Shown here one piece after another: positions 1 to 64,000 of a stretch of DNA of 64,000 nt. The notes under the pieces are model-generated. The model was not told where the DNA came from and ran no database searches. It saw nothing but the letters and a program-made list of their open reading frames with translations. The stretch comes from Actinomycetota bacterium. Its GTDB lineage: Bacteria > Actinomycetota > Thermoleophilia > Solirubrobacterales > Thermoleophilaceae. The DNA lies in NCBI GenBank assembly GCA_046735115.1, contig JBKPSR010000012.1, forward strand, positions 3,317 to 67,316, read 5' to 3'. How positions within the stretch are numbered: the first letter of the stretch is position 1; the number at the start of each line of letters is the position of its first letter. The position numbers and the translations under genes were made by a program.

Positions 1-801
1 ACGCGCCGGACCGGCATCTACCGGTCATTCAGATGGGGAGCGAATCTCGAGATCTTCCTCCCGGATCTCCGCTCGTTCCGGAGCGCCGACGCTGGCGCGG
101 CGGGGCGTTGCGCGAACCCGATCACGGGGAGACCGGACATTGCGCCGACTCTCCCCACCGACTTGCGGAAGCGCCTTTCGCGGTATCGCCGCGATCTGTC
201 CGCCGGCGTCCGAAAAGGGTGCACGGACGCGATTGCCGATCCGCGCCGGACGATGATGGGATCGCGGCAGTTCAGGCAGTTCGCACGCGACATCCGCGGC
301 TCGGGCGCCACCTTCAAGGTGATCCTGAGCTCGGTCCCGGTTCAGCAGCTTTACGGCTTTCCGCTCGACCGGTGGGAAGGATTCGAGCCGGCCCGTCAGC
401 GCCTGCTCCGCTTCCTGCAGGAGAACATCCCCAACGTCGTCTTTCTCAGCGCGGATGCCCACGGAGCATTCATCAACGAGGTGATGCTCCGGACCGTCGA
501 GGCGGGCGGCCCGGCGGGCACGGGCATATACGAGGCCGTGGCGGGGCCCGTCGCGGCGCTCACCTACAGCGGTGCGCTGGGCTCTGCGGGCGCCGCGCTC
601 GGCTTCACAACCGAGCTTTTCAAGCCGCCTCGCCCGCAGGGCCTGGGCATGTCGTGCGCCCAGCCCAGCGTCTATTCGTACGCGGACACGCTGGCCACGT
701 CGGAGACACTGACGATCACGCTGCGGGATGAGCGGGGCCAGCCAGTGATCGATCTCGCTACGGGCGCGGCCTGCCCGCCGCTTGTGATCCGGAGGCGTTA
801 G
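1..801 (+). CDS. PhoD-like metallophosphatase (alkaline phosphatase D family), C-terminal part; 5' end outside window
   Basis: Frame 1 is open from nt 1 to TAG 799-801 with high GC3. Translation ..IYRSFRWGANLEIFLPDLRSFRS.., ..FKVILSSVPVQQLY..LDRWEGF.., ..VVFLSADAHGAFINEV.. resembles the PhoD-family core by eye. The track start at 163 is an internal TTG. Confidence 0.6.
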   Translation, partial: TRRTGIYRSFRWGANLEIFLPDLRSFRSADAGAAGRCANPITGRPDIAPTLPTDLRKRLSRYRRDLSAGVRKGCTDAIADPRRTMMGSRQFRQFARDIRGSGATFKVILSSVPVQQLYGFPLDRWEGFEPARQRLLRFLQENIPNVVFLSADAHGAFINEVMLRTVEAGGPAGTGIYEAVAGPVAALTYSGALGSAGAALGFTTELFKPPRPQGLGMSCAQPSVYSYADTLATSETLTITLRDERGQPVIDLATGAACPPLVIRRR

Positions 802-2174
802 TCCCGCATCGCGGGGAAGAGCACGACCTCGCGGATGCCGTGGCGCCCGCTCAGGATCATCACGAGCCGGTCGATCCCGATGCCGATGCCGCCGGTGGGC
901 GGCATGCCGTAAGCCAGGGCCTGTAGGTAGTCCTCGTCGAAGGGCTGGGTTTCCTCGTCGCCGGCGGCCTGGTCGCGCCGCTGCTGCTCGAAGCGGGCGC
1001 GCTGCTCGTCGGGATCGTTCAGCTCCGTGAAGGCGTTCGCGTACTCCATGCCGGCCGCGAATGCCTCGAAGCGCTCCACGAGCCCTTCCTCCGAGCGGTG
1101 ATCCTTCGCGAACGGCGAGAGCTCCTTCGGGTAGTCCATGATCAGGGTGGGGTCCTGGAGGTCGGGCTCGACCCGCTTCGAGAGCAGCTCGTCGACCCGC
1201 TTGGCCCAGGTGCCCTCGCCGGGGAGCTCCTCGTCGCCGTAGACGTCGATCCCCGTCTTGTCCCTGATCGCGTCGCGCAGGGTGATGCGCTTCCACGGGC
1301 GCGAGAAGTCGATCGGTCCCTCGTAGCCGACCTCCTCGGCGACGAACGAGATCAGCTCCTCCAGGCGGTCGGCGATGTCGTTGTAGTCCGCGTACGCCTC
1401 GTACCACTCGAGCATCGTGAACTCGGGGTTGTGCTTGTGCGAGATGCCCTCGTTGCGGAAGTCCTTCCCGATCTCGTAGACCCGCTCGAGGCCGCCCACG
1501 ATCAGGCGCTTCAGGTAGAGCTCGTCGGCGATCCGCAGGAACAGGTCGCGGTCGAGCGCGTTGTGGTGCGTCACGAACGGCCTCGAGAGCGCGCCGCCGT
1601 AGAGCGGCTGGAGGATCGGCGTCTCGACCTCCAGGAAGCCACGCTCGTCGAGCCAGCGCCGGATGGCGCGGACGACCTTGGTCCGGAGGATGAAGAGCTC
1701 GCGCGTCTCCGGGTTGGCGACGAGATCGACCTCTCTATGTCTGTAACGAGTCTCGACGTCCTCGAGCCCAAAGTGCTCCTTGGGTATGTCCCGAAGCGAC
1801 TTGGCGAGGAGCGTCCAGTCGCTCACCGCGAGGCTCAGCTGACCGCGCCGGGTCTTGAACGCCGTTCCATCCACACCGATGAGGTCCCCGATGTCCAGGG
1901 CCACAAGGCGGTCGAACGACTTCTCGCCCAGCACGTCCCTCTTCGCATGCAGCTGGATCTTGCCCTCACGGTCCGCGAGATCGATGAACGCGGCTCCGCC
2001 CTGGTCGCGCCGGGCAACCATTCGGCCCGCCACGCGATAGGCGCGATCGGTTTCCTCGCCGGGGTCGAGATCGTCGACAACCGACGACGTGGCAACGACC
2101 CCCGGGAATCCGTGCGGGAAGGGGTCGATGCCCTGCGCGCGCAGGCGCTCGAGCTTGGCCCGGCGGTCATCCAC
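798..2174 (-). CDS. lysS: Lysine--tRNA ligase (class II)
   Basis: 458-aa ORF with an OB-fold N-terminus (..AFIDLADREGKIQLH..) and class II motifs ..FLEVETPILQ.., ..YEIGKDFRNEG.., ..GGIGIGIDRLVMIL... Converges on the PhoD-like gene with a 4-nt overlap. Confidence 0.95.
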   Translation of the reverse strand: MDDRRAKLERLRAQGIDPFPHGFPGVVATSSVVDDLDPGEETDRAYRVAGRMVARRDQGGAAFIDLADREGKIQLHAKRDVLGEKSFDRLVALDIGDLIGVDGTAFKTRRGQLSLAVSDWTLLAKSLRDIPKEHFGLEDVETRYRHREVDLVANPETRELFILRTKVVRAIRRWLDERGFLEVETPILQPLYGGALSRPFVTHHNALDRDLFLRIADELYLKRLIVGGLERVYEIGKDFRNEGISHKHNPEFTMLEWYEAYADYNDIADRLEELISFVAEEVGYEGPIDFSRPWKRITLRDAIRDKTGIDVYGDEELPGEGTWAKRVDELLSKRVEPDLQDPTLIMDYPKELSPFAKDHRSEEGLVERFEAFAAGMEYANAFTELNDPDEQRARFEQQRRDQAAGDEETQPFDEDYLQALAYGMPPTGGIGIGIDRLVMILSGRHGIREVVLFPAMRD

Positions 2175-2189
2175 GCGCCGGGAGGCTAC

Positions 2190-2666
2190 TCAGCGCTCGA
2201 TCTTGGTGATCTTGAGCTTGCGTGCGGGGCCGCGGGGCACCTGCACGCTGACCGTCTCGCCGCGCTTGTGGCCGATCAGTGCACGGCCCACGGGGGACTC
2301 GTTCGAGAGCTTGTTGCCGGAGGGGTCGGCCTCGGCGGAGCCGACGATCTTGTACTTCACCGACTTGTCGGTCTTCTGGTCCTTGACGTGCACGGTGACG
2401 CCGACGCTCACGACATCCGTGTCGACCGACTTCGCGTCGATCACGCGGGCGTTCCGCAGCTTCTCCTCGAGGTCCGCGATCTGCTTCTCGAGCATCGCCT
2501 GCTCGTTCTTGGCGTCGTCGTACTCCGCATTCTCGGAGATGTCGCCGAACTCGCGCGCCTCCTTGATGCGCTCGGCCACCTCGCGGCGCCGGTCGCCGCT
2601 GAGGAAGTCGATCTTGGCCTTGAGCTCTTTGAGGCCTTCGGGTGTGAGAACGGTCTCTCGTGCCAT
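2190..2666 (-). CDS. greA: Transcription elongation factor GreA
   Basis: 158 aa. N-terminal coiled coil with ..GDISENAEYDDAK.. and a C-terminal FKBP-like part ..SPVGRALIGHKRGETVSV... Confidence 0.95.
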   Translation of the reverse strand: MARETVLTPEGLKELKAKIDFLSGDRRREVAERIKEAREFGDISENAEYDDAKNEQAMLEKQIADLEEKLRNARVIDAKSVDTDVVSVGVTVHVKDQKTDKSVKYKIVGSAEADPSGNKLSNESPVGRALIGHKRGETVSVQVPRGPARKLKITKIER

Positions 2667-2745
2667 AAGAAAAACCCCCGTCTTTCCTTGCGGAGGGAGC
2701 CGAGGAGTGTAGCAATCCCCTATACGTCCGAAAGGGTGCTTTTGA

Positions 2746-2991
2746 TCAAGTTTCGAAGCTTTCAGCGAGCTTTCCGAGGCGTCTCACCTCCGCCTCGATC
2801 TCGGGTGCACGGTTGCCCGGATCGCTGTTCAGGAGCTCGATGCTGTCGGCGATCCGGACCACGCGATGACGGATGCGAGCAGCGTCGCCGTGCCGAGGAG
2901 CCCACAGCTCCGTCGACGGCCGAAGCCGGGCCGCGGCGCCCGCGGAGGCCGTGGCGCTCGCGATCGCGAAGCCAATGCTCGTGAGGATCAC
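2746..2991 (-). CDS. Hypothetical small protein (hydrophobic N-terminus)
   Basis: GTG-started 81-aa ORF with high GC3 between dus and greA. N-terminus ILTSIGFAIASATASAGAAA looks membrane-like. No family recognised. Region 3000-3075 shows coding-like bias in another frame, so the boundaries are uncertain. Confidence 0.35.
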   Translation of the reverse strand: MILTSIGFAIASATASAGAAARLRPSTELWAPRHGDAARIRHRVVRIADSIELLNSDPGNRAPEIEAEVRRLGKLAESFET

Positions 2992-3156
2992 GCGCGCATC
3001 GCCGTCGCTGAAGGACCCGGGTCAGGAGCGCGATCACGGCTGCGATCGCGGCACAGGAGAGGCCCGTCACGAGCGCGAATGCCGGCGAAGCCGCGGATGG
3101 ACGCGATGTCCGCGGTGACCCGGACTGTTTCGGCAACGTGCTACAGAAACCTTGAG

Positions 3157-4146
3157 TTAAGCAGCGGCGGGCATAGCCGGCTGGGCTACGGCCCGCCAGA
3201 GTTCCCGCGCGTGGGCCGACGTCGGTGCGGTTACGAGCGGCTGGCGCTCGCGCTTCGACAGGCCCAGGCGGTCCGCGTACCACGGATAGAACTTCCGCAG
3301 ATAGCGGCCGGCGCGGTCGACCCCGAGGTGGTCCTCGGCGGAGGCGATCACCCACTCCAGCTCGGTGAGCACCTCGTCGGGCGAGGGGTCGCCCTCGTAG
3401 ACGCCGAGCAGGCGGCCGAACAGCCAGGGGTTGCCGAGCGCGCCGCGGGCGAGCATCACGGCCTCCGCACCGCTCTCCTCGAACGCCGTCAGCACGCGTT
3501 CCTCGGTCGACAGGCCGCCCGAGAGCAGCACCGGCACGGGCAGCGACTCCACGAGCTCGCGCGCGAGCGCGTAGTCCGGCGCGCCTGAATGTTGCTGCGA
3601 GGCGTGGCGGGGGTGGAAGGCGATGCCGGCCACCCCGGCCTCCTCGACGAGGCGACGCGCCAGCTCGACGCCGCGCGTGTCGCCCGGCTCGTGCCCGGGG
3701 CGGAGCTTCACCGTCACGGGCAGACCACTGCCCTCGCGGGCGGCGGTCGCGATCGCCACCGCACGGGCGGGATCGCCCAGCAGGGCGGCGCCGGCACCCG
3801 TCTTGCAGACCTTCCGGACCGGGCAGCCCATGTTGAGGTCGATGACGTCCGCCCCCGCGACCGCGACGATCGCCGCCGCCTCGCGCATGACGGACGCGTC
3901 GTGGCCGAAGAGCTGCATCGACACCGGGTGCTCGTCTGGGTGGATGCGCAGGAACTCGCGGTGGGTGCGCGCGTCGCCGTGAACCAGGCCGAAGCTCGAC
4001 ACCATCTCGGACACGACGAGGCCGGCGCCGTGCCGCCTCGCCTGGAGCCGCACGAACCAGTTGCCAATGCCGGCGAGCGGCGCGAGCACCATGCGGTTGG
4101 CGACCCTCAGGCCGCCGAGCGTCCACGTGTCGTTGAGCGAGCGCAC
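3157..4146 (-). CDS. dus: tRNA-dihydrouridine synthase
   Basis: 329 aa. ..VLAPLAGIGN.., ..VIDLNMGCPVRKV.. (catalytic Cys region) and ..VTVKLR.. are typical of the Dus FMN TIM barrel. Confidence 0.9.
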   Translation of the reverse strand: MRSLNDTWTLGGLRVANRMVLAPLAGIGNWFVRLQARRHGAGLVVSEMVSSFGLVHGDARTHREFLRIHPDEHPVSMQLFGHDASVMREAAAIVAVAGADVIDLNMGCPVRKVCKTGAGAALLGDPARAVAIATAAREGSGLPVTVKLRPGHEPGDTRGVELARRLVEEAGVAGIAFHPRHASQQHSGAPDYALARELVESLPVPVLLSGGLSTEERVLTAFEESGAEAVMLARGALGNPWLFGRLLGVYEGDPSPDEVLTELEWVIASAEDHLGVDRAGRYLRKFYPWYADRLGLSKRERQPLVTAPTSAHARELWRAVAQPAMPAAA

Positions 4147-4164
4147 GGGGAGAAGTTAGCGCCG

Positions 4165-4593
4165 CTACGCGGCGTCGCGCGGATCGGTGCCGTCGGCCAG
4201 GACCCGCAGCTCGTTCTCGGCGTGGACCAGCTCGATCAGGCGGCGGACGGCCGAGGACGGTCGGGCGATCGCGATGCTGCCGCCGTCGCCGCGGGCCCGG
4301 CGGGTGGCTCGAAGCAGCACGCCGAGTCCGTGCAAGTCCATGAAGTCGACGTCGCGCAGGTCGAGCACCACCCGCTTCTTCCGCCCGAGCAGCCGGTTGA
4401 CCGCCTCGCCGACGCGCGGTGCGGTGGCGGCGTCGACCTCCCCCTGAACGCGGACGACGGTCACCCTTCCGAGATCATCGACGGACACCTCAAATGGATG
4501 CGGGCGAACCCGAGCGGCCAGAACGAATCCTTTGTGTACGTCGAGTCCGCTCCGGCGCTCGCGGTGGCCGCCGGGCGCGTCCGGTCCGAACAT
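4165..4593 (-). CDS. STAS-domain protein (anti-sigma-factor antagonist family)
   Basis: ..VTVVRVQGEVDAATAPRVGEAV..VVLDLRDVDFMDLHGLGVLL.. is SpoIIAA/RsbV-like. No partner kinase is adjacent. Confidence 0.75.
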   Translation of the reverse strand: MFGPDAPGGHRERRSGLDVHKGFVLAARVRPHPFEVSVDDLGRVTVVRVQGEVDAATAPRVGEAVNRLLGRKKRVVLDLRDVDFMDLHGLGVLLRATRRARGDGGSIAIARPSSAVRRLIELVHAENELRVLADGTDPRDAA

Positions 4594-4620
4594 ACACCCG
4601 GTTTGGGGTAATTGGAACGA

Positions 4621-5388
4621 CTAGGCGCTGTTCCGTTCCCAGATCAGCTTTAGCCCCTGGAGCGTGAGCCGGTCGTCCACCTCGTCGACCTGCTCGCAGA
4701 ACGGCACGATGGCGTCCGCGAAGCCGCCCGTCGCGATCGCGGTGGCCTCCTCGGCGAGCTCTTCGCGGATACGCCCGAGGATGCCGTCCACCTGGCCCGC
4801 GAACCCATAGACCACGCCGGCCTGGATCGCCTCCTGGGTGCCCTTGCCGATGGCATGGCGCGGCTGCTCGATCTCGACCCGCGGCAGCCGCGCGGCTCGC
4901 GCCGACAGCGCCTCGAGCGATATCTCGATGCCGGGCGAGATCACGCCGCCCAGGTACTCGCCGGCCGCGGAGACGACGTCGTAGTTGATCGCCGTGCCGA
5001 AGTCCACGGCGATGCAGGCGCCGCCTACCCGCTCGTAGGCCGCGATGGCGTTGACGAGGCGGTCGGCGCCCAGTTCCTGCGGCCGGTCGATCCGGATCGG
5101 CATCCCGCTCTTGATGTCCGGGCCGACGAGCAGGCCGCGGTCGTCGAAGTAGCGCCGGATCACGATCTCGTACTCGTGCGCGAGGGTCGGGACCACCGCC
5201 GAGACCATGACCGCGTGGACGTCGCTCAGCCGGAGGTCGCGGAGGCCGAGCAGTCCCGCCAGCACCGTGGCGAGCTCGTCAGCGGTGGCGAAGCGCGCGG
5301 TGGCGAAGCGCCAGTGCTGAACGAGCTCGTCGCCATCGAACATCCCCACGTGAGTCTGGGTGTTGCCGACGTCTATGGCGAGCAGCAC
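4621..5388 (-). CDS. coaX: Type III pantothenate kinase
   Basis: 255 aa. MLLAIDVGNTQTHVG.., ..GADRLVNAIAA.. and ..AVDFGTAINYDVV.. are CoaX/ASKHA-fold motifs. Confidence 0.9.
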   Translation of the reverse strand: MLLAIDVGNTQTHVGMFDGDELVQHWRFATARFATADELATVLAGLLGLRDLRLSDVHAVMVSAVVPTLAHEYEIVIRRYFDDRGLLVGPDIKSGMPIRIDRPQELGADRLVNAIAAYERVGGACIAVDFGTAINYDVVSAAGEYLGGVISPGIEISLEALSARAARLPRVEIEQPRHAIGKGTQEAIQAGVVYGFAGQVDGILGRIREELAEEATAIATGGFADAIVPFCEQVDEVDDRLTLQGLKLIWERNSA

Positions 5389-5397
5389 GCGCGCAGC

Positions 5398-6171
5398 CTA
5401 CGGCTTCAGCGGCGCGCCCATCGCGTGAAAGCCGCCGTCCACGTGCACGATCTCGCCGGTCACTCCCCGGGCGAGGTCCGACAGGAGGAAGAGGACGGCA
5501 TCGGCAACCGGGGCGGGGTCCGAGGTGTCCCAGCCGAGCGGCGCCTGCTTGCCCCACAGCCCGGCGAGCGTCTCGAAGCCGGGAATGCCCTGAGCTGCCG
5601 GCGTCTCCACCGGGCCCGCCGAGATCAGGTTCACGCGCACCTTCTGCTCGCCGAGGTCGCGCGCCAGGTAGCGGGAGACCGACTCGAGCGCCGCCTTGGC
5701 CACGCCCATCCAGTCGTAGACCGGCCACGCCACGCCCGCGTCGAAGTCCATCCCGACGAGGCTGCCGCCGTCGTCCATCAGCGGGGCGAGCGCCTCCGCG
5801 AGCGCCTTGAACGAGTAGGCGCTCGTGCGGAAGGCGACCTCAGCGGACTCGGGCGGCGCCGTCATGAAGTTCCCGCCGAGCGCGTCGCCGGGCGCGAAGG
5901 CGATCGCGTGGAGCGCACCGTCGACGCCGCCCCAGCGCGAGCGCAGGTCGTCCGTGAGCGCCTCGAAGTCGGCCGGGTTGTTCACGTCGAGCTCGAGCAC
6001 GTCCGGCGGGTTTGGCAGGCGCGAGGCGGCACGCTCGGTCATCCGCCGAGTGCGTCCGAAGCCGGTGAGCACGATCTGGGCACCCTCCTGCTGCGCGCGC
6101 TCCGCGACCGTGTAGGCAATGCTGCCCTTCGTCAGCACCCCGGTGATGAGCAGGCGCTTGTCGGCGAGCAT
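5398..6171 (-). CDS. fabI: Enoyl-ACP reductase (NADH), InhA/FabI type
   Basis: Starts MLADKRLLITGV... SDR fold with ..YDWMGVAKAALES.. (Y/K pair) and ..NLISAGPVET... The ATG at 6171 shares 1 nt with the TGA of the upstream maoC-like gene. The track ORF (to 6210) has a 13-aa Arg/Ala extension. Confidence 0.85.
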   Translation of the reverse strand: MLADKRLLITGVLTKGSIAYTVAERAQQEGAQIVLTGFGRTRRMTERAASRLPNPPDVLELDVNNPADFEALTDDLRSRWGGVDGALHAIAFAPGDALGGNFMTAPPESAEVAFRTSAYSFKALAEALAPLMDDGGSLVGMDFDAGVAWPVYDWMGVAKAALESVSRYLARDLGEQKVRVNLISAGPVETPAAQGIPGFETLAGLWGKQAPLGWDTSDPAPVADAVLFLLSDLARGVTGEIVHVDGGFHAMGAPLKP

Positions 6172-6839
6172 CAGTCCGGCGGCGCGAGCGCCGGGTCGCC
6201 GCCGCGCCACACGAGCTCGACGGTCGCCCGCACGGCCAGCCGGCCGTGCTGGTTCACGATCCGGAGGCGCGCCTCGACGAGGCCGTGATCCGGATCGAGC
6301 TCCTGCGTGCGCGAGATCTCACCTTCCACGTGCAAGGTGTCGCCGATCTTCACAGGTTGCTTGAAGATGGCGTCGCCAAGCCGGCGCAGCGCGACAACCC
6401 GGTCCGGGTCGAGCGGCAGCAGGCCGACGGCGAAGGAGAGGACGAGCAGCCCGTGGGCGATCTGCTCGCCGAAGCGGCTCTCCGCGGCCCAGTCCGGATC
6501 GACATGCTGGGGATGCGCGTCGCCCGTCAGGTCGGCGAACTCGAGGATCTCGCCCTCGCCGACCGTCCGGGCGGCGGTCACGAAGCGATCGCCGACGGCG
6601 AGCTCGACGAACGAGCTGCCGAAGAGCTCGGCGGCGGCGGCCGCAAGCACGGCGGGTGAGCCGCTGGCGGGTGAGCCGCTGGCCGGCGAGTCGGCGGCGT
6701 CGGGCGGCGCGGAATCGGCGGCCGGCATCGGCGCGCCGAGCTCCTCGACGGGCACCGACTCGGCCGGTGCTCCGGTCGCGGACGCGTCGGCGGGTGCGGG
6801 CGCGCGGCCCGCTCCCTGTGTCGGTACCGCGGTGGTCAC
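6171..6839 (-). CDS. MaoC-like (R)-hydratase/dehydratase hot-dog protein with low-complexity N-terminal region
   Basis: GTG at 6839 overlaps the TGA of the SGNH gene (GTGA). The C-terminal 140 aa carry the hydratase-2-like motif ..EFADLTGDAHPQHVD... The first ~80 aa are Ala/Pro/Ser rich and include a 15-bp tandem (SPASG x2). The track ORF 6171..7505 is a read-through artefact. Confidence 0.75.
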   Translation of the reverse strand: MTTAVPTQGAGRAPAPADASATGAPAESVPVEELGAPMPAADSAPPDAADSPASGSPASGSPAVLAAAAAELFGSSFVELAVGDRFVTAARTVGEGEILEFADLTGDAHPQHVDPDWAAESRFGEQIAHGLLVLSFAVGLLPLDPDRVVALRRLGDAIFKQPVKIGDTLHVEGEISRTQELDPDHGLVEARLRIVNQHGRLAVRATVELVWRGGDPALAPPD

Positions 6840-7420
6840 GCCGTGCTCGGCCGGAAGCGATGTCGGAGTGCGCGCAGGAACTCGCGCGCCGCCGCGCGAT
6901 GGCCCTCCGCCGAGGGGTGGAAGCCGTCTTCGGCGAACGTGCCACGTTCCGCCGTGGCCGGGTGGTCGAAGCCCTCCAGCAGGACAACGTGATGCCGGCG
7001 CGCCACCGCCCGGCATGCCTCGTTGAAGCGCCTCATGCTCCGCTCCACGCGGCTCTGCGACCGCGGCCGCAGCTCCAGGAACCGCGAGATGTCCGGGTAG
7101 GTCGCCGTCATGATCATCACGTCGGGCAGCTCGCGCCGCAGCCGCGAGAACATCCGCGACAGCCGCCTGGCGTAGGCGTCGACGTCCGGCCGGGTGTCGA
7201 GGAGCACGTCGTTCGCGCCGCACACAAGCGTCACGACGTCCGGCGAGAGCTCGAGCGCCTCCACGAGCTGGTCTCGCTCCACGTGCTCGCTGGTCGCGCC
7301 CACCTCGGCGAGGTTGACGTAGCTGGCGCCCAGCGACCGCGCGAGCTCGTCCGGCCAGCGCGGAACCGCCGGGTCGACGCCGGCGGTGAAGCTGTCGCCC
7401 ATGGCAACGTAGGTGGTCAC
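6836..7420 (-). CDS. SGNH/GDSL-family hydrolase
   Basis: 194 aa. Block I ..YVAMGDSFTAG.., block III ..CGANDV.., block V ..DGFHPS... 4-nt overlaps at both ends. Confidence 0.8.
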   Translation of the reverse strand: MTTYVAMGDSFTAGVDPAVPRWPDELARSLGASYVNLAEVGATSEHVERDQLVEALELSPDVVTLVCGANDVLLDTRPDVDAYARRLSRMFSRLRRELPDVMIMTATYPDISRFLELRPRSQSRVERSMRRFNEACRAVARRHHVVLLEGFDHPATAERGTFAEDGFHPSAEGHRAAAREFLRALRHRFRPSTA

Positions 7421-8898
7421 AGCGGGATGTTCCCTCCACCATTGCCGTACTCACCGGGGCCGGACAGCCCCGCGAGGGCGCCCGCCAAGCGCCGGCGCGT
7501 CTCATGCGGCGCCACCAGCTCGTCGATGAAGCCCTCGCGCGCGGCGATCGCGGCCGAGACGTGGTCCGCCTCGTACGCCGCGGCGAGCCGGTCGCGCTCG
7601 GCGTCCGGATCGTCGGCAGCGGCGATGTCGCGCCGGTGCACGATCCCCACCGCCTGCTTCGCGCCCATGATCCCGATCTGCGCGTCGGGCCAGGCGAGCG
7701 CGAGGTCCGCGCCCAGATCCTTCGAGTTCATCGTGATGAAGCCGCCGCCGTAAGCCTTGCGGAGGACGACCGTCACCTTCGGCACCACGGCCTCGGCGAA
7801 CGCGTGCAGCAGCTTCGCACCGTGCCGGATCACACCGAGTCCCTCCTGCTTCGTCCCCGGGAGGAAGCCGGGTGTATCGACCAGTACCACGAGCGGGAGG
7901 CCGTAGGAGTTGCAGCTGCGCACGAACTTCGCGGCCTTCTGCGACGCGTCCGCGTCGATCACCCCGCCCAGGTACCAGGGCTGGTTCGCGATCACACCCA
8001 CCGCGCGGCCGTCGATCCGGCAGAACGCCGTGACCATGTTGCGCGCCCAGCGCGATGAGACCTCGAGCAGCTCCTCGTTGTCCACGAGCGCCCGGATCAC
8101 GTCGCGCACGTCGTAGACCTTTCGTGCCGAGGTGGGCACGTGCTCGGCCGGATCGTGAGCGGGGACCGGCGCCGGTATCCCGTGCGGGGGCGTCTCGCCC
8201 GCCCGCTGCGGCAGGTGCGCCAGCAGCTCACGGACGAGGCCGACGGCCTCGTGATCGTTGCCCGCCACGAACTGGCAGACGCCGTTCTTAGCGTGCACCC
8301 TCGGACCGCCGAGCTCCTGCGCGTCGACGTCCTCGCCGGTCACCTCGCGCACCACGCCCGGGCCGGTGAGGAACATCGCGGAGCCCTCGGTCATCACGAC
8401 GAAGTCGGTCAGCGCCGGCGAGTAGGCGCCACCGCCAGCCGACACGCCCGTGATCACGGAGATCTGCGGCACGCGGCCCGACAGCTTCACGCTCTCGCGG
8501 AAGATGCGCCCATAGCCTGCGAGCGCCGCGATGCCGTCGTCCATGCGCGCGCCGCCCGAGGCGACGAACCCGATCACCGGGGCACCCGCACGGCCGGCGA
8601 GCTCCATCACTCGCACGATCGTCTCGGCATGCGCCTCGCCGAGCGAGCCGCCGGCGAATGACTGGTCCTGCGCGTAGCAGTAGACCGGCCGGCGCGCGAT
8701 GGTGCCGGCCGCGCCCACGACGCCGTCGCCTTCCCGCATCCGCTTCGACTCGCGCCGTGGCAGCACGGTCGAGCGGATCACGTGCAGCGAGCCGGGGTCG
8801 CAGAGCAGCTCCAGGCGATCCATCGCCGTGACCTCGCGCGGCTCCTTCAGGAGCGGCGAGATCCGCTCGGCGGGCATCCTGTCCGCAAGTGCGCTCAT
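7417..8898 (-). CDS. accD: Acyl-CoA carboxylase carboxyltransferase (beta) subunit, AccD6-like
   Basis: Starts MSALADRM at 8898 (ATGA overlap with the fabF stop). Carboxyl_trans-type sequence ..[14 protein letters not shown].., ..[19 protein letters not shown].., ..[13 protein letters not shown].., ..[11 protein letters not shown]... Confidence 0.85.
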
Positions 8899-10094
8899 GA
8901 AGCCTCCAGGCAGATGACGGCGTTGTGTCCGCCGAACCCGAACGCGTTCGACAGCCCGACAGCGCGGACGTCGCCGTTCGAGAGCGGGCGTGCCTCGTTG
9001 GGCACGTAGTCGAGGTCGAGGCCCTCGTCGGGCTCGTCGTAGTTCAGCGTGGGCGGCGCGATCCGGTCGCGCAGCGCCAGGAGCGTGGCGATCGACTCCA
9101 CGGCGCCCGCGGCGCCGAGCAGGTGACCGATTGCGGACTTGGTCGAGCTGACCGGCACCTTCGCCGCCAGCTCCTCGCCCAGGGCCACCTTGATCGCGTT
9201 CGTCTCGGCGCGGTCGTTGAGCGGGGTCGAGGTGCCGTGCGCGTTCACGTACAGCACGTCCTTCGGCCCGAGGTCCGCGTCCTTCAGCGCGAGCTCCATC
9301 GCGCGGGCGGCGCCGCGGCCGCTCGGCTCCGGCGCCGTCAGGTGATGGGCGTCGGAGGTCGACGCGTAGCCGCGGACGTAGCCGAGGATGCGCGCGCCGC
9401 GCTCGCGGGCCGCCTCCTCCTCCTCCAGCACGAGAATGCCGGCGCCCTCGCCCATTACGAAGCCGTCGCGCCGGCGGTCGAACGGGCGCGAGATCCCGGA
9501 GTCGCTGAGCGCGTCCATCTTCCCGAAGGCCGCGGTGGCCAGCGGGGTGATGGCCGCCTCGCTGCCGCCGGTCACGACCGCGTCGGCGTCGCCGTAGCGG
9601 ATCAGCCGCTCGGCCATGCCGATCGCGTGCGCGCCGGCCGCGCAGGCCGAGACCGTCCCGAAGGACTGGCCGCGCAGGTCGTGCTTCATCGCAACCACGC
9701 CCGAGGCCGCATTGGCCATCAGCAACGGGATGGACAGCGGCGAGATGCGCTCGGCGCCCTCCTGCTGCAGCACGATGTGCTGCGCCTCGAGCGTGCCGAT
9801 GCCGCCGATGCCGGTCCCGATGACCGAGGCCGTGCGCTCTGGGTCGTACGGCGTCCCGTCCCAGCCGGCGTCGTCGATCGCCTCCTTGGCGGCCGCGAGC
9901 GCGAGCTGGGTGAAGCGGTCCGAGCGACGCACCTCCTTGTTGGAGAGGTGCTCCTTGGGCTCGAACTCGGTCGCGCGACCGTAGCCGTCCTCGATCCCGG
10001 ACACGCCCGCCGTCCACCGCTCGTGAAGCGCGCGAGCGCCCACGCCGAGCGGCGTGACGGCGCCTACGCCAGTGATGACAACAGACCGCGTCAT
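8895..10094 (-). CDS. fabF: 3-oxoacyl-ACP synthase II (KAS II)
   Basis: 399 aa. Active-site Cys context ..[15 protein letters not shown].., His motifs ..[10 protein letters not shown].. and ..[14 protein letters not shown]... ATGA overlap with the acpP stop. Confidence 0.92.
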
Positions 10095-10339
10095 CCCAGC
10101 TTCGACATCACAAGGTCGACCGCCTGACGGACGGTCTTGACGTCTTCCATGTCCTCGCCCTTGAGCTGCACGCCGTAATCGTCCTCGACGATCTGGGCGA
10201 GCTCGACGAGGTCGAGCGAGTCGACGTCGAGCGACTCGAACGTCGCGTCAGGGCTGACCTGGTCCGGCTCGGCGCCGAACTCCTCGAGCGCCGAGGTGAC
10301 CCGGCTCTCGATCTCCTCACGTGTAGCTGTAGCTGCCAT
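10091..10339 (-). CDS. acpP: Acyl carrier protein
   Basis: 82 aa, acidic. Phosphopantetheine site ..[15 protein letters not shown]... Confidence 0.92.
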
Positions 10340-10363
10340 TCGTTCGTCTCTCCTTGTTCTATG

Positions 10364-11101
10364 TCAGGCCGTGAGGCCTCCGTCGACGGTGAGGCACACG
10401 CCGGTCACGTACGCGGCGCCATCCGACGCCAGGAAGCGCACGCACTCGGCCACCTCATCCGGGGTGCCCGCCCGCTGGGCGGGCACGTGCTCCAGCAAGT
10501 TGTCTGCGATGCCCTCGGTCATGTCGGTCTCGATCAGACCGGGCGCCACGGCGTTCACTGTCACTCCGCGGCGGGCCACCTCCGCGGCGACTGTCCGCGT
10601 CATCGCGACCAGGCCCGCCTTGGAGGCAGCGTAGTTGGCCTGACCGGCATTCCCGCGCACGGCGCCGACGATGGACGCAATGTTCACGACGCGCCCGTAG
10701 CGGCTGCGGATCATCGGCCGGAGCGCCCGGCGGGTGAGCCGGAAGGCGGCGGACAGATTCGTGTCCACGACCCGGTCCCAGTCGTCGTCGTCGATCATCG
10801 GAGCGAGCCCGTCCGCGCGCACGCCGGCGTTGTTCACCAGCACGAGCACGGGTCCGAACTCCTCCTCGAGCGCGGTGAAGAGCACATCGGCGGCGTCCGC
10901 ATCGGACACGTCGCCCAGCAGCGCCTTCGCGCGGCCGCCCGCACCCGTGATCTCCTCGACCACGGCGTTCGCGCCGTCCTCGTCGCTGCGGTAGTTCACG
11001 CCCACGGGCCAGCCCTCCCGGGCGAGCGCCTTGGCGATTGCCGCACCGATCCCACGTGATGCTCCTGTGACGAGTGCGCTGCCATCGGGTCGTCCATTCA
11101 T
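10364..11101 (-). CDS. fabG: 3-oxoacyl-ACP reductase
   Basis: MNGRPDGSALVTGASRGIGAAIA.., ..NNAG.., ..YAASKAGLVAMT... The ATG at 11101 overlaps the fabH TGA (an alternative ATG is at 11110). The track ORF 10364..12058 is a read-through. Confidence 0.9.
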   Translation of the reverse strand: MNGRPDGSALVTGASRGIGAAIAKALAREGWPVGVNYRSDEDGANAVVEEITGAGGRAKALLGDVSDADAADVLFTALEEEFGPVLVLVNNAGVRADGLAPMIDDDDWDRVVDTNLSAAFRLTRRALRPMIRSRYGRVVNIASIVGAVRGNAGQANYAASKAGLVAMTRTVAAEVARRGVTVNAVAPGLIETDMTEGIADNLLEHVPAQRAGTPDEVAECVRFLASDGAAYVTGVCLTVDGGLTA

Positions 11102-12153
11102 GCCGCCCATTCGATCACGCCCGCGCCCCACGTGAAACCCGCTCCGAAGGCCGCGAGCAGGACGTTCATCCCCGGCTCGAGCAGCCCGCGCTCGCGAGCG
11201 TCGGCGAGCGCGATCGGGAGCGTTGCCGAACTGGTGTTGCCGTAGCGGTCGATCGAGTTCACGACCTTGGCCTCGTCGACGCCGAGCTTCTCGCCCACCG
11301 CGGCGAGGATGCGCCCGTTCGCCTGGTGGTAGACGAACAGGTCGATCTCGTCGAGGCCGAGGCCCGCGCGGCCGGCTACCTCGAGCGAGACCTCCGACAT
11401 CCGCAGCACCGCGTTCTTGAAGGTGTCGTGCCCCTGCATGCGAATGATCCGCTCGCGGTCGCCCGCCGTGATCGACGGTGCGCCGGCCCCGTCGCAGCGG
11501 AGGACGATGTCGCCGATGCGCGCGCGTCCGTCCTCGGCGGGCGCGACCACGACAGCCCCGGCGCCGTCGGCGAAAAGAGCCGCGGTGCCGCGGTCCGCCG
11601 GATCGATGTAGCGGCTCAGCAGGTCGGCACCGATCAGGAGAACGTTGTCCGCGCGGCCGCCCTCGACCTGCGCGGTGGCGAGCTGGAGTCCCGAAAGGAA
11701 GCCCGTGCAGGCGGCGGCGACGTCCATCGCGCCGGCCTTCGTCGCGCCGAGGTCGTGTGCCACGAGCGGCGCGCAGTTCGGGGTGAGCTCGTCGGCGGCG
11801 AGGGTCGCCACCAAGACGAGGTCGACGTCGGCGGCGTCCAGCCCGGCCTCCTCGAGCGCCTGACGCGCGGCGGCCGTGGCCAGGTCCTGCAGGCGCTCGC
11901 CATCCGAGACGTGCCTGCGCTCCTGCACACCCGTGCGGTGAACAATCCACTGCTCGGTCACGCCTGCGCCCTCGGCGATCGCCGCGTTCGAGACGACGCG
12001 CTCCGGCACCGCCATGGCAACGGACGCCAGGGCGGCCGCGCGCAGTTGGCGGTCCCACGGCATGGGGGCCGTCACCGCCGCTGCGGGGTCGGATGCGGCG
12101 GCTTCGCGCACGGCCGCCCTCGCGTCCGGTACGAACAGCTCAGGGCTACGCAT
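11098..12153 (-). CDS. fabH: 3-oxoacyl-ACP synthase III (KAS III)
   Basis: ..AMDVAAACTGFLSGL.. (Cys), ..VYHQANGRI.. (His), ..YGNTSSATLP.. (Asn). The start is uncertain: 12153 (8-nt overlap with fabD) or the internal ATG at 12063. Confidence 0.85.
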   Translation of the reverse strand: MRSPELFVPDARAAVREAAASDPAAAVTAPMPWDRQLRAAALASVAMAVPERVVSNAAIAEGAGVTEQWIVHRTGVQERRHVSDGERLQDLATAAARQALEEAGLDAADVDLVLVATLAADELTPNCAPLVAHDLGATKAGAMDVAAACTGFLSGLQLATAQVEGGRADNVLLIGADLLSRYIDPADRGTAALFADGAGAVVVAPAEDGRARIGDIVLRCDGAGAPSITAGDRERIIRMQGHDTFKNAVLRMSEVSLEVAGRAGLGLDEIDLFVYHQANGRILAAVGEKLGVDEAKVVNSIDRYGNTSSATLPIALADARERGLLEPGMNVLLAAFGAGFTWGAGVIEWAA

Positions 12154-12988
12154 TCGCAGCCTCCTTCGCCAGAGACTTCTTGACGAGGTTCGTCAGGACG
12201 CGGCCGGGGCCTGTCTCGACGAAGTCGGTCACGCCGCGGGCATCGAGCGCGCGCAGCACCTCCAGCCAGCGAACGGGATTCGTGATCGCCTCGACAAGGC
12301 GCCGGCGGATGTCGTCGAAGGGCTCGGCCGTGACGCACGAGTACACCGGGACGCGCGGCTCGCCGATCTCGACGGACTCGACCGCCCCGCGGAAGGGCTC
12401 GACCGCGGGCTCCATCAGCGGCGAGTGGAAGGCGCCGGCGACGGGGAGCCGCTTGGCGCGTACGCCGCGCTCCTGGAGCTGGGCCTCGGCCTCGTCGAGG
12501 GCGCCGACCGCGCCCGAGAGCACGAGCTGGTCGGGCGCGTTGTCATTGGCGATCTGGACGCCGGCCTCCGCGGCCACCTGCGCGATCTCGTCGCGGTTGT
12601 CTTCACGCGCGCGTACGGCGGTCATGCCACCGTCGCCGGTTTCCTCGGCGGCCTCCTGCATGAGGCGCCCGCGCGCGGCCACAAGCCGCAGCCCGTCCTC
12701 GGCGCCGACCGCGCCGGCGGCCACCAGCGCGGTGATCTCGCCGAGCGAGTGGCCGGCCATGACGTCGGCGTCGACGTCGAGCTCGCGCGCTCCCGCCAGC
12801 GCGGCGCAATAGATCGCGGGCTGCGCCCAGCGGGTGCCGTCGGCGGCGCGCTCGAACAGGTCGGGGCCGACCTCCTCGAGGGCGAGCGCGAGCAGGTCCG
12901 GCCGTTGCCGTTCCACGGTTTCCCGCATTTCCGGCGTTTGGCTTCCCTGCCCAGGAAAGAGCAGCGCGGTCTGTGAGGCGCGAGCCAT
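12146..12988 (-). CDS. fabD: Malonyl-CoA:ACP transacylase
   Basis: MARASQTALLFPGQGSQ.. and ..MAGHSLGEITALVAAG... ATG at 12988 chosen over the 13015 track start. Confidence 0.9.
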   Translation of the reverse strand: MARASQTALLFPGQGSQTPEMRETVERQRPDLLALALEEVGPDLFERAADGTRWAQPAIYCAALAGARELDVDADVMAGHSLGEITALVAAGAVGAEDGLRLVAARGRLMQEAAEETGDGGMTAVRAREDNRDEIAQVAAEAGVQIANDNAPDQLVLSGAVGALDEAEAQLQERGVRAKRLPVAGAFHSPLMEPAVEPFRGAVESVEIGEPRVPVYSCVTAEPFDDIRRRLVEAITNPVRWLEVLRALDARGVTDFVETGPGRVLTNLVKKSLAKEAANA

Positions 12989-13038
12989 ATATAGAACTTG
13001 TCTGGTTACGGGCATCTGTTAGCGGGGTTGGACGTAGG

Positions 13039-13057
13039 ACCCCCCGGTCGGGGGGGT
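13039..13057. promoter_or_regulatory. C6/G6 inverted repeat (ACCCCCC-GGTCG-GGGGGGT), 12 nt upstream of the GST start
   Basis: Read directly: 7-bp arms with a 5-nt spacer inside the 80-bp fabD/GST divergent region. It covers the place where an SD for the GST gene would lie. Confidence 0.3.
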
Positions 13058-13068
13058 ACTGTCACCCG

Positions 13069-13686
13069 ATGCTCCGGCTGTACAGAGCGCTGTTTTCGAC
13101 CAACGTGGAGCGCGTGGGGCTCGCGCTCGCCCACAAGGGCCTCGTGGTGGAATCCGTCGTCATCTCATACGAGGACCGCTCGCCGGTCGTGGAGGTGAGC
13201 GGGCAGGGACTCGTCCCGGTGCTCGTGGACGGCGACGAGGTGGTGGTCGACTCCACCCGCATCCTGCGCCACCTGGAGGACAGGTGGCCCGACCCGCCGC
13301 TCTTCCCGCGCGACCCCGCGCGGCGCGCCGAGCTCGATGTTTTCCTCGACTGGTTCAACGAGGCGTGGAAGCCGGCGCCGAACGCGATCGAGGCCGAGCT
13401 GGAGCGCGACCGGGCCGACCAGGGCCGGGTGGCCGCGCACTCCGCCCGCATGCGCGCCTCGCTCGACCGCTTCGAGGCGCTGCTCGACGGCCGCGACCAC
13501 CTGTTCGGCGACGACTTCTCCGCCGCCGACTGCGCGGCCTTCCCGTTTCTGAAGTACGGGAAGCTGCGCGATCCCGAGGACGACGAGCTCTTCCACCGCA
13601 TCCTCGAGGACAACCTGCGCCTCGACGGCGGCCACCCTCGCCTGGCTGCCTGGATCGACCGCGTGGACGCACGGCCGCGGGCTTAG
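13069..13686 (+). CDS. Glutathione S-transferase family protein
   Basis: Starts MLRLYRALFS... Thioredoxin-like N-domain (..GQGLVPVLVDGDEVVVDSTRILRHL..) and a helical C-domain. Confidence 0.8.
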   Translation: MLRLYRALFSTNVERVGLALAHKGLVVESVVISYEDRSPVVEVSGQGLVPVLVDGDEVVVDSTRILRHLEDRWPDPPLFPRDPARRAELDVFLDWFNEAWKPAPNAIEAELERDRADQGRVAAHSARMRASLDRFEALLDGRDHLFGDDFSAADCAAFPFLKYGKLRDPEDDELFHRILEDNLRLDGGHPRLAAWIDRVDARPRA

Positions 13687-14288
13687 GCGGTGAGTCCGAG
13701 CCGCTCGGCCCGCTGCACCGCCTCCGCCCGGTTCCGCACTCCGAGCTTCCGGTAGAGCGCGCTCGTGTGCTCCTTCACGGTGTGGGGCGACAGGAAGAGG
13801 CGCTCCGCGATCTCCTTGTTGGTGGCTCCGCTCGCCATGTGGGTCAGGACCTCGCGCTCCCGCTCCGACAGCGGCGTCGAGGGCTGCTCGGCGCGCGGTG
13901 AGAACACCGTCATTCCTCTTCCTACCATGCGTACGGCCATCGCCACGTCGTGCGCGGGCCAGTCCTTCGACACGAACCCGGCCGCGCCGGCCGCCTTGGC
14001 GGCCTGCGGCGAGATCCAGCCCGCGCCAGAGATGAGGAGGACGCGCGTGCGCGGCGACTCGCGGGTGATCGCCTCGCACAGCTCAGCGCCAGACTGCTCG
14101 CCCAGGAACAGGTCGACCAGCGCCACGTGCGGCTCGTAGCGACGCGCCATCTCGAGCGCCTCCTCGACGGTCGACGCCGTGAGGCAGCGCTCGACCCAGG
14201 GCTGCTCGGTCAGGAGCAGGCGGAAGCCCCAGTGGACCACGTCGTGGTCGTCGACCACCAGCACGCGCAGGTTGCGCTCGGGGCTCAC
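13683..14288 (-). CDS. NarL/FixJ (LuxR)-family response regulator
   Basis: GTG at 14288 overlaps the kinase TGA. Receiver ..LRVLVVDDHD..VALVDLFLG.. and LuxR HTH ..LSEREREVLTHMASGATNKEIAERLFLSPHTVKEHTSALYRKLGV... Confidence 0.85.
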   Translation of the reverse strand: MSPERNLRVLVVDDHDVVHWGFRLLLTEQPWVERCLTASTVEEALEMARRYEPHVALVDLFLGEQSGAELCEAITRESPRTRVLLISGAGWISPQAAKAAGAAGFVSKDWPAHDVAMAVRMVGRGMTVFSPRAEQPSTPLSEREREVLTHMASGATNKEIAERLFLSPHTVKEHTSALYRKLGVRNRAEAVQRAERLGLTA

Positions 14289-15412
14289 TCGGCCGAATCC
14301 TCCTCCAGCGGCACGACGAGGCGCACGCGCCACTCTCCCCGCTCGGGCCCGAACTCCACGAGCGCGCCGCGCTGCAGCGCCTCCACCGCCGCGAGCCGGA
14401 GCCCCATGCCGGCGCCGCGGGTCGCCGGCTGCTTGTCCGCGCCGTCGTTTCGGACCTCGAGCACGAAGGCGCCGTCGAGGCGTCCGACGCGGACGCGCAC
14501 GGAGGTCGGCTTCGCGTGCTTGTGCGAATTTCGGAGCGCCTCCGCCAGCACGGACTGCGCGAGCGGCTCGACGTCCTCGGGCACCTCCACCCCGTCCTCC
14601 CAGGCGAGCTCGAGCGGCAGGTCCTTGTAGTGGCGGCCGAGCCGGGCGAGCTCACCTCGAAGCGTTGCGCCCGTGTCGAGCGTTGGCGGGGCGAGCGGGC
14701 GCGAGAGCGCCTCGCGGAGGTCCGCCAGGGCGGCGTGCATCTCCTCCGCGCAGCGCCGGCGCGCCTCCTCGCTGAGGGCGTGTTCGGAGCCGAGCACGAG
14801 CGAGACGCCGAACAGGCGCTGGACCACCCGCTCGTGCAGCTCGCGCGCGAGGTCGATGCGGGCCTGGAGCAGCCGCGCGCGGCCCTGCTGGCTCGTCGCG
14901 ATGCGGACGCTCGCCGCGAGCGCCGCGGTCTTCCCGAGTGTCCAGAGGTCGTCGCGCTCGGCGGGAGTCAGCTCGAAATGATTGCCGCCGCGGTCCGCGA
15001 AGATCACGCCGAGCCAGCGGCCGGCGGCGGACACCGGCACGCAACAGAGCGTCTCGACTCCGCCCAGGCGCGCGTAGCGCTCGGGGACCCAGCGGGCGAG
15101 CTCGCCGGTCACCTCGACCACGCGATCCTCGGACAGTGCCACCTGTGCGATGGGCGTCTCCTCGAGCGTGCCGTACAGCTCGGAGAGGAGGCCGGGCTCG
15201 ACCCCGTGGCTCCCCACAACCACCACGAGCTGGCGCGCGTCGTCGTAGAGCAGCAGGCCCGCGCGGTCCATCGCGCCGAGCCGGCAACAGGCCTCGCAGA
15301 GGCGGTCGTAGAACTGGCGGCCGGACTGAGCGCTTCCATCGAGCGCACCGAGCAGCCCGACGATCACGTCGAGCGCATCCGTGCGCTGGGAGAGGGCCTG
15401 GCCTTCGGCCAT
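14285..15412 (-). CDS. Cytoplasmic GAF-domain sensor histidine kinase (HisKA_3 type)
   Basis: No TM segments. GAF-like N-half, H-box ..ARELHERVVQRLFG.., ATPase ..EALRNSHKHA.. / ..GAGMGLRL... Start could be ATG 15412 (MAEGQ..) or 15469. Confidence 0.8.
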   Translation of the reverse strand: MAEGQALSQRTDALDVIVGLLGALDGSAQSGRQFYDRLCEACCRLGAMDRAGLLLYDDARQLVVVVGSHGVEPGLLSELYGTLEETPIAQVALSEDRVVEVTGELARWVPERYARLGGVETLCCVPVSAAGRWLGVIFADRGGNHFELTPAERDDLWTLGKTAALAASVRIATSQQGRARLLQARIDLARELHERVVQRLFGVSLVLGSEHALSEEARRRCAEEMHAALADLREALSRPLAPPTLDTGATLRGELARLGRHYKDLPLELAWEDGVEVPEDVEPLAQSVLAEALRNSHKHAKPTSVRVRVGRLDGAFVLEVRNDGADKQPATRGAGMGLRLAAVEALQRGALVEFGPERGEWRVRLVVPLEEDSAE

Positions 15413-15488
15413 CGCCTTCTCTACGTCCCCACTCGGGCAATGGTTACAACGTGGCTTCGCAGCGACCACCGCCGGGTGCTTGCGCTAA

Positions 15489-15737
15489 CTACGCGTGAAT
15501 CAGCGACAGGCGCAGCGTCTGCTCGGACGTGAGCGACACCTCGCGCGCATAGCCGCAGCTGTTGCAGCGGCACTCGACCGTGCCATCGAAGTCGTCCACC
15601 CGAAGCGACCACTCGACATCGCCCGAGAGACAGACCCGGCACGCGAGCGCGGCTGCGACGAGCTGGGGGTCGTCGTCCCCGCGGAAGGTGGCGAGCTCCA
15701 GCGACTCGTTCATCACGCCTACCGTCCCGCGTCTCAT
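15489..15737 (-). CDS. Small Cys-rich (zinc-ribbon-like) hypothetical protein
   Basis: 82-aa ORF with high GC3 between folK and the kinase. CxxC (..ACRVCL..) plus CxCxxC (..ECRCNSCG..). No family recognised. Confidence 0.45.
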   Translation of the reverse strand: MRRGTVGVMNESLELATFRGDDDPQLVAAALACRVCLSGDVEWSLRVDDFDGTVECRCNSCGYAREVSLTSEQTLRLSLIHA

Positions 15738-15782
15738 AAGGGCGGACCACAGCCGAACACCGTAAACCCCCCGCCTGGGGGG

Positions 15783-16292
15783 TCACAAGGCGCCGGCCCG
15801 CCGCACGGGCTGGTCGCGCACCGCTTCCAGCCGGTCGGCGAGCCGTGTGCCGTCGGGCAGCGCGAGCTCGGGATCGAGCTCGAGCAGGGGCTCCAGCACG
15901 AAGCGCCGGCTCGTGACCTCGCGGTGCGGGAGCGACAGCCGCTCCGAGCGGAGCTCGAGGTCGCCGAGCAGGAGCACGTCCACGTCGATCGGCCGCGGGC
16001 CGTGGCGGACGCCGCCCGGCCGGCGACCCAGCTCGCGCTCCACCGCCTTGGCGGCGTCGAGCAGCTCCTCCGGCCCGAGCGCGGTGCGCACTCGCACGCA
16101 CGCGTTCAGGAACTCGCGCTGGTCGAGCAGCTCGCCCTGCGGCGCCGTCTCGTAGACCGACGAGGACGCCACCACGTCGACGCCGTGGCCGGCGAGCGCG
16201 TCGCGCGCCGCGCGCAGGTTTGCGAGGCGGTCGCCCAGATTGGAGCCGAGGCCGAGGTAGCCGACCCGGCCGCGCTTCAGACTTCCTTCCAC
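15783..16292 (-). CDS. folK: 2-amino-4-hydroxy-6-hydroxymethyldihydropteridine diphosphokinase
   Basis: ..GYLGLGSNLGD.., ..SSVYETAP.., ..RPIDVDVLL.., ..LPHRE... GTG at 16292 (16-nt overlap with folB) is the nearest canonical start. The track ORF to 16520 is Arg-rich read-through. Confidence 0.85.
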   Translation of the reverse strand: MEGSLKRGRVGYLGLGSNLGDRLANLRAARDALAGHGVDVVASSSVYETAPQGELLDQREFLNACVRVRTALGPEELLDAAKAVERELGRRPGGVRHGPRPIDVDVLLLGDLELRSERLSLPHREVTSRRFVLEPLLELDPELALPDGTRLADRLEAVRDQPVRRAGAL

Positions 16293-16717
16293 ACCTCGAC
16301 CGAGACCTCTTCGACAGGCAGCGGGATCGGCGGCTCGGGCTTCGTCGCCTTCACGCGCACGGACTCGGCGCCGAAGCGGTCGATCAGACGCTCGGCCAGC
16401 GCTGCGCATAGGCGCTCCAGCGTCCTGTACTGGCGCTCCTGCGCGCCGAGCGCCACCTGCTCGCAGACGTCGGCGTAGTTCACGGTGTCCTCGATCCGGT
16501 CGGTAACGGTCGCGTCGCACTCGTCAAGCTCGAACGCGATGTCGAACACCAGCCGCTGGCCGACCTCGCGCTCGGCATCGCTGACGCCGTGGTGGGTGTA
16601 GAGCGAGAGGCCGTTTACCTCGATGGAGACGGCCGGCGCGACGGGGCCTCGTTCGTCGTCGAGCTCGTCGTCGTCGTCGATCTCGTCGAACTCGTCGTCC
16701 CGCTCCCGGTCCCACAT
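16277..16717 (-). CDS. folB: Dihydroneopterin aldolase with acidic N-terminal extension
   Basis: ..IEVNGLSLYTHHGVSDAEREVGQRLVFDI.., ..TVNYADV.. is the FolB core, preceded by MWDRERDDEFDEIDDDDELDDERG. The ATG sits directly after the folP TGA. Confidence 0.85.
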   Translation of the reverse strand: MWDRERDDEFDEIDDDDELDDERGPVAPAVSIEVNGLSLYTHHGVSDAEREVGQRLVFDIAFELDECDATVTDRIEDTVNYADVCEQVALGAQERQYRTLERLCAALAERLIDRFGAESVRVKATKPEPPIPLPVEEVSVEVWKEV

Positions 16718-17515
16718 TCAGCCGAAAGTAGCAGCGGCGACCGCCAGGGCATCGGCGTTCTGGGCGACGTCGTGCACGCGGAAGATCGTGGCGCCGCGCT
16801 CCAGGGCGACCACGTTCGTGGCGATCGTCCCGGGCACGCGCCCGCCCTCGTCGCGGCCCCCGGCGAGCTTGCCGAGGAAGCTCTTGCGCGACGTCCCGAT
16901 CACGACCGGGCGGCCGATGGCGACGATCTCGTCCAGCCGCCGCAGCAGCTCGAGGTTGTGCTCCACGGTCTTGCCGAAGCCGATGCCAGGGTCGAGCCAG
17001 ACGCGCTCCTCCGGAACGCCCTCGCTCGTGGCGAAAGCGAGCCGCTCCTCGAGGAACGCCCTCACGTCGGACACCACGTCGTCGTAGCGAGGATCCTGCT
17101 GCATCGTCCGCGGCTCGCCGAGCATGTGCATGAGGCAGCAATCCGCGCCGGACTCCGCGACGAGCGCCGCCAGCTTGGGGTCGAAGCGGAACGCCGACAC
17201 GTCGTTCACGATCGTCGCGCCGGCGTCCAGGGCCGCACGCGCGACCGCCGCCTTGGTGGTGTCGATCGAGACGCGCGCGGCGCCGCCTGCGGCCAGCTGC
17301 TCGACGACGGGGAGCACCCGTTTGAGCTCCTCCTCCGCCGAGACGGGCTCGGCGCCCGGTCGCGTGGACTCGCCGCCCACGTCGAGGATCGCCGCACCCT
17401 CGCTCGCCAGCCGCCGCCCGTGCTCGACCGCGGCGGTTGCGTCGAGGAACAGCCCGCCGTCCGAGAACGAGTCGGGCGTTACGTTGACGACGCCCATGAT
17501 GACCGGCGCGCGCAT
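16718..17515 (-). CDS. folP: Dihydropteroate synthase
   Basis: ..IMGVVNVTPDSFSDGG.., ..ILDVGGESTRPG.., ..SIDT.., ..IVNDVS.., ..GTSRKSF... Confidence 0.92.
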   Translation of the reverse strand: MRAPVIMGVVNVTPDSFSDGGLFLDATAAVEHGRRLASEGAAILDVGGESTRPGAEPVSAEEELKRVLPVVEQLAAGGAARVSIDTTKAAVARAALDAGATIVNDVSAFRFDPKLAALVAESGADCCLMHMLGEPRTMQQDPRYDDVVSDVRAFLEERLAFATSEGVPEERVWLDPGIGFGKTVEHNLELLRRLDEIVAIGRPVVIGTSRKSFLGKLAGGRDEGGRVPGTIATNVVALERGATIFRVHDVAQNADALAVAAATFG

Positions 17516-17522
17516 GTGCGGG

Positions 17523-18827
17523 TCAGCGGACCGCCAGCTCGTTCGTCACTCTCGTCAGCGACTCGTCGATCACCGTGACCGCGAGGTCGACCTCGTCGTC
17601 GCTCACGGTGAGCGGCGGCGCCATGCGCAGGCAGTTGGCCGAGCCAGCGCTCTGACCGCGCACCAGGTTCATCGACAGCCCGCAGCGGAGGCACTCCTCC
17701 GTGAGCGCGCGGCCGAGGGTGTCAGCCGGCTCGCGGGTGTCGCGGTCCTCGACCAGCTCGACTCCCACGAGCAGCCCCATCCCGCGCACGTCGCCGATCG
17801 ACTCGTGGCGTTCCTGGAGCTCGCGCAGCGCGGACATGAGGCGGTCCCCACGCTGCTTCGCGGCGGCCGGCAGGTCCTCCTCGAGCACCACGTCGAGCAC
17901 CGCGCCGGCCGCCTGCGCCGGCAGCGGGTCGGACACGTGCGAGGTCACGTGGATGAAGCCCAGCTCGAAGCAGCGCTCCTCGATCTCCGAAGTCGTGACG
18001 ACCGCCGATATCGGGATCCCGCCCCCGAGCGTCTTCGACAGCACGAGGAAGTCCGGCATGACGTCGTAGACCTCGAAGCCGTAGAGCCTCCCTAGGCGGC
18101 CGAGGCCGGTCTGGCACTCGTCGAGCACCAGCTGCATGCCGCGCTCCTCGCAAAGCTCGCCCATGCGTGTGAAGTAACCCGGCGGCGGGACGATGACGCC
18201 GCCTGCCGAGAGCACAGGCTCGGCGAGCACCGCCGCGGGCGAGCCGACGCTCGCCTGGTCGAACAGCTCGAAGCCAGCCTCGAGGCAGCTGCAGTCGCAG
18301 CTCCCGTCGCAGTGGCGGATCGGGCAGCGGTACTCGTACGGCGCGGGAATGGCGAACGCGCCGGGCGTGTTCGGGCCGTAGCCGCGCCGGCCGGCGGCGT
18401 AGGTGTGGGCCGAGGCGCCGGCGGTGACGCCGTGCCAGCTGCGCGTGAGGGCGGCCACCTCGAACCTTCCCGTGAACAGCTTCGACATCCGCAGCGCGGC
18501 CTCGTTGGCCTCGGCACCGGTCGAGAGGAACATGGCGCGCTCGAGCGGCGCGGGCAGGGTGCCGACGAGGCGCTCCGCAAGCGACAGCACCGGCGGCGAG
18601 AGCGACCACGAGTTGAGGTGCATCACGTCGCGGCAGGCCCGCTCGATCGCCTCGACCACGCGCGGGTGGTTGTGGCCGATCGTGGCGCAGATCTGCCCCG
18701 CGGTGAAGTCGAGCACCCGGCTGCCGTCGTCGAGCTCGAGGAACGACCCCGAGGCCGACCTGACGATTCCGGGCGCGAACGGCCCGCCGTAGCGGATCAG
18801 GAGGTCAGCGGCGTCCATGCCCGGCAT
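17523..18827 (-). CDS. Class-III PLP-dependent aminotransferase
   Basis: ..LSTGAEANEAALR.., ..LVLDECQTGLGRLG.., PLP-Lys context ..DFLVLSKTLGGG... Possible starts are ATG 18827 or 18818, or GTG 18869. Confidence 0.85.
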   Translation of the reverse strand: MPGMDAADLLIRYGGPFAPGIVRSASGSFLELDDGSRVLDFTAGQICATIGHNHPRVVEAIERACRDVMHLNSWSLSPPVLSLAERLVGTLPAPLERAMFLSTGAEANEAALRMSKLFTGRFEVAALTRSWHGVTAGASAHTYAAGRRGYGPNTPGAFAIPAPYEYRCPIRHCDGSCDCSCLEAGFELFDQASVGSPAAVLAEPVLSAGGVIVPPPGYFTRMGELCEERGMQLVLDECQTGLGRLGRLYGFEVYDVMPDFLVLSKTLGGGIPISAVVTTSEIEERCFELGFIHVTSHVSDPLPAQAAGAVLDVVLEEDLPAAAKQRGDRLMSALRELQERHESIGDVRGMGLLVGVELVEDRDTREPADTLGRALTEECLRCGLSMNLVRGQSAGSANCLRMAPPLTVSDDEVDLAVTVIDESLTRVTNELAVR

Positions 18828-18879
18828 CGTTCCACGACGGGGCCGCGCGCCGCAACGGGCGCAGGGCACCGCAACCGGC

Positions 18880-19953
18880 TCAGGGGAGAATCAGGTGGCT
18901 GTCGCCGAACTCGTGGAACCGGTAGCCGTGGGCTCGGGCCGCATCGTAGGAGCGGCCGAGGAGGTTCGGGCCCGCCGCCGCCTCAAGGAGCTTCAGGTGC
19001 GACGAGTCGGGCTCGTGCCAGCCGGTGATGAGCCCGTCGACGGTGCGCAGTTCACGCTCGGGCGTGACGGTCAGGTTCGTGAGCCCCTCGCCGGGCCTCA
19101 CGCGGCCGCCGGGCGCGGCGACCGTCTCGAGCGCCCTGACCACTGTCGTGCCGACCGCGATCACGCGGCCGCCCCAGTCGTGCACGGCGTTCACGAGCCG
19201 CGCCGTTTCCGACGGGACGCGGTAGCGCTCGGGATACGGATTCTCGCCGGCCTCGAGCGACGAGACCCCGCAGTGGAGTGTGATCGGTGCGATCAGGACC
19301 CCGCGCGCGACGAGCTCGGTGACCAGCTCCGGCGTGAAGGGGCGCGCCGCGCTGGGCATCTCGGCGCTGCCGGGGTGCAGCGCGAAGATCGTCTGGTAGT
19401 CCTCGATCGGCCGATCCTCGTCGCTGTGGCTGTAGCGAATCGGCTGGCCGTGCCGACGCAGGTACAGGTCGACCGGGCCCCCGAGCGACAGCCGCGCCAC
19501 CGACAACCTGCCGCTGCCGAGGTAGGGGGCGAGCAGCTCCGCCGACGCGCCGCCGGGCAGCTCGAGCCGCGTGCCGATCCTGGGCGCGCGCAGCTGGCGC
19601 CGATCGGTCGTGCGCAGCTCGACGACCCAGAGCGCCTCCCCGGCCGCAAGCTCCTCGCGCCCGTCGACGGGCGTCGACAGGTGCAGCTCGACGTCGCCCC
19701 CGTCGAGTCGGGCGGCGCCTGCGTCGACCCGCGCCGTGCCGGCGTACCGCTCGTCCGCGAGCCGCGCCGGCACGGCTGCCGGCAGCGTCCCGGACGTGTT
19801 CACGACGAGGAGGTCGCCTGTGTGAAGGAACCGTGCCAGGTCTGCGAAGCACGCGTCCTCGAGCGTGCCGTCCCCGCGGCTTGCGACCAGGAGAGGGTCC
19901 GTGCACTCATCACCCTCACGCGGCTCGACGACCTCGGTGGCGCGCGCGATCAC
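18880..19953 (-). CDS. QueA-family S-adenosylmethionine ribosyltransferase-isomerase homologue
   Basis: ..FADLARFLHTGDLLVVNTSGTLPA.., ..YQTIFA..GSAEMPSAARPFT.., ..ITLHCG.., ..RVIAVGTTVVRALE.., ..GWHEPDSSHLKLL.., ..YRFHEFGDSHLI.. run parallel to E. coli QueA as I recall it. 4-nt overlap with the SDR stop. Confidence 0.8.
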   Translation of the reverse strand: MIARATEVVEPREGDECTDPLLVASRGDGTLEDACFADLARFLHTGDLLVVNTSGTLPAAVPARLADERYAGTARVDAGAARLDGGDVELHLSTPVDGREELAAGEALWVVELRTTDRRQLRAPRIGTRLELPGGASAELLAPYLGSGRLSVARLSLGGPVDLYLRRHGQPIRYSHSDEDRPIEDYQTIFALHPGSAEMPSAARPFTPELVTELVARGVLIAPITLHCGVSSLEAGENPYPERYRVPSETARLVNAVHDWGGRVIAVGTTVVRALETVAAPGGRVRPGEGLTNLTVTPERELRTVDGLITGWHEPDSSHLKLLEAAAGPNLLGRSYDAARAHGYRFHEFGDSHLILP

Positions 19954-20639
19954 CGCGGCACCTGCGCGACCTCGCTGGCTCGGTAGCGCCCACTGGGGAG
20001 CGAGCCGTCGATCAGCGCGAGCAGGCCCGGCACGCTGTCCTCCGGCGGCGGGCGGTCCGAGATGTCGTCGCCCGGGAAGGCCTCCTGCTGCATCTGGGTG
20101 CGCATGTCGCCGGGATCGACCCAGTACACGCGCAATCCGGGGTGCTCAGCCGCCAATATCGCCGTGAGCTGCTCGAGGGCGGCCTTCGAGGAGCCGTAGC
20201 CGCCCCAGCCCTCGTAGGCCTCGACGCCGGCGTCCGAGGTGATGCTGAGGATCGCGGCGCCCTCGCTCATGTGCGGCAGGGCGAGCTGCGCCAGCGCGAG
20301 CGGCGCGAAGACGTTCGCCTCGTACACCTCGCGCAGCGTGTCGAGCGGGTACTCGGCCAGCGTGGGCTGAGGGCTCGGGCCGAGCAGGCTGGCGTTGTTC
20401 ACGAGGAGGTCGATCTGCCCTCCGGCGGCCTCGACGAGCGCCCTGCGATGGTCGGGATCGGCCACGTCGCCGGGAATCGCGGTGACCGCGTCGAGCCCCG
20501 CCGTCGCCTCCGCGAGCGCATCTGCGCCGCGGGCATCGACGACCAGGCGCCAGCCGCGCTCGTCGAGCGCGCGGGCAAGCGCGAGCCCCAGTCCACGCGA
20601 CGCCCCGGTGACGATCCCAACGGGCATGCCGGCAATCAT
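19950..20639 (-). CDS. Short-chain dehydrogenase/reductase
   Basis: ..GIVTGASRGLGLALA.., ..NNAS.., ..YGSSKAALE... SD-like GAAGG lies 5 nt upstream of the ATG. Confidence 0.85.
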   Translation of the reverse strand: MIAGMPVGIVTGASRGLGLALARALDERGWRLVVDARGADALAEATAGLDAVTAIPGDVADPDHRRALVEAAGGQIDLLVNNASLLGPSPQPTLAEYPLDTLREVYEANVFAPLALAQLALPHMSEGAAILSITSDAGVEAYEGWGGYGSSKAALEQLTAILAAEHPGLRVYWVDPGDMRTQMQQEAFPGDDISDRPPPEDSVPGLLALIDGSLPSGRYRASEVAQVPR

Positions 20640-20643
20640 GCAC

Positions 20644-20661
20644 CTTCAAGTCCACTTGAAG
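20644..20661. promoter_or_regulatory. Inverted repeat CTTCAAG-TCCA-CTTGAAG next to the SDR start
   Basis: Read directly: perfect 7-bp arms with a 4-bp spacer, 5-22 nt upstream of the SDR ATG (20639). Confidence 0.3.
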
Positions 20662-20786
20662 TCAAGGGGTCAGACCCCCTAAGTCCCTCCGACTCAAGGG
20701 GTCTGACCCCCTAAGCGCGCGCGACTCAAGGGGTCTGACCCCCTAAGTGCGCGCGACTCCAGGGGTCTGACCCCTTGCGTTAGCGT
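20659..20786. repeat. Four phased 32-bp tandem units, each with the palindrome AGGGGTC-N-GACCCCT
   Basis: Units start at 20659, 20691, 20723 and 20755. Units 2 and 3 are 31/32 identical (GACTCAAGGGGTCTGACCCCCTAAGYGCGCGC); units 1 and 4 keep the 15-bp palindrome. The array fills the SDR / class-V enzyme divergent intergenic region. Confidence 0.9.
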
Positions 20787-20793
20787 CGCTCGG

Positions 20794-21834
20794 GTGACGA
20801 TCGAGGAGGCGCAGCGGCTCTGGCAGCCGGAGACCCTCTATCTGAACACCGCGAGTTACGGGCTCCCGCCGGCTCCGGGGTGGGAGGCGCTACGGGCCGT
20901 GCTCGCCGACTGGCGGGGAGGGCGCACCAGCTGGGAGGGCTGGGGCGACTCCACCGAGGCGGCCCGGGCCTCGTTCGCGCGGCTCGTCGGCGTGCCGACC
21001 GAGTGGATCGCCACCGGCGCGAACACCTCCACCATGGTCGGCCTCGTGGCGGCGTCGCTGCCGGATGGCGCGCGCGTGGTGTCCGCAGAGCCGGAGTTCA
21101 CCTCGCTGCTGTGGCCGTTCCTCGCACAGGGCCGCGGGATCGAGGTCGAGTGCGTCCAGGTTCTCGACCTCGCGGAATCGGTGGACGAGCGCACCGACGT
21201 CGTCGCGCTGAGCGCGGTCCAGTCCTCAACGGGCGAGGTCGCCGACCTGGACACCGTCATCGACGCCGCGGCCGCGCATGACGCCCTGGTCGTCGTGGAC
21301 GCGACGCAGGCGTGCGGCTGGCTGCCCATCGACGCGACGCGGATCCACATGCTCGCCTGCAGCGCGTACAAGTGGCTCTGCTCGCCGCGCGGAACCGCGT
21401 TCATGAGCGTCCGGCCGGAGCTCCAGGAACGGCTCACGCCGCACGCGGCCGGCTGGTACGCGGGCGAGGATCCACACGCCTCCTACTACGGCCCGCCGCT
21501 CCGCCTGGCCCGCGACGCGCGCCGCTTCGACGTGAGCCCCGCCTGGTTCCCGTGGGTGGCCACCGCCCCGACGCTCGACGTCCTGCTCGACATCGGCATC
21601 GACGCGATCCACGAGCACGACCTCGGCCTGGCCAACCGCTTCCGAGCAGGCCTGGACCTGCCGCCCGGGGACTCGGCGATCGTGTCCGCCGAGCTGCCGG
21701 ACGCGGAGGAGCGCCTCCGCGGCTCGCGAGTCATGGCGGCCGCACGCGCGGGACTGCTCCGCACGTCGTGGCACGTCTACAACACGGACGACGACGTGCA
21801 GGAAATGCTGGAGCTCCTCGGCAGGCCCGGCTAG
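20794..21834 (+). CDS. Class-V-fold PLP-dependent enzyme (aminotransferase/desulfurase-like)
   Basis: GTG start. ..VVDATQACGWLPID.. and Lys context ..ACSAYKWLCSPRGTAF... TAGCGT (TANNNT) at 20781-20786 is placed for a leaderless transcript. Confidence 0.8.
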   Translation: MTIEEAQRLWQPETLYLNTASYGLPPAPGWEALRAVLADWRGGRTSWEGWGDSTEAARASFARLVGVPTEWIATGANTSTMVGLVAASLPDGARVVSAEPEFTSLLWPFLAQGRGIEVECVQVLDLAESVDERTDVVALSAVQSSTGEVADLDTVIDAAAAHDALVVVDATQACGWLPIDATRIHMLACSAYKWLCSPRGTAFMSVRPELQERLTPHAAGWYAGEDPHASYYGPPLRLARDARRFDVSPAWFPWVATAPTLDVLLDIGIDAIHEHDLGLANRFRAGLDLPPGDSAIVSAELPDAEERLRGSRVMAAARAGLLRTSWHVYNTDDDVQEMLELLGRPG

Positions 21835-23813
21835 AGCTTCTGCGGCCCGCGCGGCGGGTCGTCCGCGCGCATGTCCGCGGCGCCGCCGGCAAGGCCGGGG
21901 CGGGGCAGCTTCGGTGCGGGCGCGGGCGCCGGCTTGCGCTCCGGCGCCTCGGGCGCGGGCGGCGGCGGCACCGGCACGGCCGGTTCCTCAGCGCCGAAGA
22001 CCTCTTCCTCGGTCTTCCCCTGGAGCAGCTCGATGAACTGCTCGCGCTCGATCGTCTCGCGGCGCAGCAGGATCTCCGAGGTCACGTCGAGCTTCTCGCG
22101 ATGCTCCTCCAGCACAGCGCGCGCCGTCTGGTGCGCCTCCTCGACGATGCGGCGGATCTCGTCGTCGATCTCGCGGGCGATCTCGTCCGAGTAGTCCGGC
22201 TCCGAGGAGAACTCGCGACCCAGGAACGGCTGGCCGTGGTCGTGGCCGAACACGCGCGGCCCGAGCTTCTCCGACATGCCGAAGCGCATGACCATCTGCT
22301 TGGCGGTAGCGGTGACCTTCTCGAGGTCGTTCGACGCGCCCGTCGTGACCTCGCCGAACACGATCTCCTCGGCCGCGCGGCCGCCGAGCGTCATCGCCAT
22401 CGTGTCGGACAGCTCGGCGCGCGTCGTGAGGAACTTGTCCTCGGTCGGCAGCGAGATCGTGTAGCCGAGCGCCTGGCCGCGCGAGATCACCGAGATCTTG
22501 TGGACCGGGTCGGTGTTCTCGAGGTAGTGCGCCACCAGCGCGTGGCCCATCTCGTGGAAGGCTGTGACGCGGCGCTCCTTCTCGGACATCACGCGGGTCT
22601 TCTTCTCCGGCCCCGCGATCACGCGCATGATCCCCTCCTCCAGCTGGAGGTGGTCGATCTCGCGCTTGCCCTGGCGGGCCGCGAGCAGCGCGGCCTCGTT
22701 CACCAGGTTCTGGAGGTCGGCGCCGGTGAAGCCGGGGGTCTGGCCCGCGAGCACGTCCAGGTCGATGGCCTTCGCGAGAGGCTTGCCGCGCGTGTGGACC
22801 TGGAGGATCTTCTGGCGCCCCTTCCGGTCGGGCCGGTCGACCACGATCTGGCGGTCGAAGCGGCCCGGGCGGAGCAGCGCCGGGTCGAGGATGTCCGGGC
22901 GGTTCGTGGCGGCGATGAGGATGATGTTGTCCTTCATCTCGAAGCCGTCCATCTCGACGAGCAGCTGGTTCAGGGTCTGCTCGCGCTCGTCGTGGCCGCC
23001 GCCGAGCCCGGCGCCGCGGTGACGGCCCACGGCGTCGATCTCGTCCATGAAGATGATGCAGGGCGAGTTCTGCTTCGCCTGCTCGAACAAGTCACGCACG
23101 CGCGAGGCGCCGACGCCCACGAACATCTCGACGAAGTCGGAGCCCGAGATCGAGAAGAACGGCACGCCGGCCTCGCCCGCGACGGCGCGCGCGAGCAGCG
23201 TCTTGCCGGTGCCCGGCGGGCCGTACAGCAGCACGCCCTTGGGGATGCGGGCGCCGAGCGCTTGGAACTTCTTCGGGTTCTCGAGGAACTCCTTGATCTC
23301 ATGGAGTTCCTCCACGGCTTCGTCCACGCCGGCGACATCGCGGAAGGTGATCTTCGGCGAGTCGACCGACATCCGCTTCGCGCGCGACTTCCCGAAGGAC
23401 ATCACCTTCGAGCCGCCCCCCTGCATCTGATTGATGATGAACAGCCAGAACAGCAGGAAGATCACGAAGGGCAGGATGTACGTGAGGGCCGTGAGCCAGC
23501 CCGATCCCCCCTTCGGCTTCACGTCGACGGTCGAGTGCGCCGCCTGCAGCTTGTTGACGAGGCTCTGCTCGGTGTTGTCCGGGTAGGCGGTCTGGTACTT
23601 GCGGCCGTCCTTGAGCTCGACGTCGACGCGGTTGTTCTTCGTCGACAGCGTCGCGCTCTTGACGTCGCCCCTCTGAACCTGCGTAAGGAAGGTCGAGTAC
23701 GAGGGCGGTTCGGTGCGGTCGCCAGGGCTGATCAGCCTCTGGGCGAAGAACGCGAGAACCACCACAATCAGGATCGGGAATGCGGCGCTCTTGAAGAATC
23801 TGCTCACGGCCAA
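21831..23813 (-). CDS. ftsH: ATP-dependent zinc metalloprotease FtsH
   Basis: 660 aa. Two N-terminal TM segments, Walker A ..[11 protein letters not shown].., SRH ..[19 protein letters not shown].., zinc site ..HEMGHAL... Confidence 0.97.
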
Positions 23814-23894
23814 TTGCCCTGCGAATGGGTGAAACCCAAGCGTAGCAGTGGTGTATATGCCTGATTCGGCGCTTTGGCGCTCGAAACCTGCGCT

Positions 23895-24428
23895 CTACGA
23901 CTCGTTCAACACCGCCACGTAGGGCAGGTTCCGGTAGCGCTCGGCGTGGTCCAGGCCGTAGCCGATCGCGAACCGATTGGGGATCTCGAACCCGACGTAG
24001 CGGATCGGCATGTCCACCTCGCGGCGGTCGGGCTTGGTCAGGAGCGCGCACACCTCGAGCGACGCCGGCGAGCGCGCGCCCAGCATCCGGAACAGGTAGC
24101 TGAGCGTTAGGCCGGAGTCGACGATGTCCTCGACGATCAGCACGTGGCGGCCCTCGATCGACGCGTCGAGGTCCTTGAGGATGCGCACGACGCCCGACGA
24201 GTCGGTCGACGACCCGTACGACGACACCGCCATGAAGTCCACCTCGCAGTCCACCTCGAGCTGGCGCATGAGGTCGGCGAGGAAGAAGACGGCCCCCTTC
24301 AGCACGCCGATCAGGAGCACGTCCTTCCCGGCGTAGTCGGCGGAGATCTGCTCAGCGAGCTCGCTGACCCGGTGCGCGAGCTCATCCGGCTGGACGAGGA
24401 TCTCTCCGACGTTCGAGTTGGTCGTCAT
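23895..24428 (-). CDS. hpt: Hypoxanthine-guanine phosphoribosyltransferase
   Basis: 177 aa. PRPP motif ..VLIVEDIVDSGLTLS.. and ..IGYGLDHAERYRNLP... Confidence 0.93.
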   Translation of the reverse strand: MTTNSNVGEILVQPDELAHRVSELAEQISADYAGKDVLLIGVLKGAVFFLADLMRQLEVDCEVDFMAVSSYGSSTDSSGVVRILKDLDASIEGRHVLIVEDIVDSGLTLSYLFRMLGARSPASLEVCALLTKPDRREVDMPIRYVGFEIPNRFAIGYGLDHAERYRNLPYVAVLNES

Positions 24429-24470
24429 CTGGCTCGCAGGAGGGTACCTCCGCGGGCATCCATGCCCGCG

Positions 24471-25838
24471 CTATGACGCCGACGGCGACCTCCCGTCGCC
24501 GAGATCGTGGTCGTAAACGCGGTCGCCTCCCACCCAGGTGCCGGCGACGGTCTCCTCGCGCGCGAGAGTGATAAGGGCCCCCAGCGCCTGCTCGCCGGAC
24601 TCGGAGCGGGCGATCGTGGCCGCCAGCGTGCTGCCCTCGGGCGGCCGCAGGAGCATGAGATCGGCGCTGCGGCCCGGGGTGAGGTCGCCGGCCACGTCGC
24701 CGACGCCGAGCACCCCCGCGCCGGCGCGCGTCGCAAGCCACAGCAGGTGAGGCGGTGAGAGGCGGACGCCGTCGGGTGTGATCATCTGGCCCCCGTAGGC
24801 CGAGAGCCCCTCCTTCAGCACGCTGAGCCCGGCTCCCGCACCGACGTCCGTGCCCAGACCGAAGCGCACGCCGTGGTCGAGGTGGCGCCGCATCGGGAAG
24901 ATGCCACTGCCCAGGAAGCCGTTGCTGGACGGGCAGTGCGCCACCCGGGTTCCGGATGCGGCCATGCGCGCAAGCTCCGCGTCTGTCGTGAGCACGCTGT
25001 GGGCCAGGACCGCGCGCTCGCCCACCAGGCCGTGGCTTTCGTAGGTCTCCAGGTAGTCGCTAGCTCCGTCGAACAGGTCGAGCACCTCCCTGACCTCCTT
25101 GCGGTTCTCGTTGATGTGGCTCGTGACGAGCGCGCCGTCGTGCTCGGCTGCAAGCGACCCACACGATTCGAGCATCGCGTCCGAGCACGAGATCGAGAAG
25201 CGCGGCGTGACGGCGTAGCGGAGCCGGCCCCGGCCGTGCCAGCGGCGGGCGAGCGCGAGCCCGGCGTCGTGGGCCTCCTCGGGTGTTGCGTGCAGTTCGG
25301 GCAGGAGATTGCGGTCGGAGACGACGAGCCCGCTTGCGATCCGCAAGCCGCTGTCCGCCGCGGCAGCGAAGAAGGCGTCCTGGGCGTCGGCGAAGTGCGA
25401 GCCGAACACGAGCGCCGTCGTGGTGCCGTTGGCCGCCAGGCCGTGGAGGAAGTCGCGCGCCAGCGGGCGCGCGTAGTCGAGGTCGGCGAGCTTGGCTTCC
25501 TCGGGAAGGGTGCGCGTCCGGAGCCAGTCGAGCAGCTCGAGGCCCATGGCGCCGATGGCTCCGAGCTGCGGCCAGTGCACGTGCGTGTCGACGAGCCCGG
25601 GGAGCAGGAAGGCCTCGCGCTCGTCGACGATTTCGGCGTCCGGATGGGTCGCCGAGACCTCGGTGAAGTCGCCGGTGGCGACGATGTGGCCATCCGCGAA
25701 CGCAACCGCACCGTTCTCGTAAGACTCGAGCGCACTTCCGTCACCCTCGAACGGATCGCGCGGGGTGTGGAGTACACGCGCGCGGATGAGCGTCGCGGCC
25801 GCGACGCCGGGGTCGCCCGTGGGCGGCACCTCCGCCAC
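24471..25838 (-). CDS. guaD: Guanine deaminase (amidohydrolase superfamily)
   Basis: ..PGLVDTHVHWPQ.., ..LDWL..TLPEE.., ..NGTTTALVF.., ..TPRFSISC.., ..SHINEN.., ..AHCPSSNGFLGSG.., ..GLGTDVGAG... The GTG start immediately follows the LOG TGA. Confidence 0.85.
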   Translation of the reverse strand: MAEVPPTGDPGVAAATLIRARVLHTPRDPFEGDGSALESYENGAVAFADGHIVATGDFTEVSATHPDAEIVDEREAFLLPGLVDTHVHWPQLGAIGAMGLELLDWLRTRTLPEEAKLADLDYARPLARDFLHGLAANGTTTALVFGSHFADAQDAFFAAAADSGLRIASGLVVSDRNLLPELHATPEEAHDAGLALARRWHGRGRLRYAVTPRFSISCSDAMLESCGSLAAEHDGALVTSHINENRKEVREVLDLFDGASDYLETYESHGLVGERAVLAHSVLTTDAELARMAASGTRVAHCPSSNGFLGSGIFPMRRHLDHGVRFGLGTDVGAGAGLSVLKEGLSAYGGQMITPDGVRLSPPHLLWLATRAGAGVLGVGDVAGDLTPGRSADLMLLRPPEGSTLAATIARSESGEQALGALITLAREETVAGTWVGGDRVYDHDLGDGRSPSAS

Positions 25839-26453
25839 TCAGGTCTCCTCGCGATCGATCCACTTCGGGACGACGGCCTGTGGCTCGAAGTTTTGGAGGC
25901 GCTCGAGGAGGGTCGCAGGCTTGCTGTCGACTAGCAGCAGCGCGCGCGTCTCCTCGCGAAGGAAGCGCTCGCCTACAGCGTGCGACAGGAAGTCCTCGAT
26001 GCCGTCGTAGTAGCCCTCGACGTTCAGGAGCGCGCAGGGCTTCTGGTGCAGGCCAAGCTGAGCCCACGTGTAGACCTCGAAGAGCTCCTCGAGCGTGCCG
26101 ATGCCGCCCGGCAGCGCGATGAAGGCGTCGGCGAGGTCCGCCATCAGCGCCTTGCGCTCGTGCATGGAGCCGACCACGCGCATGTCTGTCACGTCGCGAT
26201 GCGCGATCTCGCGGTCGACGAGCGAGCGTGGGATCACGCCCGTGAGCTCGCCGCCCTCGGCAATCACGGCGTCGGCGAGCGCGCCCATCAGCCCCACGCC
26301 TCCGCCGCCGTAGACCACCCCGATCCCCTCCGCCGCGAGCAGACGCGCGAGCTGCGCGGTGGCCTCGCGGTACGCCGGCCGGGCGCCCGGGCTCGCCCCA
26401 CAGAAGACGCAGATCCGCTCCACGCGCGGCAGGCTAGATTGTTCGGCCGCCAT
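25839..26453 (-). CDS. LOG-family nucleotide 5'-monophosphate nucleosidase (TIGR00730-type)
   Basis: MAAEQSSLPRVERICVFCGAS.., ..VYGGGGVGLMG.., ..IALPGGIGTLEE... ATG at 26453 (alternative GTG at 26423). The track extension to 26630 overlaps trpF and looks non-coding. Confidence 0.85.
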   Translation of the reverse strand: MAAEQSSLPRVERICVFCGASPGARPAYREATAQLARLLAAEGIGVVYGGGGVGLMGALADAVIAEGGELTGVIPRSLVDREIAHRDVTDMRVVGSMHERKALMADLADAFIALPGGIGTLEELFEVYTWAQLGLHQKPCALLNVEGYYDGIEDFLSHAVGERFLREETRALLLVDSKPATLLERLQNFEPQAVVPKWIDREET

Positions 26454-27117
26454 GCAGCCTCCCAGCTTCACCCGCGTGAAGGTCTGCTGCATGCAGAGCA
26501 TCGACGAAGTCTGGATGGCGATCGACGCCGGCGCGTCGGCGATCGGACTCGTCTCGCCGATGCCGAGCGGCCCGGGGCCGATCTCGAATGAGAAAGCAGC
26601 GGAGATCGCGGCAGAGGTGCCGCCGGGCATCGACGCGTTTCTGCTTACGCCGCTTCAGACCGTGGAGGAGCTGGTCGAACAGAACCGGCTTGTCAGGGCG
26701 CGGACACTGCAGCTCGTCGACGAGCTCCCCGTTGGCGCACACGCCGAGCTGCGACGCGCCATGCCCGGCGTGAAGCTCGTGCAGGTCATCCACGTGGTTG
26801 CGCCCAAGTCGGTGGAGGAGGCGATCTCGGTGGCGCCCGAAGTCGACGCGATCTTGCTCGACTCCGGGAACCCGTCGCTTGAGGTGAAGGAGCTCGGCGG
26901 CACCGGCCGGCGCCACGACTGGGCGCTCAGCCGCAGTATCCGCGAGGCGGTCGACGTTCCTGTCTGGCTGGCCGGCGGCCTTAACCCCGACAACGCGCGC
27001 GAGGCGATCGAGACCGTGCAGCCGTTCGCACTCGACGTCTGCAGCGGTCTCCGGACCGGCGAGGGCTACGACCTAGACCAGGACAAGCTGGACCGCTTCA
27101 TGGCGGCCGTCAGGTAA
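26452..27117 (+). CDS. trpF: Phosphoribosylanthranilate isomerase-like protein
   Basis: MQPPSFTRVKVCCMQS.. (Cys of the VKICG motif), ..LQLVDE.., ..ILLDSG.., ..LGGTGRRHDW.., ..WLAGGLNPDN.., ..ALDVCSGL... Confidence 0.8.
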   Translation: MQPPSFTRVKVCCMQSIDEVWMAIDAGASAIGLVSPMPSGPGPISNEKAAEIAAEVPPGIDAFLLTPLQTVEELVEQNRLVRARTLQLVDELPVGAHAELRRAMPGVKLVQVIHVVAPKSVEEAISVAPEVDAILLDSGNPSLEVKELGGTGRRHDWALSRSIREAVDVPVWLAGGLNPDNAREAIETVQPFALDVCSGLRTGEGYDLDQDKLDRFMAAVR

Positions 27118-28258
27118 AGGCGTCGCCCGGCAGGCCTGGTGCGTCGCGGCCGGTGAGCCAGCGGAGCACGCTTGCGCCCACGTCCGAGAGCGGCCCGTCG
27201 TGGCGCCGGCCATCGCCGCCCGCGAAGCGGGCGAGGAGCGGTGCGTACTCGCGCGTGTGGTCAGTGTGGTCGACGTTCGGGTCCACACCGTGGTCGGCCG
27301 TGAGGACGAGCAGATCGTCGTCGCGGAGCAGCCCGAGCCAGCGGGCCGCGGCGTCGTCGATCTCCTTCAGGGCCTCGTGGAAGCCCTCCACGTCGTGGCG
27401 GTGACCGTAGACCTGGTCCGTCTCCACGAGGTTGACGAAGATCAACCCTTGCTCCAACTCCTCCAGGAGCCGCGTGGTCGAGGCAATGCCCTTCGCGTTC
27501 GTCGCGCCCTCGTGCTTCTCGGTGATGCCCACGCCGGCGAACAGGTCGCGGATCTTCCCCACGGCGTGCACTTCGAGGCCCGCGTCCTGGATCTCCTCGA
27601 GGTACGAGCGCCCGGGGGGCGGCGCCGCGTAGTCGCGGCGGCCCTCGCGACGCCTGAAGCTCCCCGGCTCGCCCTCGAACGGCCGCGCGATCACTCGCCC
27701 GACCGCGTGCTCGCCCGTCATCACCTCGCGCGCGGCCTCGCAGGCCGCGTACAGATCAGGCTCGGACACGACGTCCACATGCGCCGCGAGCTGGAGCACC
27801 GAGTCGGCGGACGTGTACAGGATCACCTCGCCAGTCTCGAGGTGGTGCCTGCCGAAGTCCTCGATCACCTCCGTGCCGCTGTAGGGCCTGTTGCAGCAGA
27901 AGCGGAGGCCCGTCGCCTCCTCGACCCGGCTGATGACGTCCGTCGGGAAGCCGTGCGGATAGGTCGGCAGCGGGCGCTCCGGCACCACGCCCATAAGCTC
28001 CCAGTGCCCCGTGGTCGACTCCTTGCCGGGCCCGAGCGGATGGAGCCGCCCGTGCACGACCGGATGGTCCGCCGGCGGCACGCCCTGGAGCGGGATGATC
28101 GAGCCGAGCCCGAGCTCTCCAAGGGTCGGCAGGTCGAGCCCGCCCACCCGCTCCGACAGGTGGCCGAGCGTGTTCGAGCCGGCGTCGCCGTAGTCCGCGG
28201 CGTCCGGCAGCTCCCCGGCGCCGCACGCGTCAAGGACGATGACGGTCGCACGTGCCAT
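27110..28258 (-). CDS. deoB: Phosphopentomutase
   Basis: MARATVIVLDACGAGELPDA.., ..GKESTTGHWELMG.., ..VNLVETDQVYGHRHD.., ..LVLTADHG... Confidence 0.9.
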   Translation of the reverse strand: MARATVIVLDACGAGELPDAADYGDAGSNTLGHLSERVGGLDLPTLGELGLGSIIPLQGVPPADHPVVHGRLHPLGPGKESTTGHWELMGVVPERPLPTYPHGFPTDVISRVEEATGLRFCCNRPYSGTEVIEDFGRHHLETGEVILYTSADSVLQLAAHVDVVSEPDLYAACEAAREVMTGEHAVGRVIARPFEGEPGSFRRREGRRDYAAPPPGRSYLEEIQDAGLEVHAVGKIRDLFAGVGITEKHEGATNAKGIASTTRLLEELEQGLIFVNLVETDQVYGHRHDVEGFHEALKEIDDAAARWLGLLRDDDLLVLTADHGVDPNVDHTDHTREYAPLLARFAGGDGRRHDGPLSDVGASVLRWLTGRDAPGLPGDAFT

Positions 28259-29190
28259 TGCGCCGCGATTATGTCGAGGCCGCGCTCCGCCATACTCAAG
28301 GGGTGATTCGCCGCCTTCCTCACGTCGATCGCGTGGGCATCGAGGAGCGCGCAGCAACGCTCGGCAAGCGCTCCATCAAGACCACCGCCAAGCAACAGGG
28401 AATCCGCATGGCGGTGTCGATGGTCGATCTCACCACCCTGGAGGGCTCCGACACCCCCGGGAAGGTGCGCCACTTGTGCGCCAAGGCGGTCTGCCCGGCG
28501 CCGGCGATGCCGGAGATCCCCTCGGTGGCGGCCGTCTGCGTGTACCCGTCGCTGGTGGGCGTCGCGCGCGAGGCGCTCGACGGCACCGGGGTGAAGGCCG
28601 CTTCGGTGGCGACCGCGTTCCCCTCGGGCCAGGCGTCGCTCGACGTGAAGCTGCGCGACACCGAGGAGGCCGTCGCCGCGGGCGCCGACGAGATCGACAT
28701 GGTCATCTCGCGCGAGGCCTTCTTGGCCGGAGACGACGCGCGCGTGATGGAGGAGATCGTCCGCGTGAAGGACGTGTGCGGCGACGCTCACCTGAAGGTG
28801 ATCATCGAGACCGCCGAGCTCGGCTCATACGACCACGTTCGCCACGCGTCGATGCTCTCGATGGAGGCCGGCGCCGACTTCATCAAGACCTCCACCGGGA
28901 AGGCGGCCACGGGCGCCACGCCCGGCGTCGTCCTCGTGATGCTCGAGGCGATCCGCGACTACGTGGACCGCACCGGTCGCGTCGTGGGGATGAAGGCGGC
29001 GGGCGGTGTCTCGAACAGCAAGTCGGCGCTCCACATGCTGGTGCTCGTGAAGGAGACGCTCGGCGACGAGTGGCTCACAAACGAGCGCTTCCGGATCGGC
29101 GCGTCGTCGCTTCTGAACGACCTGCTGATGCAGTACCAGAAGACAGAGACCGGGCGCTACGCACGCCCGGAGGACTTTTCGAAGGAGTAG
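28252..29190 (+). CDS. deoC: Deoxyribose-phosphate aldolase (long actinobacterial type)
   Basis: ..SMVDLTTLEGSDT.., ..IDMVI.., Schiff-base Lys ..DFIKTSTGK.., ..MKAAGGV... Start is GTG 28252 (7-nt divergent overlap with deoB) or GTG 28303. Confidence 0.85.
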   Translation: MPLRRDYVEAALRHTQGVIRRLPHVDRVGIEERAATLGKRSIKTTAKQQGIRMAVSMVDLTTLEGSDTPGKVRHLCAKAVCPAPAMPEIPSVAAVCVYPSLVGVAREALDGTGVKAASVATAFPSGQASLDVKLRDTEEAVAAGADEIDMVISREAFLAGDDARVMEEIVRVKDVCGDAHLKVIIETAELGSYDHVRHASMLSMEAGADFIKTSTGKAATGATPGVVLVMLEAIRDYVDRTGRVVGMKAAGGVSNSKSALHMLVLVKETLGDEWLTNERFRIGASSLLNDLLMQYQKTETGRYARPEDFSKE

Positions 29191-29193
29191 AGC

Positions 29194-30657
29194 GTGGCCA
29201 CGCAGGAGCAGCGCACGAGCATCGTCTGGGATTACGCGCCGGCGCCTGAGTCGCCGGAGCACGTGCGTCTGCGCGACTCGTACGGGCTGTTCATCGGCGG
29301 CGAGTTCGTCGATCCGGCTGACGGGACGCGCGTGCCGTCGCTCAACCCGGCGACGGAGGAGGTCGTGGCCGAGGTCGCCTTCGCGGGGCCGGGCGACGTG
29401 TCGCGCGCCGTTCAGGCCGCGCGCCTCGCCCAGCCGGGCTGGGCTGGGCTGAGCGGCCTCGAGCGAGGGAAGTACCTCTTCCGGATTGCTCGCCTCATCC
29501 AGGAGCGCGCCCGCGAGCTCGCAGTGGTCGAGTCGATGGACGGCGGCAAGCCGATCCGGGAGTCGCGCGACGTCGACGTCCCGTTGGCCGCCGCGCACTT
29601 CTTCCACTACGCGGGCTGGGCGGACAAGCTCTCGTACGGCATGGGCGGCCGCCGCGTCGAACCGCTCGGCGTGGCCGCGCAGATCGTGCCGTGGAACTTC
29701 CCGCTGCTGATGGCGGCGTGGAAGCTCGCGCCGGCGCTCGCGTGTGGCAACGCGGCGGTGCTGAAGCCGGCCGAGACGACTCCGATGACTGCTCTACTGC
29801 TCGCCGAAATCCTGCAGGAGGCCGAGCTGCCGCCGGGCGTGGTCTCGATCGTCCCGGGCGACGGCGCGACGGGCGCGGCGCTCGTCCGTGAGCCGGACAT
29901 CGACAAGGTTGCGTTCACCGGCTCGACCGCCGTCGGCAAGAACATCCAGTCCGCGCTCGCGGGTCGCGGCATCCCGGCCACGCTCGAGCTCGGCGGGAAG
30001 TCGGCGAACATCGTGTTCGAGGACGCCGCGCTCGACCAGGCCGTCGAGGGGATCGTCAACGGGATCTTCTTCAACCAGGGCCATGTCTGCTGCGCCGGCT
30101 CGCGGCTACTGATCCAGGAGAGCGTGGCCGACACGGTCGTCTCGAAGCTGTGGAGCCGGATGGGCCGGCTGCGGGTGGGCGACCCGCTCGACAAGAACAC
30201 CGACGTCGGGGCGATCAACTCGCGTGAGCAACTCGAGCGGATCACCTCGCTCGTCGAAAGCGGCGAGGAGGAGGGCGCGGTGCGGCGGACGGTCGCCTGT
30301 GAGCTCCCGGACCGTGGGTTCTGGTTCGCGCCGACGCTCTTCACGGACGTCGCCCCGGCCCACCGGATCGCGGCCGAGGAGATCTTCGGTCCGGTCGTGT
30401 CGGTGCTGACCTTCCGCACCCAAGCCGAGGCCATCGAGAAGGCGAACTCCACGCCGTACGGCCTTGCCGCCGGCATCTGGACCGACAAGGGGTCGAAAGC
30501 GTTCGAGGTCGCCGCCGCCCTCCAGGCCGGGGTGATCTGGCAGAACACGTACAACAAGTTCGACCCGTCGGCCGCGTTCGGGGGCTACAAGGAGAGCGGC
30601 TTCGGCCGCGAGGGCGGGATGTCGGGGCTGCGGCCATATCTGCGGGTGGCGTCGTGA
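29194..30657 (+). CDS. NAD(P)-dependent aldehyde dehydrogenase
   Basis: 487 aa. ..VPWNFPLLMAAWK.., ..FTGSTAVG.., Glu ..LELGGKS.., Cys ..FFNQGHVCCAGSR.., ..EEIFGPV... Confidence 0.9.
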   Translation: MATQEQRTSIVWDYAPAPESPEHVRLRDSYGLFIGGEFVDPADGTRVPSLNPATEEVVAEVAFAGPGDVSRAVQAARLAQPGWAGLSGLERGKYLFRIARLIQERARELAVVESMDGGKPIRESRDVDVPLAAAHFFHYAGWADKLSYGMGGRRVEPLGVAAQIVPWNFPLLMAAWKLAPALACGNAAVLKPAETTPMTALLLAEILQEAELPPGVVSIVPGDGATGAALVREPDIDKVAFTGSTAVGKNIQSALAGRGIPATLELGGKSANIVFEDAALDQAVEGIVNGIFFNQGHVCCAGSRLLIQESVADTVVSKLWSRMGRLRVGDPLDKNTDVGAINSREQLERITSLVESGEEEGAVRRTVACELPDRGFWFAPTLFTDVAPAHRIAAEEIFGPVVSVLTFRTQAEAIEKANSTPYGLAAGIWTDKGSKAFEVAAALQAGVIWQNTYNKFDPSAAFGGYKESGFGREGGMSGLRPYLRVAS

Positions 30658-31469
30658 GCGCGCGGCTTCCGGTTCGCAAGACGTACAAGCTGTTTGTCGG
30701 CGGTGCCTTCGTGCGCTCGGAGAGCGGCCGTTACGACACGGCCGACGGCTTCAACGTCCCACGGGGATCGCGCAAGGACGTGCGCGACGCGGTGGCAGCC
30801 GCCCGGAAGGCCGGCGGCGGCTGGGCGGGGCGCACCCCCTACAACCGCGGCCAGATCCTGTATCGATTCGCCGAGGCGCTCGAGTCGCGGGCGCCGGACA
30901 TCGGGGCCGGGCGCTCCGAGGTCGAGGCGTCGATCGACGTGCTCGTTCACTACACGGGCTGGACGGACAAGTTCCAGCCCGTGTTGGGAGGGATCAACCC
31001 GGTCGCCATGCCGTACCTGTCCTTCTCGCTGCCCGAGCCGACCGGCGTGGTGGGCATAGTCGCGCCGGACGCCCCGCCGCTGCTCGGGCTGATCGCGGAG
31101 CTGGCGCCGGCGCTCGCGTCCGGTAATACCGTCGTCGCGCTCCTGTCGGAGGAAAGACCGCTTCCAGGATTGGATCTCGGGGAGGTCATGGGCATCGCCG
31201 ATGTGCCGGGCGGCGTTGTGAACCTTCTCTCGGGCCGCCGCGCCGAGCTGGCCCCCGTCCTGGCCGGCCACCACGCCCTGAACGCCATCGTGAACGCCAC
31301 AGGCGGCTCCGCGCTGACCGCCGGGATCGACAAGCTCGCCTCCGAATCCGTGACCCGAGTGCGCCACGCGGCGCCGGTGGACAGCTACGAGACGGCGACC
31401 GCGGACCCGCTCAGCCGGCTCGAAGCGCTTACCGAGGTCAAGACGGCCTGGCACCCAGTCGGCGCGTAA
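30654..31469 (+). CDS. Truncated aldehyde-dehydrogenase-like protein (cofactor-binding half only, no Cys)
   Basis: GTGA overlap with the ALDH stop. N-half aligns by eye with the neighbour (..YKLFVGGAFV.., ..GVVGIVAPDAPPL.., ..PALASGNTVVAL.., ..GVVNLLSG..) and ends ..LTEVKTAWHPVGA like an ALDH C-terminus. The ~200-aa catalytic domain is missing and the protein contains no cysteine. Confidence 0.7.
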   Translation: MSARLPVRKTYKLFVGGAFVRSESGRYDTADGFNVPRGSRKDVRDAVAAARKAGGGWAGRTPYNRGQILYRFAEALESRAPDIGAGRSEVEASIDVLVHYTGWTDKFQPVLGGINPVAMPYLSFSLPEPTGVVGIVAPDAPPLLGLIAELAPALASGNTVVALLSEERPLPGLDLGEVMGIADVPGGVVNLLSGRRAELAPVLAGHHALNAIVNATGGSALTAGIDKLASESVTRVRHAAPVDSYETATADPLSRLEALTEVKTAWHPVGA

Positions 31470-31582
31470 CCCGGCGCCTGATCACACTGGCCGGCCGCGC
31501 GCGCTTGCCTTAGGGCCGCGCCCGCCGAAGCTGGGTGTGCTCGCCCGATTCTCGCGTCCGCGCCTCGCCGAGGCAGCCGCGG

Positions 31583-32416
31583 CTATTCGGCTGAGGGTGA
31601 CGTTTGTGACCACCCTCGGCGTCGCAGCTCCGTGGGCGGCAGGCCCGTCGCCTGCTTCACGCGCCGTGAGAAGTGGTACACGGATCTGAACCCCGCGCGG
31701 CGGGCTATCTCGCCGACGGGCAGGCCGGTGTTGGTGAGGAAGTCGATGCCGGTCGCCACGCGGCGCTGCCACAGGTACGCCATGGGCGTGATCCCGAGCT
31801 CCGCACGGAAGCGCCGCACGAGATGCGCGGGGGTCACGTTTACGCCGGCGGCCACGCTCGCGAGGTCCAGGTCCACGTCGTCCAGGTGGAGATTCAGATG
31901 GCGGCGCGCCAGCTCGACGGGCCCGGCGCTGCCGTGCGCGCTTGACCGCGCCTCACCGGTGTAGCGCCAGATCGCCGCCGCGGCCATCGATGCGGTCAAC
32001 CGGTCCGCGGTCGCCAGCTGGGTGCGCGCGACCGCGGCGGCCTCGCGCATCAGCTCGTTGAGGGCGGCCGAGGAGGGCAGCACCCGAGGAGCCCGCGCCA
32101 CCTCGTCCGCGACCGCGCCGGCAAGCCCGAGCTGCACCCATGAGTGACGCGTTTCCTCGCGCGGGTGGAACTCGAAGAGCTCGCGGTGCCCAGGCAGCAG
32201 GAGCGCCACGGACTGCGGGCGTAACTCGAACGGCGAGTCCTCGTCGACTGTGATCCGCGCGCTGCCGCTGTGGACGAGCACGAGCTCGAGATCGTGCTGC
32301 CATCTGGGTCCGAGCCGGCCGCCCGGCGGGTATGTGACCTCCCCGGCGCTCACCCGTATCGGCCGGAGCCCGCTCTCGAGATCAATCTCGGACAACAACG
32401 CACACATTGTGGCCAT
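31583..32416 (-). CDS. AraC-family transcriptional regulator (cupin + HTH)
   Basis: 277 aa. C-terminal double HTH ..VAAGVNVTPAHLVRRFR.. / ..VGEIARRAGFRSVYHFSRRVK... Confidence 0.85.
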   Translation of the reverse strand: MATMCALLSEIDLESGLRPIRVSAGEVTYPPGGRLGPRWQHDLELVLVHSGSARITVDEDSPFELRPQSVALLLPGHRELFEFHPREETRHSWVQLGLAGAVADEVARAPRVLPSSAALNELMREAAAVARTQLATADRLTASMAAAAIWRYTGEARSSAHGSAGPVELARRHLNLHLDDVDLDLASVAAGVNVTPAHLVRRFRAELGITPMAYLWQRRVATGIDFLTNTGLPVGEIARRAGFRSVYHFSRRVKQATGLPPTELRRRGWSQTSPSAE

Positions 32417-32445
32417 TGTGGACGCGCCGTACCAGTCCTACCGTG

Positions 32446-33279
32446 ATGCACATGGACAAGTCAGCGGTTACGATCGACGAGTACGTGCGCTTCCGGGAGG
32501 ACGGCTTCCTCATCGTGCGAGGGGTGCTCGCGCCCCAGGAGGTGCAGGAGCTCCTTGACCACGCCGACGAGCTGGTCGCGCAGGATCCCGAGCTGCTCCG
32601 CGTGCACATGCTCCACCGGAAGCTCGAGGTCCACGAGCGCTACCTGCTGCACGCACGGATCGTCGACGTGGTAGCCGGGCTGATCGGGCCGGATGTGCTC
32701 GCCCTTCAGACGATGCTGTTCGTCAAGGGGCCCGGCAGCCAGGGGCAGGGCTACCACCAGGACTCCTTCCACATCATCACCGAACCCGACACGCTGATCG
32801 GCGCGTGGGTGGCGCTGGACCGGGCGGACGAGGAGAACGGCTGCGTGTGGGTCACGAGCGGCAGCCAGAACGAGCCCGTCTATCCGGACGCCGACGAGGG
32901 CAAGGGCCACGGCGGCACCTTCCAGCTCGCGGACATCCAGTCCGTGAGCGGCGCGGACGATCACGACGAGTCCGTGAACGACCTCGTAACGATCGCGGCG
33001 AAGTACCCGGGCCGCGCGCGGCCGGCGATCCTTGATCCCGGCGACGGCGTCTTCTTCGGAGGCCATGTTCTACACCGGTCGCACGCGAACCGGAGCCGGG
33101 ACCGTTACAGGAGGGCCTTCGTCGGCCATTACTGCAACGCCCGCTCGCACGTGCCCTGGGACGACGAGCCGCTCGCCCGCGGCGAGGCCGCAAACGACCG
33201 GCACATCCTCGCCCGCGGGACGACCCACCTGCCTTATTCCCTGCCGAAGTTCGCGCGGATGGAGGTGGGCGCGGGGTAA
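32446..33279 (+). CDS. Phytanoyl-CoA dioxygenase (PhyH)-family Fe(II)/2-oxoglutarate oxygenase
   Basis: MHMDKSAVTIDEY... HxD ..GYHQDSFH.., distal His ..GGHVLHRSHAN.., ..RRAF... Divergent from AraC with a ~30-bp spacer. Confidence 0.8.
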   Translation: MHMDKSAVTIDEYVRFREDGFLIVRGVLAPQEVQELLDHADELVAQDPELLRVHMLHRKLEVHERYLLHARIVDVVAGLIGPDVLALQTMLFVKGPGSQGQGYHQDSFHIITEPDTLIGAWVALDRADEENGCVWVTSGSQNEPVYPDADEGKGHGGTFQLADIQSVSGADDHDESVNDLVTIAAKYPGRARPAILDPGDGVFFGGHVLHRSHANRSRDRYRRAFVGHYCNARSHVPWDDEPLARGEAANDRHILARGTTHLPYSLPKFARMEVGAG

Positions 33280-33286
33280 GCCCGCG

Positions 33287-33311
33287 GGCGCCCGATTTCA
33301 TGGCGGGCGCC
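33287..33311. terminator. GC hairpin between convergent genes (possible bidirectional terminator)
   Basis: GGCGCCC (33287-93) / GGGCGCC (33305-11) form a 7-bp stem with an 11-nt loop containing TTT. It lies between the PhyH stop (33279) and the 574-aa gene stop (33319). Confidence 0.25.
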
Positions 33312-33318
33312 GCGCGCG

Positions 33319-35043
33319 CTAGTCCAGCACGCCCTCGAGCCGCAGCACGCGGCGCAGGATCGCCAGCGACGACGCGTAGGTCGAGTCCATGCCGTAGTAG
33401 CTCAGGCCGCGGGCGCCCAGCGTGCGCGCCTGCGTGTAAGGCGTGTCAGAGGCGTAGTGGATGATCCCGAAGTCGACCGGCAGCTTCGAGAAGTTCACCG
33501 CCTCGTTCACCGGGTGGCGGTCGGCGTCGGCGATCTCATAGATCGCGTCGCAATACGGGCCGGCCTCCATCTCGACGACCGTGAACGCCTCGCGGTAATA
33601 GAAGTCGAGGTAGGAGCGGTTCTGTAGGAAGGTGCTCTTCACCGTGACGGCGCGCTGGTTGTCGAGGCCGCTGCCGAACCGCAGGTCGGGCGCGATGTCG
33701 TCCACGCTGAAGGCGTTGTCGAGCCAGTACGTCGAGCCGGAGTGCTCGTCGTGGACGACGGTCGAGAGCATCACGTCTCCGACGTCCGCGTTCAGAGTCG
33801 CCGCCTTGCCCAGTACGTACACGCCGCGGAGCGTCGAGCTGTTCACGGCCACCTCGCGCAGGATGTTGTAGGCAGCCACACCGAGCGGATAGTCGATGTT
33901 CACGATCGCGCCATCGGCGGCGGCCAGGGCGTCCGCGCGCACGTTGCCCAGGCGCGGGTCCATCCGCTCGGGCTGCAGCCTCGAGAGCGGGATGACCTGC
34001 GCCGGGACGCGCAGCGCCGTCGTGCTCCGAAGGTGCGTCACCCCGCACTCCGCCTCCGAGCGCCGGCGCGCCTCACGGCCCTCCTGGCCGTGCGAGTCGA
34101 AGTACAGCCGCGCCACGAAGTAGAGGAAGTTCTCCCACGAGCCCTCGGTGCGGCCCTCGCGGAACGCCTCGAGCTCGGAGCGGAGGATGTCGTCCTCGGG
34201 CAGGTCCTCCTCCACGAACGTCACGAGCGCTTCCTCGCGCTGGCGCGCGACGCCGGTCGCGATGTTCACGATGCTGTGCGTGTTCGAGCTGACGAAGTAG
34301 AGAGGCCGGTCGCCCAGGTGCTGCTCTGCGAGTGCGCCGTGCACCGGTTGCCACCAGCGGCGCGTAATCCGCGCATAGCCCACCTGCGTGCCGCCAAGCA
34401 TGCGTACGCGCAGGTTCATGCGCTGGTCCGCGATCAGCTTCAGGCGCGGCAGGAAGCGCTCACCCCATGCGCCGCGGAGGCGTGCCCAGTCGTCCGCCGT
34501 GCCGCCGAGCGCCTCGGCGCACTCCTCGGGCGCGGGGTCATGATCCGGCGGTGGCCAGCCGGCGGCCCGCTGCCGCACGCGCAGCTTGTTCCACTCGATC
34601 TGGAAAGCCACGAGCGTGGGGATCAGGTCGTCGACGTCGGAGGCGCTCGCGATCAGGATTGCGTGCCTCCCGTCGCCGGCGTCGTACCAGCGGCGGCGCC
34701 GGGCGGGAGCGTCCACCTCTTCCCAATCCCTGATCGAGATGCCGTTCTTCGAGAACACCTCCCACTCCTGGCCGAAGATCACGAGCTGCGCGTGGTCGGC
34801 CACCGAGTCCGGCATGCGGCGGATCGCGTAAAGGAAGGCGCCCAGGTCCGGGTCGTCGCTGTCGGCTAGCGGGTGGAGGCTCGACCCCATCGCGCGGTGC
34901 GCCGGCTCCAGGACGCGCAGGTGCGTCTCGCCGCTCGAGCGGAGCAGCGTGTTGTACGTGCGCTGGTAGAGCTCGACCTCGTCGCTCAGCCGCCCCGTGT
35001 GCTCGTCGGTGGGGCTGGTGAGGATCAGCCTCGAGACGACCAA
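33319..35043 (-). CDS. 574-aa protein: uncharacterised N-terminal ~350 aa + C-terminal nucleoside phosphorylase/nucleosidase (PNP_UDP_1)-fold domain
   Basis: Last gene of the nucleoside operon (3-nt gap after permease 2). C-terminal blocks ..GAIVNIDYPLGVAAYNIL.., ..VYVLGKAATLNADVGDVMLSTVVHDE.., ..FTVVEMEAGPY.. and ..IIHYASDTP.. run parallel to the MTAN/AMP-nucleosidase blocks (GIGKVAAA / NTGSAGG..GD / VEMEA / R.ISD). Confidence 0.7.
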   Translation of the reverse strand: MVVSRLILTSPTDEHTGRLSDEVELYQRTYNTLLRSSGETHLRVLEPAHRAMGSSLHPLADSDDPDLGAFLYAIRRMPDSVADHAQLVIFGQEWEVFSKNGISIRDWEEVDAPARRRRWYDAGDGRHAILIASASDVDDLIPTLVAFQIEWNKLRVRQRAAGWPPPDHDPAPEECAEALGGTADDWARLRGAWGERFLPRLKLIADQRMNLRVRMLGGTQVGYARITRRWWQPVHGALAEQHLGDRPLYFVSSNTHSIVNIATGVARQREEALVTFVEEDLPEDDILRSELEAFREGRTEGSWENFLYFVARLYFDSHGQEGREARRRSEAECGVTHLRSTTALRVPAQVIPLSRLQPERMDPRLGNVRADALAAADGAIVNIDYPLGVAAYNILREVAVNSSTLRGVYVLGKAATLNADVGDVMLSTVVHDEHSGSTYWLDNAFSVDDIAPDLRFGSGLDNQRAVTVKSTFLQNRSYLDFYYREAFTVVEMEAGPYCDAIYEIADADRHPVNEAVNFSKLPVDFGIIHYASDTPYTQARTLGARGLSYYGMDSTYASSLAILRRVLRLEGVLD

Positions 35044-35046
35044 GAG

Positions 35047-36246
35047 CTACTCCTTCACGTAGGGCACGCCGATTGCGGCGGGCGGTCGGGAACGGCCAAT
35101 GACGCCGGCCACCACGACCAGGGTCAGTACGTACGGCAGCGCCTGGAAGAGGACGGCCGTGGACCCCGAGAACGCGGGCAGCCGCTGCGCGAGCGCGGTC
35201 GAGAAGCCGAACAGGCAGGCCCCGGCGAGCGCGCCCCAGGGCCGCCAGCCCCCGAAGATCACCGCCGCGAGCGCGATGAACCCGCGCCCCGCCGTCATGT
35301 TCTCGCTGAACGAGCCCAGCAGGCCGATTGAGAGGTATGCGCCACCGGCTGCCGCGAGCGCGCCTGACGCGATCACCGCGAGGTACCGAGTGCGGATCAC
35401 CGGCAAGCCCACCGTGTCGGCTGCGCGCGGCTTCTCGCCGACGGACCGGAGCCGCAGGCCGCCGCGCGTCCGGAACAGGAAAAGGCTGAGCAGCGGAACG
35501 AGCAGGAGCGCGGCCCAGGTAAGCAGGTTCGTCTTGCCGATCGCGTCGCCGATGAAGCCGATGTCCTGGATCCCGGGCAGCGTCACGTCCGGCACCCGTG
35601 AGACCTCCGCGGGCGTGCCCTGCGAGCCGTAGTGGTAGATGAATACGTATCCGGTGATCCCGAGGGCCAGAATGTTGATCCCGGTGCCGCTCACCACCTG
35701 GTCCGCGCGCAGCTGGATCGAGACAAATGCGTGGACGAGGCCCAGCGCGGCGCCCGCGAGCAGGCCGATCAGGATGCCGCCGACCCACGAGCCGGTGAGG
35801 TCGGAGCCGTAGATGCCGAAGAAGGCGCCCATGAGCATCATGCCCTCGAGCCCGATGTTTATGACGCCGCTTCGCTCGGACAGGATCCCACCCATCGCGC
35901 CGAAGATGAGCGGCGTCGCGAAGCGAAGCATTCCTGCGGTGAGAGCGGACCATACGAAGACACGCTCGAGATTGCTCTCGCCCGACCTCACGAAGATCAG
36001 CGCGAGGATCGCTCCCAGGACGGAGATCGCCACCGCGATCCACCCGAGGCGCCGCTGGCCCTCGCGTGTGGCGTAGTAGCCGGCGGCCACTCCCGCGGCG
36101 GCCAGCAGGAGCGACACCACGGGCGTCCGGATCATGAGCGGCGGCAGGGCGACGTACGCCCCCAGCACGCCGAGCACGATTCCGGCCCAGGCCGCCGTCC
36201 GCGCCGAGATGCCCACTCGCGAGGCGGCGATCGTCGATGCGCTCAC
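35047..36246 (-). CDS. ABC transporter permease (BMP/nucleoside-type, second)
   Basis: GTG at 36246 overlaps the stop of permease 1. About 10 hydrophobic segments. The track ORF to 36627 is a read-through. Confidence 0.85.
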   Translation of the reverse strand: MSASTIAASRVGISARTAAWAGIVLGVLGAYVALPPLMIRTPVVSLLLAAAGVAAGYYATREGQRRLGWIAVAISVLGAILALIFVRSGESNLERVFVWSALTAGMLRFATPLIFGAMGGILSERSGVINIGLEGMMLMGAFFGIYGSDLTGSWVGGILIGLLAGAALGLVHAFVSIQLRADQVVSGTGINILALGITGYVFIYHYGSQGTPAEVSRVPDVTLPGIQDIGFIGDAIGKTNLLTWAALLLVPLLSLFLFRTRGGLRLRSVGEKPRAADTVGLPVIRTRYLAVIASGALAAAGGAYLSIGLLGSFSENMTAGRGFIALAAVIFGGWRPWGALAGACLFGFSTALAQRLPAFSGSTAVLFQALPYVLTLVVVAGVIGRSRPPAAIGVPYVKE

Positions 36247-37469
36247 CGCTCCGACTCCGTGCGGGCCGCCGCGACCGCCGGCGGTGGGGTGCCGCGTTTC
36301 ATGACCCCGCGCCCGCGCCGGATAAGCCCGAGCACGATCACGTCGGCGCTTACGATCAGGATGACGAGGCCCTGAATGATGTAGGTGAGGTTCTGGGCGA
36401 GCGACGGCTCGAAGATCGCCGGGTCGAGGTTTCGCTGCGACGTGCCGCTGAGGAGCGCGCCGAACAGCAATGCCGCAGCGACCGTGCCGACCGCCGTGTT
36501 GCGGCCCAGCAGCGCCACGGCGATCCCGAAGAACCCGATCAACGTGATCTGGATGTCGACCGTCGCGATCCGGAACTGCCAACCCAGGATGTCCATCGCA
36601 CCCGCCAGCCCGGCGAACACACCGCACACCGCCATCACGAAGATGTAGTTCTTGCCCACGTTCATGCCGCTGTAGCGCGCTGCCTCAGGGTTGAAGCCGA
36701 CCGCCCGAACCTCGTAGCCGATCGTCGATCGGTTCAGCAGGATCCAGAACACGACTACGGCGAAGAGTGCGATGAACAGTCCGATGTGGAGGCCCTGCAG
36801 CACCGGGTCGCCCCAGAACACCGGCAGCTTCGCGCCCTCGACAATGTCATTCGAGACCGGGAGCGACTTCTCGGCGTCGTTCTGAAGCGGGCCACCCTGC
36901 GAAAACAGCCACACCCCCACCCAGACGGCGATCCAGTTCAGCATGATCGTGCTGATCACCTCGTGGGCGCCGGTCGTGGCCTTCAGGACCCCGGCGATCC
37001 CCGCCCAGAGCGCGCCGGCGGCGCAGGCCGCGAGGATCGCCAGCACGATGTGGAGGACGCTCGGCATGTCGGCGAACGACGAGCCCACCCAGACGGCCGC
37101 GATCGAACCCATGATGTACTGGCCGTTGCCGCCGATGTTGAACAGCCCGGCGCGGAACGCGAACGCCACCGCGAGGCCGGTCAGGATCAGCGGCGTCGTG
37201 ATGATCAGCGTCTGCTGGAGGTTCGTCGCCGCGAGGTCGCGATCAGCCCCCGTGGTCCAGGGGAACAGCCACTGGAGCCCGGTCCCCTTCCAGATCGCCT
37301 CGTAGGTCGCGATCGGGTCCTTGCCCGTTAACAGCATCACGAGCCCACCGGCGATGAAGGCGAGCAGGGTGGTCAGCAGGGGGACGATCACGCCGCCGCC
37401 GCGGACGTACGCGGCCAGCCGCGAGGCCGGTGTGGTGGCTACGGCTCCCGGGTCCTCGGTGGCGCTCAA
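36243..37469 (-). CDS. ABC transporter permease (BMP/nucleoside-type, first)
   Basis: 408 aa, multi-TM. The TTG start overlaps the ATPase TGA. Confidence 0.85.
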   Translation of the reverse strand: MSATEDPGAVATTPASRLAAYVRGGGVIVPLLTTLLAFIAGGLVMLLTGKDPIATYEAIWKGTGLQWLFPWTTGADRDLAATNLQQTLIITTPLILTGLAVAFAFRAGLFNIGGNGQYIMGSIAAVWVGSSFADMPSVLHIVLAILAACAAGALWAGIAGVLKATTGAHEVISTIMLNWIAVWVGVWLFSQGGPLQNDAEKSLPVSNDIVEGAKLPVFWGDPVLQGLHIGLFIALFAVVVFWILLNRSTIGYEVRAVGFNPEAARYSGMNVGKNYIFVMAVCGVFAGLAGAMDILGWQFRIATVDIQITLIGFFGIAVALLGRNTAVGTVAAALLFGALLSGTSQRNLDPAIFEPSLAQNLTYIIQGLVILIVSADVIVLGLIRRGRGVMKRGTPPPAVAAARTESER

Positions 37470-38998
37470 GCCGCCGCCCGGCCGCCCCCGCGGCCGCCCG
37501 TCATCGCCACGCCGAGCTCTTCCTCGGAAACGTCGGGCGGGAACTCCGCCACGATCTCGCCCTCGTACATGACGAGAATCCGGTCAGCCAGAGCGCGGAT
37601 CTCCTCGAACTCGAGTGACACCAGCAGGATCCCCCGCCCCCTGTCGCGCTCCTCGAGCAGCCGCCGGTGCACGAACTCGATGGCTCCCACGTCCAGCCCA
37701 CGCGTCGGCTGGTGCGCGATCAGCAGCTTCGGGTTGCTGGCAATCTCGCGGGCCACCGCGACCTTCTGCTGGTTCCCTCCGGAAAGGGCGCTCGCGAGCG
37801 TGCCGGGGTCACCGCCGCGCACGTCGTACTCCCTGAGCAGCACACGCGCCCGCTCGGTCATACCGCCGACTGAGAGCAGGCCGCGGTTCGAGATTGGCGG
37901 GTTGCGATACTCGCGCAGCGCGAGGTTCTCGGCCAGCGTGAAGTCGAGCACGAGGCCGCAGAGCTGGCGATCCTCGGGGATGTGCGCCACGCCGGCCTCC
38001 GTGGTGGCGCGAACGCCCTGCCCAGAGACGTCCTGTCCGGCGATGGACACACGGCCGGTGTCGGGCACGACCACCCCGGCAATCGCTTGCACCAGCTCGA
38101 GCTGGCCATTGCCATCCACACCGGCAATCGCCACGACCTCGCCGCCGCGAACAGCGAGCGACACGTCCTTAACGGCGTCGAGCCCGCGCTGGTCGCGCAC
38201 GCGGAGGGTCTCCACCTCGAGCATCGGCTCGCCGGGCTTGGCCGTCTCCTTTTCGACTCTGAGCAGAACCTCGCGCCCGACCATCAGCCGCGCGAGACTC
38301 TCCTCGGTGGCCCCCTCAGTGGGCACCGTGTCGATCCGCTTCCCGCGGCGGAGCACGGTCACGCGCTCCGATATCTCGAGCACCTCGTTCAGTTTGTGGC
38401 TGATGAAGACGATCGACACGCCGTCCTTCGTCAGCGCGCGCAGCACCTCGAAGAGCTCGTGGCTCTCCTGCGCCGTCAGGACGGCCGTCGGCTCGTCGAG
38501 AATGAGGATGCGGGCGTCGCGGTAGAGCGTCTTCAGGATCTCTACCCGCTGCTGCATCCCCACGGACACCTGCTCGATCACGGCGTCGGGGTCCACGGCG
38601 AGGCCGTAGCGGTCGGACAGCTCCTTCACCCGCCGAGCGCCCTCGCGCGTGTCAAGCAGCGCGCCGCGCGTCGGCTCCTCGCCGAGCACGATGTTCTCGG
38701 TCACCGTCATCACCGGCACGAGCATGAAGTGCTGGTGGACCATGCCGATGCCGAGGTCGATCGCCCTGGAGGGCGAGTCGACCTCGACCGGCTCTCCGTT
38801 GACGCGGATCTCGCCCTCGTCCGGGCTGTAGAGCCCGTAGAGGATCGACATCAGCGTCGACTTGCCCGCCCCGTTCTCGCCGAGCAGAGCATGAACCTCA
38901 CCCGGGCGGAGATCGAAGTCGATCCGGTCGTTGGCGACGACCGGACCGAACCTCTTCGTGATTCCGCGTAGTTCGAGAGCGGGTGCTTCGGACTGCAC
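37466..38998 (-). CDS. ABC transporter ATP-binding protein, duplicated ATPase (sugar/nucleoside type)
   Basis: 510 aa. Walker A ..GENGAGKST.., Walker B ..ILILDEPT.., second-half signature ..LSGGNQQK.. and ..LLIAHQPTRGLD... Confidence 0.92.
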   Translation of the reverse strand: MQSEAPALELRGITKRFGPVVANDRIDFDLRPGEVHALLGENGAGKSTLMSILYGLYSPDEGEIRVNGEPVEVDSPSRAIDLGIGMVHQHFMLVPVMTVTENIVLGEEPTRGALLDTREGARRVKELSDRYGLAVDPDAVIEQVSVGMQQRVEILKTLYRDARILILDEPTAVLTAQESHELFEVLRALTKDGVSIVFISHKLNEVLEISERVTVLRRGKRIDTVPTEGATEESLARLMVGREVLLRVEKETAKPGEPMLEVETLRVRDQRGLDAVKDVSLAVRGGEVVAIAGVDGNGQLELVQAIAGVVVPDTGRVSIAGQDVSGQGVRATTEAGVAHIPEDRQLCGLVLDFTLAENLALREYRNPPISNRGLLSVGGMTERARVLLREYDVRGGDPGTLASALSGGNQQKVAVAREIASNPKLLIAHQPTRGLDVGAIEFVHRRLLEERDRGRGILLVSLEFEEIRALADRILVMYEGEIVAEFPPDVSEEELGVAMTGGRGGGRAAA

Positions 38999-39004
38999 TC
39001 CTGG

Positions 39005-40042
39005 CTACTTGACCGTGTCGGGGATTTTGCTGATCTTGCCGGAGGCGATGTCGTCCTGGATCTTCTTGATCTGGGCGGCGTACTTCTGACCCTCGGGGCT
39101 GATCTTGCCGATGCCCACCCCGCCGTTCTTCACGGTGGCGATCACGTCGGTGCCGCCCTTGAACTTGCCGTCCTGATCACGCTTGATCGCGTCGAGCACG
39201 GCCACGTCGACCTTCTTCAGGGCCGAGGTGAGGATGTGCGGGCCGAGGTAGGACTGGTCGGCGTCCACGCCGATCCCCTGGACGCCCTTCTCCTTGGCGG
39301 CGTCGAGCGCACCGAGCCCGCACTGCCCGGCCACCTGGAAGACGACCTTGGCGCCCTGGGCGATCTGGTTGAGCGCGATCTCCTTGCACTTCGCCTGGTC
39401 GACGAAGTCCTGCGAGTAGCCGTTCAGGACCTGGATGCCGGGGTTCGCGGCCTTCGCGCCGGCCCGGTAGCCCGCGATGTAGTGGTCCACAGGGGGAATC
39501 TTCTCGCCGCCGACGCTCGAGATCGCCTTCGCGTTGTTGTCCTTGGCCCAGAGCCCGGCCAGGTAGCCAACGAGGTATCCCGCCTCCTGCTCCTTGAAGA
39601 GGAGCCCCTGCACGTTCTGCGGCTTGTCCTTCAGCGCGGTTGCCGAGAAGTCCACGATGGCGAAGTTTGAGTTCGGGAACTTGCCGGCAACAGTGTTCGT
39701 CGCGTCTCCCATGCGGAAGCCGACGGAAACGATCATGTTGTACTGCTGCTGGCCGAGCGTGCTCAGGTTCGGGACGTAGTCGGCGTTCGACTTCGAGAGC
39801 AGGACGCGGCCCTGGACTCCGAGCTGCGACTCCGCGTCCTCGAGGCCCTTGTTCGCAAGAAAGTTGAAGGAGCGGTCGTTCAGGCCGCCGATGTCGGTCA
39901 CTACGCCGGCCTTGATCGACTTGCCCTCGGACGTCGAGGTGCTTCCGCCTCCGCCGCTGTCGTCATCGTCGCCGCAGGCGGCGACCCCGAGTGCGAGCGC
40001 GGCAAGCAGCGCGAGTAGCAAGAAACGGAAGGGCTTGGGCAC
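39005..40042 (-). CDS. BMP-family (PnrA/Med-like) nucleoside-binding lipoprotein
   Basis: Signal peptide with lipobox ..LALGVAAC.. and a GDDDDSGGG linker. ..VTDIGGLNDRSFN.. is typical of the BMP family. Confidence 0.9.
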   Translation of the reverse strand: MPKPFRFLLLALLAALALGVAACGDDDDSGGGGSTSTSEGKSIKAGVVTDIGGLNDRSFNFLANKGLEDAESQLGVQGRVLLSKSNADYVPNLSTLGQQQYNMIVSVGFRMGDATNTVAGKFPNSNFAIVDFSATALKDKPQNVQGLLFKEQEAGYLVGYLAGLWAKDNNAKAISSVGGEKIPPVDHYIAGYRAGAKAANPGIQVLNGYSQDFVDQAKCKEIALNQIAQGAKVVFQVAGQCGLGALDAAKEKGVQGIGVDADQSYLGPHILTSALKKVDVAVLDAIKRDQDGKFKGGTDVIATVKNGGVGIGKISPEGQKYAAQIKKIQDDIASGKISKIPDTVK

Positions 40043-40079
40043 GGTTCAGTCTCCTCGTTGAGTCACGAACTTCGCCACC

Positions 40080-41102
40080 CTACACAGTTTCGATTAACCG
40101 CTGTTTGAGCGCTTCTTCGCAGAACGCGGCCTCTATGGCGGTGCGCGTGATTTCGCGCAGTTCGTCGTCGCCGAAGCCGAAGTGCTCGCGGCAGATCTGG
40201 TACTCGCCGCCGATCGAGGCGCCGAAGTAGGGCGGATCGTCCGACCCCAGCGTGACCCTGACGCCGGCGGCCGCGAGCCTGGGGAGCGGGTGCTCGCCGT
40301 AGGTCGGGTAGATGCCGAGCACGACGTTGCTCGTTGGGCAGCATTCGAGGTAGATGCCGCGCTCGGCGAGCTCCTCCACGAGCTCGGGGTCCTCGATCGA
40401 GCGAACCCCGTGGCCGATGCGGCTCACCGGCAGCTCGAGGCCGCCGCGCACGCTCTCGGGGCCGGCCCACTCGCCCGCGTGAACGGTGCAGCCGAGGCCG
40501 GCGTCCGCGGCGATCCGGAAGGCGTCGGCGTAGGCGGCGGGCGGATAGTTCTCCTCGTCGCCGGCCATCGAGAACCCGACGATGTAGGGATGCGTGCGCT
40601 CTGCGGCGTAGCGTGAGACGCGCAGGGCGGGCTCGACGCCGAAGTTGCGCACGCACGAGATCAGGATGCGGCCCTCGATCCCCGCGTCGCGGCGTGCGTC
40701 GTCGATGCCGCGCGCGATGCCGTCGATGTGCTCGTCGTCGGTGAGCCCGACGAGCCGGGCGTGGTCGGGCGAGGCGGTTAGCTCGACGTAGATGGTCCCC
40801 TCGCCCGCGCATCGCATCAGGTACTCGTAGGTGATGTCGCGGTAGTCCTCCGCGGTGCGGATGACGCTCGCCGCCTTGTCGTAGGTGTCGAGGAAATCGA
40901 GGAAGTCGCGGTACGCGAAGCGGTCGGGCGCGGCGAGGAGGCCCCCGGGCAGCTCGAGCCCGTTGCGCTCCGCGATGCGCCGGATGAGGTCGGGCGGAGC
41001 GGAGCCCTCGAGGTGCACGTGGAGCTCGACCTTGGGGACCCCGCCGTCGGTCGAGCTAACCGCATGACCTCGAGCACGGCCGGCTTCCCCCAGCCCCCTC
41101 AC
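40080..41102 (-). CDS. add: Adenosine deaminase
   Basis: ..PKVELHVHLEGS.., ..CTVHAGEW.., ..TLGSDDPPYFG... ATGA overlap with the deoA stop. Confidence 0.9.
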   Translation of the reverse strand: MRGLGEAGRARGHAVSSTDGGVPKVELHVHLEGSAPPDLIRRIAERNGLELPGGLLAAPDRFAYRDFLDFLDTYDKAASVIRTAEDYRDITYEYLMRCAGEGTIYVELTASPDHARLVGLTDDEHIDGIARGIDDARRDAGIEGRILISCVRNFGVEPALRVSRYAAERTHPYIVGFSMAGDEENYPPAAYADAFRIAADAGLGCTVHAGEWAGPESVRGGLELPVSRIGHGVRSIEDPELVEELAERGIYLECCPTSNVVLGIYPTYGEHPLPRLAAAGVRVTLGSDDPPYFGASIGGEYQICREHFGFGDDELREITRTAIEAAFCEEALKQRLIETV

Positions 41103-42421
41103 CTCATCACCTCGAGCACCGGCGGCGGTGAGTCCGCGGCGGCGTCGCCGAGCCGGTAGGCGTCGCGCAGTGCGGCCACCGCGCGGAGCGCCGACTCAAC
41201 ATCCCGCGCATGAACCTGAGCGAGCGGGCGAGCCCCGGGCGCGACCTCCTCGCCCGGCGCCGCTATCTCGGTCAGCCCCACCGAGTGATCGACGCGGTCC
41301 GTCTCCTTTGTCCGGCCTCCACCGAGCGCGACCACCGCGAGGCCCACCGCGCGGACGTCGACGCTTGACACCGTGCCGCCCTCCTCCGGCTCGGCCGCCA
41401 CGGTGACGGGAGCCACGCGCAGATGGCGACCGGGCGCCTCCAGGAGGTCGGCTGGGCCACCGAGCTCCGTGACCATCGCCGCGAAGCGCTCGGCCGCGGC
41501 GCCGCCGTCGAGGGCCTGCTCGGCGGCCTGGCGGGCGGCGGCCGCGTCCGGCTGGAGGCCGCCGAGCACGAGCAGCTCGGCGCTGAGGGCGAGGGTGATC
41601 TCGCGGAGGCGCTCGTCGCTCGCGGCGCCGGTCAGGTGCTCGACCGACTCGTGCACCTCGACGGCGTTGCCGGCCGTCCGACCGAGCACGCGGTCCATGT
41701 CGGTGAGGATCGCCGTGGTGCGGAGCCCGTTGCCGGTGGCCACCTCGACTATCCCGCGCGCGAGCTCCTCGGTCTCCTCGCGGTTCGTGAAGAACGCTCC
41801 CGAGCCGACCTTGACGTCCATGACGAGCGCGTCGAGCCCCGCGGCGAGCTTCTTCGAGAGGATCGACGCGACGATCAGCGGGATGGACTCGACCGTCCCG
41901 GTGGCGTCGCGGATCGCGTAGAGGCGGCGGTCCGCCGGCGCGAGGCGGCCCGTCTGGCCGACGATGGCGGCGCCCGCGCTCGCCACGGCCTGGCGAAACC
42001 TGTGCGGGTCCGGCGTGGTTTCGTAGCCGGGGATCGACTCGAGCTTGTCGAGCGTCCCGCCGGTATGGCCGAGGCCGCGGCCCGAGATCATCGGGACGGC
42101 TCCCCCGCACGCCGCCACGATCGGGGGGAGCAGCAGGCTCACCTTGTCCCCGACCCCGCCCGTCGAGTGCTTGTCGAGGACGGGTCCCGACAGGCCCGCG
42201 TTCGACCAGTCGAGGACGTCGCCGGAGTCCCGCATGGCTCCGGTGAGCGCGATCCGCTCGGCAGGCGTCATCCCGTTGAGCACTATCGCCATGGCGAGGG
42301 CACCAACCTGTGCATCGCTGACCGTGCCGTCCGCGATGCCGTCGACGAGCTCGCGGATCTGCTCGTCCTCGAGCGCGCCGCCGTCGCGCTTGATGCGGAT
42401 GAGGTCCGGCACGTAGGTCAC
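41099..42421 (-). CDS. deoA: Thymidine/pyrimidine-nucleoside phosphorylase
   Basis: GTG at 42421 (VTYVPDLIRIKRDGG..). ..LDKHSTGGVGDKVSL.., ..MISGRGLGHTGGTLDKL... Confidence 0.9.
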   Translation of the reverse strand: MTYVPDLIRIKRDGGALEDEQIRELVDGIADGTVSDAQVGALAMAIVLNGMTPAERIALTGAMRDSGDVLDWSNAGLSGPVLDKHSTGGVGDKVSLLLPPIVAACGGAVPMISGRGLGHTGGTLDKLESIPGYETTPDPHRFRQAVASAGAAIVGQTGRLAPADRRLYAIRDATGTVESIPLIVASILSKKLAAGLDALVMDVKVGSGAFFTNREETEELARGIVEVATGNGLRTTAILTDMDRVLGRTAGNAVEVHESVEHLTGAASDERLREITLALSAELLVLGGLQPDAAAARQAAEQALDGGAAAERFAAMVTELGGPADLLEAPGRHLRVAPVTVAAEPEEGGTVSSVDVRAVGLAVVALGGGRTKETDRVDHSVGLTEIAAPGEEVAPGARPLAQVHARDVESALRAVAALRDAYRLGDAAADSPPPVLEVMR

Positions 42422-42485
42422 GCCCGCACGGCTCCGTTCGCGAGGTCGACGGCGGCGCGCCGGCGGCCGCAAGGCGCCTCGCGGC

Positions 42486-43325
42486 TCACTCGGCGAGGTC
42501 CTCGACGAACCGAACCAGCAGCGGCGCCAGCGCGTCCGCGGCGCGGTGTGCGTCCCGGAGCGTCTGCTCGTGGCTGAGCGGCTCGTCGCCCATCCCCTCG
42601 GCGAGGTTCGTGATGGCGGAGACCGCCGCCACGCGCAGTCCTGCGTGACGCGCGACCGCGGTTTCGTGAACGGTCGACATCCCGACCGCGTCGGCGCCGA
42701 GCTTCGCGAAGGCGCGGATCTCGGCAGGCGTCTCGAAGGCCGGGCCGGCAACGCCCAGGTACACGCCCTCGGCCAAATCGGTGCCGAGCTCGGCGGCCGC
42801 GGCGCGCAGCCGCTCGCGCAGCTCGGGGTCGTAGGCGTCGAGGAGGCTCGGGAAGCGGGGACCGATCTCGTCGTCGTTCGGCCCGGCCAGGACGTTGACG
42901 CCGCTCATGTTGATGTGATCGGTGATCAGCATGAGCTGCCCCGAGCCGACCTCAGGGCGGAGCGACCCGGCCGCGTTGGTCAGCACGAGGATCTCGGCGT
43001 CGGCGGAGCGCAGGGCGCGGATCGGAGTGCGGATGGCGTCGAGGTCGGCGCCCTCATACACGTGCGCGCGACCCTGGAGCACGGCGACCGGCACGTCCCC
43101 GATGCGGCCCAGCACAGCCCGGCCGCCGTGCCCGGCGACGGTCGGTCGCGGGAAGCCGGGCAGGTCGGCGTAGTCGATCACGGTCGCGTCCTTCACGGCG
43201 TCCGCCACGGCGCCGAGCCCAGAGCCCAGCACGATCCCGACGCGCGGGCGGAGACCCGAGCGCTCGGTCATCACGGACGCGGCCTCCCGGTGCGCGCCCC
43301 GCACGGCAGCCGGATCGGCGCTCAT
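42486..43325 (-). CDS. punA: Purine nucleoside phosphorylase (trimeric PunA type)
   Basis: ATG at 43325 overlaps the cdd TGA. ..GIVLGSGLG.., ..VAGHGGRAVLG.., ..LTNAAGSL.., ..GMSTVHET... Confidence 0.9.
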   Translation of the reverse strand: MSADPAAVRGAHREAASVMTERSGLRPRVGIVLGSGLGAVADAVKDATVIDYADLPGFPRPTVAGHGGRAVLGRIGDVPVAVLQGRAHVYEGADLDAIRTPIRALRSADAEILVLTNAAGSLRPEVGSGQLMLITDHINMSGVNVLAGPNDDEIGPRFPSLLDAYDPELRERLRAAAAELGTDLAEGVYLGVAGPAFETPAEIRAFAKLGADAVGMSTVHETAVARHAGLRVAAVSAITNLAEGMGDEPLSHEQTLRDAHRAADALAPLLVRFVEDLAE

Positions 43326-44452
43326 CCGGGCGGCTCGAACTCGAACGCGAGCGGAAGCAGCTCGCCAACCGTCGTGGTGCGACGCGGCCCGCCGGGCCTG
43401 CCGAGATGCACCGGCGTGTCGGGCTTCGCGAACTCCGCAAGCCGCTGCCGGCAGCCGCCGCATGGGGGGCACATCTCCGCGCGCTCCGCGACGACCGCGA
43501 CCTCGGTGATCTCCGTCTGCCCGGCCGCGACCAGAACCCCGATCGCGGACGTCTCCGCACACTGTCCCTGTGGGTAGGCGGCGTTCTCGACGTTCGAGCC
43601 CGCGTAGACCCGCCCGTCGGCGCCGCGAACAGCCGCCCCGACGGGGAAGTGCGAGTAGGGAACATGCGCGGTCCGCATGACGGCGTCGGCGGCGCGAAGC
43701 AGCTCCTCGGCCGAGTCGGCGTCGGCGGCGCGAAGCAGCTCCTCGGCCGGGTCGGCGTCGGCGGCCCCCGCGATACGGTCCCCCGACCCTTCCGCGCCGG
43801 CGCCCACCCCAGCGGCTTCCCCACCGAGGGCGCGCGCACCGGCTGCGCCGGCTGCTTCGGTAGCGCTGCCATTCCGCGTGGCTTCCGCGCCGCCAGTGCC
43901 CGCCGCACCGACCCCCGTCTCAGCCGGCGTGCTCACGTACCGGACGAGGTCCGCGTAGCTCGTCGCGACCAGGTCGGCCTCCTCTATCCCGAGCTCGTGT
44001 CGGAGCCGCTCGACCTTCTCGCGCTCCTCGGTCAGGTCGGACTCCGAATCGGCGAGCGCCTCGATCTCGAGATAGCTCCCCAGGCCGTCGACCTCGTCGA
44101 GATGGATCCGCACCCCCTCCCACAGCAGCACCCTTCGCCGCTTCGTAACGGTCACGTCTGCTCCATACGCGGAGTCGAGCGCCTCGCGTAACGGTGCGGC
44201 ATCCGCGACGGGCACGCGGCGGTATGTGCTCGTGCGGGCCTCGGTGGAGTCGGCTCGCGAGTACTCGATGAGCTCGTCGAACAGAGGCGGCCCGTCGGTC
44301 TCCTGCTCGCGCAGCTTGAGCCGGTCGCGGGCGCCGGCGAAATAGGTGTCGCGCTGCCTGATCTCGCCGATGTCCTCGGCGCCGATCGCGAGCGCGCGGT
44401 CGAGCGTGCGGGCCGGGTCAGGGTCGCGCGCCTTCAGCTCGATGTTGCGCAT
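43322..44452 (-). CDS. cdd: CYTH (CyaB/triphosphate-tunnel)-domain - cytidine deaminase fusion protein
   Basis: One uninterrupted frame. N-domain MRNIELKAR.., ..IRQRDTYF.., ..LKLRE.., ..KRRRVLLWEGVRIHLDEVDGLGSYLEIEA.. is CYTH. A ~75-aa Gly/Ala linker follows. C-domain ..HVPYSHFPVGAAV.., ..GQCAETSAI.., ..MCPPCGGCRQ.. carries the Cdd zinc motifs. Confidence 0.8.
   Translation of the reverse strand: MRNIELKARDPDPARTLDRALAIGAEDIGEIRQRDTYFAGARDRLKLREQETDGPPLFDELIEYSRADSTEARTSTYRRVPVADAAPLREALDSAYGADVTVTKRRRVLLWEGVRIHLDEVDGLGSYLEIEALADSESDLTEEREKVERLRHELGIEEADLVATSYADLVRYVSTPAETGVGAAGTGGAEATRNGSATEAAGAAGARALGGEAAGVGAGAEGSGDRIAGAADADPAEELLRAADADSAEELLRAADAVMRTAHVPYSHFPVGAAVRGADGRVYAGSNVENAAYPQGQCAETSAIGVLVAAGQTEITEVAVVAERAEMCPPCGGCRQRLAEFAKPDTPVHLGRPGGPRRTTTVGELLPLAFEFEPPG
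43682..43765. repeat. 36-bp in-frame tandem duplication (2.3 copies) inside the CYTH-cdd gene
   Basis: 43682-43717 and 43718-43753 differ at 1 nt, and 12 more nt repeat at 43754-43765. It encodes D(P/S)AEELLRAADA x2 immediately before the Cdd core. Confidence 0.9.
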
Positions 44453-44491
44453 GGAGACATCCAAGGGCCTCGCGAGGTTATCGTCGCACCC

Positions 44492-45121
44492 ATGCCTCAG
44501 GGTCTTGTGATCGTCGAGCATCCCGTTCTCGCCGACCGGCTGACCGTCATGCGCGACCGCTCCACAGGTCACGGCGAGTTCCGCCAGGCGCTGTTCGAGG
44601 CCTCGGCGATCCTCGCCGTCGAGGCAGCCCGCGACCTGCCCGTGACCGAGGTGAGCATCGACACCCCGCTCGAGCCGACCACCGGCAGCCGTCTCCCCAC
44701 CGAGATCACGATCGTGCCCGTGCTACGAGCCGGGCTCGGCATGGTCGACGGCTTCCTGCGACTACTGCCCGGCGCGCGCGTGGGCCACGTGGGCGTCTAC
44801 CGGGACGAGGAGGAGCACCGGCCGGTCGACTACTACGAGCGCCTACCGCCGAAGCTCGCGGAGGCGCACGTGTTCGTGGTCGACCCGATGCTCGCCACCG
44901 GCGGGAGCGCGGTACACGCCGCCGACAAGCTCAAGGCGGCGGGCGCCCGCCGCATTTCCCTGGTCTGCCTCGTGGTGGCACCCGAGGGCGTGGAGGCGAT
45001 GGAGAAGGCACATCCCGACGTGCCGATCTGGACCGCCGCGATCGACCGCGAGCTGGACGAGAACGCCTACATACGTCCCGGCCTGGGAGACGCGGGCGAC
45101 CGGGTCTTCGGGACGCAGTAG
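44492..45121 (+). CDS. upp: Uracil phosphoribosyltransferase
   Basis: 209 aa. ..IVPVLRAGLGM.., ..VVDPMLATGGSA.., ..YIRPGLGDAGDR... Confidence 0.95.
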   Translation: MPQGLVIVEHPVLADRLTVMRDRSTGHGEFRQALFEASAILAVEAARDLPVTEVSIDTPLEPTTGSRLPTEITIVPVLRAGLGMVDGFLRLLPGARVGHVGVYRDEEEHRPVDYYERLPPKLAEAHVFVVDPMLATGGSAVHAADKLKAAGARRISLVCLVVAPEGVEAMEKAHPDVPIWTAAIDRELDENAYIRPGLGDAGDRVFGTQ

Positions 45122-45137
45122 GGCGACCTGACGCCGG

Positions 45138-45162
45138 CGCCCGGAGCACCGCGAGCCGGGCG
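45138..45162. terminator. GC hairpin downstream of upp (possible terminator)
   Basis: CGCCCGG (45138-44) / CCGGGCG (45156-62) form a 7-bp stem with an 11-nt loop, 17 nt after the upp stop in a convergent gap. No T-tract. Confidence 0.2.
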
Positions 45163-45289
45163 GGTCGCGATCGGCGAACGACGGGCATCGAGGTCGGGCC
45201 TGGGTCGATTCTTCGTCGATATGACAAAAGCGTCCAGGACCCCGGCACGGCGCGGATCGCCACCCCTTCACCGCTGTCGTAAGGCCTCG

Positions 45290-46552
45290 CTAGCCGCCGC
45301 CGCTCGCAACCGACCGCGCGCTCAGGCCAACCGCCCCCGGCTCACCTTCCGACGCCGCGAAGCGCTCGTCGACCGCCACTCCCGCCACCCACACGATCTC
45401 GCCGTGGGCCTCGATCACCGGCAGCGTCCGGCGCAGGGCGCGCGGGACCTTTCGGTCGGTGAAAAGGTCCTGGAGCGACTTCGAGCCGCCGAGGCCGGCC
45501 GGGCGCATCCGGTCGCCGTCGCGCCATGCGCGGACCGTCACGGCAGCGCCCAGGTCCGTTACGGAGACGTCGCCCGGGGCGTCCAGCCGGGCTTCCACCT
45601 CCCAGTCGCCGAAGCGCGCGCGGCCGGGCACGGCCAACTGAACGGGTGCGGGAGGTTCGGCGCCTGGGCTGCGGGTGAAGCGGAGCGTTCCGTACTCGGA
45701 CACGGCCCGAAGCCCGTCGCCCAGGTCGAGTGCCTTGGTGCCCCGCTCATCCAGGTCCAAGACGGATTCCGGGACCGGACGATTGCCTGCGAGCCGCCGC
45801 AGGACCAGTCGCTGCAGGGCGGGCGGGTACTCGAGCAGTGCGTCGATTGCGATCGCGGGGCCACCGCCGAGCTCCTTCAACGCCTCGTTGACCGCGGCGT
45901 CCAACACCTCGGCCTCGTCGCGCAGCTGGCGTGCCGTCTCGGCGATCGTCTGGTCGACCACCGGGGACAGCTCGCGCAGCGCGTCCAGCACGTCGTGGCG
46001 CACGCGTGCGCGCGCGAAGCGCCGGTCGGCGTTCGAGGGGTCCTCGCGCCATTCCAGCCCGCGGCCGCGCAGGTAGTCGCGCACCTCTTCGCGCGTCACG
46101 GCGAGCAGCGGTCGCACCAGACGCCCGCGCCGCGGCGCCATCCCGTGGAGCGCCCGCGAGCCGGGCGAGACGGCCAGCCGATAGAGGACCGTCTCGGCCT
46201 GGTCCGAGGCGGTGTGGGCGGCGGCGTAGTCGCCCTCCGCCAGCTCCTCGGCGAGCGCGTAGCGGGCAGTCCGCGCACGATCCTGCAGATTGCCCTCGCT
46301 GCCGAGCCCGACGGACTCGACCGAGAGCGGGATGTTGCGCCCGCTGCAGAGCTGCTCGACGAGCGCCTGGTCGAGCGCGGAATCCTCGCGGAGACCGTAG
46401 TTGACATGGAGCGCCGTGAGCGAGCCGCCGAGACGATCGGCGATGTCCAGGAGCGCCACCGAGTCGCCGCCGCCCGACACCATCACGAGCAGCGGCGCGC
46501 CCGGCCGGATCAGCCCGCTCTCGCGTGCGGCCTCCAGGGCGCGCTCGCTCAT
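45290..46552 (-). CDS. tilS: tRNA(Ile)-lysidine synthase
   Basis: ATG at 46552 overlaps the TGA of the MerR-cyclase gene. PP-loop ..LLVMVSGGGDSVALL.., ..AHTASDQAETVL.. and a C-terminal ..GGSKSLQDLFTD.. domain. Confidence 0.88.
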   Translation of the reverse strand: MSERALEAARESGLIRPGAPLLVMVSGGGDSVALLDIADRLGGSLTALHVNYGLREDSALDQALVEQLCSGRNIPLSVESVGLGSEGNLQDRARTARYALAEELAEGDYAAAHTASDQAETVLYRLAVSPGSRALHGMAPRRGRLVRPLLAVTREEVRDYLRGRGLEWREDPSNADRRFARARVRHDVLDALRELSPVVDQTIAETARQLRDEAEVLDAAVNEALKELGGGPAIAIDALLEYPPALQRLVLRRLAGNRPVPESVLDLDERGTKALDLGDGLRAVSEYGTLRFTRSPGAEPPAPVQLAVPGRARFGDWEVEARLDAPGDVSVTDLGAAVTVRAWRDGDRMRPAGLGGSKSLQDLFTDRKVPRALRRTLPVIEAHGEIVWVAGVAVDERFAASEGEPGAVGLSARSVASGGG

Positions 46553-47742
46553 TCGTCCCGCCGCACGGCCCGGCACAGCTGACGCGGCTGGTCGAAGCCC
46601 TTCAGCTTCACCTGGCCGATCGGCTCGAAGCTCAGGTGCGGCGAGCCCGACACGGCATCCACCACCGAGTCGGTCACGAGCACCTCGCCGCCGCGGGCGC
46701 GGGCGACCACCCGCGACGTGAGGTTCACGTCCCGCCCGAAGTAGTCGCCGTCGCGGTAGAGCGTCGTCCCGAGGTGCACGCCGATGCGCGGCTCCGGGCG
46801 CTCCTCGAACAGCGACGTGAAGCCCACCGCCCAGTCCACAAGCGCGCCGACATCCTGGCCTACCACCATCACCTCGTCGCCGATCGTCTTCACGACGCGC
46901 GCGTCCCCGGGCAGCGTGTTGGTGACCCCTTCGACGAAGCGCTCGACCGACGACAGTGCCTCCTCCTCGCCCTCCTCCTCGGTGAAGCGCGTATAGCCGG
47001 CGAGGTCCGCGAAGGCGATCGCCACGCGGATGCGTCCCAGGTCCACGTCCTCGTCCTCGAGCTCCGACTCCATGTGGCCCACCACGTCCTGCTCGACGAA
47101 GTGCCGGAGGAAGCGCTGGTGGACGTAGTCCATCATCGGCGACGCGAGCGGAAGCAGGTCGCGCGCAAGGTCCTCCATCTCCTCCGCCATCTGAAGCCCC
47201 GGGACGCCCTCGCGGATCAACGGCTCGTGCACGTAGAGGTGGAAGACCCGCACCTCGGCGTCCGCGATCTGGGACAGCGCCTGCCCGTAGACCCGGCACA
47301 GCTGGAGGAAGGCGACGAGCGGGAAGCCCGCCCCGAGGACGGCCGCCACGTACTGGAGCGCCTGGACGTCCTCGTCGGTGAGCTCGTCGAGCTCCGCCGC
47401 GGGAAGCCCGAGGCTCGTCCAGAAGCGCTCGATGAGCGCGGCCTCGAGCCCGGTCAGGTCGCTCGCCTCGTCGAGCGAGTGCCTCGCCTCGTCGGCGCCG
47501 AACATGTCCTCGATGTAGCCGTAGGCGAGCCGTCCCCGCTCGCCGGCCTGCTTGATCTGCTCGAGCTTGTGCCCGCGCTCGCGAAGCCGGGCCACGATCC
47601 GTGCATGCGCCACCGCCGCGGTGGTCCACTCGCCGGTGCCGTCCACCTCCGGGACCACGCCCTCGCGCGCCCAGCGGCGCAGGGTTCCCGGCGAGACGCC
47701 TACCCGCTCGGCGGCGTCCTTCAATGAGAAAGTCTCAGCCAC
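46549..47742 (-). CDS. MerR-type HTH - helical linker - class III adenylate/guanylate cyclase fusion
   Basis: GTG at 47742 (VAETFSLKDAAERVGVSPGTLRRWAREGVVP = MerR HTH). C-terminal cyclase motifs ..VAIAFADLAGYTRF.., ..VKTIGDEVMVVG.., ..IGVHLG.., ..YFGRDVNLTSRV... Confidence 0.8.
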   Translation of the reverse strand: MAETFSLKDAAERVGVSPGTLRRWAREGVVPEVDGTGEWTTAAVAHARIVARLRERGHKLEQIKQAGERGRLAYGYIEDMFGADEARHSLDEASDLTGLEAALIERFWTSLGLPAAELDELTDEDVQALQYVAAVLGAGFPLVAFLQLCRVYGQALSQIADAEVRVFHLYVHEPLIREGVPGLQMAEEMEDLARDLLPLASPMMDYVHQRFLRHFVEQDVVGHMESELEDEDVDLGRIRVAIAFADLAGYTRFTEEEGEEEALSSVERFVEGVTNTLPGDARVVKTIGDEVMVVGQDVGALVDWAVGFTSLFEERPEPRIGVHLGTTLYRDGDYFGRDVNLTSRVVARARGGEVLVTDSVVDAVSGSPHLSFEPIGQVKLKGFDQPRQLCRAVRRDE

Positions 47743-47773
47743 GGCAACACCACGTTTTACCGTTCGTGCGCAA

Positions 47774-47794
47774 GCACCGGGCGGTGCCCGGTGC
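47774..47794. promoter_or_regulatory. Perfect 21-bp palindrome GCACCGGG-CGGTG-CCCGGTGC (candidate MerR-type operator)
   Basis: Read directly. 8-bp arms, 32-52 bp upstream of the MerR-cyclase GTG, in the 243-bp divergent region shared with the acyl-CoA reductase gene. Confidence 0.35.
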
Positions 47795-47818
47795 ACAGCG
47801 ATGGCATTCCGAAAGCAA

Positions 47819-47846
47819 CGGCGGAGTGGAAGGGTTCACTCCGCCG
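47819..47846. promoter_or_regulatory. 10-bp-stem inverted repeat CGGCGGAGTG-N8-CACTCCGCCG
   Basis: Read directly. Second perfect inverted repeat in the same intergenic region. Function unknown (operator or RNA hairpin). Confidence 0.3.
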
Positions 47847-47985
47847 CTGCGTGCGGGCACACGGCCCGCCTCGTAGGCCGGCGACGGCACGCGCCAACCG
47901 GTCTCTACAAACTTGGTGCGAAGTGTTGCGCGCCCGGGGCCGCGCGTCAACATAAACTCCGCAGGCACACGTCTTGGGAGGATCT

Positions 47986-49995
47986 TTGAGCTATTTCGTC
48001 ACCGGCGCGACCGGCTTCATCGGCAGGCACCTCGTGGCCGAGCTGTTGAAGCGCGAGGGCACCATCTACGCGCTGGTGAGAGAGGGCTCGAGGGGCAAGC
48101 TCGACGCGCTGGCGCAGCGGCTGGACGCGCCCGAGGGTCGCATTCAGCCGGTGACGGGCGACCTCTCCAAGCCCGGGCTGGGAATCGAGGGCTTCGACGA
48201 GAAGATCGACCAGCTCTTCCACCTCGCGGCCGTGTACGACGTGGAGGCCGACGAGGAGGCGTCGGAGCGGGCGAACGTCGAGGGCACGAAGCACGTCATC
48301 GAGTTCGCCGACTCGCACGACGTGGGGCGCTTCCACCACGTCAGCTCGATCGCCGTGGCGGGCAGCTACAAGGGCGTGTTCCAGGAGGACATGTTCGACG
48401 AGGGGCAGAAGCTGCCCCACCACTACCACCGGACGAAGTACGAGGCCGAGCGGCTCGTACGGGAGGGCGTCGAAGCGAAGACGCTGATCTACCGGCCGGG
48501 CCTCGTCGTGGGCCACTCGGAGACCGGCGAGATGGACAAGATCGACGGTCCCTACTACTTCTTCAAGCTGCTCCAGAGGCTTCGCCACGCGCTTCCCGAG
48601 TGGTTCCCGCTGGCCGGCCCGGAGGGCGGCCAGACGAACTTCGTCCCGGTGGACTTCGTCGCGCGCGCGATGGACCACATCGGCCACCTGCCGGACGACG
48701 ACCTGCCCGGGGACACTTTCCACCTGGTCAACCCGGAGCCGATGACCGTCGGCCAGGGGCTCAACGAGTTCGCCAAGGCCGCGCACGCGCCGCAGTTCGC
48801 CATGCGGATCGACCAGAACATGACGAACGTGGTCCCGAAGCAGGTGCGCGCTGGGATCAAGGCGCTGCCGACCGTCAGGCGGATCAGGCACCAGCTCTTC
48901 CACGACCTGGGCGTCCCGCCGGAGGCGATGGAGAACCGGGACTTCCGCTGCACGTTCGACGCGCGCGACGCGCAGCGCGCCCTCAGCGGCACCGGCATAG
49001 CGGTGCCGCCGCTCTCGACCTACGCGCCCCGCCTGTGGGACTACTGGGAGCGGAACCTCGACCCGGACCTGTTCCGCGAGCGCTCGCTGACGAGCTCCAT
49101 CAAGGGCAAGAAGGTGCTGATCACGGGCGCCTCGAGCGGCATCGGCTGGGAGACGGCGCTGAAGGTCGGCGAGGCCGGCGGGGAGGTGATCCTGGTCTCA
49201 CGCACGCGCGAGAAGCTGGAGGAGCTCGCGTCGCAGATCGAGGAGACCGGCGGAAGCGCGCACGTCCACCCGGCCGATTTGTCGGACATGGACGACATCG
49301 ACCGGCTCGCCGCGGAGGTGCTCGAGGCGCACGGCGGCGTGGACGTGCTCGTGAACAACGCCGGGCGCTCGATCCGCCGCTCGGTGGAGCGGTCCTACGA
49401 TCGCTTCCACGACTTCGAGAGAACGATGCAGCTGAACTACTTCGGCGCGCTCAAGCTGATCCTCGCCTTCCTGCCGGGGATGCGCAAGCGCAAGTCCGGC
49501 CATATCGTCAACGTGAGCTCGATCGGCGTGCAGACGAACACGCCGCGCTTCTCGGCCTACGTCGCCTCGAAGTCGGCGCTCGACGCCTTCTCGCGCTGCA
49601 CCGCGCCCGAGGTGGTCCAGGACAACGTCAAGTTCACGACCGTCTACATGCCGCTCGTGCGCACGCCGATGATCGAGCCGACCGACATCTACAAGGCCTT
49701 CCCGACGCTCACGCCGGACGAGGCCGCGCAGATGCTCTGCGACGCCATGATCGACAAGCCGAAGCGGATGGCCTCGCGGCTCGGGACCTTCGGCGAGGTG
49801 CTCTACGCGATCTCGCCGAAGACCGTCGACATCGTCCTCAACACCGCGTACAACCTCTTCCCCGACTCGTCAGCCGCCAAGAGGAAGAAGGACGGCGACC
49901 GGAAGCCGGCGCCGGCCGACGAGAAGAAGCAGGACGGCGAGATGTCGACGGAGGCGGTCGCCATGGCGTACCTGCTCCGGGGCGTGCACTTCTAA
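47986..49995 (+). CDS. Two-domain fatty acyl-CoA reductase-like protein (NAD-binding reductase domain + SDR domain)
   Basis: TTG at 47986 sits 4 nt after GGGAGGA. N-domain ..YFVTGATGFIGRHL.., ..YHRTKYEAERL... C-domain ..VLITGASSGIGWETA.., ..YVASKSALDAF... The architecture resembles mycobacterial AcrA1 and Marinobacter long FAR enzymes. Confidence 0.8.
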   Translation: MSYFVTGATGFIGRHLVAELLKREGTIYALVREGSRGKLDALAQRLDAPEGRIQPVTGDLSKPGLGIEGFDEKIDQLFHLAAVYDVEADEEASERANVEGTKHVIEFADSHDVGRFHHVSSIAVAGSYKGVFQEDMFDEGQKLPHHYHRTKYEAERLVREGVEAKTLIYRPGLVVGHSETGEMDKIDGPYYFFKLLQRLRHALPEWFPLAGPEGGQTNFVPVDFVARAMDHIGHLPDDDLPGDTFHLVNPEPMTVGQGLNEFAKAAHAPQFAMRIDQNMTNVVPKQVRAGIKALPTVRRIRHQLFHDLGVPPEAMENRDFRCTFDARDAQRALSGTGIAVPPLSTYAPRLWDYWERNLDPDLFRERSLTSSIKGKKVLITGASSGIGWETALKVGEAGGEVILVSRTREKLEELASQIEETGGSAHVHPADLSDMDDIDRLAAEVLEAHGGVDVLVNNAGRSIRRSVERSYDRFHDFERTMQLNYFGALKLILAFLPGMRKRKSGHIVNVSSIGVQTNTPRFSAYVASKSALDAFSRCTAPEVVQDNVKFTTVYMPLVRTPMIEPTDIYKAFPTLTPDEAAQMLCDAMIDKPKRMASRLGTFGEVLYAISPKTVDIVLNTAYNLFPDSSAAKRKKDGDRKPAPADEKKQDGEMSTEAVAMAYLLRGVHF

Positions 49996-50017
49996 GCGGG
50001 CGAGGCGGGGCAAGCGA

Positions 50018-51619
50018 TCAGCGGCGCTGAATGCGCCTGGCGGCGGCCGCGGACACGCGCAGGCGAACCGGTCGCGAGCGGTTCCCCACCGCGTCGACGG
50101 CGTACGCCTCGGCTCGGTAGCGGAGGCGACGCGGCCGCCCCGCGGCGCGGGCGCGGACGCCGATCCGCAGCCGGTTCTTTCCGGCGAGGCCGTTCTGGCG
50201 CAGCGTGCGGACGGCATGCCAGCGCCCCCTCGCGCGGCGTTGCAGCTGAATCCTTACTCGCGCCTGCTCCGACAAGCGGTAGGTGATCGAACGGCGGTGT
50301 ACCGCGAGCGCGCTCAAGACGGGGCGGATCGAGTCGACCCGGACCGGCGCGCCCGCCACCGCGGACGCCCCGTGCGGATCGCTCACCCGGACGCGCGCGG
50401 TGAGGGTCGTCGCGCCCGCATAGGCGCGCGTGATACTTGGCGTCGTCCCGCCCGCCGTCTCGAAGCTCCCGTTGCCGTCGAGGTCCCACTCGTAGCGCAC
50501 TTTGAGGCCCTCGGGGTCGGCGGAGCCCGATGCGTCGAAGCTGACCTGCTTCCCCGCGGCGACCACGGCGGGCGTGGCCGTGAGCGCGGGTACCGGTGGC
50601 CGGTTCGCCACGACCGCCACGCCGAGCGGGTTGTTGAACAGCTGGCGGTCCTGGCGCAGAATGCTCTGCGCGCCGGTGGCGAGGTTCACCGACACGAGGC
50701 CGCCCTCGAGGTCGTCCAGCGTGAAGTCGCTCAGGAGCGCGTCGCCGTCGGGCGTCACGGCCGGGCGCTGGGGGACGACGATCCTGTCCGTGCCCGTGTT
50801 GGGCGTCTCGGCGTCCTGCACTCCAGTGTCCGGGTCCACGGCGACGAGCGCGATGCCGCCGTTCTGGTTCACCATCAGAATCCGGCCTCCGGGGTCGACC
50901 GTTACGCCGAGTGGGTTGCGGAAGAGGTTGCCCCACTCGGGCGCGTTCCGCGACAGGACCGACTGCGCCTTGGTCCTCAGGTCGATCCGCACCAGGGCGC
51001 CGAAGTCGTACGAGCAGTCGATAACCGTGGTGCCGTCGCTGAAGTCGCCGTAGCTCGTCACGAGCAGCGAGCCGTTCGCCTCGCGTGCGATGCCGAACGG
51101 GTAACAGAGCTCACCGCCCTCGGTCACGACGCTCTGCGCGCCGGTCGCGGGGTTCACGCTCACCACCGCCGGCGTGCCGGTCGTCCCCACGTTCTCCACG
51201 ACGTAGACGAGGCCGTCCGGCCCGATCGTCAGGCCGGCCGGGTCGACGAGGTGCTGGCCGGCGGTGACGAGCGACTGGTGCCCGGTGACCGGGTCGACCC
51301 GGATTATGCGCCCGTCGGGCGTCCGGTCCGTGCTGGTCGCATATGCGCCCATGTCCGCCACGAGCAGGCTGCCGTCGGCGGCAACCGCGAGGTCGTAGGG
51401 GTGGCGGAAGAGATCGCCCTTCGGGCCGTTGCGTGAAATCTCGGCGAGCCCGCCGGTGGCGGGGTCGGCCCTCAGGATGACCGGCGCCGGTGCCGACTGC
51501 TTCGTCACGACCGAGTTCGCCACGTAGGCGACCCAGGGGTCGCCCGTCGCGGCCGAGGCCGCGCCTGGAAGCAGTGACAGCAGAATGGCCGCCGTCAGGA
51601 CGGCGAGAAAACGCATCAC
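50018..51619 (-). CDS. Secreted beta-propeller-repeat (NHL/SMP-30-like) protein with PKD-like domain
   Basis: Signal peptide MMRFLAVLTAAILLSLLPGAASA. Repeated blades (PYDLAVAADGSLLVAD, PAGLTIGPDGLVYVVE, PFGIAREANGSLLVTS, PLGVTVDPGGRILMVN). PKD-like ..VSFDASGSADPEGLKVRYEWDLDGNGSFE... Arg-rich C-terminus. Confidence 0.7.
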   Translation of the reverse strand: MMRFLAVLTAAILLSLLPGAASAATGDPWVAYVANSVVTKQSAPAPVILRADPATGGLAEISRNGPKGDLFRHPYDLAVAADGSLLVADMGAYATSTDRTPDGRIIRVDPVTGHQSLVTAGQHLVDPAGLTIGPDGLVYVVENVGTTGTPAVVSVNPATGAQSVVTEGGELCYPFGIAREANGSLLVTSYGDFSDGTTVIDCSYDFGALVRIDLRTKAQSVLSRNAPEWGNLFRNPLGVTVDPGGRILMVNQNGGIALVAVDPDTGVQDAETPNTGTDRIVVPQRPAVTPDGDALLSDFTLDDLEGGLVSVNLATGAQSILRQDRQLFNNPLGVAVVANRPPVPALTATPAVVAAGKQVSFDASGSADPEGLKVRYEWDLDGNGSFETAGGTTPSITRAYAGATTLTARVRVSDPHGASAVAGAPVRVDSIRPVLSALAVHRRSITYRLSEQARVRIQLQRRARGRWHAVRTLRQNGLAGKNRLRIGVRARAAGRPRRLRYRAEAYAVDAVGNRSRPVRLRVSAAAARRIQRR

Positions 51620-51669
51620 CTTCCGATATCGGCCGAGTTGACCCGTTCTATGAAGCGGCGACGCTCGCG

Positions 51670-52595
<926 letters not shown>

Positions 52596-52599
<4 letters not shown>

Positions 52600-53555
52600 G
52601 CCGCCACCTGCGCCTGCGCGCCCGCCCACGCCGCGACCGCGTCGACCGTGGAGCCCCGGGGGGTGTAGCCGACCTCCTCGGTGAGCCGCCGCGTGTCCAC
52701 GCCGCGGCCGTAGCGGAGGAGCCGCTGGAAATCGTCCGACTGCATGTCGAGGCCGAGCCGCCGGCCGGCGGACATGAAGGCGCCGAACAGCGGCGCCGCG
52801 ATCGGCAGCGAGCGGCGGCCGGCCAGCCGGATCATTCGGGCGAGGCCGATCGTGCCGGGCCCGGCCACGTTCACCGGCCCGCGCACCGGGTTCCGCACGG
52901 CGGCGACCAGGGCCTCGAGCGCGTCCTCGATGTCCACCAGCTGGATGCGCGGGTCGAAGCCCATGAACGTCGGACAGACCGGCTGGCTCAGGTACCGGGT
53001 GATCTGCGTAGGAAGGCCGCGGCCGATGGCGGGCTGGTAGCGCAGCATCGTGCAGCTCACGCCGGGGTGCCGGCGGGCGTAGGTCTCGAAGTAGTTTTCG
53101 ATCTCGGCGACGTCGCGCTGGAAGCGGGTGCGGAGCGGGAACATCGCCGCCATCTCCTCCCTGAAGAACTGCGGCGCGTGCGGCTCCGCGCCGTAGATGC
53201 CCGCGGAGCCTCGCACGACGATCGTGCGAAGCGTCGGCACGCGCTCGCAGGCCGCGAGCAGCTGGAGGGTGCCGATCACGTTCACGTCGTGCATCGCAAG
53301 AGGTGACATCGGTCCGGGCTGCCTGACGATCTGCTCGTGCACTAGCGTGTCGACGCCCGTCCGCGGGATCACCCGGGCGATCTGGGGATCGCGGATGTCC
53401 GCCTCGATGAACTCCGTCCGCTCGAGCTCCACCTTCGGCCGCCGGGTGTCGAGCCCGGCCACGTGCTCGACCTCCCGGTCGGCCTCGAGGCGCTGCGCAA
53501 GGAGGCTCCCCACGTGGCTGCCCACGCCGGTGATCAGCACCCGGCGCCCGGACAC
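52596..53555 (-). CDS. NAD-dependent epimerase/dehydratase-family protein
   Basis: ..VLITGVGSHVGSLLA.. Rossmann motif. 319 aa. The GTG start shares 1 nt with the TAG of the upstream small gene. Confidence 0.8.
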
Positions 53556-53911
53556 TAGGACTTGCTGGTGCCCTTCGAAGAGCCGCTCGCGCGCTTCGAA
53601 GAGCCACCCGTGGAGCGGCGCTTCGGGAGCCGCTCCTCGATCCGCTCGAGGCGCCGGCCGATCGCGCGGAGCTCGGCGCGCACCTCTTTGATGTCGTCGT
53701 AGCTCGCCGGGCGGCGGCCCTCGATCGCATCCGTCATCGACTTTCGGCCGCGCGACAGCCGCTTCTCCGCCCCCCTCCGCAGCTCCTCGACCGAGTCGAC
53801 CAGGTCGTCCAGGGCGCCCTGAGCGGCCGAGCGGCTCCGCTCAGCCGACCCCATCGTGGCCTCGACGGTGCGCTCGACGGCCTCGCGGAGATTGTCGGCG
53901 GGCTTGGCCAT
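53555..53911 (-). CDS. Small coiled-coil, phasin-motif protein with Ser/Lys-rich basic tail
   Basis: 118 aa. ..PASYDDIKEVRAELRAIGRRLERIEERL.. resembles the phasin/PHA-granule protein C-terminal motif. Tail is ..KRRSTGGSSKRASGSSKGTSKS. Confidence 0.6.
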   Translation of the reverse strand: MAKPADNLREAVERTVEATMGSAERSRSAAQGALDDLVDSVEELRRGAEKRLSRGRKSMTDAIEGRRPASYDDIKEVRAELRAIGRRLERIEERLPKRRSTGGSSKRASGSSKGTSKS

Positions 53912-54656
53912 GGGTCCGCAGGTTACCCACTACTCTCCGCCGCTCTTGGCGCTGGAGCACCACGTCCGCCCCAACCACATTCGGCCGGCCGCGGAGCTGG
54001 CCGAGCGCGTCCTACTGCCGGGCGACCCGGCCCGCGCGCTTGCGGTGGCTCAGGCGCTGCTCGACCCGCCTGCTCGGATGTTCAATCACGCGCGTGGACT
54101 ATGGGGCTACACGGGCACCGCCTCCGATGGCGGGCTGCTCACGGTCCAGGCGACCGGCATGGGCGGCCCCAGCGCCGCCATCGTCTGCGAGGAGCTGATC
54201 GCGCTCGGCGCGACCACGCTGGTCCGGATCGGCACCTGCGGCGCGCTCGATCCGACCGTCGCGCTCGGCACGCTGCTCGCCGCCGAGGCGGTGCTGCCGG
54301 CGGACGGGACAAGCGCCGCGCTCGGCGCGGAGGTCCCGCTCGAGCCGGACGCGGTCCTGCTGGCCCGGCTGGTCCAGGCCGGGGCCCGGCCGGTCACGGT
54401 CGCGAGCAGCGACCTGTTCTACGACCCACGCACCGACGCGGCGGCCGGATGGCTTGACCGGGGCGCGGTCGCGGTCGAGATGGAGGCGGCGACGGTCCTC
54501 CAGGTGGCCGCCCGCCGGGGCGTGGCAGCCGCCTGCGTGCTCGGTGTGAGCGATGTCCCCGGCTCGAACGGCGCCGGCCGACTGAGCCCGGCCGACGTCG
54601 TGGAACTCGGCCTGCGTATCGGCGAGGCCGGCTACGCGGCCGTCAGGAGTCGGTGA
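53910..54656 (+). CDS. Nucleoside phosphorylase, DeoD/Udp (hexameric PNP_UDP_1) type
   Basis: ..VLLPGDPARA.., ..ATGMGGPSAAIVCEEL.., ..LVRIGTCGAL.., ..AVEMEAATV.., ..LGVSDV... The start may be ATG 53910 or TTG 53946. Confidence 0.75.
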   Translation: MGPQVTHYSPPLLALEHHVRPNHIRPAAELAERVLLPGDPARALAVAQALLDPPARMFNHARGLWGYTGTASDGGLLTVQATGMGGPSAAIVCEELIALGATTLVRIGTCGALDPTVALGTLLAAEAVLPADGTSAALGAEVPLEPDAVLLARLVQAGARPVTVASSDLFYDPRTDAAAGWLDRGAVAVEMEAATVLQVAARRGVAAACVLGVSDVPGSNGAGRLSPADVVELGLRIGEAGYAAVRSR

Positions 54657-55086
54657 CGGTGAGGCGCTCCTGTGCGCGCGGCATCGGCTCGCCGCCGGGG
54701 GCGAGCAGCGCGGCCAGGGCGGATATGTCCTGCGCGACCTCGTCGAGTCGCGACTCGATCCTGCCCAGGCGGTCGTCGCCTGCGGCGGCAGCCGGAGCCG
54801 CGACGCGCTCGTCGAGGCGGTCGATCGCGTCCTCGATCCCCTCGAGCCGCTGCGAGAGCGAGCGCAGCCGGCGCGTCACGCGCTCAACGTCGCCCGCCGA
54901 GGGCAGGTTCAGCGCGCCCATCGCGGCCTCCTGGGCCTGGAACGCCTTCTCCCGGGCCTCGAACGCCCGCGCGATTGCGGCATTGATCACCGGGTTTGAG
55001 ATCAGCTCTTCGGCGATCTTGCCGAGCACCTCCTCCCCCTGCCGCGAGAGTCGATCCACGAAGCCATGTTCCTGGGATGCCTCCAT
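54643..55086 (-). CDS. Phasin-motif coiled-coil protein (paralogue-like of 53555..53911)
   Basis: MEASQEHGF... ..LNLPSAGDVERVTRRLRSLSQRLEGIEDAIDRL.. shares a motif with the 118-aa protein. Confidence 0.6.
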   Translation of the reverse strand: MEASQEHGFVDRLSRQGEEVLGKIAEELISNPVINAAIARAFEAREKAFQAQEAAMGALNLPSAGDVERVTRRLRSLSQRLEGIEDAIDRLDERVAAPAAAAGDDRLGRIESRLDEVAQDISALAALLAPGGEPMPRAQERLTVTDS

Positions 55087-55214
55087 CGCGCGGCAGGGTA
55101 CATCACGCGAACGGGAGCCGACCGGTCGACCGAACGCCCACATCACCCCCATGAGAGCCCTCAGGTCCTACTCTAACCCTCAACTTGAGCTTTACCTACG
55201 TTTGGTAAAGCCAC

Positions 55215-55400
55215 TCCGAGGAACAATTCGGTCACCTGGACAGCACACGGGGTGCGTGATGGGGTGTCCAGATCGCGGGAGGGCGATGTTGAAGTTATGG
55301 GCAGGGGCGGTCGATACAACGTGCGAGCAAGCGGCTCGTCCCGATCCCACGGTTCCCCGTTGCAGAGCACAAAGCCCTCAAGTAGCGTTCATCCCGCAGC
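55215..55400 (+). promoter_or_regulatory. Structured 5' leader; candidate ydaO/c-di-AMP-type riboswitch (unverified)
   Basis: Ordered islands: ACGGGGUG (55247-54), GGGGUG (55261-66), GAGGGCGAU (55279-87), CCCGAUCCC (55340-48), CAG..GCCCUCAAGUAGCGUUC (55363-90). These resemble, from memory, the conserved blocks of the B. subtilis ydaO element. Gene context (cell-wall hydrolase) fits that class. Not validated by covariance search. Confidence 0.3.
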
Positions 55401-55411
55401 AGGTGGTGGAA

Positions 55412-55435
55412 CCTCGCGCGCGTCGGCGCGCGGGG
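55412..55435 (+). promoter_or_regulatory. Strong GC hairpin between the leader and the hydrolase SD (possible expression platform)
   Basis: CCTCGCGCGC-GTCG-GCGCGCGGGG forms a 10-bp stem (one G-U pair), 39 nt upstream of the ATG at 55474. Confidence 0.3.
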
Positions 55436-55473
55436 ATCTGCGGCGTCCCGAGGGAGGGCCAGGAAGAGCACGG

Positions 55474-57951
55474 ATGAAGAAGCGCGTTTTCACGCTCCTG
55501 CTTGCTGCCGGTCTTCTTGCGGCGGGCGCATTCACCGCGCTGACCTTCCCGGCTGTCGCTCAGACCCAGACGGTGTACGTGCGGCTCGCCAGCGGCGAGG
55601 TGGTCCCGGTGCAGGTCGACGTGCCGCCGGACACGAGTCTCAACGACATCCAGCTGCCCGGCACGCCCGTCCCCGCGCCCACCACACCCACCACCCCAAC
55701 GGCGCCGACCACGCCAACTGCGCCCGCGCCCGCCCCCACGACCCAGCCGGGAACGGGCGACACCGGTGGCACGGGTGGCACGGGTGGCACGAGCGGCCCG
55801 ACCTCCAGCGGCGGCTCGGCCCAGGAGCAGACGAGCTCCGGCCGGCGCGTCCAGGAGCGGACGGGCACGAGCGGCGACCTCACCGGCGACCCAAAGGCTC
55901 GAGCAAAGCATGAGGCTGACCGGGCCAAGCGCACGGGTCGGCGCACGCCGCTCCGTCAGCCCGACGGCCTGCCCACCCCGAGCAACCCGGGCTTCATGGA
56001 CGTCCTCCCCGGTCCCTCCACCGCCACCGGGGTCCCCAACTTCGTCATCCAGAAGTTCCGGGTGCCGCCGTTCCTCCTGTCGATCTACCAGGCCGCGGGC
56101 ATCGAGTACGGGATCCGCTGGGAGGTCCTCGCGGCCATCAACGAGATCGAGACCGATTACGGCCGCAACCTGAACGTGTCCTCGGCCGGCGCCCTTGGCT
56201 GGATGCAGTTCATGCCCTCCACCTGGAAGATGTACGGGACGGACGGGAACAAGGACGGCCGCAAGGATCCGTACAACCCGGTTGACGCGATCTTCGCCGC
56301 CGCCCGCTACCTGAAGGCGGCCGGCTACGAGCAGGATGTCCGCCGCGCGATCTTCGCCTACAACCATGCCGACTGGTACGTCGACTCCGTCCTCCTCCGT
56401 GCGCGCCTGATCGCGGGCGTGCCGGCCGACGTGATCGGCTCGCTCACCGGGCTCACCGAGGGCCGCTTCCCTGTCTACGCTCGCGCGCGTTATGCGGACG
56501 ACATCGCCGAGCAGGACCTGATGAAGCGCGTGAAGCGCGGTGAGAACGCAGCGAACGTCGTCGAGTCGGACGACTCGCGTCGCAGCATCGACATCTTCGC
56601 CAAGCAGGGCGCGCCGGTCGTCGCCGTGAACGACGGCGTCATCAAGAAGATCGGCCGCAACAAGAAGCTCGGCCGCCACGTCGTGCTCCAGGACGTCTAC
56701 GGGAACCGCTACACCTACGCGCACCTCGGCGAGATCGCGCGCGTGTACCCGGTGCCCAAGCGCGACGCGACGGACCCGAAGCGCAGCGCCACCGCCCTCG
56801 CCGCGAACTCGGCCGACCCCGCGCCCGACCAGCCCGCCTCCGCCGGGCGTCAGCTCGACTCGTCCGACACCGGCAAGGCGAAGGACCGCGGCGGCGACGT
56901 GCCGGCCCGCAAGGCCAAGGCTTCCGCGCCGATCAAGGAGCGCCTGTTCGCGCACCCGGACATGCCGGGCGCCCGCGAGTCCGGCGGACTCGAGCAGCAG
57001 CTCGACTCGGAGGCGCGCAGGAGCGGCAAGTACGAGACGTACAAGAACTACTTCTCTCGCCCGTTCGGCCTCGACCCCTCGAAGGTGCGACTCCGCCCGC
57101 TGAAGAAGGGCTCGCGGGTGATCGGCGGCACCATCCTCGGGCACATCGGCCGCACGGTGCCCGGCCTGGCGCCGCACGTTGACTTCGCGATCCGCCCCGC
57201 CGGCCGCGGCGCTCCGAACATCGACCCGAAGCCGATCCTCGACGGCTGGAAGCTGCTCGAGGCCACGGCGATCTACCGCGCCTCAGGCCGTAACGTGCTC
57301 TACGGCAAGGACGGCGCGGGCGCCATGTCGATCGGCCAGATCCTGCTGCTGCCGAAGCCGCTGCTCGAGAGGCGCGTCCTCTCCGACGAGCGCATCGACA
57401 TCTACGAGTGCGGCCGCGAGGACATCCGCTCCGGCCAGATCGACCGCCGCGTGCTCGCCACGCTCGAGTACCTCGCCGAGTCGGGGCTCAACCCCACGGT
57501 CACCGCGCTCAAGTGCGGCCACGGCTACTACACGAGCTCGGGCAACGTCTCCGAGCACTCCTCGGGCAACGCGGTCGACATCGCCGCCGTCAATGGCATC
57601 CCGATCCTCGGCCACCAGGATCCGGGAGGCATAGCCGAGCAGACGGTCCGCCGCCTCACACAGCTGCAGGGCACGATGGCGCCGCACCAGATCATCTCGC
57701 TGCTCGAGATGGGCGGAGCCACTCTCGCGATGGCCGACCACAACGACCACGTCCACGTGGGCTTCCAGCCGATGTTCGGGGCGAACAAGAAGCTCGGCAA
57801 GCAGGCCCTCGCGGTGCTCGAGCCCGGCCAGTGGTCCAACCTCATCTCCCGCCTAGGTGAGATCGAGAACCCGGTCGTTCCGACCGAGCCCTCCAAGTAC
57901 GCGCTGCCGGCGAAGAAGAAGCGCGCCAGCAGAGCCCACGTCGGCGAGTAG
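55474..57951 (+). CDS. Secreted three-domain peptidoglycan hydrolase: lytic transglycosylase + M23/LytM-like + LAS (VanY/M15-like) domain
   Basis: MKKRVFTLLLAAGLLAAGAFTALTFPAVAQ signal and a Pro/Thr then Gly/Thr linker. LT block ..WEVLAAINEIETDYGRN..GALGWMQFMPSTW... M23-like ..IDIFAKQGAPVVAVNDGVI..GRHVVLQD..YTYAHLG.. and ..GGTILGHIGRT..APHVDFAIRP... C-terminal ..SEHSSGNAVDI.. and ..DHNDHVHVGF.. (Hx6D, HxH). Confidence 0.8.
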   Translation: MKKRVFTLLLAAGLLAAGAFTALTFPAVAQTQTVYVRLASGEVVPVQVDVPPDTSLNDIQLPGTPVPAPTTPTTPTAPTTPTAPAPAPTTQPGTGDTGGTGGTGGTSGPTSSGGSAQEQTSSGRRVQERTGTSGDLTGDPKARAKHEADRAKRTGRRTPLRQPDGLPTPSNPGFMDVLPGPSTATGVPNFVIQKFRVPPFLLSIYQAAGIEYGIRWEVLAAINEIETDYGRNLNVSSAGALGWMQFMPSTWKMYGTDGNKDGRKDPYNPVDAIFAAARYLKAAGYEQDVRRAIFAYNHADWYVDSVLLRARLIAGVPADVIGSLTGLTEGRFPVYARARYADDIAEQDLMKRVKRGENAANVVESDDSRRSIDIFAKQGAPVVAVNDGVIKKIGRNKKLGRHVVLQDVYGNRYTYAHLGEIARVYPVPKRDATDPKRSATALAANSADPAPDQPASAGRQLDSSDTGKAKDRGGDVPARKAKASAPIKERLFAHPDMPGARESGGLEQQLDSEARRSGKYETYKNYFSRPFGLDPSKVRLRPLKKGSRVIGGTILGHIGRTVPGLAPHVDFAIRPAGRGAPNIDPKPILDGWKLLEATAIYRASGRNVLYGKDGAGAMSIGQILLLPKPLLERRVLSDERIDIYECGREDIRSGQIDRRVLATLEYLAESGLNPTVTALKCGHGYYTSSGNVSEHSSGNAVDIAAVNGIPILGHQDPGGIAEQTVRRLTQLQGTMAPHQIISLLEMGGATLAMADHNDHVHVGFQPMFGANKKLGKQALAVLEPGQWSNLISRLGEIENPVVPTEPSKYALPAKKKRASRAHVGE

Positions 57952-58798
57952 GGCCACGAGCACCGAAGGCCCGTTCGGCTTCGTCCAGCTCGAGTTCGGG
58001 TTCCTGCTCGGCCCGCCGGACGGCAGCTACCTTGTCCGTCCCTCGGCCGACGCGCTCGTCGAGAGCGTGCTCGTGCTGACGACCCTCGGCGCGCCGGAAC
58101 GGCGCTTCCTGTCCGGCCGCGGGCGGGCGAGAACCGTGGCGTCCGCCGAGCCGGAGCCGGTCCCGACGTCGCGTGCGACGGTCGTGCGCGCCACGCCCTT
58201 CCCTTCCGGCTCCGACGCCGCGGCATGGCTGTCCGGCACGGACCTCGATGAGGAGGTCGCCGCGGCGACGCTGGTGCTGAACCGCGGGCTCCACGCCCAC
58301 CGCGTTGCGACGGCGGACCCCTACGTCACCGAAGTGTCTCCGGATCGTGCGCTCGTGCTGCGAATCGGTTACGGAAGCGGTGCAGAGGTGGCCGAAGGGC
58401 GGTTCGCCGACTGCGTGGAGCTCCCGCGCTCGAGCCGGAGGCGTTCCCGGCGCTCGATGGAGGCGCCGGAGGAGCGCTTTGCGGCACTGCTCGGCGGCCG
58501 CGAGGAGGTGCTGCCGGCGGAGGAGCTGGTGCTTCGGGCGCGGGCGGACCTGAACGCCGGGCGGGTGGCCGAGGCGGCCCTGCAGGCGAGGGTGGCGATC
58601 GAGGCGCTCCTGGCGGCGGGACTGGCGTCGCCGGACTCGGGCCCAGCGGGGGGGTCGCTCGCGGGCCACCGCGATGCGATCGCGGCCGCCGCGAACGCGG
58701 CGCTGCGCGGAGAGCTGCCCGGCGACAGTGCGGCGGCGCTGGCGGAGGCCGTGGCGGCTATGGAGTCGGCACTGAAGAGGCGGCGCCTGGGGCGTTAG
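57857..58798 (+). CDS. Hypothetical protein (start unresolved)
   Basis: GC3 is about 90% from ~57960 to the stop at 58798. The only canonical in-frame starts are GTG 57857 (95-nt overlap with the hydrolase) and GTG 58067. No family recognised. Confidence 0.5.
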   Translation: MRSRTRSFRPSPPSTRCRRRRSAPAEPTSASRATSTEGPFGFVQLEFGFLLGPPDGSYLVRPSADALVESVLVLTTLGAPERRFLSGRGRARTVASAEPEPVPTSRATVVRATPFPSGSDAAAWLSGTDLDEEVAAATLVLNRGLHAHRVATADPYVTEVSPDRALVLRIGYGSGAEVAEGRFADCVELPRSSRRRSRRSMEAPEERFAALLGGREEVLPAEELVLRARADLNAGRVAEAALQARVAIEALLAAGLASPDSGPAGGSLAGHRDAIAAAANAALRGELPGDSAAALAEAVAAMESALKRRRLGR

Positions 58799-58884
58799 GC
58801 GAGTTATGTACCCGCCTCGGTACACGAAGCGCCTAACCCCGGCGTGGTCAGCCGTCACTGCCGTCGTTCGGCGGCGATCGGCGC

Positions 58885-59640
58885 CTAGAGCGCGGCGAGC
58901 ACTGCGGTCAATTCTGTTACGACGTCGCCGTCCAGCTTGACCTCGGCATCCCCGTCGTAGGGCGTCGGGCCCTGCGTGATCAGGACGAGACGGCCGCCCG
59001 CGCCGTGCGTCATCGCCGGCAGCCCGGCCACCGGGTAGACCTCGAGCGAGGAGCCCACGCAGACCATCAGGTCGGCGGCCAACGCGTGCGCCTGGGCCTC
59101 CGCCAGCGCTCGCTCCGGAAGCAGCTCGCCGAATAGCACGACGTCGGGCTTCAGCGGCGCGACGCATGCCTCGCACAACGGGGCGCCGTCGCGGGCCGCC
59201 AGCAGCTCCACCACGCGGGCGATGGGCACCCTCCCGCCGCACCGCATGCAGACGCTCTGGTCGATCGAGCCGTGCACCTCGATGAGTCGCTGCGTCCCGG
59301 CGAGGCGGTGCAGCCGGTCGATGTTCTGGGTGATCACGGCGCGCACGAGTCCCCGCCGCTCGAGCTCCGCCACGGCGCGGTGCGCCTCGTTCGGCTGTTT
59401 GTCGACCAGCGTCGCGAAGCGCTGCCCGTAGAAGCTCCAGAACCGGTCCGGATCGCGTCGCCAGGCGTCGATGTGCGCGACCTCCATGGGGTCGACGTTC
59501 TCCCACAGCCCCGTGCCGGGCGAGCGGAAGTCGGGGATGCCGGACGGCACCGAGATCCCGGCCCCGGTCAGGACGACGGCGCGGCGCGCCTGACGCAGCA
59601 GGTCGGCGACCTGCTGGGCCTCGGTCGAGACCGCTCTCAC
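58885..59640 (-). CDS. cobB: NAD-dependent protein deacylase (Sir2/CobB family)
   Basis: GTG at 59640 overlaps the upstream TGA. ..TGAGISVPSGIPDFRS.., ..ITQNIDRLH.., zinc Cys pairs ..CMRCGG.. / ..CEAC.., ..VGSSLEVYP... Confidence 0.88.
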   Translation of the reverse strand: MRAVSTEAQQVADLLRQARRAVVLTGAGISVPSGIPDFRSPGTGLWENVDPMEVAHIDAWRRDPDRFWSFYGQRFATLVDKQPNEAHRAVAELERRGLVRAVITQNIDRLHRLAGTQRLIEVHGSIDQSVCMRCGGRVPIARVVELLAARDGAPLCEACVAPLKPDVVLFGELLPERALAEAQAHALAADLMVCVGSSLEVYPVAGLPAMTHGAGGRLVLITQGPTPYDGDAEVKLDGDVVTELTAVLAAL

Positions 59641-60734
59641 TTGCCCTGGAACTTGGGCCGCCGCTTGGTAAGGAAGGCGGAGATGCCCTCCTTGGCGTCC
59701 TCGGACCGGAAGGCACGGGCGAACCCCTCGGCTTCGGTCCGGAGCCCCTCGTCCAGGTCGGGCCGTGCCGAGCGCCGCTTGATCCCCTCGATCGCAAGCG
59801 GCGCCTGCCCCGCGAGCTTGCGCGCCCAGGACAGAGCCGTGTCGAATAGCTCGTGGTCGGGGACCACCTGGTTCGCCAGCCCCACGCGGTGCGCCTCGTA
59901 GGCATCGATCGGGTCGCCGGTGAGGTTCATCTCGAGCGCCTTCGACTCGCCCACGAGCCGCGGCAGCCGTTGGGTTCCGCCGAAGCCCGGGATGATCCCG
60001 AGGTTGATCTCCGGCTGGCCGAACGTCGCCGACTCGGCGGCGATCCTGAAATCGCATGCCATCGCCAGCTCGCAGCCGCCGCCGAGGGCGATCGAGTTGA
60101 CCGCCGCGATGGTCGCCGTCGACGACTGCTCCATCCCGCGCATGAACCGGTGGGCGTCCTCGACCAGCTGAGCGCCCTCGGCTTCGGACGATTTGCCGAA
60201 CTCCTTGATGTCGGCGCCTGCGCTGAAGGTGAAGATGTTCGACGAGGCGATCACGAGCGCCCGGACCTTGCCGTCGATGGACTCCCATACGTCGATGAGA
60301 TCGCGCACGGCCTGCGGCGAGAGCGGATTCGCCGGCGGCCGATTCAGCCAGGCGATCGCTATGTCGCCGCGGGTTTCGAGCAGGACCGTCTCGGGCTGGT
60401 CGCCGGCGTCCGGCTGCGGATACGGGAAGAACCCCTGGCCGGTCTTCTTTCCGAGCCGGCCCTGCCCGACGAGGCGCTTGAGCACCGTGGGCGGCTCGAA
60501 GGCGTCGCCCCACTCGGCCTGAGCTCGTTCGAGCTGCGCCAGGATCGTGTCGAGGCCGGCCTCGTCGGCGCGGGTGAACGGGCCCGGGAGGACCCCGGCC
60601 CCCATCATCATCCCGACCTCGATGTCCTTGGCGGCGGCCACGCCCTCCTCGAGCACGAGACAGGACTCGACCAGGGTCTTCAGACCCATTCGGTCGACGA
60701 TCGTCTGAAGGCCCGACGCGCTAGCCGTGCTCAT
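59637..60734 (-). CDS. 3-hydroxyacyl-CoA dehydrogenase C-terminal repeat + enoyl-CoA hydratase (crotonase) domains
   Basis: N-terminal ~95 aa are 3HCDH_C-like (..DIEVGMMMGAGVLPGPFTRADEAGLD..). Then crotonase ..FTFSAGADIKEF.., ..ALGGGCELAMACD.., ..GIIPGFGGTQRL... Confidence 0.8.
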   Translation of the reverse strand: MSTASASGLQTIVDRMGLKTLVESCLVLEEGVAAAKDIEVGMMMGAGVLPGPFTRADEAGLDTILAQLERAQAEWGDAFEPPTVLKRLVGQGRLGKKTGQGFFPYPQPDAGDQPETVLLETRGDIAIAWLNRPPANPLSPQAVRDLIDVWESIDGKVRALVIASSNIFTFSAGADIKEFGKSSEAEGAQLVEDAHRFMRGMEQSSTATIAAVNSIALGGGCELAMACDFRIAAESATFGQPEINLGIIPGFGGTQRLPRLVGESKALEMNLTGDPIDAYEAHRVGLANQVVPDHELFDTALSWARKLAGQAPLAIEGIKRRSARPDLDEGLRTEAEGFARAFRSEDAKEGISAFLTKRRPKFQGK

Positions 60735-61593
60735 AGAACCCCTTCCCGGTCTTCTGGCCGAGGTTCCCCGCCTCCACCAGTTCCTTCATGCGCGAGGACA
60801 CGTAGAACCGCCCCCCGTATGACTCGCGGAGGTGGACGGCCACGCGGAGCACGGTGTCTAGACCCAGCAGATCGGTGAGGTAGTAGGGCCCCATCGGCAC
60901 GGTGCCCGACTCCTGAATCGCCTTGTCCACCTCCTTCACGTCGAGGTCCTCCTCCTCGGTGACCCGCCAGACCTCGGACATCGCCGCCGTGAGCACCCGG
61001 TTGACCACGAAGCCGGGCACCTCGCCGCAGCGCACGGCCGTCTTGCGGATCGCCTGGGCGAAGTTCGCCGCCGCCTGAAGCGTCTCGTCGGAGGTGTCGT
61101 CCCCCTCGATGACCTCGATCAGGCGCATCATCGAGGCCGGGTAGAAGAAGTGGAAGCCGACGACCTTGTCGGGACGCAGCGTGGCCTCCCCCATCTCCGT
61201 GATCGACAGCGACGAGGTGTTCGACGCGAGAATGGCGTGGCCGGGCGTGACCTCGTCCAGCTCGGCGAAGACCGACCGCTTGATCTCCATGCGCTCCGGC
61301 ACCGCCTCGATGACGAAGTCCACGTCCCCGAAGCCGTCGTAGTCGATGGTCCCGGCGATGCGCCCGAGGATCTCCTCGCGCTGCGAGTCGGCAACCTCCT
61401 GGGTGATCTTCTCCTTGCTGACGAGGCTGCCGAGCTGAGCGTCGGTCACCTGGCGAGCCTTCTCGAGCCCCGTGGCGACGAACTCCTGCTTCACGTCCTT
61501 GAGGACAACCGGAACGCCGGCCGAGGCAACAACCTGAGCGATCTCACCACCCATGGTGCCGGCCCCGACGACGGCGGCTTTGAAGACGAACAT
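60721..61593 (-). CDS. 3-hydroxyacyl-CoA dehydrogenase (Hbd-like)
   Basis: MFVFKAAVVGAGTMGGEIA.., ..LASNTSSLSI.., ends ..GQKTGKGFYEHG. Overlaps the next ORF by 14 nt in a different frame. Confidence 0.88.
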   Translation of the reverse strand: MFVFKAAVVGAGTMGGEIAQVVASAGVPVVLKDVKQEFVATGLEKARQVTDAQLGSLVSKEKITQEVADSQREEILGRIAGTIDYDGFGDVDFVIEAVPERMEIKRSVFAELDEVTPGHAILASNTSSLSITEMGEATLRPDKVVGFHFFYPASMMRLIEVIEGDDTSDETLQAAANFAQAIRKTAVRCGEVPGFVVNRVLTAAMSEVWRVTEEEDLDVKEVDKAIQESGTVPMGPYYLTDLLGLDTVLRVAVHLRESYGGRFYVSSRMKELVEAGNLGQKTGKGFYEHG

Positions 61594-61651
61594 GGCGGCG
61601 GAGGCTACCTAAGCGGCCCTGAGCCAAGCCTCCACCGGGGGCGATTTCTTG

Positions 61652-61676
61652 GACGATCCTGCTTAGGACCCCATAT
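61652..61676. repeat. Left arm of imperfect inverted repeat flanking the DUF559 gene
   Basis: GACGATCCTGCTTAGGACCCCATAT, compared with the reverse complement of 62587-62615 (GACGACAATCCTGCCTAGGGTCCCTATAC). About 21 matching positions. It overlaps the 12-bp palindrome CCCCATATGGGG at the start codon. Confidence 0.3.
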
Positions 61677-62592
61677 GGGGACCCCAGGCAGGACCGTCGA
61701 ATCGGAACTCGACCGAATCGCCAGCTCGGCGCACGGAGTTGTTACGCGATCGCAGTTGCTCGGCGCCGGTTTGACTCGGAAGCAGATCGCCCGACGCGTG
61801 AGGGCCGGCGGCCTCCTCCGCGTCCATCCCGGCGTCTATCGCGTGGGGCACAGGGCGCCGAGCACGCAGGCGACCTACCTGGCCGCCGTCTTAGCCGGCG
61901 GGCAAGGGGCGGTCCTGAGTGGCATGGCAGCCGCGCATCTGCACGGGCTGGTGAAGGGCGCGGCTCCTCCGCCCGAGGTGACGGCACGGACGGAACGACG
62001 CATTGCGGGAGTAAGAACGCATCGATCCCGTTTCCTCAATGCTCAAGTCGTCACACACCTGCGGGGCATTCCGGTCACAACGGTGCCGCGCACGCTGGTC
62101 GACATCGCCGCCGTCCTTTCGGCCGACGCCCTCGCGCGTGCCTGCCACGAGGCGGGGGTCCGCTACCGCACCACGCCGGCGCAGGTCGAAGCCGTCCTGG
62201 CGGAGCGGCCGCAGACCCCGGGCGCGCGGAAGCTGCGCCGAGTCATCCATGGCGATGTTCGCGTCACCCTCAGCACGCTCGAGTCGCGCTTCCTCGAGGT
62301 CCTGAGCGAGGACGGGCTTCGGCTGCCGATTACGAACCGGCCCGCCGGCCGCCGCCGGGTCGATTGCCGGTGGCCCGAGCACGGGCTGACCGTGGAGCTC
62401 GACGGTTACCGCTTCCACAACTCGCGCTACTCGTGGGAGCAGGACCGGCGGCGCGAGCGCGAAGCGCGGGCGCGGGGCGACGAGTTCCGCCGCTATAGCT
62501 ACGACGACGTTACGTCGGACCCAACTCCCATGCTCGCGGAGCTGCGTTCGTTACTCGGGCGGTTCGACGATCCTGGATATGTGCCCGTATAG
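61675..62592 (+). CDS. DUF559 (Vsr/restriction-endonuclease-like fold) protein with AbiEi-type N-terminal HTH-like domain
   Basis: MGTPGRTVESELDRIASSAHGVVTRSQLLGAGLTRKQIARRV..GLLRVHPGVYRV.. at the N-terminus. C-terminus ..VDCRWPEHGLTVELDGYRFH..DRRREREARARG.. is typical of actinobacterial DUF559 proteins. Confidence 0.75.
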   Translation: MGTPGRTVESELDRIASSAHGVVTRSQLLGAGLTRKQIARRVRAGGLLRVHPGVYRVGHRAPSTQATYLAAVLAGGQGAVLSGMAAAHLHGLVKGAAPPPEVTARTERRIAGVRTHRSRFLNAQVVTHLRGIPVTTVPRTLVDIAAVLSADALARACHEAGVRYRTTPAQVEAVLAERPQTPGARKLRRVIHGDVRVTLSTLESRFLEVLSEDGLRLPITNRPAGRRRVDCRWPEHGLTVELDGYRFHNSRYSWEQDRRREREARARGDEFRRYSYDDVTSDPTPMLAELRSLLGRFDDPGYVPV

Positions 62593-62615
62593 GGACCCTA
62601 GGCAGGATTGTCGTC
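62587..62615. repeat. Right arm of imperfect inverted repeat flanking the DUF559 gene
   Basis: See the left arm. Spans the DUF559 stop codon (62590-92) and abuts the SRPBCC gene stop. Confidence 0.3.
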
Positions 62616-63066
62616 AGGTGAGGCGGGCCTCTTCTTCTGCTTCCACGGAGAAGCGGTACAGGGTGCGGCGGAGGGCGTCCCGTAGTGCGCGGCGGATGAA
62701 GATGGCGTCGGCCAGGCCGCGCAGTGGGCCGTACTTCGCCAGCTTGTACTCGAGGCTCAGCTCCACCTCGCTGCCGTCGTGCGTCGGGATTGCCCGGAGC
62801 GTCTGCGTCCCCGCCAGGGCGGCCTCGTAGACCTGGGTCGAGAAGCGGTCGGGGCTGCTCTCCAGGACGGTTTCGGTGACGCGTCCGCGGCCGTCGGGCG
62901 TCGATTCCCATACGACCCGTCCGCCCGGCTCGGGCCACGCTTCCGTGAGCTCGAGGCGGCGCGCGTAGCCCTCCACGAAGCTCGGCCAGCGCTCGACGTC
63001 GGACCACAGCCGAAGGGCTTCGGATGGGGACAGCGGCAATGAGGAGCGCGCGCTGGCGCGCCTCAC
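62614..63066 (-). CDS. SRPBCC (START/polyketide-cyclase-like) family protein
   Basis: 150 aa. ..LWSDVERWPSFVEGY.. is typical of the SRPBCC N-terminal strand-helix. 4-nt overlap with the PadR stop. Confidence 0.7.
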   Translation of the reverse strand: MRRASARSSLPLSPSEALRLWSDVERWPSFVEGYARRLELTEAWPEPGGRVVWESTPDGRGRVTETVLESSPDRFSTQVYEAALAGTQTLRAIPTHDGSEVELSLEYKLAKYGPLRGLADAIFIRRALRDALRRTLYRFSVEAEEEARLT

Positions 63067-63509
63067 CGGCCGTAGACCTCATGCACAATCTCGTCTATCG
63101 ACGACTTCACCGAATCGAGGAAGGGCCGAACCTCCTCGACCAGCCGCGCATACTCCTCGCGGCCGGAATCGGTGAGCGCGTAATAGCGACGGGAGCGTCG
63201 CTCCGGGTGCTCCCACTGTCCCTCGATGAATCCCCGCCCCTCCAGCTCGCGCAGCAGGGGATACATGGTGTTCGGATTGACCGACAGGACCCCGGCCGTC
63301 ATCGCTCCGATCCGCTCCATGAGCTGATTGCCGTAGCTGGGCCCTTCGTTGATCAAATGCAGCACCAGCAGCGGCAGGATCGCGCGTCGGCGCAGCTCCC
63401 CGGTGAAGGGATCCTGGGCCCGCCGCCCGGGGGCGACCGCTTCCTCGATGCCCCCGGCCTGGGCGACCGTGTCGCGAACCGCCTCGCGCTGCGACTTCTT
63501 GCCCGCCAT
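63063..63509 (-). CDS. PadR-family transcriptional regulator
   Basis: ..LPLLVLHLINEGPSYGNQLMERI..SVNPNTMYPLLRELEGRGFIEGQWE..RRYYALTDSG.. is a winged HTH of PadR type. Confidence 0.85.
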   Translation of the reverse strand: MAGKKSQREAVRDTVAQAGGIEEAVAPGRRAQDPFTGELRRRAILPLLVLHLINEGPSYGNQLMERIGAMTAGVLSVNPNTMYPLLRELEGRGFIEGQWEHPERRSRRYYALTDSGREEYARLVEEVRPFLDSVKSSIDEIVHEVYGR

Positions 63510-63534
63510 CTCCGGCGGACATTGTTACCTCTAA

Positions 63535-64000
63535 CTACGCGGCCGCAGCCGCGGGCTCCTCCACCCGCCGCGGCATGAGCACCTCGCGCGCGATGACGAG
63601 CCGCTGGATCTGCGACGTCCCCTCGTAGAGCTGCATGATCTTGGCGTCGCGCATCAGCTTCTCCACGGGGTACTCCTTGATGAAGCCGTACCCGCCGTAG
63701 ACCTGCACGGCGTCGACGGTCACCTCCATCGCGGTGTCCGCGGCGAAGCGCTTCGCGTGCGAGCTGATCAGCGTGTTGCGCTTGCCCTGGTCGAGCTCGA
63801 CGGCCGACTTCCACACGAGCAGCCGCGACGCCTCGACCTTGGTCGCCATGTCGGCGATCATGAACTGGATCGCCTGGTGCATCGCGATCGGCACGCCGAA
63901 CTGCACGCGCTCCTTGGCGTAGTCGCGGGCGAACTCGAAGGCAGCGTTCGCGATGCCGACGGCCATCGCCGCCACGCCCGGCCGCGTCCGGTCGAGCGTC
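63535..64000 (-). CDS. Acyl-CoA dehydrogenase, C-terminal part (5' end outside window)
   Basis: ..[17 protein letters not shown].., ..[39 protein letters not shown]... The frame stays open to nt 64000. Confidence 0.85.

Follow-up and report, generated by a model that had tools for sequence, protein, structure and literature searches.

The fusion gene and its locus

The window analysed here, 64,000 nucleotides from the genome of a soil actinobacterium of the class Thermoleophilia (phylum Actinomycetota; GenBank assembly GCA_046735115.1, contig JBKPSR010000012.1, positions 3,317 to 67,316), contains a nucleoside salvage operon whose first gene seems to combine a CYTH domain with a cytidine deaminase (Cdd). 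The locus raises the question of whether these two halves form one genuine protein and, if so, what a CYTH domain would do on a deaminase. A previous reading made from the DNA letters alone (the sequence-only reading) had proposed a CyaB-type cyclase or triphosphate tunnel metalloenzyme (TTM) that could feed the deaminase or report pyrimidine status. The features of the locus are listed in Table 1.

Table 1. Coordinates of the fusion gene, its domains and motifs, and the neighbouring genes in the window
Feature	Position	Strand	Evidence or remark
CYTH-linker-Cdd gene	43322..44452	(-)	376 sense codons + TGA; ATG start at 44452
CYTH / triphosphate tunnel metalloenzyme (TTM) domain, aa 1-172	43937..44452	(-)	Pfam PF01928, AF2, Foldseek
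N3-I-E5-L-K7, NxExK variant of the ExExK hallmark	44432..44446	(-)	DNA read; N3 aligned to E10 of YpAC-IV
K46-L-R48, basic pair on strand β3, equivalent of xRxR	44309..44317	(-)	Alignment
E129-I-E131, ExE metal-binding motif, strand β8	44060..44068	(-)	DNA read; alignment to 3N0Y (E-I-A there)
Gly/Ala-rich disordered linker, aa 173-245 (~73 aa)	43718..43936	(-)	AF2 pLDDT; spacer comparison
36-bp tandem repeat, 2.4 copies	43681..43765	(-)	TRF
Homotetrameric-type zinc cytidine deaminase domain, aa 246-376	43325..43717	(-)	TIGR01354, NF004064, alignment, Foldseek
CAE zinc motif of Cdd	43553-43561	(-)	DNA read
PCGGC zinc motif of Cdd	43451-43465	(-)	DNA read
punA, purine nucleoside phosphorylase	42486..43325	(-)	Pfam PNP_UDP_1, E 3e-54
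deoA, pyrimidine/thymidine nucleoside phosphorylase	41099..42421	(-)	Pfam Glycos_trans_3N, Glycos_transf_3, PYNP_C; start codon approximate
add, adenosine deaminase	40080..41102	(-)	Pfam A_deaminase, E 9e-86
upp, uracil phosphoribosyltransferase, divergent from fusion gene	44492..45121	(+)	Pfam UPRTase, E 2e-72
Divergent intergenic region, 39 bp, with conserved motif GCGACGATAACCTCGCG	44453..44491	.	Comparison across loci

In the window sequence, the fusion gene is a single open reading frame, unbroken to its TGA. With both domains matched in it, the description of one 376-codon frame in three parts (CYTH, linker and Cdd) holds. The sequence-only reading had placed the CYTH domain at the N-terminus and proposed a Pfam search of the architecture; this search returned PF01928 over aa 1-166 (E 2e-15, 57.5 bits, cut-off 23.2, profile positions 1-179). 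The start of the protein, MRN(V/I)ELK, is kept in orthologues. A longer frame beginning at GTG 44572 was rejected as a gene-caller artefact that crosses the start of upp on the opposite strand and looks conserved because upp and the intergenic motif are.

The gene is the first of a salvage and catabolism operon, cdd-punA-deoA-add, with upp transcribed divergently. Reading the DNA confirmed the two junctions previously described: the upp ATG at 44492 leaves a gap of 39 bp to the fusion gene, and the cdd stop and punA start overlap as ATGA (43322-43325). Further downstream, add overlaps the deoA stop by 4 bp. Mycobacterial Cdd lies in a cdd-deoA-add cluster, and the presence of deoA and add in the operon here agrees with that arrangement. 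The gap between upp and the fusion gene contains TANNNT hexamers resembling -10 elements in both directions and is a putative promoter region. An Rfam scan of the window gave no hit that reached a gathering threshold, and the locus is therefore not explained by a riboswitch.

Conservation of the fusion across genomes

Among the 79 species-level Thermoleophilia genomes in which both halves were found, 77 carry them in frame, and the upp|CYTH-cdd-punA synteny is kept in almost all 80 loci. The survey of databases suggested by the sequence-only reading extended the two-domain architecture to more than 330 protein clusters among the matches listed. A frameshift or stop hidden between the halves, the weakness which that reading had itself named, was found neither in the unbroken frame of the window nor in these 77 genomes.

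It is exceedingly improbable that a sequencing frameshift joined two genes, or that Cdd alone is made from an internal start. Such an account could point to the two loci at which the halves are out of frame (L032 and L049) and to in-frame Val and Met codons within the linker and helix α1. However, the neighbouring genes of both these assemblies are also broken by frameshifts, whereas the 77 independent genomes and the database clusters, from many samples, hold one frame. Linker length ranges from 0 to ~100 aa, yet the changes always come in multiples of three. Separate initiation signals have no room in the forms with zero linker, and M259 is a structural residue conserved in helix α1 and shared with the Bacillus anthracis cytidine deaminase (CDA). 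Across Thermoleophilia, the two halves form a genuine, conserved, in-frame fusion and no artefact.

Nei-Gojobori dN/dS was 0.41 for the CYTH half versus 0.34 for Cdd, values used only relative to each other, because the synonymous sites show partial saturation and compositional bias. A neighbour-joining tree built from the CYTH domains did not resolve a single fusion origin, as fusion clades interleave with fragments and true stand-alones at ~50% identity; only the invariant synteny suggests a single origin. The apparent closest stand-alone CYTH query (P0123) is a contig-end fragment of a 307-aa fusion, and several other short stand-alone representatives are probably fragments as well.

The linker between the halves had been described as a ~75-aa Gly/Ala-rich segment. 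This stands for the window protein (~73 aa, with AF2 pLDDT below 50 at aa 178-229) but does not extend to the fusion in general: the spacer here measures 95 aa, whereas the mode is 21 and the median 27 among 241 fusions, and the commonest form has no linker. The 36-bp repeat duplicates the start of Cdd helix α1 (ADADxAEELLRA) and is polymorphic in copy number, with a 93% identical protein (P0002) lacking exactly one 12-aa unit. Judged from this comparison, the long linker is a lineage-specific insertion and not part of the fusion design. The tolerance of 0 to ~100 extra disordered residues argues for independent domains; where the linker is missing, as in the commonest fusions, the C-terminal plug helix of CYTH runs directly into Cdd helix α1.

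The cytidine deaminase half

The C-terminal half was matched by Pfam dCMP_cyt_deam_1 (aa 248-344, E 7e-14), by NCBIfam NF004064 (138 bits, cut-off 74) and by TIGR01354 for the homotetrameric type (132 bits, cut-off 113.65). These curated profiles, together with the C-A-E and P-C-x-x-C motifs read in the DNA, bear out the earlier description of a complete Cdd. Along with PYSxFxVGAA, NxEN and LLPxAF, both zinc motifs are invariant in 110 fusions. The half aligns end to end with the CDAs of B. anthracis, Enterococcus faecalis and human, its motifs match 2D30, 8X6U and 1MQ0 residue for residue, and Foldseek placed the confidently modelled monomer on tetrameric CDAs with TM scores of 0.86-0.91. By these matches, it is an ordinary zinc cytidine deaminase of the homotetrameric type with all nucleoside-binding motifs. 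The C-terminal 131 aa share 41-47% identity and every motif with the enzymes of B. subtilis (1JTK), B. anthracis and human. Those known enzymes differ in being single-domain proteins of ~130 aa, and Foldseek found no N-terminal CYTH domain on any CDA in the PDB.

Fold and tunnel residues of the CYTH half

The AF2 model of the CYTH half (pLDDT above 90) forms a β-barrel of eight long strands. Foldseek matched it to PH1012, PH1819, SaTTM and YpAC-IV, with TM scores of 0.72-0.85 to 2DC4, 1YEM, 2EEN, 7NS9 and 3N0Z. What had been called a complete CYTH domain departs from the family in its hallmark motif, which is NxExK and not ExExK: the first Glu is replaced by Asn (N3), while the second Glu (E5) and the Lys (K7) are present. 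The variant occurs in 128 of the 131 clade members. Cluster 7 of PF01928 also lacks ExExK (PMC8233210), so the missing motif is no bar to membership of the CYTH superfamily.

The opposed walls of the tunnel are present, comprising basic K46, R48, R66, K104 and R106, acidic D119, E129 and E131, the water-positioning DxY pair D35 and Y37, and Y166. Across 110 fusions, N3, E5, K7, D35, K46, R66, K104, R106, D119, E129, E131 and Y166 are invariant, with Y37 and R48 kept in 90% or more; K46 and R48 are both invariant in the clade alignment. The sequence-only reading had made its case depend on conservation of the tunnel residues in orthologues, and this was observed in the fusions and in stand-alone clade relatives alike. 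In alignments they coincide with the catalytic positions of solved TTMs and can be placed on the structures of YpAC-IV and the Pyrococcus proteins, with K46 aligned to V61 of YpAC-IV and the first Arg of PH1012. The aromatic residue of the W/YxRxR motif of thiamine triphosphatases is absent, its equivalent being R44-L-K46-L-R48. From its alignment, the CYTH half falls in a large clade of uncharacterised bacterial CYTH proteins whose signature is NxExK + DxY + RxKxR + K/R + D + ExE.

The literature searched contained no assay of any member of the NxExK clade. Seven loci of stand-alone members were looked up, and no shared gene neighbourhood emerged as a clue to substrate: the neighbours included P-II/Amt, AHSA1/EamA, MPAB_Lcp_cat, HepT/MNT, ChsH2, and an acyl-CoA carboxylase beside a Clp_N-CYTH fusion. 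Another two contigs gave no information because of their short length.

Cyclase or triphosphatase

If the CYTH half were a class IV (CyaB-like) nucleotidyl cyclase, it might signal pyrimidine status through cAMP or cCMP. A weak match to TIGR00318 (cyaB), the automatic annotation of some relatives as "predicted adenylyl cyclase CyaB" and the presence of YpAC-IV among the Foldseek neighbours speak for this. The class IV adenylyl cyclases (Aeromonas CyaB, Yersinia YpAC-IV, 3N0Y, and Vibrio VP1760, 2ACA) share the fold and length of the CYTH half and the equivalents of K14, R63, K111, R113, D126 and E136. However, the TIGR00318 score of 42.1 bits lies below the curated cut-off of 57.95, and none of the three sequence features that determine class IV cyclases (the HF motif, a small residue corresponding to V61 of YpAC-IV, and ExA; Vogt et al. 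2021, PMC8233210) is present.

The HFxxxxExExK N-terminal extension for base stacking is absent from the window protein, which starts M-R-N-I-E-L-K and so has no room for it; relatives have at most a few residues upstream of the motif, none of them HF. The V61 position holds invariant K46 in place of the small neutral residue of the cyclases. On strand β8, ExA is replaced by an invariant or near-invariant ExE, with E131 at position 138, where the cyclases are strictly Ala (E-x-A in YpAC-IV and VP1760). Archaeal and other CYTH proteins that carried the same "cyclase" annotation turned out to be triphosphatases (PMC8233210). The "CyaB-type cyclase" label is thus abandoned and a cyclase is highly improbable; by its residues, the CYTH half looks like a phosphatase or a sensor.

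Possible functions of the fused protein

Our preferred reading, whose chances we consider evenly poised, is a bifunctional protein in which a metal-dependent triphosphate phosphohydrolase, and not a cyclase, is tethered to Cdd. One polypeptide would fold into two independently functional domains. The CYTH half would bind a metal-triphosphate ligand in its tunnel and, sharing the chemistry of its stand-alone relatives, would hydrolyse inorganic triphosphate or an NTP, held in the TTM orientation. The tether to the Cdd tetramer would cause both activities to be made together with the salvage operon, and the CYTH product would not be passed directly to Cdd.

By the SaTTM mechanism and the determinants of PMC8233210, a CYTH half that lacks HF, has a basic residue in place of V61 and carries ExE is of the TTM type. 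The first Glu of ExExK in SaTTM binds the water-activating metal M2 (PMC8233210); since this residue is Asn here, hydrolysis may be slow or absent. Together with Lys in place of Arg at the γ-phosphate contact, the change predicts a specificity or rate unlike that of characterised TTMs.

A sensor, the main alternative, is possible, if doubtful. The CYTH half would bind a triphosphate-bearing metabolite (for example the end products CTP and UTP, or PPPi/polyP) and tune the attached Cdd, which would give feedback control to salvage entering via Cdd and not via the feedback-inhibited uridine-cytidine kinase. The Asn at one M2 ligand fits this, as does the direct run of the plug helix into helix α1 in the commonest fusions; a docked regulatory arrangement of CYTH and Cdd is possible in short-linker forms. 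The AF2 pTM was 0.52-0.61, at which the inter-domain geometry is not interpretable. Weighing against a sensor, the other three of the four acidic metal ligands are invariant, as is D119, the same residues are conserved in single-domain relatives that have no output domain, and the fusion persists in lineages whose disordered linker spans 75-100 residues, a poor fit with rigid allosteric coupling. Moreover, we know of no tetrameric CDA that is allosterically regulated. A precedent is found in Arabidopsis AtTTM1/AtTTM2, whose TTM, joined to a uridine/cytidine-kinase-like domain, has lost catalysis (Glu to Gln) and has been proposed as a regulator of the kinase (PMC9582702); AtTTM1 differs from the window protein in the loss of its catalytic glutamates.

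Feeding of the deaminase, as proposed by the sequence-only reading, would have the CYTH half process (d)CTP or (d)CDP and deliver the product by substrate channelling. That the domain is joined to Cdd in the first gene of a pyrimidine salvage operon does suggest a shared substrate family, some TTMs hydrolyse NTPs, and the base of SaTTM-bound ATP lies beside the C-terminal plug helix, the end joined to Cdd (PMC8233210). The proposal is nevertheless chemically weak and very unlikely. The TTM reactions known so far only remove the γ-phosphate or make cNMP and PPi (PMC8233210), so that their products are NDP, PPi or cNMP and not a nucleoside. Cdd keeps every motif of the standard nucleoside pocket. 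Long, variable, disordered linkers also argue against channelling, and Pfam identified no nucleotidase among the genes cdd-punA-deoA-add.

With regard to the operon as a whole, no step obviously needs a triphosphatase, a point that counts against the phosphohydrolase reading, as does the lack of a common gene neighbourhood among the stand-alone relatives looked up.

Relation to known proteins

No description of a CYTH-Cdd fusion was found in the literature searched, in agreement with the sequence-only reading, and CYTH-Cdd, each of whose parts is known, is new as a domain architecture. By profile and fold, the nearest solved structures are the cluster-3 TTMs SaTTM (7NS8/7NS9), PH1012 (2DC4), PH1819 (2EEN) and Pfu-838710 (1YEM), which share with the CYTH half the DxY and ExE motifs, the paired basic residues and the C-terminal Tyr. 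These proteins, of which SaTTM is a two-metal inorganic triphosphatase (PMC8233210), are single-domain and carry ExExK and RxR in contrast to NxExK and KxR in the fusion clade, with ~19-25% identity. Escherichia coli YgiF (CYTH + CHAD), also a triphosphatase, is a bacterial multidomain protein with an N-terminal CYTH domain as observed here, but its partner is the polyphosphate-binding CHAD and not a nucleoside enzyme, and its CYTH domain belongs to a different cluster.

AtTTM1/AtTTM2 likewise join a CYTH/TTM domain to an enzyme of uridine/cytidine nucleosides, with an altered ExExK and the basic tunnel retained (PMC9582702). They differ in that the partner is an N-terminal kinase, whereas the window protein has a C-terminal deaminase, and they are eukaryotic proteins of independent origin, anchored in the mitochondrial membrane. 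A Pfam search of the window protein found no P-loop uridine-kinase-like domain (PF00485), its sole partner domain being dCMP_cyt_deam, and the resemblance is one of logic only.

CYTH proteins occur in all domains of life and their physiological roles are still largely elusive (PMC8233210). Retained throughout an entire class of abundant soil Actinobacteria, and always first in the nucleoside salvage operon, the fusion offers a "Rosetta stone" link between a large, unstudied CYTH clade and pyrimidine nucleoside metabolism, and it parallels the plant UCK-like-TTM proteins. Should the CYTH half be a sensor of CTP/UTP end-product feedback or of PPPi/polyP status, it would make this the first allosterically controlled tetrameric cytidine deaminase, an outcome we consider rather unlikely. 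Such a sensor would, with plant TTM1/2, represent a second independent recruitment of a TTM to control cytidine/uridine entry into salvage, and would assign a physiological ligand to the NxExK/RxKxR CYTH clade. At 300-376 aa, the fusion protein is an easily expressed target with a built-in Cdd reporter for finding the ligand or substrate of the clade.

The analysis also corrects database labels: the only names given to these proteins are "cytidine deaminase" and "adenylyl cyclase CyaB", and both fall short. Automatic annotation often applies the class IV cyclase family name to such proteins.

Architecture of the fusion gene

The fusion gene is an intact open reading frame of 376 sense codons followed by TGA. 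Pfam matched a full-length CYTH domain (PF01928, residues 1–166, E = 2e-15) and a cytidine/dCMP deaminase zinc-binding domain (residues 248–344, E = 7e-14) in this one chain, bearing out the single CYTH-Cdd frame of the sequence-only reading; both of its zinc motifs (CAE and PCGGC) were confirmed in the DNA. That description was accurate overall, except that the CYTH hallmark is NxExK, not ExExK. The C-terminal half exceeded the curated cut-offs of two NCBIfam cytidine deaminase equivalogs (132 bits against 113.65 for TIGR01354, homotetrameric cytidine deaminase). The product is a single polypeptide with two well-folded domains.

The Cdd half is canonical. It aligned end to end with the tetrameric cytidine deaminases (CDAs) of B. 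anthracis, E. faecalis and human, contains all expected motifs (PYSxFxVGAA, NVENAAY, CAE, PCGxCRQ and ELLPxAF), whose residues are invariant in 110 fusions, and its model superposed on solved CDAs with TM scores of 0.86–0.91. It would be expected to deaminate cytidine and deoxycytidine, there being no reason to expect otherwise.

Features of the fusion gene and its surroundings in the window
Feature	Position	Strand	Assignment or evidence
CYTH-cdd	43322-44452	-	PF01928 + Cdd
NIELK	44432-44446	-	codons read from DNA
EIE	44060-44068	-	codons read from DNA
36-bp tandem repeat	43681-43765		2.4 copies, 97% match
CAE	43553-43561	-	codons read from DNA
PCGGC	43451-43465	-	codons read from DNA
punA			PNP_UDP_1 (Pfam)
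deoA			pyrimidine nucleoside phosphorylase (Pfam)
add			adenosine deaminase (Pfam)
upp			UPRTase (Pfam)
Intergenic region	44453-44491		39 bp
Rejected upstream extension	44453-44572	-	GTG start at 44572, 416 aa
Overlapping ORF	45290-47629	-	779 aa
MerR-cyclase protein	46549-47796	-	415 aa; MerR HTH, PF16701, PF00211
Reductase	47974-49995	+	673 aa; NAD_binding_4, short-chain dehydrogenase

Distribution of the fusion

Three protein searches, with the window protein, a Solirubrobacteraceae homologue fragment and a divergent 271-aa relative as queries, each returned at least ~120 clusters, nearly all carrying PF01928 and PF00383 in one chain of 288–426 aa. The only names given to the listed fusion clusters, which come from JGI, ENA, NCBI and Logan assemblies, are “cytidine deaminase” and “homotetrameric cytidine deaminase”. 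Scanning species-representative genomes with a CYTH-only alignment gave 418 relatives, the best 80 of which were all from Thermoleophilia (Thermoleophilaceae, Solirubrobacterales and Solirubrobacteraceae MAGs, two NCBI orders); the taxonomic placement of the window is based on its CYTH domain being 78–79% identical to Thermoleophilaceae MAGs. Among these best 80, both halves were present at 79 loci and shared one frame without a stop in 77, while at the two out-of-frame loci neighbouring genes were also frameshift-fragmented. A frameshift artefact, a concern raised earlier, was thereby excluded. In almost every one of these loci the order was retained (divergent upp, then CYTH-cdd, punA, usually deoA, and add), likewise in a divergent subgroup of 288-aa fusions. 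The fusion is conserved across Thermoleophilia; a crude tree did not establish a single origin.

Full-text literature searches pairing cytidine deaminase with CYTH or triphosphate tunnel gave only unrelated papers, in agreement with the earlier statement that no described fusion of this kind was known, and no solved structure spanning both domains was found. The protein combines two known domains and is already in public databases under uninformative names. Its value lies in a conserved genomic link between the enigmatic CYTH superfamily and pyrimidine nucleoside salvage, the second after the plant UCK-like-TTM proteins, and it offers a tractable test case.

Interdomain linker

The spacer, measured in 241 fusions between SYxDL, where the CYTH domain ends, and the PYS motif of Cdd, had a mode and minimum of 21 residues and a median of 27, against 95 in the window. 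Since stand-alone CDAs carry ~19 residues ahead of PYS (B. subtilis P20 aligned to window P265), the commonest form is essentially linker-free. The ~75-aa Gly/Ala-rich linker described earlier thus holds for the window (73 aa) but not for the commonest fusions; it is a lineage-specific insertion. Residues 178–229 are disordered in the AlphaFold2 model (pLDDT < 50). The tandem repeat lies inside this coding insertion and is a duplication of the initial turns of Cdd helix alpha1. Its copy number differs among 93–99% identical homologues: it is present in P0001 and shorter by exactly one 12-aa unit in P0002 (93%). Linker lengths vary widely, without exception in multiples of three, which is evidence for selected read-through into Cdd.

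Conservation and putative function of the CYTH half

When 1.84 billion representatives were scanned in full with HMMER, 3174 matched, 1718 of them with E < 1e-10. The nearest true relatives are single-domain proteins of 170–190 aa with 40–55% identity and a common N-terminus, RN(I/V)E(L/I)KAR; NxExK occurs in 128 of 131 clade members. In an alignment of 97 members, fused or stand-alone, E5, K7, D35, K46, R48, E131 and Y166 are invariant, and conservation is at least 90% at N3, R44, Y64, R66, K104, R106, R115, H117, D119 and E129. Most of these tunnel residues are also invariant in the 110 fusions alone (R48, at least 90%), so the earlier doubt about their conservation in orthologues did not materialize. 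Together with similar Nei-Gojobori dN/dS values (CYTH 0.41, Cdd 0.34), this shows that the CYTH half is under the same constraint as its free-standing relatives and is no decaying remnant.

Profile alignment to solved structures placed N3, E5, K7, K46, R48, K104, R106, D119, E129 and E131 on E10, E12, K14, V61, R63, K111, R113, D126, E136 and A138, respectively, of the Yersinia class IV cyclase YpAC-IV. Three features define true class IV cyclases: the extension HFxxxxExExK, a small residue replacing the first Arg of xRxR, and ExA for ExE; TTM or ThTPase function was inferred where HF is absent (Vogt et al. 2021, PMC8233210). None of the three determinants is present in the CYTH half, which begins MRN, has Lys46 instead of a small residue and retains ExE; it also scored 42 bits against the NCBIfam class IV adenylate cyclase model, below the cut-off of 57.95. 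The CyaB-type cyclase label therefore fails, and cyclase activity is unlikely. The ThTPase aromatic residue is likewise absent, with R44 in its place.

The nearest solved structures are cluster-3 proteins from Pyrococcus and Sulfolobus (SaTTM). SaTTM is an inorganic triphosphatase in which the water-activating metal M2 is held by the first Glu of ExExK and the second Glu of ExE (PMC8233210). In the clade, however, this first Glu is Asn and the gamma-phosphate Arg is Lys, so that two catalytic positions differ from those of every characterised TTM; no enzyme in the table of characterised PF01928 enzymes (PMC8233210) has these signatures. Judged from its aligned residues, the CYTH half is a TTM-type tunnel with conserved metal- and phosphate-binding residues.

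With roughly even confidence, we propose that the CYTH half would bind a metal-triphosphate ligand and most likely then hydrolyse it, independently of Cdd on the same chain. Hydrolysis is suggested because D119 and three of the four acidic ligands remain, whereas the inactive TTM domain of AtTTM1 has lost its glutamates (PMC9582702), and because the same residues are conserved in single-domain relatives without an output domain. These points weigh against a sensor role, the main alternative, which is less likely; it would follow AtTTM1/2, where the TTM is proposed to regulate a fused uridine/cytidine-kinase-like domain (PMC9582702), and would suit both the Asn of NxExK and the zero-linker architecture. 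Because long disordered linkers are tolerated, two independent activities would fit better than rigid allostery or channelling; the inter-domain geometry of the AlphaFold2 model is unreliable. The earlier suggestion that the CYTH half dephosphorylates a cytidine nucleotide to feed Cdd is unlikely to hold, as nucleosides are not products of TTM chemistry and no nucleotidase is encoded in the operon.

The neighbourhoods examined for stand-alone relatives gave no informative substrate clue. Other NxExK-clade fusions join CYTH to Clp_N or RNase H (proteins P0211, P0214, P0234 and P0393, with loci L090 and L091, and P0255), and no description of either was found in the literature searched. The Clp_N repeat + CYTH gene is flanked by a spermine-synthase-like gene on one side and by biotin carboxylase genes on the other.

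Operon and neighbouring genes

The DNA confirms the reported 39-bp gap to upp, upstream on the opposite strand, and the ATGA overlap of the fusion-gene stop with the punA start; the fusion gene is placed co-transcriptionally with the salvage genes. In a subset of Thermoleophilaceae genomes (L016-L018, L020, L021, L024, L030, L039) deoA is absent and punA is followed directly by add, with the fusion and divergent upp retained.

Comparison of the intergenic region with loci L001-L047 (upstream of position 6001) revealed a motif, GCGACGATAACCTCGCG, conserved in Thermoleophilaceae loci. In the upp direction it reads TATCGT and ends ~7 nt before the upp ATG, a spacing that suggests a leaderless upp mRNA; in the opposite direction it reads TAACCT, ~25 nt upstream of the CYTH ATG. 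The whole region is as short as 25–28 bp in some genomes. The upstream GTG start was rejected. Its extension (…LRHGRDDNLA.PLDASMRN…), annotated on many database homologues, is antisense to the first upp codons and the intergenic motif, and its apparent conservation is therefore a gene-calling artefact.

The MerR-cyclase protein, with an adenylate cyclase regulatory domain and a class III nucleotidyl cyclase domain, lies 2 kb from the CYTH gene and would be a DNA-binding cyclase; the organism thus has a conventional cyclase. The reductase has two domains, NAD_binding_4 (‘male sterility’, fatty acyl-CoA reductase-like) being fused to a short-chain dehydrogenase. Between 40000 and 48000, very many long overlapping ORFs occur on both strands, one of which spans tilS and beyond; these are by-products of high G+C, and genes appear to be confined to frames with Pfam support.
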